Shown: in pieces, positions 1 through 64,000 of the stretch | Layout of the letters: each line of letters opens with the position of its first letter | How positions within the stretch are numbered: the stretch's first letter is position 1 | NCBI RefSeq assembly: GCF_001194135.2 | Contig: NC_068983.1 | Location: 109,566,032 to 109,630,031, forward strand | Source: Octopus bimaculoides | Taxonomy: Eukaryota | Direction of reading: 5' to 3' | Length of the DNA: 64,000 nt | The notes under the pieces: model-generated | Told to the model about the DNA's origin: nothing | Databases searched by the model: none | What the model saw: the letters and a program-made list of their open reading frames with translations, nothing else | Translations under genes and position numbers: made by a program

Positions 1-84
1 CTGTGCGCGAGAAGACCCGGCAAGCCAAGTGAGACTTAAATCTAAGGTCCAGCCAGTCCACTTATGCGTACCTTGTTTCCTTCA

Positions 85-267
85 TTGGACACTAAATTCC
101 ACTTGTGAAGACCTGTTGAGGCAAGTGAAATCGAAATCAAGTTAAGTTGGACACTAAACTCCACTGCGTAGGCCTGTTGAGGCAAGTGAAATTGAAATCG
201 AGTTAAATTAAAATTGGACACTAAACCCCACTTGCGAAGACCTGTTGAGGCAAGTGAAATAGAAATA
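85..267 (+). repeat. Three tandem copies of a 62-67 bp unit (TTGGACACTAAA...GACCTGTTGAGGCAAGTGAAATCGAAATC)
   Basis: Copies start at 85, 147 and 214. Confidence 0.9.
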
Positions 268-1665
268 GATCGTTGCCGTGCCCCTGAACTGGCTATTGTG
301 CGGGACCGTCGTAGGATTTTCGAGCGAGATCGTTGCCAGTGTTCCTGGACTGGCCCATGTGCAGGCAACACATGAAATCTTTCGAACGGGATCGTTGCCA
401 GTGCCCCTGGAATGGCTCATGTGCGGGTGACACATGAGGTTTTTCGAGCGAGATCGTTGCCGGTGCCCCTGGACTGGCTCATGTGCGGGCGACACATGAA
501 ATCCTTCGAGCGAGATCGTTGCCAGTGCCCCTGGACTGGCTCATGTGCGGGCGACACATGAAATCTTTCGAGCGGGATCGTTGCCAGTGCCCCTGGGCTG
601 GCTCATATGCGGACGACACATGAATTCTTTCGAGTGAGATCGTTGCNNNNNNNNNNNNNNNNNNNNNNNNNNNNNNNNNNNNNNNNNNNNNNNNNNNNNN
701 NNNNNNNNNNNNNNNNNNNNNNNNNNNNNNNNNNNNNNNNNNNNNNNNNNNNNNNNNNNNNNNNNNNNNNNNNNNNNNNNNNNNNNNNNNNNNNNNNNNN
801 NNNNNNNNNNNNNNNNNNNNNNNNNNNNNNNNNNNNNNNNNNNNNNNNNNNNNNNNNNNNNNNNNNNNNNNNNNNNNNNNNNNNNNNNNNNNNNNNNNNN
901 NNNNNNNNNNNNNNNNNNNNNNNNNNNNNNNNNNNNNNNNNNNNNNNNNNNNNNNNNNNNNNNNNNNNNNNNNNNNNNNNNNNNNNNNNNNNNNNNNNNN
1001 NNNNNNNNNNNNNNNNNNNNNNNNNNNNNNNNNNNNNNNNNNNNNNNNNNNNNNNNNNNNNNNNNNNNNNNNNNNNNNNNNNNNNNNNNNNNNNNNNNNN
1101 NNNNNNNNNNNNNNNNNNNNNNNNNNNNNNNNNNNNNNNNNNNNNNNNNNNNNNNNNNNNNNNNNNNNNNNNNNNNNNNNNNNNNNNNNNNNNNNNNNNN
1201 NNNNNNNNNNNNNNNNNNNNNNNNNNNNNNNNNNNNNNNNNNNNNNNNNNNNNNNNNNNNNNNNNNNNNNNNNNNNNNNNNNNNNNNNNNNNNNNNNNNN
1301 NNNNNNNNNNNNNNNNNNNNNNNNNNNNNNNNNNNNNNNNNNNNNNNNNNNNNNNNNNNNNNNNNNNNNNNNNNNNNNNNNNNNNNNNNNNNNNNNNNNN
1401 NNNNNNNNNNNNNNNNNNNNNNNNNNNNNNNNNNNNNNNNNNNNNNNNNNNNNNNNNNNNNNNNNNNNNNNNNNNNNNNNNNNNNNNNNNNNNNNNNNNN
1501 NNNNNNNNNNNNNNNNNNNNNNNNNNNNNNNTTCGAGCGAGATCGTTGCCAGTGTTCCTGGACTGGCCCATGTGCAGGCAACACATGAAATCTTTCGAAC
1601 GGGATCGTTGCCAGTGCCCCTGGAATGGCTCATGTGCGGGTGACACATGAGGTTTCTCGAGTGAG
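268..1665 (+). repeat. 62-bp minisatellite (GATCGTTGCCAGTGCCCCTGGACTGGCTCATGTGCGGGCGACACATGAAATCTTTCGAGCGA), interrupted by an assembly gap
   Basis: Unit starts at 268, 328, 390, 452, 514, 576, 638 and, after the gap, 1541 and 1603. Confidence 0.95.
647..1531. other. Assembly gap (885 N). Other gaps: 17815-17914, 31077-31147, 33817-33933
   Basis: N runs. The three smaller gaps sit in or beside TA-rich simple repeats. Confidence 1.
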
Positions 1666-1926
1666 ATGAGCGTGGCCGTTGCCAGTACCACCTGACTGGC
1701 CTTCGTGCGGGTGACATGTAAACGCACCCACTACACTCTCTGAATGGTTGGCGTTAGGAAGGGCATCCAGCTGTAGAAACTCTGCCAAATCAGATTGGAG
1801 CCTGGTGTAGCCATCTGGTTTCATCAGTCCTCAGTCAAATCGTCCAACCCATGCTAGCATGGAAAGCGGACGTTAAACGACGACGACGACGATGACAACG
1901 TATGTATGTATGAGATGACTCAATAT

Positions 1927-2020
1927 ATATGTGTGTGTGTGTGTGTGTATCTATGTATATATAGGTATGTATATTAATGTATGTATATATATGTGTGTGT
2001 ACGTATGTATATGTGTGTGT

Positions 2021-2101
<81 letters not shown>
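1927..2101 (+). repeat. Compound (TG)n/(TA)n microsatellite
   Basis: Directly visible; it explains the ORF-track CV/HT repeats. Confidence 0.98.
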
Positions 2102-2104
<3 letters not shown>

Positions 2105-4613
2105 ATGTATACATGTACTGTAAATTTTTTCTCCATCTTTAGAAACAAATCCTGTAACATAATTACTGACCTCTACTGCAATAGCTTTGCATATTTCACC
2201 AATATGTGTACAAAATATACAAATACCTAAACTCCTTATTTTACTCAAAACATTAAGCTTGCATGTATCATTAACAAACATGTTTGTGGCACTTTTATCA
2301 GTATAGATCAATGATATATAAGTACTATGGGAACAAGCAACAAGTCGTAAAGCTAATTATATTTATCATGTATTAACATTTGTAATTGAATTTTAAACGA
2401 AAGTATCACAACATTTAGTCTAAATACAATGAAATTAATGGTAAATGTATGCAACACACTATTGAAGTTAATTGTTGGATATTTTGAACCAAATAGGAAA
2501 GCTAGGTGGAATAGAATCACTGCATTGCCAAATCAGTGGTGCGTATTGTTTTATACAATGCCTTGTGAAATTATGAAAAAAAAAAAAAACTTTTTTCACT
2601 CAACAAAGAGCTTGCAAAATGTATTCAAATATCTTGTCAACAATTTAATCAGCAACACCCTTGCCTAAGAAATAATTAGCTCTTGCTTGAAAAACAGAAA
2701 CCAGTAATATTTACATACACTAATTTTTGCATATTTTGGAATACTAAGAATATCTGATTAAAATTTTGTATTCCTTCAGACAATACACTGCAAATCAAGC
2801 TTTGAGATTACCTAAAAGCCAAATTTTTTTGTTTTCTTCAAATCCACTTTTACATTTTAGATTTCTATGATTGGCCTTTTACGGTACCATGTTTCATTTA
2901 CCATTTATAACTTTATTCATTGCTTCTGAATTTGTTTGTTTTTTTCTTTGAGATCATCTTATTAGCATATTTTCTTTCAAAGAGTATAATTGAAAAATAC
3001 TATATGTGCCATCTATAATATTTTTTAACAAAATCAATTTACATTTGTTGTATTGTAAACATATGAATGATGATAAACAAAATAAAATCTGGTGTAGACA
3101 CATAAACTATTGATTTTTCAAGCAATTCAGAATTGCAAATTTATAGGAGACATTCACAAATATTCATTTATTTATTGTTGTTGTTTTTTTAAGTATAAAA
3201 ACTCTGCTATATAACTTCAAAAAAATCAATGTATCCTCCTTATAAATGATTTTCATTTACTATGCTACTGTCAAACTAGATATTCTCTTATATACATCAT
3301 ACGGTCTTCTTATCATTACCTAGTTATTTATTTTCTTAAATAAGAGTCTCTTGTCACTTAGGAGTATTAAAACAGTTTAAAATGTGTTAAATTAAGATGC
3401 AAAACTGTTTTCTTATTTACAAAAAAAATCTGTGATCTGAAGTACATACAAAAGAATAAAAAAACTAATAAATATAATTATAAAAGGAAATAAACTAATT
3501 AGAGGAAATAAATAATTTCTAAGTTGAAAATTTTGCTTTATAATATAATATATAATCAGATGTGATATGAAACTCAATAGATTTAAGTATATTTTATTTT
3601 CAAATGACAGTTGCTCTAATTTTTTTTGAGATTGTTTTACAGCCTTAAAGAAATGTGCATGATAAATTTCATGTATTTCTAAAAGAATACAATTGCTGTG
3701 AGTACTTTTCTATGAATATGTGCATCCTAATCTCTTTGTAAATTATCAAATCTTTTCATCATATTGTTGAAGGTGTGTCATTTCTATACTTTGCCCTTCC
3801 TTTAGAATTTCATATCCTTTTTCTATTATTCTTTAAATTCTTTAGATTTCAACATTCATTATTGCTAAAATCTTCAACAATATCATTCTTAAAAAAAGAG
3901 ATGACCACAATACTTTCAGGAAAGTAAATATCAAAACACACTTCTTCAAAAGACTGGCTTTTATCGAATAATCACAATTTGAAATGGATAAAAGAAATAT
4001 AGAAATAATAAAAGAACCATTTGGGAAAGATGAAACATGCATGTATAAATGCACACACATAAATACACACACAAAAATATAGACACATAGGTGATTATTT
4101 TAGCATAGGGTATGAAGATTTACAGAGATTTAATGAGTGTTTAAGAGATCCAAAAGCATAGAAAGATAACTATTGTAGCACAAAATATAGCAAATTAAAT
4201 GTTTGGTTTGAACAGCTTAATTTGTAATACCTTTAAAGTATTCATAAATTTCATTCTCTTAGATTCTGGCATCAATGAGTTAATTTATAAAACTTTTTCA
4301 CTTTTCATTTTATGTAAAATGAGAAATATATGAGACTACTACAGCCACTGCACAAATTATGAATAGGAAATCAAAAGTTAAGCAACTATGGATACATTGA
4401 ACAGTGAAAACCTGGATATAAAAAACAAGACATGGTCAAGACTAGATTGCCTTTGTTTCTGCATACACTCAACAACTGAAGACTTATGCTTACACAACAT
4501 GCTGATACGTCCCTAAAAATACCATTTTTAAAATCAAAATTGAGCTCACAAACATGGGAAGTATCAAATAAATTATAAACACTGTCACTTCTTGATTAAA
4601 TATACAGACTTAC

Positions 4614-4789
4614 CTGGCAGCCAGAAATTGAAAGAAGCCTGCTATGTAAGCATGCATTGATTCACTAATTCTTGTCTTGACATTGCACACTAGTTGTAAA
4701 CAAGCATCAATGTCAAACAAAAGGTGTTGTTTATTGGCAATCTTCTGTGTAATTATGTCTAGCTTATTGTGCAGTTCATGTTTTAAGGA
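4614..4789 (-). CDS. Candidate coding exon, unknown protein (SLKHELHNKLDIITQKIANKQHLLFDIDACLQLVCNVKTRISESMHAYIAGFFQFLAA[R/S])
   Basis: Acceptor GTTTCTCCTAG and strong donor CAG|GTAAGT. The 176 nt are open end to end in one frame only (phase 0 to 2), with a helical, natural-looking composition. Confidence 0.55.
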
Positions 4790-4958
4790 CTAGGAGAAAC
4801 ATTGCATTACTTGGAAAGAATATGGGTTGATAATAGAAAGGGCATCTGTCTAAAATTTTGGTTGGCCCATGCAACTGTTACGTATAACTATAATATAATG
4901 AACCTATAATATAATATAATGAAGACAACTCCTGCTGTCTTCCCCACTCCCCTTTTTA

Positions 4959-5145
4959 ACAGGAAGTATGAGATTACCTGCCTTGCTTGTTAACAGAAAG
5001 TGAACGAGGTTACATGTCTCATACTATGCTAACTTCCTGTATATATATTTGGTTATCCATACCAACGTTATTTCATTTCTGCCAAACGGTCGTTGACAAA
5101 CGTTTATCTCGCCATCTTCAGAAAATATAGGGTAAGTTCTCACCC
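4959..5145. promoter_or_regulatory. Promoter-like patch (possibly bidirectional)
   Basis: Six CpGs within ~5005-5111 in otherwise CpG-poor unique DNA; two opposed ETS-type sites (ACAGGAAGT 4959-4967, ACTTCCTGT 5032-5040); a YY1-type CGCCATCTT at 5110-5118; splice donors on both strands at 5132 (+) and 5143 (-). Confidence 0.4.
5034..5060 (-). CDS. Candidate first coding exon (MDNQIYIQE), in phase with exon 4614-4789
   Basis: ATG at 5060-5058, 9 codons, donor GAA|GTTAGC. Phase 0 matches the downstream acceptor. It is short, so chance is possible. Confidence 0.3.
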
Positions 5146-5548
5146 TTCATTATCTTATAGGAATACATAACACAACCATAAAAAAACTGAATGTTAAAAT
5201 GAAGTAAACAAGCAAGCAAGCAGACAGACAGTTAGGCAGGCAGGTAGAGAGAGAGGGGGGAGAGGGAGATAGAGAGAGGGAGAGAGAGAGAGAAAGGAGC
5301 AATAATCTCACACCCACATAAAGATTATATTTCAAATACATATATTCAAAGGTTCTCTTTATTATGTTTTCAAGGTTTTGTTATATTTTCAAATTGATTG
5401 TGGAATTTAGTTAATTGAACCAAAAAAAAAAATATCTTGTTGATACAAAGATAAGTTAACACAGGCAGGATTTTCTACTGATGGTGTTATAGGTCAACTG
5501 AACACTACTAAGTATGTCATTTGTCAAAATATTGTACTTGTTATTGAC

Positions 5549-6553
5549 ATGGAAAATAAGAAAATGGCATCAACAAGCTATTATGAGGGACTGCTGAATG
5601 TGGAGAATGCATGGGATAAAGAGGAGGTACTTCATGCTAACCCTACAAAGAGACCAGTAATTCAAGTTGACAATGATGTAGTAGCTAAAGTAATTGAAGG
5701 CATGAAGAGAGCAAAATCTACAGGTCCATCAGTGATTGTTGCAGAGAAGCTTAATATCTGGTGTAGTGGGATACATGATCACCATTTGGATAGTGAATTA
5801 AGTTACACAAGAAGGTACCATACTCAATGACTGGCATAGCAGAATCATTGTAAACAAAGGCAAAGGAGATGTCTTAAAAAGAGGAAATTATAGACAAATG
5901 AAACTAATGGATAAGATTATGAAGGTCATGGAGAGACCTTCATAACACAATTGGTCCATTAGAAAGTAGACTTAAATGACATGCAGTTTGGCTTAGTAGC
6001 CATAAGAGGAATCATGGATGCAATCTTCCTATTGAGGCAACTGCAGGGAAAATATTTACCTAAGAGTAAACCACTACTTCTGACACTCATTGACTTAAAG
6101 AAGGTATTTGATAGAATACCCTGCTCAGTAACTTAGTGGTGAGTAAGGAAGATCAGAGTAGATGAATGGCATGTGATGGCAGTATAAGTCATGTACAAAG
6201 ATGAAGTGAGTAAAGTAAGAGTTAACGATTATTTCAGTGATGAATTTAATGTGAGGGTAGGAGTATGTCATAGAACAACTTTCACTTCTCTCCTATTCGT
6301 CATAGTCCAACAGGCCATTGCAGAATTTAAGACTTGTTGTCAGTGGGAACTCCAATATACTGATGATTTAGTTCTCATAACTCAATATACAGGCACTATC
6401 ATGGCTGTGTGGTAAGAAGCTTGCTTCCCAACCACATGGTTCTGGGTTCAGTCTTACTGCATGGCACCTTGGGCAAGTGACTTCTACTATAGCTTCAGGC
6501 CGACCAAAACCTTGTGAGTAGATTTGGTAGACAGGAACTCATAGAAGCCCGTC

Positions 6554-6618
<65 letters not shown>

Positions 6619-8440
6619 TATAAATTGAATAAATAGAGTCATATGACAACCGATGTTAGTGTGTTTACGTCCCCATAATTTAGCAGTTTGGCAAAAAAAT
6701 ATGTCCTGGGGTCGAATAGTTTGACTAAAAGGTGGTGCTCCAGCATGGCAATAGTCAAATGTCTGAAACAAGTAAAAGAATAAAAGAATAGAGGGAAATT
6801 AGAGAAATGATTCCAAGTATAGAAGCTAAAACAATAATTCAAAGACCACAAAATAAACTTAGCAAAGACAACGGTTTCTTTAAATAGGAAAGAATTCAGA
6901 AACCTGGTATTTTCAGAGAAATGACTTTATGCAATTTCCAGGAATGGAATCGGTATAAGCTACATACATTGTACTCAATGTAAGTTATGAGCACACAATA
7001 GGTGTAGTGAAACTACAAACAGACTAAAAGACAAAGCAAACTTCCTATGTGACAGATGCACTGGAGTAGCATGTACTATGAGCACATCAAAAATATATTC
7101 TCTTAAATGTTCAGATGGCTCACTAGAAATAATTGATAGCTTTTGTTATCTTAGAGATGAAATTTGGAGGGGAGTGGATGCTCTGAGAATATAGTAACTA
7201 AATATAGTAACAGGATGAAAAAATTCAGGAATCTACTCCTATAGCTGGAAACAAAGTTCCTTTCCCTCAAAGTGAAGGGCAGATTGTCTGGCACTTTCAT
7301 TAGCACTTCAACACTACATGATGGTGAAACATGGGCCTTGAATGCAGAGGGCTTCAAAAATCTAGAAAGAAATGAAGCAAGCATACTTTAAGACATCCCC
7401 TACTACTCATCATTTCCAAAATTGCAGTACTTTATCACTGTAATTAAATGTCAGAAGAACTGCATGTTTAACCAACTTTTCACAAGTATCACTTATCTTT
7501 CTCACTACACAAAACCATCTCACTAATTATCCATCTTTCATTCATAATACAGATCTCTCCAACCACATTTTACATTGCTCACTTTCCTAATTCATTACAA
7601 TGTCTCTCCTCCACCACTAAAGCATCTCTTACTCTCCTCATTTACTATGCCTGTCTCTCACACCATACTCTTGCAACTTACCCAACCACAAGTCATCTCT
7701 CTCATCTTCTTTCAACTTTTCTCTATCTACTGCATCACTGCTATGATTTTGCTGATCTACACTATCAATCATCATCTACACTGCTTTACATCCCTCCAAC
7801 TCATACATATCATTGTCATTTCACTATCCTCCATTTACTATACCTATCCCTTAACTCTACTCAGTTTTTACAGTAGTCACCTTCTCTTCCCTACATATCA
7901 TCTCTTAACATTTATACATCATTACATTAATCCACCATCTATTTCCCATCTAAGCTCTCTCTCTCCCGTATTCTTGCAACTTTTACCTACCCAGACTCCC
8001 TCTTCTCTTCTCCCCTCTCATTTCTGTTCATCTCATACCACCCAGACACCTCATTCTCACTACTCTTATATCTTTCAAGCTCCAACTCAGCCACTCCCAC
8101 CCTCCATTCTATAACATGTGTAGCCACATAACTCCTGTATGTAAGAAACCTGTTCCTGCCTATTTTCTCAGATCTTTACTACTGATCTCCTAGCATAAAG
8201 CTGCCTCTCTCACTGCTGTAGTCACTTTCAGTCCAATGGGATCTTAATCTTGCAAGCTATATGGCAACTTCACTAGTGATAGTGTTATAAAAATAAAAAT
8301 AAAAACCTAGAGAATGCAGTTAGGTGAGTGGGATTAAAAAGGGTATCCAGTCATAGAAATCATGCCAAAGCAGAGATGATGCAAGTCATAATTTGATGAG
8401 TCGTGTCAAACCATCCGACCCATGCCAGTATGGAACATGG
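5549..8440 (+). mobile_element. Decayed RTE-clade LINE (RT domain, long G-poor 3' UTR, conserved tail), split by a SINE
   Basis: Translates with stops and frameshifts to KGKGDVLKRGNYR, MQFGL...DAIFLLRQLQ, IDLKKVFDRIP, ELQYTDDLVLI (YADD motif), INLAKT, FCYL and HDGETWAL. Tail at 8300-8440. Confidence 0.9.
6392..6790 (+). mobile_element. tRNA-headed SINE family A with an internal (TA)n tract, nested in the RT
   Basis: Head GGCTGTGTGGTAAGAAGCTTGCTTCCCAACCACATGGTTCTGGGTTCAGTC, central (TA)n at 6555-6620, and tail ending (AAAAGAAT)2. Same family as 19896-20325 and 57836-57985. Confidence 0.9.
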
Positions 8441-8824
8441 TTGGTGAATTATCGTTTATTTATTTAAAATATCCTTCATTTCTTTAGAAACAGGGAGTAT
8501 TTACAAAATAAACAATGTAACAGCTTCAATAATACAAAACTCCTCCAAAATGCCATTCATACTGGTTCCTTCTGATTTGTAGCTATGAAGCTTGAAAGTC
8601 AAAGAAAAATAGTTCGCACTGAAAGAAAAAATACTTTACATCAACTGCAACACCACCACAGTCCTTTGTTTAACAGAACTTGCCCTTAACCTCAACTGTT
8701 CTGCTTTCCTGGAATGAGACAGCAAAACCCTGGCCTTTGCTCAGTTTTCTGGACATATCCCAGTATTCTATAATCATTAGAGTGGTAACTATATTTGTAC
8801 TCTCTAAAGACGAACCCACTGCTT

Positions 8825-9460
8825 TCATTTATCCAACCACCACCACTATCATCATCGTTTTAGCATCCACTTTTCCATGCTTACATGGGTCAGATGAGAA
8901 TATATTAGGACAAAGTTTTCTATGACCAGATACCCTTGCTATTGCCACACTTTCACTTTTCTCCAAATCAAGTAATAATCTCCCAGTCTATTAAGCAACA
9001 AATGTAGACATGTTGGAATTGAGAATTGGAAACAATGGATGCTATATGAATGAGTTTTTTGCTTACAATCAGAGAACAAACATATGTGTAGACAAAGGAA
9101 ATACCTTCTCATTTGCACAAGCACTCATACAGACACACACACAAACACACACATATATATATACTTTACTGCTACCATCTCTGATACTTCTTTCTTTGAA
9201 AGCTTTGCCACTGCTGATAGCTCTTACATTTTTTTCTCTTTTTATTATTAACTATCTTGACTTTTCTTTTTACCATCCTACACACAAGAACCATCATCTC
9301 ATTCTCACAATTTCTTTATTTCTAATGACTATATAGTAAAAACTCATCATTTTTTCCCAAGTTTGATGAAATGTGTTATTTCCTTTACACAATATCTATC
9401 CTCCACTTCCTTAATTTCTTCATTACCAACACTGAACACACCACAACCTTGTGATATATC
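8825..9460 (-). mobile_element. 5'-truncated RTE-type remnant (3' tail plus decayed ORF end)
   Basis: The reverse complement of 8825-8960 gives ...GACCCATGTAAGCATGGAAAAGTGGATGCTAAAACGATGATGAT, the shared tail. Confidence 0.65.
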
Positions 9461-10472
9461 TATTTCAGTTTTATTATTCATATTATAGTTTCTTGACACA
9501 GAATATATAAGTAATTTCCTCAGAAGCTACTGATTTTCTAAAAAAGTGTGTATCCTTGAGAAATATAAATGTCCTAAATTTTAAGGGCTCAAAATCAAAT
9601 TCCTTCAGAACAAATTTTAGAAATCTATATAAAGACAGTAACTGTAATTTAAAATGCAAAGAAACAGGTTAAAAAATTTAATTAAACTTTAATTACATTG
9701 TTTTAATGACTTCTGTTTATAGACAGTAGTCAGTGAACTTGTGAGGATCATGTGCCATTTGCATCCTTTATGTTTCATGAAAATGATTTTTATCAGTAGT
9801 CAATTTAGCAAAGTGACTATAAAATAATATAAAGGAAAACTCCATTGGTTAAATTTGAGAGAAAAATAACTGAAACATTAATGAGTAATTATTTAAATTT
9901 TCATTTTCATTTTTTGAGCAAAATTAATTTTCAAAAATGGATAATTTTATGAATCCAAAATATCTGCTCTTCTTTTTTTAAATACATTTTCTTCTCATGT
10001 AAAAGACTTATTAATGCTTCAATGAGTTAACCAATAAATCATCATCTTATATTTATAATACAGAACTTGTAAATCATTCTAGCAATCTACCTTAGAATTA
10101 GCAATATGTTTTCTTCCAGCTAATTTTGTTTCATCTTAGTTTTATCAATTTAAACACATGGAGTGTTTCAAAAATTTATGTTTGCTTTTAACATCAAGAT
10201 TAATTCCATAGAAAGAGCTCCTTATGTTTTTGTGAATGTCAATAAATAGAAAAACTATGAGATGGTTTTTAAACTTCAAGTACCATCAGAAAAGTTTTAC
10301 AGCATCTTGTTTTTACAATTGCCTTTCCTTAAAACAAACTGTTGGTCATTTAGGTTTTAGGGAAAGCAATTTTTAGGACAGGATGCAGTAAAACTTGTTG
10401 CTTCTAAAACAGAGAAGACAGGCCACTCATCTCTGAAATGTTGATGGACCAAATCTAAATTATAAGTTCCAG

Positions 10473-10523
<51 letters not shown>

Positions 10524-10839
10524 CACACACTCATATACAGAGAGAGAGAGAAAGAAAGAAGCAAAGAAGAGTGAGTTAAAGATAAAAACATGAAAATCAG
10601 AAGAACTCTTTATGTAAATGTATGTTTGGTTTTTGCAAATGGGCGGTATACAATTCAATACATGAAGAAGAGTATATATTTTTATTAGCTACAGCAGTAA
10701 TTCAAGTTTCTCTTGCTAAATTTTGCTAAGTTTTTGATATAAAAAATGACTGTGTGTGTACATATTTGCATATAAAACAGTTATGACTATATATTTATAT
10801 ATATAAACAGACATATGTGAATATATATACATGTATGTA

Positions 10840-10897
<58 letters not shown>

Positions 10898-10979
10898 ACA
10901 GAGAGAGAGAGAGAAAATAAAGAGATGGAGAAATAAATAAAGAGAGAGAGAGCAGGAGAACTATATATTTAATGAATGA

Positions 10980-11276
10980 ACATATACGTAAAATATAGGG
11001 TAGCGAGTTTTTTTAGAAATTTCACTACCAGTGGCCTAGTATGTATAAAAAGTCAATAGACAACATATTCTCAATATAAAATAGTGTACATTTAAGCACA
11101 AGAGAAACTGCCTTCAACAAACAGTTTTACACACTAGAAGAAGTAGTCAAAATGACTAACCCTAATCCTTGCTCTTAAATGTGGTTTTGGTCATTTTGAC
11201 TACTTCTTCTAGCGTGTAAAGCCTCTTGTTGAAGGCAGTTTCTCTTGTGTTTAAATGTACACTATTTTATATTGAG
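10980..11276. mobile_element. ~297-bp insertion with a 13-bp TSD, ending in an 88-bp-arm inverted repeat (Penelope-like inverted pLTR or foldback element)
   Basis: ATTTAATGAATGA at 10967-10979 and 11277-11289. Arms 11069-11156 and 11190-11277 have 6 mismatches and a 33-nt loop. Confidence 0.7.
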
Positions 11277-12519
11277 ATTTAATGAATGATGTAGATCATG
11301 GTTTCATTCACAATAAAAGATTAAGAGGCCACTGTTTTGAGGAATAAAATGTTTTTTATTTATCATAAAAGGTTAATTTTATGTTTATCTTTAGCTTTCA
11401 TAAAATTCATGGAAGCAGAACATTTTACACAACTGGAGATAAAATGATAATATACCATAAAGTTATTTAAGATGAAAGGGCACTGTGCTAAGAGAATGTT
11501 GAAGACATATGGAACTGTCTTCAGAGAAGCGCAGATTAAAGAATGAGTTACAAAATTATGAATGATTTGATGTAACTTAAAGTCACAAAAATACACTATC
11601 ATTTTTATGAATATAAATAATGTGTATAGGTTAAATGGATTATGGCATAGGGTAATATTTGAAAATTATTATGGTTTCATAGGCAGTTAGTTTGAGAATG
11701 CATATTTGTTCTCCATACATGAATAGGCAATAAATGGCTTACACACATTTTAATAGAGTTGTTTTCTTGTACTGTTTCATGTGCACTCATTTTCCTCACC
11801 TAACAAACAATTTAGTTACAGAGAAGTTAATCTTAGAACAAGCAAAACTGGCTTTTAGCTTATTTGTAGCAGGTGGATACACAAACATATGCAAAAATTA
11901 TGCAAGGAAACAATTTTCTAACCCTGTTAATGCAAAGATGAAGAAATAAGACTAGAAATGATGAAAGGTAAAGATAACTGTTGTGCAATTTTCAAGGTAT
12001 GTTCAAATTTATTTTGTGATATTTATACAAAAACATAAATAAATAAATAAATAAATAAAATAAACTAGATATTTTTAATTTTTCCATTAATTGGAAAAAT
12101 GTTTTATGAAGTGTCATTTTCTTTTCTGCAGAACATACTTCCACTAATCTGTCTTGGCCCACATTTCTTAATTACTGACTGATTGTGATTTGTATATTGA
12201 TTATGGACTTCAATTGCATCTATATTAGAATACATATTAAATGAATACTATTATAGTTTAAGTAATTGCTATTTTAGTAATCAATCATGAAAGATGTGCC
12301 TTTGAGAAATAAAATCAAACAAAATAGAAAATTAATCAATCAAGTAGATTGTAATCTCAACGTACTGACTGCCACTTAGAAATCACTAATCTTCATTTCA
12401 TAATATTGACAAAGTTTATTATTTGCTAATATGTTCTATCTAGAATTAAGTGCTGTATATTATGGAGTTATTTCAAATGAAAGCATTGATAAAAGGTGAT
12501 ATATAAAAAAGAAAAAAAA

Positions 12520-13065
12520 TCATATCCAGCATTACAAGCATAATTATCCAGTGCAATCATATACTCTCGGACTAATCCCTACAGAAGATAGAGTTATAAA
12601 ATCTAAGAGACAGCTCTGAAAAAACTGGAAGAAATGGAACAGCAGAGAGTAGCTAAAACGTCAGGAATACTTAGTAAGAGAAGCAGAAAGTAAGAGATTT
12701 GCCAATGTTCTTTGGCAAAATGATCAGAGGCATAAAGTGATCCAAATTGCAAAATAAAGTACTAGAGAGAACCAAGAAATTGTTGGTGTGTATTGGAAAG
12801 TAATGGCACATTTGCCCATAGTGTGAATGGAAATAAAGAGAGATGGAAGTGTTATTATGAAAGGATGCTGAATGAGGAGAGTGTATTGAAGAGAGAATCT
12901 ATTCCAAGTACCAGCTCTTCACTTTATAAGTTAAATGGGTACAAGCAAATTTCTATAAATGATGTAAGGCCAAAATGAAAAAAACACGTTGCTCATCAGG
13001 AACAGTCAATGAGATGTTTAAAATATCTGACAAAGTAGAGCACATAGTACTCATGCAAATAGATA
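12520..13065 (+). mobile_element. RTE LINE fragment (endonuclease-RT linker)
   Basis: RENQEIVGV...NKERWKCYYERMLNEE, typical of the RTE linker region. Confidence 0.7.
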
Positions 13066-13269
13066 GTCATAAGTTATTTGAATGTTCTCAGAAAAAAATG
13101 CCTTGAAATTTGCTTTTATGCCATAATCCATTTTCTGGGGCAAAAATGTATTCTTGGGGATAATTTCTACCATCACATTAGCAGAAAGCAAAGTGAAGTT
13201 CACTGGGTGACTTAGGGCATATTGTTGGAAAAAATATGCCTGGCACAGTACTTTCTACAGCAGGACATC

Positions 13270-13770
13270 AAAATGTTTGTAAACTAATTCAAAAACGACC
13301 TTCATAACAAATGATCTTCATCATCCATATCTCTTTTTTGAAAGACAAAATGTAAATTAAATTTTGCATAATCCAAGAAAATGCTCATGAGTAGGGGCTA
13401 TAATTTCATATCATCAATAACATTTCCTCCTGCAAATAGCAACAGAGGATTTTTGGAAGTTTTAAATCCTCGTGTTGATTTTTCTTGGCAAAAAGATGTT
13501 CTGGCAAGCCTGAGCTTTCAGAAAAGTGTAATTAAGTCAATGTTGTATACTTGCTTTAGTGTGAGCAATGTTTCCTTTTTTTTCCAGCTGTAATTAATAG
13601 CAACTGCTGTATCAGCACTGGCAGCTTCATTACTCATATTTATGAATTTTAAACCTTTCAAATCAGGCTTTACTTGCTCGAAAATGTTTTATATTACAAG
13701 TTCCACCTTCCAATATCTGAAAATCATCATCTGAACTTTTGAGTTTTTTTTTTCAATTACCATCAAGCAT
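13270..13770 (-). pseudogene. Tigger/pogo (CENP-B-like) transposase remnant
   Basis: Minus-strand fragments FRASK, NEAASAD, KQVYNID, RGFKTSK and LLFAGGN...MKL*PLL match Tigger HTH-end and DDE motifs. Confidence 0.8.
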
Positions 13771-13888
13771 ATTTACACATTATGTCATAGAAGCATTCTG
13801 TTTTAAGCACCATATTACATCTATGAAAAAATAATGTCTGTGTAGTTTAGCGACTAGCTTCTTGAGCATTTGACTTACTTTTCTCTCT

Positions 13889-14280
13889 ATTGTTACCTCT
13901 GCCAAGGAAGGAGGTAATGTTTTCGTCAGCATTGGTTTGTCCGTCTGTCCGTCTGTGTGCAAAATAACTCAAAAAGTTGTGAATGGTATTTGATGAAACT
14001 TACAGAAAAAGTTAAGGGAACAGATGATGAAATTTTGGTAGTGATCCGGGAATTTTTATGGATTCTTGAAGGACTTTTCATTTGTTATATTTACTTTACA
14101 TGAAGTATTACAATGTTACATTCTTTGATTATCACCCTTGAAAACACGTTCATCATTTCCATGTAACCTATGGTGGCGTTGCTGTTTCCAAAGTTATTTT
14201 TGTTTCTTTATAAGTAATTTTACTCACATATCTATCTTAAAATGAGCTGCTTGGCAGAGGTCTGTGCTCTCCAAGTGCTT
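13889..14280 (+). mobile_element. Helentron-associated interspersed element (HINE/DINE-1-like)
   Basis: Perfect 12-bp subterminal inverted repeat (ACCTCTGCCAAG 13895-13906 / CTTGGCAGAGGT 14250-14261), a GTCCGTCTGTCCGTCTGT tract near the 5' end, a degenerate 3' hairpin (GTGCTCTCCAAGTGC) and a T-rich 3' flank. Confidence 0.8.
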
Positions 14281-14515
14281 TTTGTGTATTGTTCTTACTG
14301 CATATGTTGTAGTGCAAGATTTAATATTTGGCAACGCAGCTGATTTTTTCCTCCTGCATTAAGGCTTTTTAAAAAGAGCAAATTTAATATTCAGTGTAAT
14401 TCTTTTATGGTACTGTTCACACTAATGTATTGAATTCCATTCGATGGCTTCTTTCTAGACAACTTGCATCGTATGTAAATACAACAGCAATAGTGATCAA
14501 CTATTATCTACATCG

Positions 14516-15741
14516 AATGTGTGCAGAGTGTATTTGGGGGACATCACTTTAAATAGATCTAACTTTCTTATAACTAATTCTTTTTTATTTCTTTTTCAGA
14601 TTAATGATGAATGGCATGAAATTAACAAAGCAAATGAAAAGACATGCCATAATCATTGTTATAAAGGTTCAGCACAAAGATACGGAAATTGCTTGCTTCT
14701 TGAAAGTTGCCTGATCCTTCATTGCCAAAGTTAGAGAAGATCTGGAAGTTACTGATGGAGATCCAACATTAGCAGCTAAAAGCAAAACACATGTAAAGGG
14801 TTCTAATAACATAAGAATCCAAGAATGTGTGCAGAAAATACAGGAAAAAATTCAAAACAACTCTGGAAAGTCAATCAGAGCCCTTAAAAAGGATTTCAAG
14901 GTTTCAGAATGCACCATCAGAAGAGTTGTGCATGAAGATATCCATTACAAGTCGTATGAGATGTGAAGAGGTCAGTTCATATCAGGTACAATGAAAGATA
15001 ATCGTTTGATCCATGGAAAGTGCTTGCTCTACAAATTGAAACATCAAGAAATTGGAATACTTTGGTTTTTTTCCCCATGGGAAGAACTTTGATCAAGGCC
15101 AGAAGGTAAACCCAAGGAATGGCAGATAGTTATGCAGAGATCTGAGTGAGGTTCCAGCTGTAATGCATACCAAGTTTCCAGCAACTGTGTTGGTTCTGGG
15201 AGTCATTAGTAGTGAGGGTCATGTCATGCCTCCCAACTTTTTACATAAGGCTTAAGAGTCAATGCTGCTGCTGATACAGATGAATCGGAGAAGGTTGTGA
15301 GGCCATGGATAGGCAGTGTAGGCAACAGAAGACCTTACATCTTCCAACAAGATCTCATAAGGCTAAAACAACCCAAGATTGGATGCACACCAATTTCCAC
15401 AGTCATGATACCCCAGACACATGGCCTGTTAGCTAACATGACCTCAGTCACTGAACCATTACATATGGGGTGTCATCGAAAGAAAGGTCAATCAACACTC
15501 TCATAACACCATTCAATCTCTTGAGTCTGCTATAAAAAAGACTATGTCTGAAATTTATAAAGACCATCTGATTTCAACACTTCAGACCCCAAACTGGAGC
15601 CATCATTGAGGCTATTTGCAGATTTATTGGATAGAAGTGTTGCAAGGACTATCAAAATTATTTGTACCAATTTTCATTGGTGTGCTATACTTCTTTTTCT
15701 TCATTCCTACAAATGACCTCAAAATACAGATGCACACTGTA
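14516..15741 (+). mobile_element. Full-length but dead maT (DD37D-type) Tc1/mariner-superfamily transposon; transposase at ~14604-15620
   Basis: MKLTKQMKRHAII...GKSIRAL...VSECTIRRVVHEDIHYKSY...KNFDQGQKVNPRN...VMHTKFPATVLVLGVISSEGHVMPP...VVRPWI...RPYIFQQD, with several stops and frameshifts. Degenerate ~26-bp TIRs at 14519-14544 and 15713-15737. Confidence 0.9.
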
Positions 15742-16379
15742 TTAGGAAAAATTGCACAAAATAAGGAAATATTGTGTAGGAGCAAAAATTTGCCTTATTT
15801 TTTATGGAATAGGAAGGAGCATTGTGTTACAGTTAGTAGAAGGGTTACTAGGTGCACAGAAACTTTGCCCTTGCATCTCTGGTTTGAGCTATAAAAAACC
15901 CCACTCTCTAACTGGTAACAGTTAATTTTGAATAACTAATTGGCAACAGTTAATTTTAGATAACTTATTGGTAACAGTTACTCAAACACTTGGTGGGTTG
16001 ATAGTGGTGGTGATGAAGGTTGTATTTCTTTGCTTGTATATGATAATGGCATAGGGAGGTGATAGTGATAATGGAAATACTGCTAGTGGTGGCAGTAGTC
16101 ATATTGTTTTTGAAAATTGTATTGTTGTTATTGTTTAGTCTCACATCGATCCTCATTGACTAAAGATCAAACATTTCATTTAACTTTTAAAATACACAAG
16201 GGTACTACATTATCTCGTTTGACTGTCTTTTATTTTAGATAGATCACTTACCTTGTTCATTCTCTTGTTTCAGTTGTTGCTCATTAAGGAGTTGATAATG
16301 GTAGTGATTGTATTAGTTTTGGTGTTGATATTGATTGTGATGGTATTGTTAATAGATAGAGGTGATGAAGATTGATATG

Positions 16380-16427
16380 TTTCTGTGTGTATGTCTCTCT
16401 CTTTCTCTCTCCTCCTTTCTCTCTGCC

Positions 16428-16515
<88 letters not shown>

Positions 16516-16545
16516 ATACATATATATATATAAATACATATAAAC
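16380..16545 (+). repeat. (CT)n/(TA)n compound microsatellite, preceded by a degenerate (RRT)n low-complexity tract at ~15990-16370
   Basis: Directly visible. Confidence 0.9.
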
Positions 16546-17607
16546 ACAGACAAACAAGTAGATAGATAGATAGATACTCATTGTATCATAGGAAAACATA
16601 CACAAACACCCACAAATATTCAGTGAGAATTCTGCCACACAGTCAGTGAGTGTTCATAGTGATGCACGCATGCGCACATATATGCATTGTGATTATAGTT
16701 TTTCAAATTGTTATCTAAACTTTGATCTTAGCTAAAATGCTTAGAAGTTGCCTTTTGGCTAAGAAGAAAGTCGAGTTTTAAATTGTTAATTCATACAAGT
16801 TTCCATAAGGGTAAAATTACAGACTGTATCCTGAAATTAGTAACTAGACTTTATAATTTCCATTAGCACAAAGTCCCATAACCTGAGGTATCTGTAATAA
16901 GGGGATACCTGTACATTTTTTAAGTTTGTTGCAAAATGCTAGTAAGTTGGTTATATACAATTGCCACCATAACTAATATTGTGAAACATGATATACATGC
17001 AATAATTACAATTTAACTTTTATCAAATTTGTAATTTTCTTTATTTTCTTTTTCTCTCCTGTGCTAAACTCTGTTGCTTTCCTTGCTTTATTTTTTACCA
17101 TTTTGTAGTTTCATGAAAGAATATTGGAAAAAAAAACTTTACACATACTCTTGAATGATGATCATTTCACTTGATAATATGGTCCAAGCATTGTAATTAT
17201 GATGTGTTTGTTTAGAGATGGTATATAAGGTGCTAGAATTTTTAATTGTTGACAAAATGCAAATTCCTTTTAACTGTTAAAAATAAAAAATTTTGAAAGA
17301 AAACTTTCACCAGACTCATTTTTTGCTAGTTTTTTTTGTTTAGTATCTGAAAATGAAAATTTTTTTCATGCTATGACAATATAGGAGGTGTTCCTAAATC
17401 ATGTTACACTCTCAGTTACAAAGGGAACACATAGCAGTCATTCTAGAATTCTGGAATGTCTTCAAAAATTACAAAACATATCGTTTTATTGTTTATGAGA
17501 TATACTACAAAATGGTAATTAAATTAGTTAAATTCAGTGACCATAGATATTATTTACACAACACATGTCCATTCTTCAGATGTTTAAAAAGATCAACATT
17601 ATAGACC

Positions 17608-17638
<31 letters not shown>

Positions 17639-18940
17639 CTCTCATAACTATGTACTTCATTTAATCAAAATACCCTTGGCCTGAAGAGTAGCCTGCAGAA
17701 TACACCTGACTTGAATATTTACCACTTTTAAGGTTCCACTCATGAAGAAACATATATAGCACTGATTTTATCGATTCCATCCTTAACTCTTGGATATATA
17801 TATATATATATATANNNNNNNNNNNNNNNNNNNNNNNNNNNNNNNNNNNNNNNNNNNNNNNNNNNNNNNNNNNNNNNNNNNNNNNNNNNNNNNNNNNNNN
17901 NNNNNNNNNNNNNNTATATATACACACACACACATACAGTGTGCAGGCAATGTTATTTTACTTATTGCTTCCCATGAAACACTCATCCTGGACTTCTTAT
18001 ATTAACCCCGTCTCTTGCTCTCTCCCACTTTCTCTCTCACTCTCTGTATCTTTGACACTTTCTACCCCTCTCTCTATGATGTAAAGTTTGACTAAAGAAA
18101 TCATTCAATCAGCCAACCAACATTTATAGATATCAGCAGTTATTATATAGAGATTACTGAAGCCATTTTTTTCTTATCACATTAACCACGGAGTGAACAC
18201 TATAGCATAGGTGGTAAGTTCCTGGAGAGATAAGTGAGCAACCTAAGCTTGATTGTGGTTGTTGGTGTTAAACTTCCTTCTTCTAAATCTCTTGGGTGAA
18301 TCATGAACATTACAGTTTCCATTTTAATACTCCCTGACTCCAGCAACACTGATCTCAAATGGGTAAACAAAAGAACAGACAAATTAGTAGCAGAAGGGAA
18401 AAGAATGCTAGAGATGAGTTCACTATACATGTATGTATGTATGCAACTAGAACTGATGATTGGAGGAATTACTAATGCATTGCACAAATTCTTTGCAGTA
18501 ATTGTTCCAGCTCTTTGTATCCTTTGTTCAAATTACCCTGAGGTCAACTTTGCCCTGCAATTCTCTGCAGTCAATAAGTAATGCATCAGTCAAATATTGG
18601 ATTGATTTTTCACTCTCTTGCTTTATTCCCTTCCCACACTCTCAGAATCAGCTACACTACATTGTGAGAGAATTGTGGGGATGTGTCATAATGCTTCTTT
18701 CCTCCAAGAAATAGAGGAGGGCTGATCTATCGGCCAGTAATCTTTTCCCATCTAGCATTTTACAAGAAAATATTCATAGAAACTATAAAATATAGTGGAC
18801 ATGAATGGACCAGTGCACTGTATAGTTATAAACGAAATATGCAACAATGGATTACTAATCAAGATGTACATATACCTTTATATATGACTAAGTTGTATAT
18901 ATATATATCTCTGAGTTTGTGTGTATGTGTGCACTTTATA

Positions 18941-19324
18941 TTTGTTGTTGGCACTCCATCGCTTACAACGTCGAGGGTTCCAGTTGATCCGATCAACGGA
19001 ACAGCCTGCTCGTGAAATTAACATGCATGTGGATGAGCACTCCACAGACACGTGTACCCTTAATGTAGTTCTCGGGGATATTCAGCGTGACAAAGTGTGA
19101 CAAGGCTGGCCCTTTGAAATACAGGTACAACAGAAACGGGAAGTAAGAGTGAAAGAAAGTTGTGGTGGAAGAGTACAGCAGGGTTCGCCACCATCCCCTG
19201 CCGGAACCTCGTAGAGCTTTAGGTGTTTTCGCTCAATAAACACTCACAACGCCCGGTCTGGGAATCGAAGCCGCGATCCTATGACTGCGAGTCCGCTGCC
19301 CTAACCACTGGGCCATAGCACCTC
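18941..19324 (-). mobile_element. Full-length tRNA-headed SINE family B
   Basis: The reverse complement has an A box (TGGCCCAGTGG), a B-box-like GCTTCGATTCC and a (CAA)n tail. Closely similar to 63120-63505. Confidence 0.95.
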
Positions 19325-19895
19325 TGTACTCTACATATATAAATTACATTTAACATTCTACATCAATGTATGATAAAACATATTTCATTACTGAGTATAT
19401 TATTGTTATTTTGGTCTTAAAGTTCTTTCAGATTACACTCTATTTATAGCCAATATATTGTATAGATCTTTGAAGATGATACCTTTTATCATAGATGAAA
19501 ATGATGAAAAAGTGTATTTGTAAATTTCTGATTGGGACATCATGATTCACAAAGAAAATGAAATCATTTAGCAAAATTTTATCAGAAAATATATTTTCAC
19601 AAACAATGAAACAAAATTTTTTTTTTAATTTTCCTTGACTATTAGAAGAATTATAAATACATTATTGTCATACAATGGATTATTGCAAGGTATAAACAAT
19701 AACTAACATATTAAACATATATTTCATAGAAGTAACCAATTAATCATAAGTCACATATCTAGCTTTTAATTGTTATCTAATTCTCAGGTTAGGCTATTTA
19801 CCTGGAAATTTTGGCAAATAATTAGGAATGGAATACAAACAAAAGAACATGAAATAATTATCTGCAAACTTAATTTATAATCACTGAATATATCA

Positions 19896-20082
19896 TTCTT
19901 TTATTCTTTTGTTTGTTTCAACCATTTGACTGCGGCCATGCTGGAGCACTGCTTTTAGTTGAACAAATCGACCCCAGGACTATTTTTTTGTAAGTCTAAT
20001 ACTTATTCTGTTGGTCTCTTTTGCTGAACTGCTAAGTTACAGAGATGTAAACACACCAGCATCAGTTGGCAAGCAATGGTTG

Positions 20083-20146
<64 letters not shown>

Positions 20147-20325
20147 CCGAGAGAAAGAGATACATGATCAGCTTCTTTCAGTTTCCATCTACTAAATCCA
20201 CTCACAAAGCTTAAGTCAGTCCAAGGCTATAGTAGAAGACACTTGCCCAAGATGTCATGCAGTGAAACTGAACCTGGAACCATGTGGTTGGTAAGCAAGC
20301 TACTTATTACACAGCCTCTCCTGTG
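19896..20325 (-). mobile_element. SINE family A with an internal (CA)n(TA)n tract
   Basis: The reverse complement matches both head and tail of 6392-6790. Confidence 0.9.
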
Positions 20326-20788
20326 TCTATTTTATAAATTTTGAAATTTTAAAATCAGAAGACATTCTCTTTCAGATTCTTATTAATGTATTTATTTATC
20401 AATTTAAAAAATTTTAAACATTTATATAAGTAACATAGGCTTGTCTCTTTTTGATATTAATTTTATGATTGACAACACTGATAACAAATCAAAAACTGCA
20501 TATTTTCTTATATCATTTTATTCAATTACAAATATATATGTGTGTATATATGTGTGTCTATGTGTGTCTATGTGTATATATACGTGTGTGTATGTATGTG
20601 TGCATGCACGCATGTGTGTATGTATGCATGCATGTGTTTAAGAATTTTACATTGCAGCTTCATGGTTTCAAGTGCAGTCTCATAGTACAATACTTTGGAC
20701 AAGTATCTTCTATTATAGACCCATGCCAACTAATGTCTTCCAAATAAATGTGATAGATGGAAACTACACAGATCCTGCTATATATATA

Positions 20789-20819
<31 letters not shown>

Positions 20820-20929
20820 ACACATATGCACACTTACATATATGTATAATCATCCTAGATACATACATACACATACCCAATGCATATTGCACATGTAATG
20901 GAGTTCACTCCAATATTCTTACTTCACAC

Positions 20930-22930
20930 TGCATATGGTTACTTCCCTGTTGTTTTTATTGCAATGCATGCTTTACCACTTGCCATTAATTTTGTCTTTT
21001 TGATATTCATCTTCATTCCCTTTGCATCTATATATTCCTTCAAAATATATTTCTTCACCACCAAACTATCCATATTGTCTTCTACTATCATTTGTGTACA
21101 GCAGCTCCCATGGTAAATTGCTTCTGGGTACACTAATTCACATAGTAATCTTGCCACTATGCTTTGAGCCAATGTATTCCTTATAACTGCAAATAGCAAT
21201 GGAATGTTGCATTCTAGTCTTCACTTCAAACTCATCACTGATCCTATTCTTCATTTTATGATTAACTGCTCTCTTATACATCAACATTACTAATCTAATC
21301 ATCTTATACATCAGCATCAGTACTCTGCCACTCTTAACCTTCTCAATGCCAAAGTTACCACTTCATGTGAAACCTTATCAAAAGTATTTTCCAATTAAAC
21401 AAATCTAAGGTACAACTTCTTCCTCTCACTGCTTTACAAGAAAAATTGCATCAGTTATATCCTCTACCCTATATTTCATCTTCTTGATTTGCATTTCTTC
21501 AATCTTCATTTTCTTCCTCGCTCTTTTCTCTTACACTCATTCCAATACCTTCATGCTTTGTTCCAATAACGTAATTGCTCTATATAAATCACAATTTAGA
21601 AATTGGTCATTTTCCTTCTGCAAAAGGGTGGACATATTTGATTCACTGGAATACCATCTTCTTTCTCCATAAATCTACAAATCTATTTTTTCTTTTCACG
21701 TGTAATCTTTCTGGTGCCTTCAACATCTCTCTCACAACTTCTATCAACCCTTTTACTTTTTCCATTCTTCATCACTCTGAATGCTTCCTCAGTCTTTTTT
21801 TTCACTCACTGCCCTTTATGATACAATACTATCTAACTTACATCAGTGTTTACAGCAATTTGTCCTACTTTGTCCTTGAAGCAGCTCACCCATGTCACAT
21901 CATATTTCTCACCAACTACTTAGCAACCTTTAAAACCCTTTATTGGCTCTTCTAAATATATGCATTCCACAGAAATTTTCGTTTGTGTCCCTTCTGCTCT
22001 TGCTAGCTCTTTCCTTGCAACCTTCTTGGTCACCTTATAACTTTTGTAAGCTGCCATTTGTGCTACCACACCTGTCATCCTCTTCTATTCTTTCAGCCTC
22101 TTCCTCTGCTCATCAATACTCTACTCAATTTAATCATACCACTACACATTTCCAAGTGTTTTAGTAGTTCTTTTGTCCACATACATTTCCAGCAGTTCCA
22201 AACAAATAACCTCTCAGTAACTTCCTATGAGCTGCAAGTTAAATCATGACATCCTCTATGGAATTCAGTTTCTCTTTCTGAGCCTCACTGTCATTCTTTT
22301 GACCTTCTGCCCAGGTCAGTAGTTCATCTACCACTGTTTCCTCCCACTTTTCATTTTCGAACACAGTCAACTAAATAAGGCTGTATAAAAACCAACTCTC
22401 CCAGAATTATCGTTGTATCTTGAATATTCATTTTTCTCTTATCTACATTCAAGTAGTCGATAGTTGCTGTCAACCAAAAACCAACGCATATGTTTATTAT
22501 CAGCTTTCTGTTTATGATAGATTAACAAACTCCAAAATCATTTCACTCCTTCTATTATACACACAATATCTATGACTACCTTTAGCTCCCACTAAGCCAT
22601 TCATTTGTCTTCCCACACAGCCATTCAAGTCCGTCCTCTTCAGCAGTGACAACTTTCTTGTCCTTCATGCTTTCCATCTGTTCCTCAATTGCTTACCAAA
22701 ACTTATTCTTCTTTACAACACCCTGACTCACTTGTAAGGCATATCCTGAAATGACATCAGCCAAGAACTTTCTAGTCATCATTTTCAATATCACCAACCA
22801 TTCATGCACTTTTGTCATACTAACCATAATGTCTACACGACTTTTGGATACTCTTGCCTTATAAAAGATTTTGGTCAAATGACTCAAACCTAGTACTTTC
22901 AGTGACAAGAAGCCACTGGAAAATAGCAAG
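20930..22930 (-). mobile_element. Decayed RTE LINE covering endonuclease, linker and RT
   Basis: EN: VISGYALQVS...KNKFW...LNGCVG...TIDY. Linker: SIDEQRKRLKE*KR...YKVTKKVARKELARA. RT end: KGMKMNIKKTKLM. Confidence 0.85.
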
Positions 22931-23330
22931 CAAACAAACAAGAGACCAAATACGACAGAATATGAACATACAAACAAAAAATGAAATAAATGTACATTAA
23001 ACAAACAAAATAATATTCAAGATGAAACAAATAGTGAATGAACAAGGGACAGAGATGAAAACAAGCCTGACAGAATGTAGGCATAAAAACAAAATGAAAT
23101 AAATAAACAGAATAAGGTCTTATGGCTCAAACATGAGACGAATATATGGGTAACACTAGAGAAAGTATCCTGAACGACTGGAAATGGAAGGAACAGAGCT
23201 GAGACAACAAAACATGTTGAAAGTGGGAAACAAGAGAAACATGACTGGTTGCCTAGGCATTCAGGAATAGAAAAGAAGAGAGGTGATGATGACTACAGGT
23301 CACATGGCAGTGGGAGAAACATTTTAGAGG

Positions 23331-23369
<39 letters not shown>

Positions 23370-23466
23370 AATGGAGAAGAAAGGAGAAGGAGAAGAAGGT
23401 TAAAAAAGAAAGACAGATAACAACACAGAGGAAAATGTTAGAAAAGAAATACAATAAGTTTTTTAT

Positions 23467-23804
23467 ATATTCAAGATACAATGATAATTCTGGGAGAGGT
23501 GGTTTTATACAGCCTTAGTTGACTGTGCTTGAAAATGAAAAGTGGGAGGAAACAGTGGTAGATGAACTACTTACCTGGGCAGAAGGTCAAAGAGGATGTT
23601 ATGATTTAACTTGCAGCTCATAGGAAGTTACTGAGAGGTTATTTGTTTGGAGCTGCTGGAAATGTATGTGGACAAAAGAACTACTAAAAAAACACTTGTA
23701 GTGGTATATGATTAAATTGGATAGAGTATTGATGAGCAGAGGAAGAGGTTGAAAGAATAGAAGCGGATGACAGGTGTGGTAGCTCAAATGGCAGCTTACA
23801 AAAG
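23467..23804 (+). repeat. Inverted duplicate of RTE segment 22041-22427
   Basis: The reverse complements align at roughly 90% apart from a ~42-bp indel and smaller indels. The ORF track shows near-identical peptides at 22058+ and 23599-. Confidence 0.95.
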
Positions 23805-23999
23805 GAAAAAGGAGAAAGTAAACTATGAATGTTAATCTTAATTTTAATTTTAATTTAATTTTTTTTTTTTAATAGTTCTTTTCTCTTTACATATTCCATT
23901 TTAGCACATATTTTTAATAAGGTTTTTCAAAAACTGAAACATGTAAAAGGAAAATTAAAATGTACCCAATTTTAAGAAAGTAGCATTTTTGTTCTTGTT

Positions 24000-24045
<46 letters not shown>

Positions 24046-24913
24046 GAAGAATTTTAATACAGCTAAATGCCCTTTCTGTCATCAACACTTCTCTGTTTTT
24101 CTTGAATGGTTTCCCTTATTTCATACATCCTCTAAGACAAAAAGAGGGCAAATGATTTGTTAACTAAAGAAGTGACAACAATGATCGTCATTTACTACAA
24201 TTGAACATTTCACAAGTATTATTATTTAATCCTGATTATCTAACACTGTTATTGTTTATTCCCAACTAGATGCAATCATAACCATTCTACATCATTACAT
24301 TATCTAATGTCATTCCTTTTTAGACTATAGGGTGTAATTTAAGGGAGAATTTGGCTTCTCTCCTATAAAGGGCTATGGTGAGTGACAAAACTAGCAGGCT
24401 ATTGCAATAAATACTGTTATGTATTTAGTTACATTCTTTTACATTTCAATTCTACATACTGATAGGGATAATATTCCTTTCAATCCTCCACATTCAATAT
24501 AGTAAGTGTCACATATATTCTGAGACATTTCTCTGTGCTGCAGACGCTCCTTTAAACACTTGTAACTGCTGCCAAATTTATCCATTAATATTTCTGCATC
24601 ACATAATATATCTTAATAGGTTATTAATTTTAAAAAGGAATGGGAAAATATTTTAGATGTTTAGAACATATTTGTGTTTATATCTACAAGAACAAAATAC
24701 ATTTTACTGATTAATTTATTTACTGTGAAGATTGTAACATCGTTCAAAATTGTTTGTTTGATTAACAGCTTGAAGAAAATTGCATTCTTAAATAAACATT
24801 TTAGCTAATTATTGACATTTTTAAAAGAAATATTCAGAGCAAGCAATTAAAAGCTGTTCATAAATTCAAATAGAACAATAGTGTGCATATGTATGTATGT
24901 ATGTATGCATGTA

Positions 24914-24946
<33 letters not shown>

Positions 24947-25574
24947 GTGTGTTTGGTATGTATTACATATATATATATATATGTGTTTGGTATGTATTAT
25001 ATATATATATATATATATATTTGTATATGTCAAGTTTACAAGCTAAGCACCAAGACTCGTTTTCATCATACATCTATCATTTATAGCTTCAATATTTTTT
25101 GCATAAACGAAAAAGAAATAAAAATTTATCTTCATTTTAAATAACTCAAAACACCTCAGCAAATTAATAAGTGTAGAAATAAGGAAACTAAATATTGCAA
25201 TCCTTCATTTCCATTGAAAGACCTATTTTTATATTACTAATTTTGAATCTGTAAATAACCATTTGGTATACAAAACATGTTATTTTTATAAATATGCGTT
25301 TACCAGATATTTCATTGAAAGTTTTTTAGTAACAACAGGAATATAAATCAGAAATGCATATAAAATAAGGAAGAGTTACAGAAATAACCATTACTATGCA
25401 TTGCTATATTTTATCTGAGATACTCAGTAGCCAATGTCTATAACATTCGTATTTCTTTCTTTTGATCTTTTATTCTATGCTTTTGTCAAATTTACTCACT
25501 GATATTGTTGGCTTAAATCTTTATCGATTATAGAGAAGACTAGAGTTTTGTTCCTAGAAAGCTTTTAGCTTTAC

Positions 25575-25729
25575 CTATAAAATATATAGTTTCTATTGTA
25601 CTGAAACAAGACTTAGTAATTCTGCTCAACAAGCATTGTAAATTGGCTGCTTCTGTTGCTTGAAATTCTTGGCATGGGATAATATGTGCCGAACTGAAAT
25701 CTTTGCCAAGAAAAATTGACTCTTGAGCT
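25575..25729 (-). CDS. Candidate coding exon, unknown protein (AQESIFLGKDFSSAHIIPCQEFQATEAANLQCLLSRITKSCFSTIETIYFI)
   Basis: 155 nt open, phase 2 to 1, donor TAG|GTAAAG, modest acceptor TTATATAG. No family recognised. Confidence 0.3.
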
Positions 25730-26270
25730 CTATATAATCTTATTAGTTTATATATTAGCCAGGGACAGCAAGGCATTAAACACGATATACATTTTATTAC
25801 CTAAATACTCATCATTTTCTGTTTTTATTTTAATTATAAACTTAAGATGAAGGATTTAACATTAAAAATGAAATATTATCAGATTATATCATTTCTTTTT
25901 TTTTACTGTTTATATATCTAAAATAATATAGCTGTTTTCGAATAGTAACATTAAAATCCTGCTTAAAAGTTTGTATAACTTATATTATTTTTATGCTTTT
26001 CTGACATTCTTACATATATCTTTTTCATTCTTGTATCTGATGCTGCATGAATAGCAAGAGAAAATTGTATGAATTTCCCTTCACAACTGAGCATTTGATT
26101 TTATAAAAGCAAAAGTAATCTTACTTAAAATCATTCACTTGAAGGCAATTGATGTATACTTCCAGCAAGGTAGAGAAAAATGGAATATACTAAGAGTCTA
26201 CTTTTGCATCTGTGCTACTTTTCAAATGTCAGTTATCTTTCCATATATACACATCCTATATTACTTACGT

Positions 26271-27082
26271 TTTTATAAGAAGTATTCATGATTATAAATT
26301 ATCACTTGCTGGGTATGCCAAACACTGGCAAGTAGCATAGCTGAGAATTTTCTAATTAATTATTTCTGTTTTAACTGAATAAATTTGATAATTTTGTGAT
26401 AAGTTGAAAAGAGTTTAAGCTTTCTATTTATTTAGGACTAAGCTCAACCAGCTTATATAGTACTAGCCTATATGGTAAAAATCTAGGTACCAAAACTTCT
26501 TTCTAAACAGTATCATTGTCTTCAATTATGTATTCAGCTTATGTCTTTTTGAGTTGAAAGATTATAATTATGTTATGTTAAACTTGGTACATGCAACTGA
26601 AACAGTATTAAATTAAAATCATCATTTGTTAATCATACAAAATGTATACACATCATTACATGGCATAATGCTATCGAATAGTCCAAGATAAAATTTCTTC
26701 ATAGACTTGTGTTAAAAACACAATATATATCAAAGTAAGCCAAATATTGTCACTGCAGTGACTCACAAGAACAACAGAGGTATTTTGCCTTGATTGACGT
26801 TTGAATGCTGTGCATTCAATTGTCACCAACCTATGAAGAGATTTTATCTCAGACAGTTTGACGACATATTGCCTTTTAATGGTGTGTGTATATATTTAGT
26901 ATCATACACAGTTTTATAAGAAGCATTCATGATTATAAATTATCACATGCTGGGTATGTGAAACACTGGCAAGTAGCATAGCTGAGAATTTTCTAATTAA
27001 TTATTTCTGTTTTAACGAAATAAATTTGATAATTTTGTGGTAAGTTGAAAAGAGTTTAAGTTTTCTATTTATTTAGGACTAA
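26271..27082 (+). repeat. 171-bp direct duplication (26271-26441 and 26912-27082)
   Basis: The two blocks align without gaps, with about 8 substitutions; offset 641. Confidence 0.95.
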
Positions 27083-29227
27083 TGCTGTTTGAATTGTGCA
27101 TACTGAGATTTTCTACAGCCCAGTAGGTTTCTGCAATGCCAATGAATACTTAATTTACTGTTTCTTCAATATTGAAGCATGAATTTCATTTCAGTTGGTG
27201 ACAATGGAAAGTTTGACACTGACAAGCATCAACAAAAACAAAATGAATCTATCACTCTCATAAGTCACTGCAACATTTATATTCATCTCACTCTGATACA
27301 AATTTGTGAGAAAACTATCTAAGACAAAAGCACAGCATTACACCTTCTAACAGTGTGTATACCTTTAGTATGATACACAGATAGTGATTCAGTTATGTTC
27401 CTGAAGAGATATTTTAATATTTAGCTATTTTTGTGTAGTTGATGTTTAATTAGGAGTCGTTGTGAGTTAAATAGCTTAACAAGATCTCAATGGTAATGTT
27501 GGCATGGCATATGGTAATTTGAACTTTTTTCTCAGATGAAAGATTTATGTATAGTTACACCCTTGATTATTTATTCCTCAGTTTTTATTGATATTTGAAA
27601 TAGAAATGAAGTGAAATATATGTGACTGAAAACATGGGAATAAAAATAGTGGCAAGCCTGTTTATTGAAAGATTTGTCATTCTTCCCACAAATATGAATA
27701 TTTTCGTTTTAATGAGACAAGCTTTATGCTAATTATCTGTCCATACTTCGGTGAACAATCAGCTCTAAAGTAGGCAAGGAATCTAAGTGAAACATTAAAG
27801 AAGAAAAAAGTGTCTTGTAAGGGGACAACTCCTCAATGTATGTAATAAGATGTGAACCTATTATTAAAACTGGTAACTAACTTTATAACTTTATAACTAT
27901 TGGTTCTGTGAAATTGAGTATTAACTAACTAGACTCACATTGTCTTACTTATTTAATTTCATTACTTTCTTGTTCTTTTTGTATAATTGGGCGTTTTTGC
28001 CATAAAGAATAAGAGGGGCATAGAAAATAAATATCTCCTCATAAATATTAAAAATTGATCAATTAGATTGCAGTATTTTTTCAGAAACATTCATATTTCA
28101 CATTGAATCTGTTGCTATTTCACATCGAATCCATCATTATTTCACAAATATTAATCGGATTTTAATCCTTTCTTAATTCTATCAATGAAAAGTTGGCTTT
28201 ATTTATGTCCTTAAAATAGTTGTGGTTATCAGCATTGCTTTTTTTATTTCAATTTTATGATGTTATAATACAGCATTACACATAGAACTTAGAACATTTA
28301 TTCAATGTCTTTAAGAATCATTGCAATAAGTATTCAATACATACAATACATGCTTTTATTTCTGAAGGAAAAAAATGCTTAAAATCAATCCAGCAAAATT
28401 GGAACAACTCCTTAAGAAATGAATGAGTTGCATGCCTGGAGTAAAAGAACTAAAAATAATTTTGGTTTGCTCTGTTTGTCAGTTACTGATTTAATCATGA
28501 AAAAGTCAATAAGATAAGTGAAACTAGAAATCATTTATCTATCTTAGCTAGACTGTTCCTTGCACTTGAGTATAACAAATGATTTACTTTCCCCTTTTAA
28601 AATTTGTTATTGGATTTTTTCTTGCTTTTAGCATTGTATAGCAGTAGTAAGCTCTGCTACCTAGTTTCAATTCCCTTTTCAAACTATGTTCTTTATTTTG
28701 TTAATGGTTTTTGAAAAGCTATGAATGTTTCACTTTCTTATTCCATATTCGTTAAGCTCCATGCCTGTATGAGAAATCATTATAATTAAATAACATTTCA
28801 TTAAATTAGAAATAATACAAGATAATAACTCACTTTACATAGCATTCTGAACTTGCCAGCAATAACACACTCCTTTCTCTTTAATAATAAAAAGGCTTTA
28901 AACAAAAGTTTTTGCATGACATACACATCAAAGTAACTATTTTGCTTCAAATTACTTTCCAAAGAATCAATTATTTTGAAAACAATTTTGTTTGTAAATT
29001 AAAAGATACTAATATAGAGAGTAAATATAAAGCATATGTAACTGTATCATAGGTGAAACCAAGAAGATTTTATCGAAATAAATCTACCATTTGTCATCTG
29101 ATTTGAAAAATACTCCGATTTAAAATGAATTTAAGATAATTATATTCACATGGAACTGAAAAGAGATTTGTCATGATCTGTTGAAACTCCACTGCTTCCC
29201 AAATATGTGTATCTTTAAACATTAAAC

Positions 29228-30825
29228 TATCGTAAATTGGGACTGTCTGAATAATTTCGGAGGGAAGCTCTTAACACGACTTCATACATGACTGAGTATC
29301 AAGTGTGGGTTGACTTTGAGGTCAACTATTTATCCTAATGTAGCCAGTTGGTTATCAAGCTATTCTCATTGGTCAATAGCAACAAGAAGTTGAATGTAAA
29401 ACTCTCCTAGTTCAGTTTGCTACACTCATTCACATAACATTTTAAATGTCCACTTGGCACCATCCCTAACTAGATTTAAACAAAAGTGGTGAGTATATGC
29501 AGCCAGTTACTTGTTACAATTGATGGAATATACTCAGGAAAATGGCAATAAAGCTGCATCTAGTCATTTCGTGGAGCAATCAACAGAATATTGAATACAA
29601 GAATGATGCAAACAAGAAAAGCTGAAATCTTTGCCAAGCATAAAATGCAGTTTCAAGCTGATATTGCTAAAAAACCTAACTTGGAAGAACAGCAGGAGAC
29701 AGTTGATGACAGAAAATCTGGCATTGCTTTATCAGTAAAGATGATAATTATTCAATCAATAAAAATTGCAAAGGGCCTACAAATAAGTAACTTTAAAGGA
29801 AGGGATCAACAGTTACATATAAAGATATGAACTATGTAGGTAAACATGAACAGCTATTGACCAGCTGCCGAAACAATAGATTTTCATAGGTAAGGCTTTC
29901 ACAGGAAGAAAGCAAAATTTTGAATGCAAGGAAATGGGAATATGGATGAAGTTCCACTTATGGATATCTCTTTCAAAAGAGAAAATATTTAGGGGTATAC
30001 ATGTAAATGTCCATCCTAAAGAATGGGTGGAACAAGATGGAATAAATCTTTTGATCAAAAAGATAAGGGCAAAATGACCAGAGGGAATGTTAAAAAAAGC
30101 CAATGTATTTGTACTTGTTACATTAAAATCTCATCTTGACAAAGCAACAACGATTACCTTGCAGAATTATAACACAACAATAGCAATCATACCAAAAGAT
30201 ACCTCACATTTAGAGGTTTTATATTTCTATAAAACAAGCCCTTCAAATTCATTGTATGAGGAATGGAATAAATATATGAATACTTCAGTTCAATATGAAT
30301 AAACCACCACTGGATGTATGAAGGGAACTAGTGTTGCAAAACTATGCTCGTGGATTAAGGCATCATGGGATGCAAAGAAAGAAAAGACTGTTATCAAAAC
30401 TTTCAAGAAAGGTAGTACTAACAAAACTTTAGATGGCATGAAAGATGAAATGATTAATGAAGAAGGTGAGAGCAGCAGTGAAAAAGAATTTGAAGGATTT
30501 GAAGATGACAATGAGGATGAAAAATCTGATTACCAAAATCCTAGGAGTGGGGACTCAAACTTTTGATCTTGACAGAAAAATACAAAACTATTTATATATT
30601 ATTGTATATATTTTTAATTTTAAATATATCAAATGTAATCATTTTTCCAGAATGTTTAGTTACTTTATTTGTGACAGTCACAATGCTAACCCTTATGTTG
30701 GTAAAATTTTTATTTTTATCTTTCTACAAATGTAACTTTTATTTTTAATTGTGTTTTCTTTTCTAAAACCCTGAAACCCAATATTTTTTCCATGCATATA
30801 GTTTATTCATAGAACCTATATGGTA
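29228..30825 (+). mobile_element. Decayed pogo-family (POGK-like, BrkDBD plus CENP-B HTH) DNA transposon
   Basis: YTQENGNKAASSHF; KKPNLEE...SGIALSVKMI...IAKGLQISNFKG; C-terminal SVAKLCSWIKASWD...VIKTFKK...LDG followed by an acidic tail. Ends are only weakly TIR-like (TATCGTA / TATGGTA). Confidence 0.8.
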
Positions 30826-31201
30826 CAAAAATTTTTAATTTTTGAAGAAACAAATTATTTATTTGCTTGAACTTAAATATCAACATTTTTTCAAAAACTT
30901 CTTTTTCAAAATTAAGGTGCATATAGTTTTGTATTTCTCTGTCAAGTTCAAAAGCTTGAGTCTCATCTTCACATTTGGAATTTTGGAAATCAGATTTTCC
31001 ATACTCACTGTTATCTTCAAATCCTTCAAATTCTTTTACAGTATATAAATATAGTATATAAATAATATAGTTCTAANNNNNNNNNNNNNNNNNNNNNNNN
31101 NNNNNNNNNNNNNNNNNNNNNNNNNNNNNNNNNNNNNNNNNNNNNNNCATGTTGATATTGTTTTGAATTTGATTACACTATACCCTACTCAAAATATATT
31201 T

Positions 31202-31256
<55 letters not shown>

Positions 31257-33933
31257 AGGTTGTCTACATTTGTTTATATATATATAGTGTTGACTAAAAA
31301 TTTAAATATCTGTAATAGAATACAGCAGTGAAACAAAACACTGTTAAAATTACATTTATATATCAATCAAAATGCATAAAATATATATGCAAATTAATCA
31401 TTGCAATCTATTTAAGCTACTAGTAGTAGAAGGTTTGTAAGCAATATTTTTTATTTACAGTTAAAGAAAGTCCTCAGTCACTTACAAAATTGAAACACAT
31501 ATTTCAGACCAGTCTGGCAGACCCTTCTCATTGTCCTGTAATTTCACTGTACACTTGTGTGTCTATATTACACAAAGTGTGCACTGGATAGAATTCCTAC
31601 CAACTCTTTTCCTGCATATTGTATATGGACATTTTCTTGATGTTTTCAGGGTCCTGTGACCTGGGTACGACTTTAAACAGCAACTGGTAGTTGATCTCTT
31701 GTACAGGAGTTCCAGGGTTTTGAGGAGTGTGGAACCACCTCTTAACCACTATTATTTTGAAGTCTAATCTGAACCAAAGTAGTAGCACTTGTTAGAGTCA
31801 CAGCTATGGATGAACTAGGACGATGACTAAGCCCTGCCTTACTTTCCTTCTGTCATCAAATCCGGAGCAGCATAGGTATATAGATACGACTAGGGTGATG
31901 GGAAACATCTACATTGCTAGAAATAAGAGCTAAACTGCTCTAATGTTGTAAGTTAAGGCACATGAATGAAAAAATATACACTAACAGTACAACATATGTT
32001 CCTACAGCATAACTATCCTAAGATGTGGCATTTAATTGCATCCTGTTGGTTAAATTGCATTATAAGTTCAGCCAGGGTATACATATCCATGCAACTTTAT
32101 TCAAGCTATTACCACTATGGGATTTTGAGGTGAACTGAAGAGTTCAGTACTTGATAGTCTCATTTTATGTATAATTTAGTGGTGAAGATATGCGTGCCTA
32201 GTGCAGAAGATAGCAGAGGTTGTTGTGAAATATGATATGGTGATAAAGTCTGTTATCATTTAAATCTAGAGTGGCCCTTAAGGTTCTAAAAGGAACAACA
32301 TGACAGTAAGAGGCTGAAGTTTATTGGTAGATTAATCAAAAGCTATCTATAGTAAGTCTACAATATTTTGAGATAATTCATTGGTGTACTGTTTGTGCAA
32401 ATAATGTCTTATTAAAAATTTTTACTTGGGCTAACCACACCATCTGATGTGGTTACCCAGAACCCAGATTATACTAGAGCACTTACCAGGTACCTGCTCA
32501 GATTCATAATTCCTATTACTATATTACTTTACATTATACATACCTACAAATACGTATGTATGTATGTATGTATGTATGTATGTATGTAGTTCATGCCATC
32601 TTAATCCATTCTTCTTCATTAATACTCTTCCATAATCATCTTACACGTGCACAACTCACACACATTCAAAAACATAACAAAAAAGTGCACACCTACTCCA
32701 AATGAACTTATATACACTTCAAGGTTCAAAACAGTTAGAAACACATGCATATACTCTGCACATTTTACATCCAGCTTTGCATCTCCTTTCCTTTCCCACT
32801 GTCCTGCTTTTTAAAACGTTGTCTCTCATTCTTACTTCCAGTCATTTCCAATATGGCACTGCTGTGAGTCTCACACATAGATTTCATTTCTTTCCTCATA
32901 CATGTTTCTCTTTTTCTTTTTCATTTAACTTTTTCTTTTGAAACAGAGCCATACCTGAAGCATTCAGACATTCCATTTCTTTCTCTCTGGGCATAAATAT
33001 ATGAAATTCAATAGTATATTATGTTTGTGGTTATTTTCATGATCTCATCTATCTTTGTCTATATATCTACCTATTTTGTGTTTTTTATTGAAAGTCATTT
33101 ACAACAAAGTGATGAGCAACCATCAATAAAACAGGCCTCAAGCAACCACTTAGCATGTTGAGAGTTACAAAACAACGCAAAAGAAAGAAAAATCTTATGA
33201 GAAGTTGCCTTAAGAATCTTAAAATGATCAACACAAAATTTAAAGAATTAATATTGTATTTGTCTGGGAAAAGGACCATAAAAAAGAGAGTGCTATAAGA
33301 CAGATGTTCAATGAAATAACATATTACAGTAGAAACCCTTGTTTCAGAAGTCAGATAACAACATAAGAATGAGAATTAGTAAAAAGACAAGTCACTCAAA
33401 TATTAACTTTGCCTGAACGGTGTGTTGGTTAGCATATTGATTAAGAATGACTCCAAGCCTCAACAAATAGAAAAAAAGGGTAGTTTTGATCACCATAGAA
33501 GTACACAAGTTTCAATCAAGTTTACACTGACCATGTGATCAACGGATCTTCAGTCACCTTTTTATAGAATTGATGCAGATTTTAGTTTAATTTAAACTTC
33601 CTTTGAAATTTTTCTTGGTAGCTCCATAAACTGTGATAGCTGTCCTCAGTCTCCTGTCTCAGCTACAGTGTAATCCCATGTGTTGAGTTTCAGTCAATTT
33701 TTACTGCTTGATTATTGCTGTGAATCTTCTGCAAAAAGTTGCCTCTTCACATTTATCTGAAGGTTATAACCAGTTTTTTTTTTACCAGGTTACAAGTATT
33801 TATGTATGTATGTATANNNNNNNNNNNNNNNNNNNNNNNNNNNNNNNNNNNNNNNNNNNNNNNNNNNNNNNNNNNNNNNNNNNNNNNNNNNNNNNNNNNN
33901 NNNNNNNNNNNNNNNNNNNNNNNNNNNNNNNNN

Positions 33934-33972
<39 letters not shown>

Positions 33973-33980
33973 GTATATAT

Positions 33981-34383
33981 CGTCATCTTCATCATCTTAA
34001 TGCCCACTTTTCCATGCTTAAATGAGTCAGACAGAGTTGTTTGTCGAGGCATATTTTCTTAAGTTATATCTCTTCCTGTCACCAACCCTCATCTGTTTCC
34101 AAGTAAGGTCATATTCCCTCTTGGCCAGACATCTTCTCCTGGAAAGCTAGAAATAAATGACATTATCTGTATGATGGTGACACTTGCTTACAACTATAAT
34201 GTAATGTCAAGACAAGGAGAAAGAAACATGCATGCATCTCGTCCAAACACACACATACGCGTGATATGTTTCTTTGAGTTTCCATCTAACAAGTCATAGC
34301 AGAAGACACTTCACTAAGGTTTCATGCAGTGAGATTAGACCTGAAACCTTCTGGTTGGGAAGCAAACTTATAAACAACATGCC
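33981..34383 (-). mobile_element. SINE with a family A-like tRNA head and an RTE-type 3' tail
   Basis: The reverse complement starts with ...AAGTTTGCTTCCCAACCAGAAGGTTTCAGGTC and ends AGCATGGAAAAGTGGGCATTAAGATGATGAAG. The middle matches 58230-58330. Confidence 0.75.
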
Positions 34384-34879
34384 TGTATGTATATGCATAT
34401 GTATATGCTGTGATACATGGAACTGTGTTTCATAACATCAGGGTTTACCACTTTTAACAGAACTGACTGGCATCTCTGGTAGCTTAACTCTTTCAGAACA
34501 CACTACTGTTTCTTCCATACTTGATATTTCTTCTTCTATGCTTGGTATTAGTATAGTAATGAGTCTAGGTCATTCCTAATTTCTGTTTCAAAGTCTTCAT
34601 ATTAATGATTGTAAAGCTACCATATAACACTGACATGTAATTAGACGTAATGGAGTTTGGCTGACAGGTTAGCATATTTCAGAAGATAATGAATAAATGT
34701 TTTTATTATATAATTTTACCATGAAATATTTCTGTAATTTTCTGTCTTCTTTTTATAGAAAAAGAAAACCTTTTTCCTATAACGTAGTTTTGTTTACTAG
34801 TTAAGCAATGCAGCTGAGATGAGATATGAATTCTTTCAGTACTTGAAATGGACTTTTTTGTACCACCCTTTAATATCAG

Positions 34880-34989
34880 TCTCAGTACCATTTCCCCATA
34901 GCCTACCACATCAATATTGTTTCATTGTCATCTGAAAACACTGATGATTATGTAACTGTTGAAAAGTGTGTAGTTTTAGGTGCAATTAT
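34880..34989 (+). CDS. Candidate exon (SQYHFPIAYHINIVSLSSENTDDYVTVEKCVVLGAI)
   Basis: Pyrimidine-rich acceptor ...TTTAATATCAG, donor TAT|GTAAGT, open frame phase 0 to 2. Unrecognised. Confidence 0.25.
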
Positions 34990-37900
34990 GTAAGTAGTAC
35001 CATTTTCATTCTATGAAAATTACTTGAAATATGAAGTCAATGCTTCATTCTTGGCTTCTCTTTGTAAGCCAACTAATACCTGAAAAGAACAAAAAACTGT
35101 TTTTTGTGCTGAGATGGAGAGTAAATAAAGTGGCAGGCCTAACTTAGGGGTATAATCTATTATGAGTGAATTAGAATCTTTTGAACAAATGGTCTCGCTA
35201 TAGGCCAATACACCAACATCCATCTATATATCATTTCCTTAATTTAAACACTATGAATATTTATAACTACTGTTAGAAATGAAAATAAAAGTATTTTTTG
35301 TTAAAAAATGTAACAACAGCATTTTCAATTATCATAAAACAACAGTTATTTTCATTTAATATAAAAGCAAAATGAAATGAACATTACTTTTTAAATGCAT
35401 CATATTATTACACATATTCCCTGTTGGCAATTTACACTTTTGATTCTAGACCCAATATTGATTTTCATTGAATTTGGCTTTCTCAGTTTTATTGTTATTG
35501 TTAAAAATAATCATGCTTCACTTTTGTATCTAACTCAGCTTTTCTTTTAAATTGAATTGGTAAACTGTTCCATCTGTTTGCATCTCAAAGCCAATTTAAC
35601 TGCTGTTCAGCCTGATATCTTTCATTTGCTGCAACTGTTTTGTTTCCTCTTTATTTTTCCATCTCGTCACTGACATTTATTATGGCACTTTTTGTAGTAT
35701 GCAGATAGATCCAATTCATATAAAGAGTGGAAAAAGGTTAGAATTTAATGTTTTTGTCTAAAACATTGTTAAATATTATTTATTTCTATTTACTGTTATA
35801 AATCTCATTCAATTCAATGTCAAACTATTAATGCATTCTTCTATTTAACACTTATTTGTGTTTAAATACATTAAAGATAATTATTTTAAGAAACATTTTG
35901 AATTATAACAAAATTCAGAATCACCTGAATTGTAAATATAAACAACAATTTTATTGAATACATTGAAGCTCTGTTTGAGCAACAACTGAGTATAAACATC
36001 ATAGCTAATCATATAGATATTATTAAACATAATTTTTATTTTAACCTTTTACAATTTCAACTTGATTGATTAAAAATAATCCTTATTGATCTTATTGCTT
36101 TGAATCATAGTCGGTTAGTGTTGTGTAATAAGCCTTTTCAGTATATAAGCATTTTAAGATTCATTTGAATTAATATTCAGGTTTTAATTTGCTTAAATAT
36201 ACTAAAATTAAAAAGCAAATCAGAATCCACATTGAGAGATTAGCAAATGAGCTATCATATATCAAATGCATTATATATTCTTCTGTTTAATATTTTATAA
36301 TTTTAAGTTATTCTTTCGCATATTTGAATTGTAGAATGATATACTTCAATTAGATAATAATAAACTTGAATTAATGAACAAAGCAATTTAAAAATATATT
36401 TATCAAAACTGTTTTTTCTTCATCTTCAATCACTCTCATGAGCACTGAAATATTCCGATTATGAAAAATCAAGCACAACAAGCAGGAATTATGTTTTGCT
36501 ATTTTTATTACATTTTTATCTGAGAAAACAGTTCTATAATCAAACCCACTCTATATTATGACACTCTTATTTTACATTTTTTATACCCAGAACGACCTTA
36601 TCCAGATTTAGGTGATGTTTCTAGGAGGTTAAGTAACAACAAAGGGGTTCCTTTCTATTGATGAAAGAGTTACAGAAATGATAAAGCCTTGCAATGAATT
36701 TCGTGCTTCACATTATCTTGTTCTCTTCAATCTCACAGTGATTATCTTTGCTTTTTACATTTTCAGTTTTGATAAAATAAGTATCAATCAAACAATGAGA
36801 CTGATTTGGTCAACAATACTCTCTCCTAGAAGATTGAGGATTTCTGTCAGTATAAGAAACTGTTATAAAATTTCTTCATGATTTTATTCAAAAGTCCTGA
36901 AGGTTTATGTTAATGTGTAGTTGTTCAAAACTGAAGATTTACTCTATGGCTACTCCAATGCTTTTCTGTATTTGTTCCAGTAAGAAAAGTATTCATTAAT
37001 AGTTCCACACAAATAAATAAATTACAAGTATTAAGCACTCAGTCTCCTATTTGTACAAAAGGGTTTATGAATATATTTTAGCATGATGGTTGGTCATATA
37101 TTCTTCATTAGCTGTTCACACAGTTAGTTAGGCAGTGTATGACGATATTGACTACACTAAAATTTTATTGAGTTTATATCTACAAGTGGTCATTCAATAA
37201 ATTAAAGGAACAATATTCAACAAACGCAACAGTTGGGAATCTTCCATAATATAACATGCTAGATAATATTATGAAAGGAGTGCATAGTCCTTGAAGATGA
37301 AATAATTAGAAAGTATTTAAATCATTGCCTGTTTTTAATGTGTGATATGTAACATCCTTATGTTGAGTATGCTGTAAGCATGTTAAATAAGAAAAGTGAA
37401 AGAATGGGAGAGACTAACTCATTGAGCCAAGTGACATAGATTCCCTTAGATGGGTGAGTGACTCTGACCTATGGTTGAATTTGCCAACTTTATATGACAA
37501 AACTGTTTGGCATGAAAAGTTGCACACATCAATTAAAGCTTGCCACATAAACCATAATAGATTAGCCAGTGCTGAGTGGTCAAGCCATATAAATTAGGCA
37601 TTATTACCTTTTACGGTGACAATTTTCTTTTTTTGGATATACATTAGGTGTCATAGTTTAAGACTAAGAAAATCTGGAAGCTATGGTTCAAAGCTCAACG
37701 GAAGCCTCACTACAATATGTGCATGCATATGTGCGTGCTGAGAATGCAAGAGAAAGAGAAAGAAATCTTATACTTCAAATGTTATTTTACATGATAAACA
37801 AAGAGGATTGATGGTAGAAAACATAGTATCAGCCATCGTTATAGATATACAAAAGATTGATCTTTTATTATAGATAAAACAAAAAAAAAAAATCAGATAC

Positions 37901-40831
37901 GAATCTAGGTCTTATAAATTACAAAAGAGTAATTCCTTACATAATTGAAATAAGACTACAAATGGTGTCAATTTATAGTTTTCTTAAAGAAAGAACCTTT
38001 TGAATTCACTGTAGTCATTGTCATTATGTACAAAATATAAACAGATGCAAATATATTATAAATGATTAACAGAATAGAATATATATCTCTATAGAGAAAG
38101 TGTTCATGATGAACAAGGGTAACTATGCCTTGAACAGCCGTTTCAATATATTGAGAAACTATTTTTTAATAGAGTTTACAGCTCTGAAAAAAAATACAAT
38201 AGTCATTTTTTAAATTGTTTGGTCATAGGTGTGGTCAACTAGAGCTGTTTGGGAGTTAAACAACAACAACAACAATATTCAATGGGGTGGGGAGCTATAT
38301 TTCTAATTCTATTTCTTGGTGTATATAAAGCTCTAACATTAAGTACAGCAAACAAATTTTTCTTTCCTTCTTTCTAGACATTGAGGCACTTCTCTCTTAT
38401 ATATTGGTTTAATAAGGAATCATTTTTAACTAAAATGTAAATGAGCCCTGAATTTCATATAAATATAGTTTTTCTGTTGTATTTTGTATAAACTTATGAA
38501 ATATATTAATTTGATAATGATAGGAAAATGAAGAAATAGAAGCATATATTTACAGAGACCATCAAAAAGAAGATTTTAAAACAAACAAAAGAGAAAATAA
38601 AACTTCATAAACAGAAAAGCATAAATGCATTGTCAATAGATTTAATTTATTAAAACATTCAGTTGTTATTTCTAATTAAAATATTTTTTACCTTGTGAGA
38701 TGACAAATTATTGAAATGCTACGTATGACAAGCAAGCACAAATAAATTTAGGGCTAAAAAGAGTATTATAAGGTCAAAAGATAAGTATATATTTATCAGA
38801 GACTAAAAATAAACCTTACAACCTAGTTGATTCTGTATGAATATGTATGTATATTTGCCTATGAAGACATATGCATTTTAATATTCAGTCATATTTTACT
38901 CAGTGAGCAAAATATTTTGTTAGCTAGTGACATCATAAAATATCAGTTCTAGACATGAAAACAAAATTGTAATTCCTTACGAGATATTTTGTAGATTGAA
39001 TTTGTGTATATACATATATATATTTAATTTGTTTTGAGTTATTTGTTAGAAATACAATTCATAGAAATCCTAGTAACTGGATAACGCTCACAAAACTTCA
39101 TTATAATAAATTTTATTTTATAGTTTCCTTTGAAGAAAATCATGAAAAAACATGCTTTCTAACTCTATAGTGTTGTTTGATATTGGGTATTTTTTATTGA
39201 AGAAATCTTAATTTCTTTTTCATTCAGTGACATATTTAGCTAGCCAAATTAAACAAGGGGTTTTCTTTTGTTTTGCTTGTTTTTAATGTAGTTTCAGCAC
39301 TTCATCTTGGAATAAAACCAAATTTAATTTATTCTTCTTATGTAAGTATTGATTTCAGATTTTTTATAAGCTAAAAAAGTTTTTTGTACAATATCTTTAA
39401 CTTGGAAAATAAATTTAACCCTCAAGCTGGCCACTAATTTAAGACTATTTGCTTTTAAATTTGTTGAATCAAGGGAGTTGTAAAAGTTATTTTGAGAATG
39501 TCAATTTTAAAGAAAAAGTATCAGTTAGATAAAGAAGCTTACCTGATTAATATAAGATTTCAGTATATATAGATATTGTGTTGCTATGAAATATTTCATG
39601 ATAGTCAAGCAAAACTGTTACTGTCTTTACTTTATTTACATATGTGTACTAAATAAATCAATACTTTCATCTATGCCCCACATTGGTTAGAGTGAATTTT
39701 CAAACTCATTTCTCATATTTAATATAAATAGTAAAAAATCATTACTTCGATTTTTTTTTTAAATTTGAAAGTAATGATGTTAATAAATAAACTTTGCGAG
39801 TTCTTTACTTGCCAGGCTATGGTAATGAATGTAAAAACAAAAGAGCCCAAAGAAACTGGCATTAGTCTGTATTAGCAGAAATTTTACTATGAAATTCTTG
39901 AATTTATATAATTTGGTATATGAGGAACCAGAGTGTAACATATTGGGATTGATCTTTCACTTGAAAAAAAAAAAAATTTTCTAATTCCAAAACAAAAAAT
40001 ATTTCAATATTGGCAGTTTCTTTTCTCTCAAGATTTTCTGTTTCTCAAAGAATGTAAACTTATTAAAACTCATGAACAATTGTTTTGAATGTTTAAGAGT
40101 AAATAACAGTATAATGTAGTTCTTAGGAGGTACATTAACAGTCAGAATGTTCTATTAAGTTTACTAATGACATGGTTTTGTATGCTTAGTGGTTTTGTCA
40201 TTGGCTCAACAAGATTCATGTTTTTTCAACAAGGGAAAACCAGTGACTTTGAAGAATGTATTATTGATGTTTTTATAATTACATAGAGTGTGTTGCTCAG
40301 TTTGGAAATGCCTATCATCTTGGGCAGTCTTGTTGTTGAACCTGAACTCTTGTCCCGATTATAGCTGGTGTGCATTAGCAAATTTTACTTTAAATTTTCA
40401 TCTCCACAGGCATCTAATAACTATTAGACATTTAACCTATTCTATGAAAGATTCTCTCAGCACCTAAGTGATACTTAACTAGGTGATGTATATCTCATAA
40501 ATATGTATGTATACAAACCATAACCATATATTTGATTATTATATATTTAGTCATGCGGTGAAATAAAAGCTTGGTTATACAACAGAGCTTTTCATTGCTT
40601 GGGATGAAAGTGTAAGCAACTTGTGAATAGCACATAATTTACATAATGGTACAACGTAGATGAAATGGTATTAAATATTAGAGTAGCAATAGAGTATTGA
40701 TTATCAAACATATATATACAAAATCACACCAGAAGTATAAAAAATCATAGATTTACTCTCAGTGTGAAATTAGGCACAAATATGATCAGAAATATACGGT
40801 TTGTAGGAGATTTAAGTTTCATTCCTACCAG

Positions 40832-40900
40832 ATTGAGTGATTTTTTTTGTTGGCTCTTACAATTGTTATTTACCATGTGGTCTATTTATGTTTGGTTAAA
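40832..40900 (+). CDS. Candidate exon encoding one transmembrane-like helix (LSDFFCWLLQLLFTMWSIYVWL)
   Basis: Acceptor TTTCATTCCTACCAG, donor AAA|GTAAGT, 69 nt, only one open frame (phase 2 to 2). Confidence 0.3.
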
Positions 40901-41180
40901 GTAAGTAAACAGTTGTATTTGTATTTTGAGTTATGAGATTGTAATGTTATGTGAGAGAATTTTGTCCATATTTGCCACTTATGATATTGGATATGCTTAG
41001 CCCTCTCCCACATATATGATATGTGAGAGAGTTTTGAGGACTATCATCTTACATATTAAAAGCAAAGAATATGTGGTAAGGACATAATTTGAAAACTGAT
41101 GATAATTGAGATATACTGATAGTTATTAATCAAGCATCAAGAGTGATGCTTAAGCAAAATTTAATGATCTTTATATTAAC

Positions 41181-41371
41181 TTTGTTTGTTGGCACTCCGT
41201 TGCTTACGACGTCGTGGGTTCCAGTAAATCCGATCAATGGAACAGCCTGCTTGTAAAATTAACGTGCAAGTGGCTGAGCACTCCACAGACATATGTACCC
41301 TTAACGTAGTTCTTGGGGATATTCAGCGTGACACAGTGTGACAAGGCTGACCCTTTGAATTGCAGGTACAA
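41181..41371 (-). mobile_element. 5'-truncated SINE family B with an 11-bp TSD
   Basis: Matches the 3' half of 63120-63505. TTTATATTAAC at 41170-41180 and 41372-41382. Confidence 0.95.
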
Positions 41372-41899
41372 TTTATATTAACAATCGTAAGCTAAACTTC
41401 ATAATCAATGTATTGAAGTAGGTAAACACATTCTCATCCCTTATTTTGCTTAGCATAATTATTATAATTCATTTGGTTAATCTAAATAGATAGAGCAAGT
41501 TCTATAACCTCTGAAGCTTACGAAATTTTTTGTAAGACAAATAGTTGACAGAACATGATAAATTATGGGAGGACTAGTAAAAGTTGCAATTTCATGAAGT
41601 AAACATTATGGAAACAGTTTAGAACAATGTTTGGAATTTAAATATATTGAGAATGATAAGCGAATTTTCAGTGGGAATTGCATATTGCAGGTAAATTTAG
41701 AGGAAGAGGGATTGTTGAAGTGAAGCTATAAAATGTGTATCAAACACACACACACAGGTAGAATGTTAGAGAGATAAATCTAGAATCAAAACATCTCAAT
41801 GTAAACTTAGCAACAACTAAGGATTTAAAAAGTAAGAAAGAAGGCAGGATACAGGGAGATGGTCTTGCTTGATATGCAGAAAAGAAGTGAATATAATTC

Positions 41900-42790
41900 C
41901 ATAATCAGTTCTCAATGTAAGCTATGGAGACACACAAACACATACACATTTGTTCTCCATCAAGCCCACCTTATTGCCACGTTACTTTGCATCCCTACTT
42001 CCACAACTCCCATCTCTTCATCACTCATGACACATCCCACCCCGGTTACTTCTATCATCATCAAACACCTCTTACTTTTATCTCACTACCTGCTCTAACA
42101 CTCCTACAATACCTTATCCATCGACTACCTACTGTTTCACCCTAATCATCTCTCACTCCCTTCTCTCCATTACCTTCCTATCTAGGACACTTTCTCCATG
42201 TTTACACTCAGCTCTTCCCTTTCAATTTACCTCTATGGTACCCTCCAGTGTTTCCTTCCTCCACTACTCTCATTGCACTCACCCACTGCTCCTCACCTTC
42301 AGCCTACTTTTCTACTACTGCTTTCTCCACACATCATCTCTTCGTACACAACACCTACTCTCATCTTTCCCCTCTGACTTACCGTTATAAGCCGTAACCC
42401 TTTCTCTCTTTCAATAATGATTCACTAGCTTAGTCTATTGCTCCCTACATCTACCCTTACTCCGCATACCTTCTGTCCATACTTGCTACTTATGATGTTG
42501 GATATACTTAGCCCTCTCCCACATGACCAATTGTATCACCTCCCCTACTGAGAAAGATAGAGGATTTGGCTTTATCTTCCACTTCTTCAATTACCTTTGT
42601 CAGTACGTGCCTCCCTCTCTTGTGTTCTCTGCCATACTCTTCCCCATCCTCTCGCTTTTACTTAGCATCCTTCATCTCTCCACCTAGAGTCATAACCTAT
42701 ACTATTTTGTCTGAGTGGCCACTTTAGGTCTTTAGCCTTGTTATGAGGTAATCTTCATCAGTGCTGGCTGGTGCCACCCTCAATTAATCA
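41900..42790 (+). mobile_element. RTE-type G-poor 3' UTR remnant
   Basis: C/T/A-rich composition like 7480-8200, and the start of the shared tail near 42720-42780. Confidence 0.55.
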
Positions 42791-43749
42791 AGCTTTTCAC
42801 TATATTACATATATGAAGTCGTATCATACAGGAGTTGAATATGTCATAAATGTCAAAAGAAAATACTATGGTAGTTGAATATAAAGGCAATGAGCTTCCA
42901 AGTATTTTTGAAATAATACAAAGAAACTGAATGACAGTGATGCTTCCTTAGTGAGAATTAGACTCAGCACTTAACTATTTTCTTCAGTTTTCACATTATC
43001 CTGTGATAGGAAGGAATATTTGAATAGGAATATTAGTGTTGTAATTTTGTTAAATGGTAGATATGTTAGAGTTACATATAAACTGACAAGCTTAGATTAG
43101 ACAAATATCTTACTTGATTGTCAATTATAATAAACTAGGAAACTATAGTATACATTAGCAGGTACTTAATATAAATTTCATGTATTATAGTGTTCAATAA
43201 AAATAATAATAATAATGAAAATTGTTTTAATTCAAAGCAAAATGTAGGTAAATTTTGAGGTTCTGAAATTTGTCAAGACAACCAATAGTGATGTTCTTAG
43301 TTTAGGCTGTTTTCCAGAATATTCCTTACACACAAAAAATATAAAAGAAATTATAAAAACAAAAAAAGTTATTGATTCCACAAAAATAAATAATAAGTTT
43401 GATGAAGCCAAATAAATCTAAATTAATTTACATTTATTTTGTTATTTTTGGTGGTAAAGCACTCACTATTGTTTATTTTCTGGGGTTATTTAAATGACTT
43501 TTTATTAATTTTTGATATTTTTTCATTTATTAGATTTGAGTAGTTTGATAAGTTTGACAGTGATACATCCATTTTTTATTATGTGTAGTTACAATGTCTG
43601 GTGTTGCTCCAAAGCAAAACTATAATTTAATTCAACCCGATTAGAGAACCGTTACATAATCCCTCAGCCTGCTAGAAATATCAGCTAAATTTTCATCAAA
43701 TGATAACCAAACAGTTTTGAAAATGAGAGGCACAATTGATAACATATTC

Positions 43750-44340
43750 CTGTCATTTTATGTCTGCTTTTACATGCCTGCATGAGTTGGATGTATTATC
43801 ACAGATCAAATAAGTTTTTTAACAGATTTTCTACCATTCTAGATGGGTCATGGAACATTTCATGCTCATATATTCCATTTTTTGCTATTGTTTTCATTGT
43901 TGGCTACTCTTCCAGGTACTGAACCTTTTACAGAATATACTGGAAGCATTTTATAGTAGCACTTCCAACTCTGTGTATGGAGAAATGTCAGGCTGGTTTG
44001 TACTGGAATGTCTTTGATTAAAGGTTTGCTGGGTGAGAGCATACCTGAGGCTAAGCAAAAACAACTGCATTTTAACTTTTCTATATCTCTCTGATCCACT
44101 TACATGATTTGATTATTCAACTCAGACATTTGTACTTCATTATGTTTTGCTTCTCTCCTCATCTATTATCTGCTTTGCCTGCAGATAACATGACCAGCTC
44201 CTTCATTTTTTTATCTCTCCTTTAAGGTCGGTTGATTATCTCTTAATTAATATACTAGCAACTTACTGTGATATCTACAACAATTTTTGTTGGTTCAAAT
44301 CAAGCTCCAACAGCTGAAATGTCCACTGGGTTTCAATAAA
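43750..44340 (-). mobile_element. Old RTE-tailed remnant
   Basis: The reverse complement at 43750-43800 gives CAACTCATGCAGGCATGTAAAAGCAGACATAAAATGAC, resembling the shared tail. The upstream coding similarity is weak. Confidence 0.45.
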
Positions 44341-45329
44341 TATTTTCAATTTATGACTATTTGCTAGACCTACATAAATATTTTTTATTGCTGTTATTTT
44401 CTATCTTCTTCTGAATGTATCATAGACAGACAGTAAGTTTCATAACTTGCTGAAATACTCCATATTCTAATGTCAGTTATCACACATACCTCTATAGTCT
44501 TTATTTTAATATTTTTTACTCTATACTAATTTCTTTAACTCCAAATGCCTTACAAGACAAAAAGTTAAATTAAATCCTATTTCCTATTAAGCCAAAGTTT
44601 AAGCTATATTTTGCAAATTAGTATTTTCAGAGAATGATAAATACATCCTATACACAACTACTATTTTACTCCCATACTTCAGATATAATTCCAGTTCTAT
44701 AGAAATGCATCAAAGACTGATTCCTATTTTTGCATTTCTGGATATCTCATTTAGTAGTTTGCTTCTAAACTGACTGATTTTAATTAAATAAAAACCTCTG
44801 GCAGTTACTTGTATTCTTTGAGTATTCAACATAGCAAATTATTTGAAGCAAATTGATGTAAGTGACAGCTCTTTCCTATGTAGTCAGTGATTCTTTATGT
44901 GCAAACATTTCTGCATTCTAGAAACTCTTACTTTGCACTTGTTATTAGATCAGCCTAATACTCTAAAATATTGCCCTAAGATTAAATAGACAGGAATCAA
45001 GAGAAAAGAATTAGAAACAAAAATGAAAACACTTTTTTTTAATTCTTTTTCTTCTGAATAACAAACCCAAAACCTGAATAGTTTTGTTTAATTTCTAAAA
45101 ATTGAGATTGCATGTATATGAACACACATAAAATCGTTCAGGATTAATGGTTCCTCCTACTTAGCAAGAAGCTAGCAGTTCATTTGATTTTTGTTTTTCA
45201 TTTTCTAAAACAAATTTGACATCCAGCTTTTGTATGGAAAAAAAAACAAAGTAGTAGTACCTCAATTAAGAAAATGCATCAACAATTTAAAACAAAATAT
45301 TTTGTATGTATGTACATAAAAAAATGAAT

Positions 45330-45651
<322 letters not shown>

Positions 45652-45790
45652 TGATTGTGAGGTTGCTTTAGCACTCTGTTGCATTATGAGTATGGTTCTT
45701 CCCATGAGTGTGGTTCTTCACTAGTTTCTAAACAAGGTAATAACCCCCCTCAGTCTATCCAGCAATGAACAACCCAAATATACTTTTGCA

Positions 45791-45935
45791 GTGGGAGATA
45801 ATGCAAAAACATTAGCTCCAATATGTTGGTCATCAAAACAAGTGGATCATGTAATGAAGAATCAGTTGAATTTTGAAATTTTTGCTCGTAGTGAAGTGGT
45901 TGGCACTGGTGTTTTAGTAGCTGCTGCGATGCAAA
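45791..45935 (+). repeat. Isolated 145-bp copy of the RNase H segment at 49224-49365
   Basis: Five substitutions and one 3-bp indel relative to 49224-49365. Confidence 0.95.
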
Positions 45936-46494
45936 TAACTGGCACAATACCATATGTACAAAGGGAGATGCTATATTTTTAATCAATGCACATAGAGGAA
46001 GACAAGGGGAATATAACGCACTAACATGCACACACATAAATGTGTGTGTATATATACATATGCACACACATATACTCGAAATGGGATGGCTATGGAATGA
46101 GATGTATTTGACTCTCTTGTTATGTTGGTATTGAGGTTTTATTTACTACCCTCTTATCATTACCTTTGCCTATCAATCATCCTCTCTCCTACTTCCTGTT
46201 CTAAGCCACCTTGTTATCAAAGGGTAGGCTAGATCTATCTGTACTGAATCTTTACCATGTATCATACCCTGTCATTATTCTTTTTCAACACCACACCAAT
46301 GTAACAATGTTGACATTCAAGCCATATATATGCAATGGACCATTGCAAGATGACATTCTGTTTTACTTTTGCTGCTAACCATAATCTTATTTACCATGCT
46401 GACCAATATCTCATAAGTGAATGTGGAAAACAGAAACTTAGTGGAAGATAATCGTGGATGTATGTATGTATATATGGGTGTGTGTGGGTGTGTT

Positions 46495-46695
46495 TTCCCC
46501 CATCACCAACCCTTAACAACCAATGTTGGTTTGCTTCTGTCCCCGTATCTTAACAGTTTGGCAAAGGAGACCGATAGAATAAATATCAGACTTAAGAAAA
46601 TCAGTACTGGGCTGATTCATTTGACAAAAAGCTTCAAGACTGCCCCAGCATGGTTGCAATTCAATGAATGAAACAAGTAAATGATAAAAGATAAT
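46495..46695 (+). mobile_element. SINE family A-like 3' half, degenerate
   Basis: CAACCAATGTTGGTTTG...CAGTTTGGCAAAGGAGACCGATAGAATAA...CCCCAGCATGG...GAAACAAGTAAA resembles 6640-6790. Confidence 0.7.
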
Positions 46696-47769
46696 CCACA
46701 TTTCAGAAGTTAGCTTTTTACATTTATTTTCTTACTTTTTAGATTCAATATCTTTGCCCCCAAGTAATAATTTATATGAACACATTTCTGAAAAATGCAT
46801 TGCTAAGATTATTTATGATAGCAATATGGAGTATACACATGTTTCTTGTTACTGAGTTAGTGTGAGAGGTTAATTCTATGTAAAACACTCTGAGACAGTT
46901 TTCCCTTAAAACAGTTTTATCTGTTTGAATATAAAAGTATTAACTTTTTTGGTACATTCAACTGATCCGAATAGCTTTTATACCTAACTGCACATGTGTG
47001 TTAACCTTATAGTGTTGGCTGAAGTAGTATTCTGTCTTTTACATCAACTGATAAGAGATACAATTCTTGAAATAGAACATTCTTTTACAGAAGACTTACT
47101 ACTATATGATGAATCAGAGGTTAACTAATTCCATTCATTCGTTCACTATATAGAATTCATGTTGTATCCCCAAATGTTGAGCAATTTCATGAGAACTACT
47201 TTGCTAAGACTAATCATGATGTATCGTACGGAATATGTATGAGACTTGCTGCTGAGTGTATATACACATACACACACAAATACAATATAGCTAACCATCA
47301 CTCATGAGTGAGTATGGCTTGGTAACATGTCCCATACTTTTGCTAATTGCTTTAGGTGTGCACGTAGTCACAATAAGAAACTGACATTCTCTCAGCTCTC
47401 TCATCCTTGACCTTGTAACACATCCAGAATGTGAAAGCTTGAGGAGAGAGCTGCACCAGCAACCAGTTTGATTCTTATTTACTATGGGATAAACTGTAGC
47501 AACATGAAAATAAAGTACTTTGCATGTATGTGTGTAAGTATTCTTCTAAACATTGTATTAGATTTAAAAAATTTAAGACTGTGCTCTAGTGATGAGCAAA
47601 GGAAAAAGGCCACTGTCAGTTTTCCCATACTTCAAAGGAGAAAATGATTCCTTTAGTTTCGAAGGGTAGGACTTCCATGGATGATGAATTTCTAAATAAA
47701 AAAACCTGTGACTCATTATATTTGTCCATAGTTTAGAAAGCTTCCTTGTTTGTTTTAATCTGGAGGCAT

Positions 47770-49450
47770 GCAGTCACAAGTCCTGGATTCCGAACCATTG
47801 ATGCCACTGCTAGATATTCTGCTGCTAGATTACTTACTCAAAACAAATAAAATGGAAGAGATCATTAGGAAAGCAATGAAGAAAATTCTAGAAAGACAGA
47901 AATGTAAGATAGTCCTGACATGGATTGTTCATGTGAACAAGACACTCCAGAATTATTCAGGTTATACTCCTAATGAACTTGTTTTTGGCCCTAATTTTAA
48001 TGTACTATCAGTTCAGAATTACCAGTTACTTACTCTGAAATCTACAACAACTAGGTGACATGGTTAAGTGTACTTCATATGCAAAAAATAGTTTCATCAA
48101 AGCTGAGGCTAGTGCAAATATAAAGAGAGCACTGAGGGCTAAAATAAGGATTTACATAGATGAAAATTTTGTGCTAGTAACCAGATCTCTTACAAAACAC
48201 AAAACGTTAAAGGATGGTGTGGTCCTTCAATTAAATAGGCATGCAGGAACAATGCTTTCATGTCAAATGATGAAGTTGGGATAAAAGAGCCTAAAAGAAG
48301 TATGGAAGTTATTACAGTAGCGAATGAATTGTATGAAGGTGTATCTAATGAGAAAAACGAACCTTTTGATAAAGAAGAAATTAGTAGCAATGAAGCTAAT
48401 GATATGAATGTTTAAAAGGCAAAACTGAAAAACCAGGCAGGAACAACAAGGTTGAATATAACATGAATGAATGTGAGAAATGAAAAAGAAGATAAAACTA
48501 TGATTAGACAACCAAAGTCAAAAAGGAAACTACAATTTTTGGATGAATATAATACCAAAAGGGGAGAATAAATATTCTACTTGTGGTAACTGGGATCATG
48601 AAAATCAGTGGGGACAAGTTACTCGGGAAGTAGGTGCACATTAACATGCAATTTTACTCACTGTAACGAAAGAACAGGGAAAAGCTGTAATTGATGCAAA
48701 GCATAAAGTAATATAAAATATAATGAATCATGCTGTATTTGAATGTCTACCCTACATAGGTAAAGAAGGAGTGATTACTGAAAAACACAGAATAATAATA
48801 AAAAGATAATGAAGACTTATTGTGTTGCACAGGATCATGAGGAATATGCAAGTGATCTAAAAACGGACTCTCCAACATATAGCCATGAAGTCATAGTTAA
48901 TAGTGTTAATTAATCAGTAATGTTTTGGAGTGCAGACTCTTGATTTCCTCTAAGCAGTTTTTGCAGGGTGATATATTGATGAGGGAACTGTTCCTTAAAT
49001 AACCTTCAGATATATGTCCAAAGTTGCAGGCATGAAAGTTGAAGAGATGCGTCTCAATCATGATATAAGAAGGTTACTCAATTACTGATCAAAGTAGGGA
49101 GAGTAGTGAATGTTTATGACAATACTTTATTTCTCTGGTTCATTATTCTAGTTATTGATTCAAGCATTGATGGGTATTCTGGCAATGAATATGGATGAGT
49201 TTATGGGTCGTTTTATCATACTTGTGGGAGATAATGCAAAAAAATTAGCTCCAATATGTTGGTCATCAAAACAAGTGGATCATGTAATGAAGAATCAGTC
49301 GAATTTGGAAATTTTTGCTCGTAGTGAAGTGGTTGGCATTGGTGTTTTAGCTGCTGTGATGCAAAAGATATTTCAGCTGCCCAGATTGCAAGAAGAGATC
49401 TGCAAAACTGACAATTCATCATTTGCAGAAACTTTAAATGAATCTCATCT
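47770..49450 (+). mobile_element. Decayed Ty1/Copia-like pol remnant (integrase end, RT, RNase H)
   Basis: Domain order IN-RT-RH. IN: TLQNYSGYTPNELVFGPN, FIKAEASANIKRALRAKIR. RT start: NHAVFECL...VITEK. RH: LAPICWSSKQV...LEIFA...KTDNSS. No LTRs found. Confidence 0.75.
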
Positions 49451-50099
49451 ACATGTACACATATACATATGTATATAGATATACATAAAGATACATATGT
49501 ATATACACATATATATGTATGTACATACATACACACACACATATATATATGAATGTATAAAAATATATATATGCACACTTGTATAAAAATATATATACAT
49601 ACTATATATATATATGTATATATGCATACACACACATGTATAAAAATATATATGCACACACTATATATAAATACACACATACATATACACATGCATATAT
49701 ACACACTCATACATACATTGGCAGAATAATGTGTATATAAGTGCAACAGCTCCACCACTACTATTTTGTCCTCTAGATATTTCCACCACCCATTATTTCT
49801 CTAACTGCAGCATTCTTCTGCTGTAATTAGATCTGAGTAGTACTGCATGTTTTGCTAGGTTTTTTTTTTTTTATTGATACCACTTATCCTTCTAACTACT
49901 TGAATATTTCATTTGTTATCTATTGTTTATTCCTAATACTTTTCTCACCACCCACATTTTACATTGATCACCTTCAACCACATGTACTGCTCTCTCTCTC
50001 TCTCTCTCTCAACCTTCCTCCTGTCTATTGAGCCATTGTTACTCTTTCTGCACTATCAGTCATTTCTTACTCTTTCTCACTGCTACCCTAACTCATAGT

Positions 50100-50147
50100 C
50101 TGTAACTGATGAGGAGATAGCTACTCTGAAATACTAGCATCTCACAG
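50100..50147 (+). ncRNA. Minimal type I hammerhead ribozyme motif, slightly decayed
   Basis: Stem I CTGTAA(50100-105)/TCACAG(50142-147) with 1 mismatch; CTGATGA (50106-112); stem II GGAG/CTCT with loop ATAGCTA; GAAA (50128-131); stem III TACTAGCA; ATC, with cleavage predicted after 50141. Confidence 0.75.
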
Positions 50148-50439
50148 TCTTGGAAGATGGTGCTGCAAGCTGATCTAGGTGTATACACACCCTTTGTCAA
50201 CAAGTGAAATTATATTCTCCATGACAAAATGTAGTGAATAGCTTGTTCCCCAGTTCGAATGTGCATCAAGAATACTTGAACTGATAATAACATTGCATTT
50301 TTTTTTCTTATCACTGCTTACCATTTCTCCTCTGTAATCTACTTACAACAAGCCACTGTATAGTGCTACCAGTCATCATACAGTGACTGGAAAAGTATAA
50401 GAGAGGTAATATCTTTATTCAGCTCATAGTGTCATCCGC

Positions 50440-50487
50440 CTGTGACCAATGAGAAGATAACTACTCGAAAATGCTAGCATCTCACAA
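50440..50487 (+). ncRNA. Second, more degenerate hammerhead copy
   Basis: Colinear with copy 1 at +340. Stem I CTGTGA/TCACAA and a perfect palindrome TGCTAGCA, but the core is mutated to CCAATGA. Confidence 0.55.
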
Positions 50488-53419
50488 TCTAGGTAGATAG
50501 CACTGCGAGATGGTCTAGGTGTATTCACACCATTTGTCAACAAGTGAGATATATTTTCTGTGACAAAACACTGAGTAGCTTGTTTCCCAGTTCGAACATG
50601 CCCCAAGCATATTTGGCCTGATAATAACATTGCAAGCTAACTCATAGTAACACTGGTCACTTCTTATTCATTTCTTCACTATATCCACCTCTCAACCCTG
50701 CTCAGTTTCCACTGTTGTCTCCAACTCTTTTCTATCTTCCTTACTTACCACTCCATCACATCTACTCTTCATTATATTTTCTCTTTCACTCATTCTTTAT
50801 CTCTAATGAGAGGTTCTTAGAACTTCTGCCTATCTGCACTCTGTCTTCCTGCCTCCACTCAATTGTATTCCTCTCATACCTCCAATATCCACCCTGACAC
50901 CACATCATGATAGTATCTCTTACCAGCTCAATCCAGGTCACACACACTACTTTTGTTGTAATATGAGTTGCGATGTAACTTCTCTACATCAAGAAACTTA
51001 TTCAGTTCTGGGCCCTTCTTTCATACCTCACAGCTCCTAGCATAAAGATGCTTCCTCTCTACTGTAGCCATACCCAGTGAAAGGGATCTTAGTCATACAA
51101 GCTGCACGGTATCCCCATTAGTGTTTGTCAATGCTGCAAAGTGGTTGGTATTAGGAAGAACATCCAACTGTAGAAACATGTCAAAACAGATACTGGATTA
51201 TAATGCAGTCCTCAAATCAAAAAGGATTGTATCAAACCCTCTTAACCATGAAAACATAGAAGAGGGACATTGAATGATGATGATGATGCTTAGCCATAGT
51301 AGTACCAAAAATCAATTGCTGGAATTCAATACACTTATACTTCACAATAATAAAAATGTACTCCAGTGTGGCATTATGAATTGCGGGACATTCTTTGCTC
51401 TGGACTCTTACATGCATATGTATGAGTGTGTGTGTGTGTGTGTGTGTCCTAATATGATGAATGAGCATTGTGTGTATCTGATTTTTGTTAATTTTTGTTC
51501 TGAATTATTGTAAGGAAAAATTCTGTTGAATGAAAACAATTTGGAAAAATTGTATTGAAAATTTTCCCAGCCATTTTATTTATATGTTAATAACAGCAGA
51601 CTGCAGCTGAATTCCTTGATAAGTTTTTGATCTATTAACCCAAAGATTTGCATTTTTTTCCCCAATAGTATCAATCTGCTGCACCCAGTTCCAGCATTTC
51701 TTTTGAAGAAAATATTCTCTCTCCCCAAAAGCACTTATTTTATGCTTCATCAATTTATGTGTTGCTAGGATTTTTTGAAGTGATATTTCTTTTAACAATA
51801 ACTGCTAAATGTCTGAAGTTTTCCACACTGACATAAAACAATTTTATTCACAATGAGATGGAGTATTGTTTTATTCTGTATGTAGCCAAAAAAATAACAG
51901 CTCAAATTAGATTCTATTATGCTGTAAATTATTTTATTTACCCCGCTAGAATTAATGACTGTAATGCATTCAAGCATAAACTTTTTTCTAAATCTGTCTA
52001 TTTAGAAATCTTATGATATTTAATATATACTTGTCAAAGATTTCCTAAAATATATATTTGCACATATATATTCATGAATTGAGAAGATATAATTACCAGC
52101 ATACTACAAGCTAAGGAAAGATGCTTTTCTTAAGCCTGATTATACTACATCAGCTCCTGCTCTTATGAACAAATAAGCTGCATAACTTTTCTATTTAAGC
52201 TTACTCAACCATCTCCCACCTAATTCATCATTCCTTTGTTTCACTCATCATAATATTTTTGCAGTCACCCTATCTTAGAGCTGTAGTTCCTTAGAATTTT
52301 TTAACCATCAACATTTGTTTACATGTGTAAACCCACAGAAGCTTTGATCTTAACAGTAACCACATCAATTTCCCAAGTCTGAGAGAGCTACACGTGTTTG
52401 AGTTGCAGAACTTCACTTATGTCTTATAAAAAATTATATCTAAATAAACTAAAGACTAAAGGTAACTATATTCTAAAAAATGGTTATTATAAATTTATTT
52501 TCAAAGTAAGAGAATGTGAGTGCAAGAAAGATAAGATTATTCATTCATTGAAAAAATTAAAAACTTGACAAATTTTCTTTAAATATAAACATACAAGATT
52601 TATATGAATGTATTAAAATTCTTTAAAAACTAAAAGAACTTTTGAAACAATCAAAAAAGAGTTTTACTTGGATACTGTGAGATGTTTGAGAGAGGCAATG
52701 TGAAGATAGAAGACTGAGTCATGGATAAACAAAACTTGAACGTTGCCCTTGTTCCCACAACAATGCAGCTGCTCATGTTCACTACTTATCCATACCTTTT
52801 TTAACAAAGCAAGAACTTACATTCATTCTCAGCCACTAAACCCCACAGATTTAGTTCATACAGAACTCTATGTTTTCAAAGTTGAAATCTACCCAGAATG
52901 CTAATCTCAGATGAGAAAAAATACAAAAGAAAATTTAAAATGAGAACTTTGCACTACCCATGAAAATGCATTTCAAGGTACATTCCAATATTGGAGAAAG
53001 CATTGGCTATGCTGTATCAGTGAAAACAATACTTTTTTAAGGCAATAAGTCTGAATAAACTGTAAGTCAAGCAACAAATTTGTCTTTTAAAAATTCAATT
53101 TTAGTTTAGATAGACCTCATATTTTTATGTAGACATCATTTGCTATAATTCAAAATATTTCATTTAATAGTTTGCAAATTATTTCTAAACTTTTCATAAA
53201 ATTGTAACACATTTAGGGAAAATGTTTTAATTTTCATGTAATATGAAACAGGATATTACTGTTTTTTTTTTGTTTTTCTTTTTGAGAAGCAACAATAGTG
53301 TGTACTTCCTAATCTGATCAATTTATAACTTTAATATGCAAAGATTAGCAAGTTTTCTTAACACTAACTAATGTATTTATTTTTTCAATTTATTTAAAAA
53401 AATAATAATGATAATTTTA

Positions 53420-54015
53420 AAAATTGATGGAATGGTATGTCAAGTTCACCAGCCCAGAATGTGCCTGGTATTTATTTAGTAAAGGTAAAGTTGATCCTGG
53501 CAAGATTTGAACCCACAACAGGAAGGAATGTAACTAAATAAGGCAAGATACAGTTCTCTTCAGATTTTGCCTTCCACCACCTTTTTTTGAGATGCAATAA
53601 CACAAAATGTTAAAATCAGCCTTCTAATTTTTATTATATGTCTTTTAATGGCTAGATACTTTCATAATACTTAAATACCTACCCTTTGAAAACAGCCAAT
53701 CATAAAAGCAGATTAAATTGAAATCACACTTCCTTCACTTAATACATTATACTTCAGCTAGTAAATATTACTTACATTACTTATATTACTTTAATATCAT
53801 GAAAGTATTTATAAATTAATCATTTTACTGTCACAGGTCTCAATATAAGAATACATCATTTGTTTATATTGTGTGATATACTTATTTTATTAACTGACAG
53901 GGATGAAAGATAAATTAATTCCCAGCAGGATATGAACTCAGAATGTAAAACAACAAAAGTAGATGCTGTAATTACTATAGCAAGGTGCTTCAATCTTTCA
54001 ACAAACTTGCTGTCC
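53420..54015 (-). mobile_element. Two degenerate fragments of another SINE family (~53420-53580 and ~53880-54015)
   Basis: Shared motif AAAG(G)TAAA..TGA..CC.GGCA.GAT.TGAAC.CA.AA, containing a reverse B-box-like sequence. Confidence 0.55.
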
Positions 54016-54554
54016 AGCCATTAGTTTATATTTAGTCATGATTTTAATGCAGCATCATTCATAAAACAAAGTACATCAAATTTAGAAGGCCATAATGAGT
54101 TGTTATTGCCTTTAAAAAGACTATAAAGAACTGTATATGTTGCAATTAGTCAGACTTGGTATTTTTCCTGGCCAAATGTTGGACTTTTATCAGTTCATTT
54201 ATATCTCAATACACTTTATTACAAAACTGCATAAATATTTAATACTATCTCTACATCTCTTATAAATATTTGTAAAATATAAGCACAGCTGGTTAGAATT
54301 AAGTATTTAATACAAAGGAAGAATTTTTCTAGTAAAATGTTTGCTCTTATAATTCATGCAAAAATGGGAAACTTTGAAGCCTTCCAACAAACTTCTGGAT
54401 AAATAAAAGTTTAACAAATAATCAAAATGATAATTTTAATAAATGCAGTTAGATTTGGAACTATTATTATCAGCTGTTTGAATAATTTGATAATATTTAT
54501 TTGTGTGATATTCACTCCTATATCCTGATAATCTATTTCTGTAGGCATTTAGAG

Positions 54555-56132
54555 AGGAAATTCCAGGTATGGAAGCTAAACCTAGAATCAAGAAGTCTTT
54601 ATGTAAAATTAGCAAAGATGAAAGTTTTAGAAAATAGAAGAGAAAACAGGACGCTGGTATCCTCAGAAAGAGGACCTCACTTGATATGCAGAAAAAAAAG
54701 AAGGTATAAACTCCATACACAATGTAAGTTATGAACACACAAGTGTATTAGAATCACAGCCAAACTAACAGAGAAAGTAAATTTCATTTGTGAAAAATGC
54801 ACTGAAGCAGTACACACTATGAGCACAATGGAAATAGCTTATCTTAAATGCCCAGATAATTAACTTGAAATAGTCAAAAGATTTTGTTACCTTAGAGAAA
54901 TAATTATTAGGAGGGGTAGATGCTGAGAAAGTATAGTAGTCAGAGCAAAAAAGGGTTGAAAACAGTTCAGGGAACTATTAAAGCTACTGGCAAAAATGTT
55001 TTGTTTTTTTTCCCCTCAGCATGAAGGACAGATTATATGATACTTGTATTGCAATTACCATAAATGTTGACAGGCAAGGGCCTTCAATGTAAGGGAATTG
55101 AGAAGTCTAATAAGAAATGAAGCTAACATACTCCATTGGATATGCAATGTAAGTGTGCATCAATGACATAATACAAATATACTGAGAGAAAAAAGTGGGT
55201 ATAAGATGAATCAGTTGTAGTGTGTAAGAAAGAAGACTGCACTTGTGATGCATATGGATGAGGACAACTTCATGTAGAAGAGCTGACCATTTAATGAGGG
55301 TGGAGCTTGCAGAAGAGGGAGAACAAAAATGACATGGGACAGAATGGTGAAGGCCCTTGAATCTCAGGGAAGAGATAACAAGAGATCAGGATGATTAATG
55401 GTGTGCGATTCTTGAGAAAACTCACCTAACTCAGCAAAACTAAATTCTGGAAGTGTTGTGTACGTATATATATATATGTGTGTGGGGGGGGGAAGAAAGT
55501 GAGAGCAGTGTGCATTCTCACACACCACCCCTAATCACTCTACAGCATCTGGCTGCCATCTATTAGCTCCTTGATCCACTCCTACTTCCTCTACTTTCCA
55601 CTCCAAAAGCTATTCGTGATTGACCTTACTACCACCCATGTTTATCATTTACTACATCTTTCACTATCTACCTGCCACTCACCTCTCATATTCCCATGAA
55701 CTTACCTATCCATAGCACTCCTCTTCATTCACCTTCATGTAACGTGAGGGTATGCCCTGACACATCTTCACCACTGTTCCACTCCTCTTTCAACTGAGAT
55801 AACCATGTATCTCTCCAACAAAAAGACACTTGTTCTTGTAACCCATCATACTTTAACATCTCATCACCTGGCATAAAAGCACCTCCTCCAATACGAATCT
55901 CCCACCTCAGTCGAGAATTCATGTCTTGTGAGTTACTGGGTGGCCTCACTAGTGATGGCGCCACATAAAAAGTACCAAGTGCACTCTGTAAAGTGGTTGG
56001 CATTTGGAAGGGCAGCCAGCCATAGAAACCATACCAAAGCAAACACTGAAGCTTGACTCAGTTTTCTGGTTCATCAGCCCGTTGACTCATCTGACCCATC
56101 CCAGCATTGAAAACATAGGCTAAATGATGATA
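54555..56132 (+). mobile_element. RTE LINE 3' portion (RT end with Cys-rich insert, C-terminus, 3' UTR, tail)
   Basis: KFQVWKLNLESRSLYVKLAKMKV, QCKL*THKC...FICEKC, FCYL; tail ending AAATGATGAT. Confidence 0.85.
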
Positions 56133-56139
56133 AGGAGGA

Positions 56140-57121
56140 GGCCGCTATATGCTGGGACTATTGAACAATTACCTTGCCAAGACCCTCACCACCCTTCCAT
56201 TTCATTAATTGAGGTTTTCCTTTCATACCATGAACCATTTCACTTGATATCAATACCTCATCCTTAGTACTGTCCCCTACATGCACATTTTACATTGCTC
56301 CTCACCCCAGAGACACCATATCGTCTCACCTTCTCAATAATCTTATGTCTCTTACACTCCCCATGCACTACATGTCTCTCTTCCCACATATTCTTGTACC
56401 TACCTAATGATTTGTCCTCTTTCTTTCTCTTTCACCTTTCCAACATCTAAACTATCATCATTACATTTCTGCTACCCATCATCACTGTTTATTCCCACCC
56501 CTTGTCCACGATTCACAACATCTACCCCAAAACCACACCCAGTCTATACAGTTCTCACCTACTCTTCCCTTCAATCCCTAATTATTGACTCAACACTTGT
56601 TCTTCATTATATTCAACACTTGTTCTTCATTATATTCAACACTTCATACATTCTCCTTCTCTCACTCAGTCATAACTCTTGCAGCCTCTACCCACCCTCA
56701 CTCCTAGTTCGCCTCCATTCACTTCACTTCACTTACCTCATACCTTGAGAGTTTGTATAGACACCTCAACATGCCTTTTTTAATCTCTTTCCTAGTCCAC
56801 GAGACTCATCCCCCACCAACTCTTCAAAAATTGAAGTAGCTATTCCTCTATAGTTCCTAATCTCATACTTTAACCCTTCATCTTCTCTCATAAAACCAGC
56901 TCTCTTGGGGTTCGTAGCAGTATGGTGATCTTATTAATGCTAGTGACATGACAAAATGACCCAGTGCATGCTGTAAAGTGGTTGGTATTAGCAAGGGCAT
57001 CCGGCCTTAGAAACAATGCCAAACAGTGCTAGTGAGTGATGCAGTCCATAGACCCAATAGATCTAACGAGACCAACCTTGCCAGCATGAAACAAGTGATG
57101 ATGATGATGATGATGATGATG
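56140..57121 (+). mobile_element. Adjacent RTE-type 3' UTR and tail with a (GAT)n end; contains a 23-bp tandem duplication at 56590-56644
   Basis: Tail GTAAAGTGGTTGGTATTAGCAAGGGCATCCGGCC...CAGCATGAAAC(GAT)n. Confidence 0.75.
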
Positions 57122-57735
57122 GTGTGGATGTAAATATATTATTTCAATTTTTTATAAGTGAATTGGTTTTTTTTCAAAGAAACAAAGAATCATTCATTCC
57201 CAATAGTACCATTTCTTGCTACCAATGTTATTAGGAAAGTCGAAATCCAATTTCTTTAGCCATATATAATTTTCTGTATAAAAATAATTATTTTATAGCT
57301 GCCCCTGGGACAAGTGAACATAGTAACTAATAAATAACATTAATAAATAAAAAGGATAGCAGTTTTAAAATGACTCATTACTTTAAAAGGATATCTGAAA
57401 AAATACAGTGAAAATATTTTTCAAGAAACATTAAACAGTATTTCAAATAACACCACATAATTTGTAATTAAATTTCAAAACAAACACTACTTGAATATAT
57501 AATTTTAAGTTTGTTAAATAGAAAAGGTTATTTTGATTGTTTATTTTGTCAATTATATTTTTGCAAAGTGGGTCATTTGAGAAGATATTTAGTCTGTTTT
57601 AGAATGCATATTCAAATCGTGACCTCCTTGGGAGTTGCAGGAGATGCATTACTCTCTTTCTCTCTCTCTCTTCTATTGAGATCAATAAGATAAAAACTCT
57701 GTTTCCTAAATCAAAAGAAAACATTGCTAATGTTT

Positions 57736-57810
<75 letters not shown>

Positions 57811-57835
57811 CATATATATACATACATATCACACA

Positions 57836-58165
57836 CAGGCATGGCTGTGTGGTAAGAAGCTTGCCTCCCAACCAAATGGTTCTGGGTTCAGTCCCACTGC
57901 ATGGCACCTTGGAAAAATGTCTTCTACTATAGCCTCAGGCTGATCAAAGCCTTGTGAGTGGACTTGGTAAACAGAAACTTCATGTATGCATGTGCATATA
58001 TATATGTGTGTGTGTGTGTGTGTGCGTGTGTGCCCAGGTGTAGCTTTGTAGTTAAGAAGTTTGCTTCACAGCCAGATGGTTTTGCACTCAATCCTTTAGT
58101 GTGGCACCTTCAGCAGAAGCAGCCTTGTATGTAGATTTAGTGGATGGAAATTGAAAGAAATTTGT

Positions 58166-58199
<34 letters not shown>

Positions 58200-58340
58200 C
58201 GTGGTGGATATCTGTGTGTAGGCGTTTGTCTTCTTGTTTTGATATTGTATAGTTGTTGTGAATGAGCATCACTGCCATACAAGCAGTGTTCTTTCATTTA
58301 CAAACTTCTGTGAAAACATGTCTGGCATGGAGAAATATAT
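57836..58340 (+). mobile_element. Two consecutive family A-like SINE heads (57836-57985; 58035-58340)
   Basis: Both begin with the GGCTGTGTGGTAAGAAG-type head. The second continues into the body also seen at 34130-34230 (minus). Confidence 0.8.
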
Positions 58341-58864
58341 ACACGTGTGTGTTTAAACATGAATTGCTTAAATGAAAGCAACAAGAACATTACGAATTGT
58401 CTGAATGTTTAGTATCCTGATCATTCTGCCATTAAATTTATGAGCTTTGAACACTAAATTTATTCAGACTTGCTGTTCAGTATATGAAACATTAATGGCA
58501 CAGATAGAAATATTAAAGCAGAAACTGAGCACAATAAAAACACTGTTTAACCAACTGCTAGCATTACTACTTCTCTTACTTATACTACTCTTGTTAATAC
58601 TACAAGCATATTCTGCTTCCAATTATCCAATAGCAGATATACTGATATTAAAGACTCTAAAACTTATTTATATTTGTCTCTGAAAGTGTAAAAATTATTT
58701 TAGTAGATTGCATATTTTTACACGAGGTATTATATTTTCTGAATAATTTAATTTTTCAAACACACACTGTTCAGCGACAAACGTTCATTCGTGTATAAAT
58801 ATTTGTAAAGTATTTAATCATACTATGAAATTAGACCCCTTGGGTAGATCAGTCATTTTGTCAG

Positions 58865-59017
58865 CTTGAAATGAAGATTGAGCTGACCAGTTTTGTTGTC
58901 ATTACTGCTTATCAGGATTATCTTAACCTTCCTTTCCAAACTGCAAGAATTAATAACAGAAAACAACCCATTAAAATACAAACAAAATTGTGTTGGGCAC
59001 AATTCATTTATATTCAG
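58865..59017 (+). CDS. Candidate exon (LEMKIELTSFVVITAYQDYLNLPFQTARINNRKQPIKIQTKLCWAQFIYIQ)
   Basis: Acceptor CATTTTGTCAG, donor CAG|GTACAA, 51 open codons, phase 0 to 0. A very strong minus-strand acceptor lies inside it at ~58941, so the strand is ambiguous. Confidence 0.2.
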
Positions 59018-59594
59018 GTACAAAACTAATGACCCACCATATATCACTAACATACCAATACAGTATGACTCATGAATATCTATGTATATGAAGTTATATA
59101 CATATGCATTTAGTCTTACTGTGAAATTAAATCCTGTGGTTGAACAATAATATTTGTCAGATAGTTTAAAATGCAGATCTGACCAATACTTTTTCTATCC
59201 TTGTGGTTCATCATTATTTGCTACCTATTTCTCCCAAGCTTCTGAAAGTTGGAGATGCTCATTAACATATAAAAAAAATTTTGTAATTTGAGTTAGGGTT
59301 AGTACTTCCATGGAAAGAGCAAAACATATCTGGAGTTGTTTCCCATATCTATTGAAGTAAACATAATGTAGAGTCAACTAATAATTCCTTTCTTTTCCTA
59401 ATATCTAAGCATTAAATACGCTTTCTCATACTTAGCAAATTGATTTAATCTATCATTTGGTTACACACACAAAAAGTGCTGTGGAATAACTGGAAGATTA
59501 ACAGAGAAAGTAGAATTTGTGGAAAATGTATGGTAGTAATCAACACTAAGAACACATGGTAAATGAATTTTCTCAAATACTCAGATGGATTCTT

Positions 59595-61188
59595 GGAGGT
59601 TATAGATAGTTTCTGTTACTAAGGTAACCTAATTAGTAGTGAAAGAAGATGTTCTGAAAGTAAAGTTAGGAGAATATGAACTGGCTGGAGAAAGTTCAGT
59701 GAGTTACTACCTTTGTTGATAACAAAAGTTCTCTCTCTCAGAGTGAAAAGCAGATTGTATAATGTTTGTGTACAAGCAGTAATGCAGCATGGTAGTGAAA
59801 TATGGGCCAAGAATGCAGAGAACATGAGAAAGACTAGAAAGAAATGAAACCAGCATGCTGGATGTGCATCCTCAGTACAAATATGATGAAAAGAAGATTG
59901 GGTATAGGAGACATCGTGTGAAAGAGAAAAGACTGCACCAGTATGGTCATGTAATGTGTATGGAGGAAGACGCCTGCATAAAGACATGCCAATCACTAAA
60001 TGTGAGTGGAACTTATGAAAAAGGGAAATACAGGATGACATGATATTAATTTCAGGTTGCTGAGCATCATAGAGGAGTTGGCAAAGGACTGAGATGATTG
60101 GTGATTTATCATGTTTGAGAAGACCTGCCTATCTCAATGAAAAATAAGGCCCTAAAAGCACATCATTAATGTCTATGCCACTTCATCCAATCTGTACCTG
60201 TCTAGTCTTCCCAGCAACTCTTCTCTGTGACCTTCTCTAACCATGGTCTTATTTTGTAGCTGCTGTAATTATATGAAAGCAGCACTGAACAAATTCCCTC
60301 CTGTAATCTCTCTGTTCCGGTCTGTACCTATCCTTCACCCCAACTTCATCTCTTTTTACCATATTTACCTCTTTCCCATGAACACTCTCTCATATCTGCC
60401 ACTGATGCCCTGTTTTGTAACTCACTACATCCCATCTGATGTAAGTTTAACCTTTGTCAATGTGCATCTTCTCTCCCCCACTTCATTTCATCTCCCTATT
60501 TTTCATATATCTTTTCATTATACTGTGCTTGTTCTCCTGGCCCTACATTTTTCTAATGAATTACCTCATGTTACCTCTTTCACCATGACCCACTCCTATT
60601 TTCCTTACATTCCCCCAGACTGAGACTCGCTAATGCCCATGCTTCTGTTCACTTTCAACATTCACTACTTTCACTTCTGATCCCATCTCTACAATGTCAC
60701 TCTTCTTTCACACTCCTGCAAACCTACCTATCCAACCAGCCATCCTCACGTTTTTGCTTTTTTTCTCTCTTTATCCACTGTCTTATACTTTGAGGCTATA
60801 CCCTGATACCTCATTTCCACCATCGTTTCTCCATTTCTTACCAGAGTGACCATATATATTTTCTACAGCAAGACATCCATCCCTGTCCCCCTTTCATAGT
60901 TAGCTTCTCAGTACCTGGTACAAATCCACCTCCTTCAATACTGTACCTCACTCAGTCAAAGGGTCATGTCTTACAAGTTACATGGTGACCTCACTCACAC
61001 TGTTACTATGATAAAAGATTTCAGTGCACTCTGTAAAATGGTAGACATTAAAAAGGGCATCCAGCTTTAGAAATCTTGCCAAAGCAAACATTGAAAACTT
61101 AAGCAGCCCTCGGGCTAGTTGGATCCTGTTGAATCAGCCACTCCATGCTTGCATAGAATATGGATGTTAAATGAGACCATGATGATGA
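59595..61188 (+). mobile_element. RTE LINE 3' portion with long G-poor UTR and tail
   Basis: LEVIDSFCY*G...GWRKFSELLPLL...LRVKSRLYNVCVQAVMQHGSEIW, then RLHQYGHVMCMEED; tail at 61020-61188. Confidence 0.9.
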
Positions 61189-63119
61189 CCTGAAACTTTT
61201 GACCCCTTTAACAGCTTCCACTTGGTTGCAATCATTCAGACTATATCTCTAGTTTGAGGATACTTTCCTACCTTTTCCCACTAGTTTCAGAGGTCCTGTG
61301 ATATATCATGAGTACTACCTTTCCTCATGACTTAATCATAGAAAAAAATTGCCATTCAGACGACACAAAATTATTTCATTTTACATAAATTGACTTCCAC
61401 CTCATGAATAGATATATCTCTCTTTGTTTTCTTCATGATTCAATTGCTATTTCTTCAGCCAGATAAAAAGCAAGTGAAAGAGTAGGTAAAGCAGAACATT
61501 TGTGAAGTCATCTCCTTTCTTTATAGAGATAAAATAATATCAATTAGCAACAGTTTAATTTTTTTGCAGCTTATGTATCTTACTTCTACTTTCATGTATT
61601 TATTTATTTATTTTAAACTAGTTTCATTTAATTTTTCTTTTTGACCAGTTTCATTTCTTAGCTAATTTTGTGATATAGAACATACTGATTTTCACAAATT
61701 CCAGCATGAAAAATAAAAAGAATGCTTGCAGATAATTATATTTGTTTTGCTGTTCTCAAATTTTTTATGTAACATTAGTTCTACTGCGTAGTAACTGATA
61801 AAATTACAAAAGGTTTTTCAAGCATTATATAGAATTTTAATATGAAAGATTCAGTTATAATTTTCTGAAAAAATGTCATTTCAATATATTTACAATTCTA
61901 ATTCATTCAATTGTAAAACTGATATTTTTGAATATGTCTATTTTTTAATGATAAATTGAAATTATTTCAAGAATTTATATTTACTGCTTATGGAGTTTTT
62001 GTGTTAAAAACATATTTCTTTATATAGATAAAGAAAAATGCAAGCACAATTTACATATATTTTTCTGGGTCATTCAGCAAAATACTTAATTTCAATAAAA
62101 ATATTTAAAAAAAAAAATGAAAACTACTTATCAAAAACAATTATATATTCACACATGTAAATATGTACAATAAAAAATCTAAAAGAACAGAATTAATGTG
62201 CAAGCTATTCTAAAATTAAATTTGAAACAATCATTAACATCTGTGTAATAAAAACATTGAATAACACTGAAGACATTTCATAATGAACATCATTTTTAAT
62301 TACCATGTAATGCTATATTAGTTCCACAAATTTGTTTTGTCACATGAACACATTTTATTTAGTTGTTTTGCCATCTTTCTCATAATTACAACTAGTCGAA
62401 TTAATACATCAGCCTTTTGCATGTGCTCATTAGTAGTGTGTTGCTTTATTTACAATAGCTAAATTTAACTAATTATAAATATTTACTAGTTAGACTGGTG
62501 GGTAACAATTAACTATTCTAAGATCAGTATACTAGACAGCAGCCAAAATTATGGTGTCCAATAAAGGAGCATTTTTGACATGAGACAATATTCCATTGCA
62601 TTAAAAAATGCTTGCTAAAACTTTCTTGATGAACAGCTCCCATGGTATATTTGCTCTTGAGAAGTTTTAAATATAAATTCCAATCAAACTGAAACTATTC
62701 TATCACATCAACTGAAACTGCAAAATTGCTGTGACAAGCAGAACAGCAACTATATTTACAATACTAAGCTTGCCTTTTTCTAATGCTAGTTGTTGTTCCA
62801 GTTTATCCTGCAAAGTCAGCTCAGAGCCAACATATATTCGTTGATGTTTTAGAAGTGACCATCTTCTGTTTGCATGTCTGAGTGTGTGCATACATGCGCA
62901 TGTATGTGTGAAAGTGAGTTATTGGTCAATTTGCCACTAGTCAATTTGTAACAAGTCAATTCATTGTCAACAGCCAATTCAGAAGGGCACCATGTTATTT
63001 CATTCTAATTTTTCAGTACAAACAGAGCACATAAAAAAAAGTAATCATTTCTTAATAATTACAACAAAAACAGCAGTTGAATCATTATTGAAAATTGTTC
63101 CCAGTATATTTTGAGCAGA

Positions 63120-63505
63120 AGTGGAGGTGCAATGGCTCAGTGGTTAGGGCAGCGGACTCCTGGTCATAGAATCGCGGTTTCGATTCCCAGACTGGGCGTT
63201 GTGAGTGTTTATTGAGCGAAAACAGCTAAAGCTCCACGAGGCTCTGGCAGGGGATGGTGGCGAACCCTGCTGTACTCTTCCACCACAACTTTCTCTCACT
63301 CTTACTTCCTGTTTCTGTTGTGCCTGTAATTCAAAGGGTCAGCCTTGTCACACTGTGTCACGCTGAATATCCCCGAGAACTACGTTAAGGGTACACATGT
63401 CTGTGGAGTGCTCAGCCACTTGCACGTTAATTTCACGAGCAGGCTGATCGGATCAACTGGAACCCTCAACGTCATAAACGACAGAGTGCCAAACAACAAC
63501 AACAA
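63120..63505 (+). mobile_element. Full-length SINE family B with a 12-bp TSD
   Basis: A box TGGCTCAGTGG, B-box-like GTTTCGATTCC, (AAC)n tail. ATTTTGAGCAGA at 63108-63119 and 63506-63517. Confidence 0.97.
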
Positions 63506-64000
63506 ATTTTGAGCAGATTTTTAAAAGATCATTTAATTCTATTATAAAGAATATTTTGAACACAACTGATTCAAACAAGAGCTAAACTATAAGAAACCAC
63601 ACACACACAAAAAAAGATATACAATGAAATCAACAAGTGCAATTGATATGTAATACACATTACAATTTTGAACAAAATACTAATCTCTTGAAAGAAATTT
63701 ACTTATAATCTCAAGTTTTATTTATCTAAATTTTATAATTAACTTTAGATTTTATTGTCATTTCTTTTATAATCTTGATACATTTTAAGTTATTCATTCT
63801 AAATAGATGAATTTTACTAATTTTTTTTAGAAATTAGATATAGATACAAATACTTTATATAAAAACCACCTCTGTGATGTACATGTTATTTTTCATATGT
63901 TTCTTTGTTTCTTTGTATTCAATAAAATAATGAAGCTGAAGAGAATAGAAATTTTATGAAAGTATGTGGTCCTAATACTTTCACAATTTTTTGTTCTACT

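Follow-up and report, generated by a model that had tools for sequence, protein, structure and literature searches.

The hammerhead-like motif at 50100-50147 of the window (by which we mean the whole 64-kb stretch of DNA that was analysed) raises three questions: what kind of ribozyme it represents, which element carried it to this place, and whether it could still cleave. Re-reading the plus strand, we found CTGTAA, CTGATGA, GGAG-ATAGCTA-CTCT, GAAA, TACTAGCA, TC and TCACAG to follow one another exactly as the original prediction had described, with every element in the same order and at the same spacing. The parts of this first hammerhead (copy 1, or w1) are as follows:

50100-50105, plus strand: 5' strand of helix I, CTGTAA
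50106-50112, plus strand: core CTGATGA (CUGAUGA)
50113-50127, plus strand: helix II, GGAG, loop ATAGCTA and CTCT, in which 50113-50116 pairs with 50124-50127
50128-50131, plus strand: GAAA
50132-50139, plus strand: TACTAGCA
50140-50141, plus strand: T16.1 and C17
50142-50147, plus strand: 3' strand of helix I, TCACAG

Copy 1 carries the core of a type I hammerhead: the invariant positions are complete (C3 U4 G5 A6 U7 G8 A9, G12 A13 A14, A15.1-U16.1, and C17 as H17), the elements stand in type I order, and cleavage is predicted 3' of C50141. In helix I, an A.C mismatch at 50104 leaves five of the six pairs; helix II reaches four pairs if the closing 10.1-11.1 pair is counted, a G.U wobble where hammerheads have a conserved G10.1-C11.1; and helix III has two pairs (A50131-U50140 and U50132-A50139), followed by an A.C mismatch within the near-palindrome UACUAGCA. 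As the insertion that holds copy 1 starts exactly at helix I, the 5' strand of the outer stem of the family is missing. The term "near-intact" in the original prediction therefore holds for the complete core but not for the rest, with three weakened helices, an absent outer stem, an unstable predicted fold and no match to Rfam hammerhead models at E<=10. "Minimal", in turn, is not the right word, because a 6-bp helix I, a 4-bp helix II and a short palindromic helix III make a canonical metazoan type I hammerhead and not the min-HHR of Penelope-like elements (PLEs) (PMC4209133).

Copy 1 heads a 537-bp insertion (50100-50636; 38.9% GC) that contains 1.6 units of a ~340-bp head-to-tail repeat, each unit consisting of a hammerhead, a body and a spacer. 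Three other loci, here called L122, L123 and L127, carry the same repeat. The insertion and its target-site duplications (TSDs) are laid out in this way:

50088-50099: left TSD copy, 12 bp, CTAACTCATAGT, an exact direct repeat
50148-50297, plus strand: body of unit 1, ending in AACATTGCA; 81% identical to 50488-50634 and conserved in L122, L123 and L127
50298-50439, plus strand: spacer of 142 bp, with a T9 run at 50298-50306
50440-50487, plus strand: second hammerhead (copy 2, or w2), CTGTGA CCAATGA GAAG ATAACTA CTCG AAAA TGCTAGCA TC TCACAA
50488-50636, plus strand: body of unit 2, ending in AACATTGCA(AG), which abuts the right TSD; the L123 array ends at the same position of the unit
50637-50648: right TSD copy, 12 bp, CTAACTCATAGT, 100% identical to the left copy at a spacing of 549

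Two blocks of ~198 bp (50100-50297 and 50440-50634), each headed by a hammerhead, are thus 81% identical and lie 340 bp apart, and a search of the window with a family profile returned no further copy. The 12-bp TSD is the only terminal repeat of the insertion, which has no LTRs; non-microsatellite 12-mers recur at the TSD distance at 0.16% of window positions. Within the body of unit 1, the segment that is best conserved in the family runs from ATCTAGGTGTATACACACC to TTTGTCAACAAGTG (50173-50206), while the 3' end of the spacer (~50422-50439) forms the 5' strand of an outer stem around the helix I that belongs to copy 2. Copy 2 has retained helix I, and its helix III element TGCTAGCA is a perfect palindrome, but its core is inactivated, with CCAATGA (U4C, G5A), AAAA (G12A) and a G.G opposition at 10.1/11.1. 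The insertion has no room for an open reading frame encoding a reverse transcriptase (RT) with GIY-YIG. Pfam searches found neither RT nor GIY-YIG in translated fragments from 45.5-57 kb (partial coverage), and nothing at E<=0.01 in concatenated fragments from ~5.4-8.1, 46.5-49.5, 52.6-55.4 and 59.6-60.1 kb.

The relatives came to light through the minus strand of copy 2, which is an open frame of 70 codons. A word-indexed protein search with its 70-aa translation gave no match; an exhaustive HMMER search returned three short predicted "proteins" (P0004, P0005 and P0006) that are translations of the same repeat, containing, for example, DCEIRAFRCIYLLLGH, a reverse-complement reading of the hammerhead. 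Their source contigs, L122, L123 and L127, are from public Logan assemblies (runs SRR11869384-94). All three carry hammerhead, body and spacer, whereas the flanks differ at all four loci and the unit alone is common to them. The conservation of the spacer in L122, L123 and L127 indicates that it belongs to the element, and that the true unit is hammerhead plus body plus spacer, ~340 bp in length. The notion that the spacer is a duplicated host flank was rejected on the same ground, as well as by flank alignments that were not significant (p = 0.11-0.47). L127 holds ~2.7 head-to-tail units with periods of 335-336 bp; L123 is a 1.4-mer composed of a 5'-truncated body, spacer, hammerhead and body, flanked by a 15-nt direct repeat of 87% identity; and L122 holds one unit with spacer sequence on either side. 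The arrays in the window and in L123 share their end point within the unit (AACATTGCA and AACATCG, respectively), which lies directly at the TSDs, and those of L122 and L127 extend ~45-55 nt further into the spacer. Two further predicted proteins, P0001 and P0002, are tandem-repeat open reading frames with weak similarity to the translation of the hammerhead region; neither led back to a DNA sequence, and their back-translation is ambiguous.

Scans of other collections returned no relatives: a DNA pattern scan of viral contigs and a hammerhead-pattern scan of metagenome contigs each gave 0 matches, a 17-mer scan of metagenome contigs gave >120 matches, all by chance, and a scan of genome contigs gave one match, in Saprospiraceae, which lacks the helices and is therefore attributed to chance. 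We also discarded two candidate features of the family itself. A division into A and B subfamilies by core states was dropped on account of the whole-unit distances, which make the window copies sisters, and an array start exactly at the cleavage site in L127 was dropped on account of the 20 nt upstream of it, which by eye are ~70% like the 3' half of a decayed hammerhead.

Could the dimer instead have formed in place, by tandem duplication of a unit that had inserted singly? A point in favour is that the window units are each other's closest relatives, at a whole-unit distance of 0.19 as against 0.24-0.43 to the other copies. Against this, the spacer is element sequence, and the order body-spacer-hammerhead-body recurs at L122, L123 and L127, which makes multimers a property of the family; we therefore consider a later duplication quite improbable and prefer the insertion of a ready-made multimer. 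The choice between multimer insertion and later duplication leaves the main conclusion unaffected.

Aligned by element, the six hammerhead copies (w1, w2, one each from L122 and L123, and two from L127) read as follows:

w1: CTGTAA CTGATGA GGAG..CTCT GAAA TACTAGCA TC TCACAG
w2: CTGTGA CCAATGA GAAG..CTCG AAAA TGCTAGCA TC TCACAA
L122: TTGTGA CCGAGGA GAAG..CACC GAAA TGCCCTTA TC TCACAG
L123: TTGTGA CGAATGG GAGG..TTCC GAAA TGCTAGCA GC TCACAG
L127b: CAGTGA CTGATGA GGTG (3-nt deletion) TTT GAAA TCTTAACA TT TCACCG
L127a: core unrecognisable; helix III TGATATCA

All six are decayed, with CUGAUGA intact in two and GAAA in four. The hammerhead model nonetheless pairs 78.7% of cells over the six copies vs 23-52% in register-shifted controls, with helix I paired at 86%, helix III at 80% and helix II at 65%. 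The central pair of the palindrome shows compensatory changes in two copies, C-G to A-U and C-G to U-A. Over the six decayed copies, 2-5 pairs show double changes, and no covariation measure beats shuffles. RNAalifold independently yields helix I together with an outer stem of ~15 bp that joins the 3' end of the spacer to the start of the body; with this stem included, 80.3% of cells are paired, a value that 25 of 500 shuffles attain. Taken over its 341 nt, the unit is structured only marginally above shuffles (z = -1.9). The original reading of the motif as a relic of a self-cleaving RNA is supported, in the sense that copy 1 is left over from a dimer-dependent type I hammerhead, as suggested by the short helix III with its palindromic TGCTAGCA.

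Copies 1 and 2 differ at nine hammerhead sites, and the combination of the two into a fully paired consensus, as proposed originally, is backed by the outgroups (L122, L123 and L127b) at seven of these nine; for the other two, U4 and 10.2, the state of the ancestor of the window copies is ambiguous. C11.1, at one of these seven sites, is present in L122 and L123 (both CCGAAA) and is retained in neither window copy, and the wobble at 11.1 of copy 1 is a CpG-to-TpG product. CpG dinucleotides number one and three in the window copies and about eleven in L122. At core positions 3-5, copy 1 has CTG and copy 2 has CCA, the pair of outcomes that CpG decay of CCG, the state of L122, is expected to yield. 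As both can be derived from CCG, the intact CUGAUGA of copy 1 may be secondary, and the parent of the dimer may have carried U4C; across the copies of the family, the majority state at U4 is C. On these sequence grounds, catalysis may have been impaired even before the window dimer arose, in its direct parent.

The divergence between copies 1 and 2 is 18.8% in the hammerhead and 20.5% in the rest of the unit, and eight of the nine hammerhead changes are transitions. Family-wide, mean pairwise identity is 64% in the hammerhead vs 67-76% in the body, so the hammerhead is not the better conserved part. From these comparisons, the window copy is best read as having decayed neutrally after insertion, largely via CpG transitions. 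A perfect 12-bp TSD at this degree of divergence has a probability of ~8%, which we regard as acceptable.

Predicted folding energies describe the same decay. As a monomer, copy 1 has a hammerhead fold of +4.0 kcal/mol vs an MFE of -8.1 kcal/mol, the latter belonging to a competing 9-bp helix in which loop 2 pairs with the region of helix III and the cleavage site. Double hammerheads are predicted at -1.2 kcal/mol for copy 1 with copy 1 (cofold MFE -22.2) and at -8.4 kcal/mol for copy 1 with copy 2 (cofold MFE -20.1). The reconstructed consensus, by contrast, pairs fully as a double hammerhead at -32.6 kcal/mol vs a cofold MFE of -33.7. With the consensus close to its MFE and the extant copies far from theirs, the models suggest a dimeric hammerhead fold for the ancestor but not for the extant copies. 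A copy 1 that still worked as a self-cleaving ribozyme, alone or together with copy 2, and that was functional in a host transcript would find some backing in the complete invariant core and AUC site and in the four pairs of helix II, if the G.U is counted. We nevertheless hold this to be very improbable: apart from the unfavourable energies of monomer and dimers alike, G10.1-C11.1 has turned into G.U, helices I and III each contain an A.C mismatch, the outer stem is without its 5' strand, the partner copy lacks U4, G5 and G12, and the divergence is neutral. The window copy is accordingly best described as a dead relic, for which cleavage is predicted to be very unlikely.

Which element brought the hammerhead to this locus is answered by the repeat around it, which falls into two parts:

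49785-50087, plus strand: left-hand part of the host repeat, which is a LINE-like 3' region, rich in CT and older than the insertion; homologous to 7402-7586
50649-51103, plus strand: right-hand part of the same host repeat, with homology to 8187-8258 and 56968-57023

Paralogs of this host repeat lie in the window at 7402-8258 and 56237-57023. Once the hammerhead block is removed, the locus aligns in unbroken order with 7376-8360, junction included, at 65% identity, and the empty-site paralog (at ~7700) has a single CCAACTCATACA at the collinear position. The unit is absent from the paralogous copies at 7376-8360 and 56090-57120. We conclude that the hammerhead block is a separate, nested, TSD-flanked insertion in an older LINE-like repeat and not a part of that LINE. 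The original prediction had placed the motif in a LINE 3' UTR relic, and there is something to be said for a hammerhead that belongs to the 3' UTR and is carried along by the LINE: the motif lies on the same strand as the CT-rich repeat and within it, and upstream of the paralog at 7402-8258, in the same orientation, there is a weak trace of an RT (5963-6133; RVT_1, E=5.6e-4, which does not reach the curated cut-off), so that "LINE-like 3' region" is a plausible label for the host. As a component of that UTR, however, the unit should not be missing at the homologous position of both paralogs, nor lie between exact 12-bp duplicates of host sequence, nor occur at three other loci amid unrelated flanks. 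This reading is thereby largely refuted, and we leave it very little probability; the nested insertion is the reading with which we proceed.

How far could chance alone produce such a motif? A loose core pattern without pairing demand has one match in the window vs 1.4 expected, which is not significant. A strict descriptor (exact core, 4-bp helix II, A15.1-U16.1 and one more pair, H17, and at least five of six helix I pairs) has a single match in the window, copy 1, and none in 400 first-order-Markov simulated 64-kb sequences searched on both strands; the analytic expectation for the full descriptor is ~1.4e-3 per window. Among the six copies, copy 1 alone passes this strict descriptor, and L127b passes a relaxed one. 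As the same expectation would allow tens of chance matches per Gb-sized genome, the argument must rest on context and relatives, and the decisive support comes from the homologous second copy 340 bp away and from the three other loci with the same architecture.

A search with the Rfam hammerhead models had been proposed as a check of the motif. When run, it produced no match in the window at the gathering score and no hammerhead family even at E<=10 in 801-nt and 81-nt sub-windows around copy 1, nor any hammerhead match in the relatives L122, L123 and L127. What Rfam did return was weak noise from C/D-snoRNA and miRNA families; in the sub-windows, the matches at E<=10 were C/D-snoRNA look-alikes of 9-12 bits, which arise because CUGAUGA...CUGA mimics the C and D boxes. 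A C/D box snoRNA would be an RNA of 60-100 nt with a terminal stem, a C box (RUGAUGA) and a D box (CUGA) at its ends, and a match to Rfam models; here the boxes are 15 nt apart and the 9-12 bits compare with gathering scores of 37-54 bits, and this candidate was rejected. That copy 1 merely resembles a hammerhead by chance in AT-rich repeat DNA, as the core-only expectation, the Rfam result, the different fold of the monomer MFE and a CUGAUGA possibly recreated by CpG-to-TpG change from CCGAUGA (as L122 suggests) might be taken to mean, is extremely improbable given the expectation of ~1e-3 per window for the full descriptor with none in the simulations, the retention of helix I, GAAA, a palindromic helix III, an AUC site and an outer stem by five homologous copies, and a tandem ~340-bp organisation that is that of known hammerhead repeats (PMC7229834).

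Building on what is observed directly in the DNA (the motif and its tandem unit, a TSD matched by an empty-site paralog, further loci whose flanks differ, and a 3' end that two loci have in common), we consider it likely that 50100-50636 is a decayed, 5'-truncated 1.6-mer of a ~340-bp type I hammerhead repeat family that resembles non-LTR retrozymes or elements derived from PLE pLTRs. Such an element may have spread in the following way. A multimeric transcript would fold such that neighbouring hammerheads pair via the palindrome AUGCUAGCAU into a double hammerhead, each hammerhead would cut 3' of AUC, and the resulting unit-length RNA of ~340 nt could be circularised by a host ligase. This RNA would then be copied by a reverse transcriptase acting in trans, presumably a PLE or LINE enzyme, with target-primed reverse transcription beginning at a preferred 3' position (...AACATTGCA) and leaving 5'-truncated multimers between target duplications of 9-15 bp. 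The same array end in the window and L123, together with the ends ~50 nt beyond it in L122 and L127, may point to a fixed internal RT start, similar to the "tail" of PLEs.

Our literature search found no description of hammerheads or retrozymes in cephalopods, nor one of this ~340-bp sequence family. It is nonetheless doubtful, and put forward only tentatively, that we are dealing with the first sighting of an undescribed retrozyme family, possibly a cephalopod one, whose unit is ~340 nt long and whose type I hammerhead depends on dimerisation. Type I hammerhead repeats are already known across animals, molluscs included, so that one decayed copy changes little by itself. The present analysis defines a previously unlisted ~340-bp family by its unit, its outer stem and its arrays at four loci, a definition that can be used for annotation and masking and for finding young copies that may actively make circular RNA. 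It also offers a clean case of a multimer truncated at its 5' end, for which both an exact TSD and an empty-site paralog are at hand, and of two loci with a common 3' end, an insertion structure that bears on the reverse transcription and integration of retrozymes. Furthermore, CpG decay can destroy a hammerhead core or seemingly restore one, which calls for caution with ribozyme calls made from motifs only. If younger, intact copies exist, they could still make abundant circular RNAs of ~340 nt and would provide a natural system linking the mobilisation of retrozymes to a specific PLE-type enzyme.

Among known systems, the Sm-alpha SINE-like repeat of Schistosoma (Ferbeyre et al. 1998) reportedly has a ~335-bp unit with a type I hammerhead, in dispersed and tandem copies, and is said to possess an active ribozyme as well as the A and B boxes of Pol III. 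It comes from a lophotrochozoan, as do the retrozymes of mussels. The family described here differs from it in that the element has only a B-box-like AGTTCGAA (50252-50259) and that ARAGORN found no tRNA-like gene, which leaves a tRNA-SINE origin unsupported.

The hammerheads in the pLTRs of PLEs (PMC4209133, PMC8557442, PMC11167929), which are the proposed evolutionary source of animal retrozymes, resemble the present family in that the hammerhead must dimerise and in the partial-tandem insertions with variable 5' truncation, and the 3' extension of 45-55 nt in the L122 and L127 arrays is possibly "tail"-like as well. The PLE min-HHR, however, does without a helix III and has a helix II that is long and bulged (PMC4209133), whereas helix II here has 4 bp without a bulge and helix III has 2-3 bp and a palindromic loop; the reconstructed ancestor, with a 4-bp helix II, a 3-bp helix III and a palindromic tetraloop, is likewise canonical and not a min-HHR. 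Nor does the family look like an autonomous PLE, as no RT/GIY-YIG open reading frame was found between or near the units in the part of the sequence covered.

The closest correspondence is with the non-LTR retrozymes of metazoans, which include newt satellite 2, axolotl Rtz_331/353 and the retrozymes of mussels and corals (PMC7229834), and which have recently been argued to derive from PLE pLTRs (bioRxiv 10.64898/2026.07.22.740005). Retrozymes are defined as head-to-tail units of 150-450 bp (~170-450 bp), each with a type I hammerhead, in dimers to multimers, of low GC and without LTR, PBS or PPT, and with TSDs of >4 bp when present (PMC7229834). The present family is unlike them in that all copies found here are decayed and that it is known here from DNA alone. 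In other respects it is alike, with one type I hammerhead per ~340-bp unit, head-to-tail dimers to multimers, 39% GC, no LTR, PBS or PPT, and TSDs of >4 bp. The likeness extends to the dispersed copies with different flanks at four loci and an empty-site paralog, and to the hammerhead itself, which is set in a long self-paired stem and has a short helix III with a palindromic loop, a combination that implies dimeric action.

We found that the most conserved stretch of the retrozyme-like family lies in the body of the repeat unit; the mean pairwise identity of this stretch among the family copies is 76%, against 64% for the hammerhead. This segment contains a small hairpin, GGTGT-ATAC-ACACC, and might be a recognition site for a protein or the RT, or else a promoter element. 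The features of the element in the window are the following.

50173-50206 and 50513-50545 (+), conserved body segment, ATCTAGGTGTATACACACC(N)TTTGTCAACAAG(Y)G
50405-50439 with 50488-50525, outer stem, also found at the related loci L122, L123 and L127; a few compensatory changes
50252-50259, also 50589-50596 (+), B-box-like AGTTCGAA
50298-50306 (+), T9 run
50423-50430 (+), 8-mer CTCATAGT

The outer stem, of ~15 bp, encloses helix I by pairing the 3' end of the spacer with the 5' start of the body, and compensatory changes are exemplified by GGUGCCAUCUGC/GGUAGGUGGCGCU in L122 and AGUGUCGUCUGC/GGUAGGUGACACU in L127b, one of the hammerhead copies of L127. The B-box-like octamer, conserved family-wide, is similar to the Pol III B box (GGTTCGAA); we looked for an A box and a tRNA-like fold and found neither. 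The T9 run directly follows unit 1 and is not conserved in the relatives.

The 8-mer, followed after 9 nt by hammerhead copy 2, is native to the element, with the counterparts CAGCTCATGGTG in L122 and CGGCTCCTAGTG in L127. The host TSD adjoining hammerhead copy 1 ends, in the last 8 of its 12 bp, in the identical sequence. This match could hint at microhomology or a target preference, or it could be due to chance (about 0.05 across the insert as a whole).

Upstream of the paralog of the host repeat (7402-8258), degraded RT-like reading frames occur at 5963-6133 (+) and also at 6188-6412 and 6991-7388, with an RVT_1 match below the cut-off (E=5.6e-4) and a YTDDLVLI motif recognized by eye. This placement fits a LINE that hosts the hammerhead insertion in its 3' region. 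Another interspersed repeat is present in two copies, 45725-45979 and 49152-49475 (+), one of them just upstream of the host repeat, with translations reading ...VGDNAK.LAPICWSSKQVDHVMKNQ.N.EIFARSEVVG.GVL.... A satellite with a 61-62-bp period (84-1650), broken where the assembly has a gap (Ns at 647-1531), produces long spurious ORFs on both strands.

Three predicted proteins, P0001, P0002 and P0003, are weakly similar to the translated hammerhead region (for example, ...PRVSSSAIRREMDMFDLRSSCFILGHQK in P0001), and their long ORFs consist of near-identical 53-57-aa tandem repeats. These may represent further tandem hammerhead repeats, each about 160-170 nt long; back-translation of P0001 gave an ambiguous outcome. 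The sole prokaryotic genome match to the family-specific hammerhead pattern, L121 5315-5351 (-) in a Saprospiraceae MAG, was rejected as a chance match because it has neither helix II nor helix I pairing.

At their 3' ends, the arrays of the window and L123 terminate at ...AACATTGCA, and those of L122 and L127 reach about 45-55 nt deeper into the spacer, an extension that calls to mind the 'tail' of 30-40 bp seen where Penelope-like elements have inserted.
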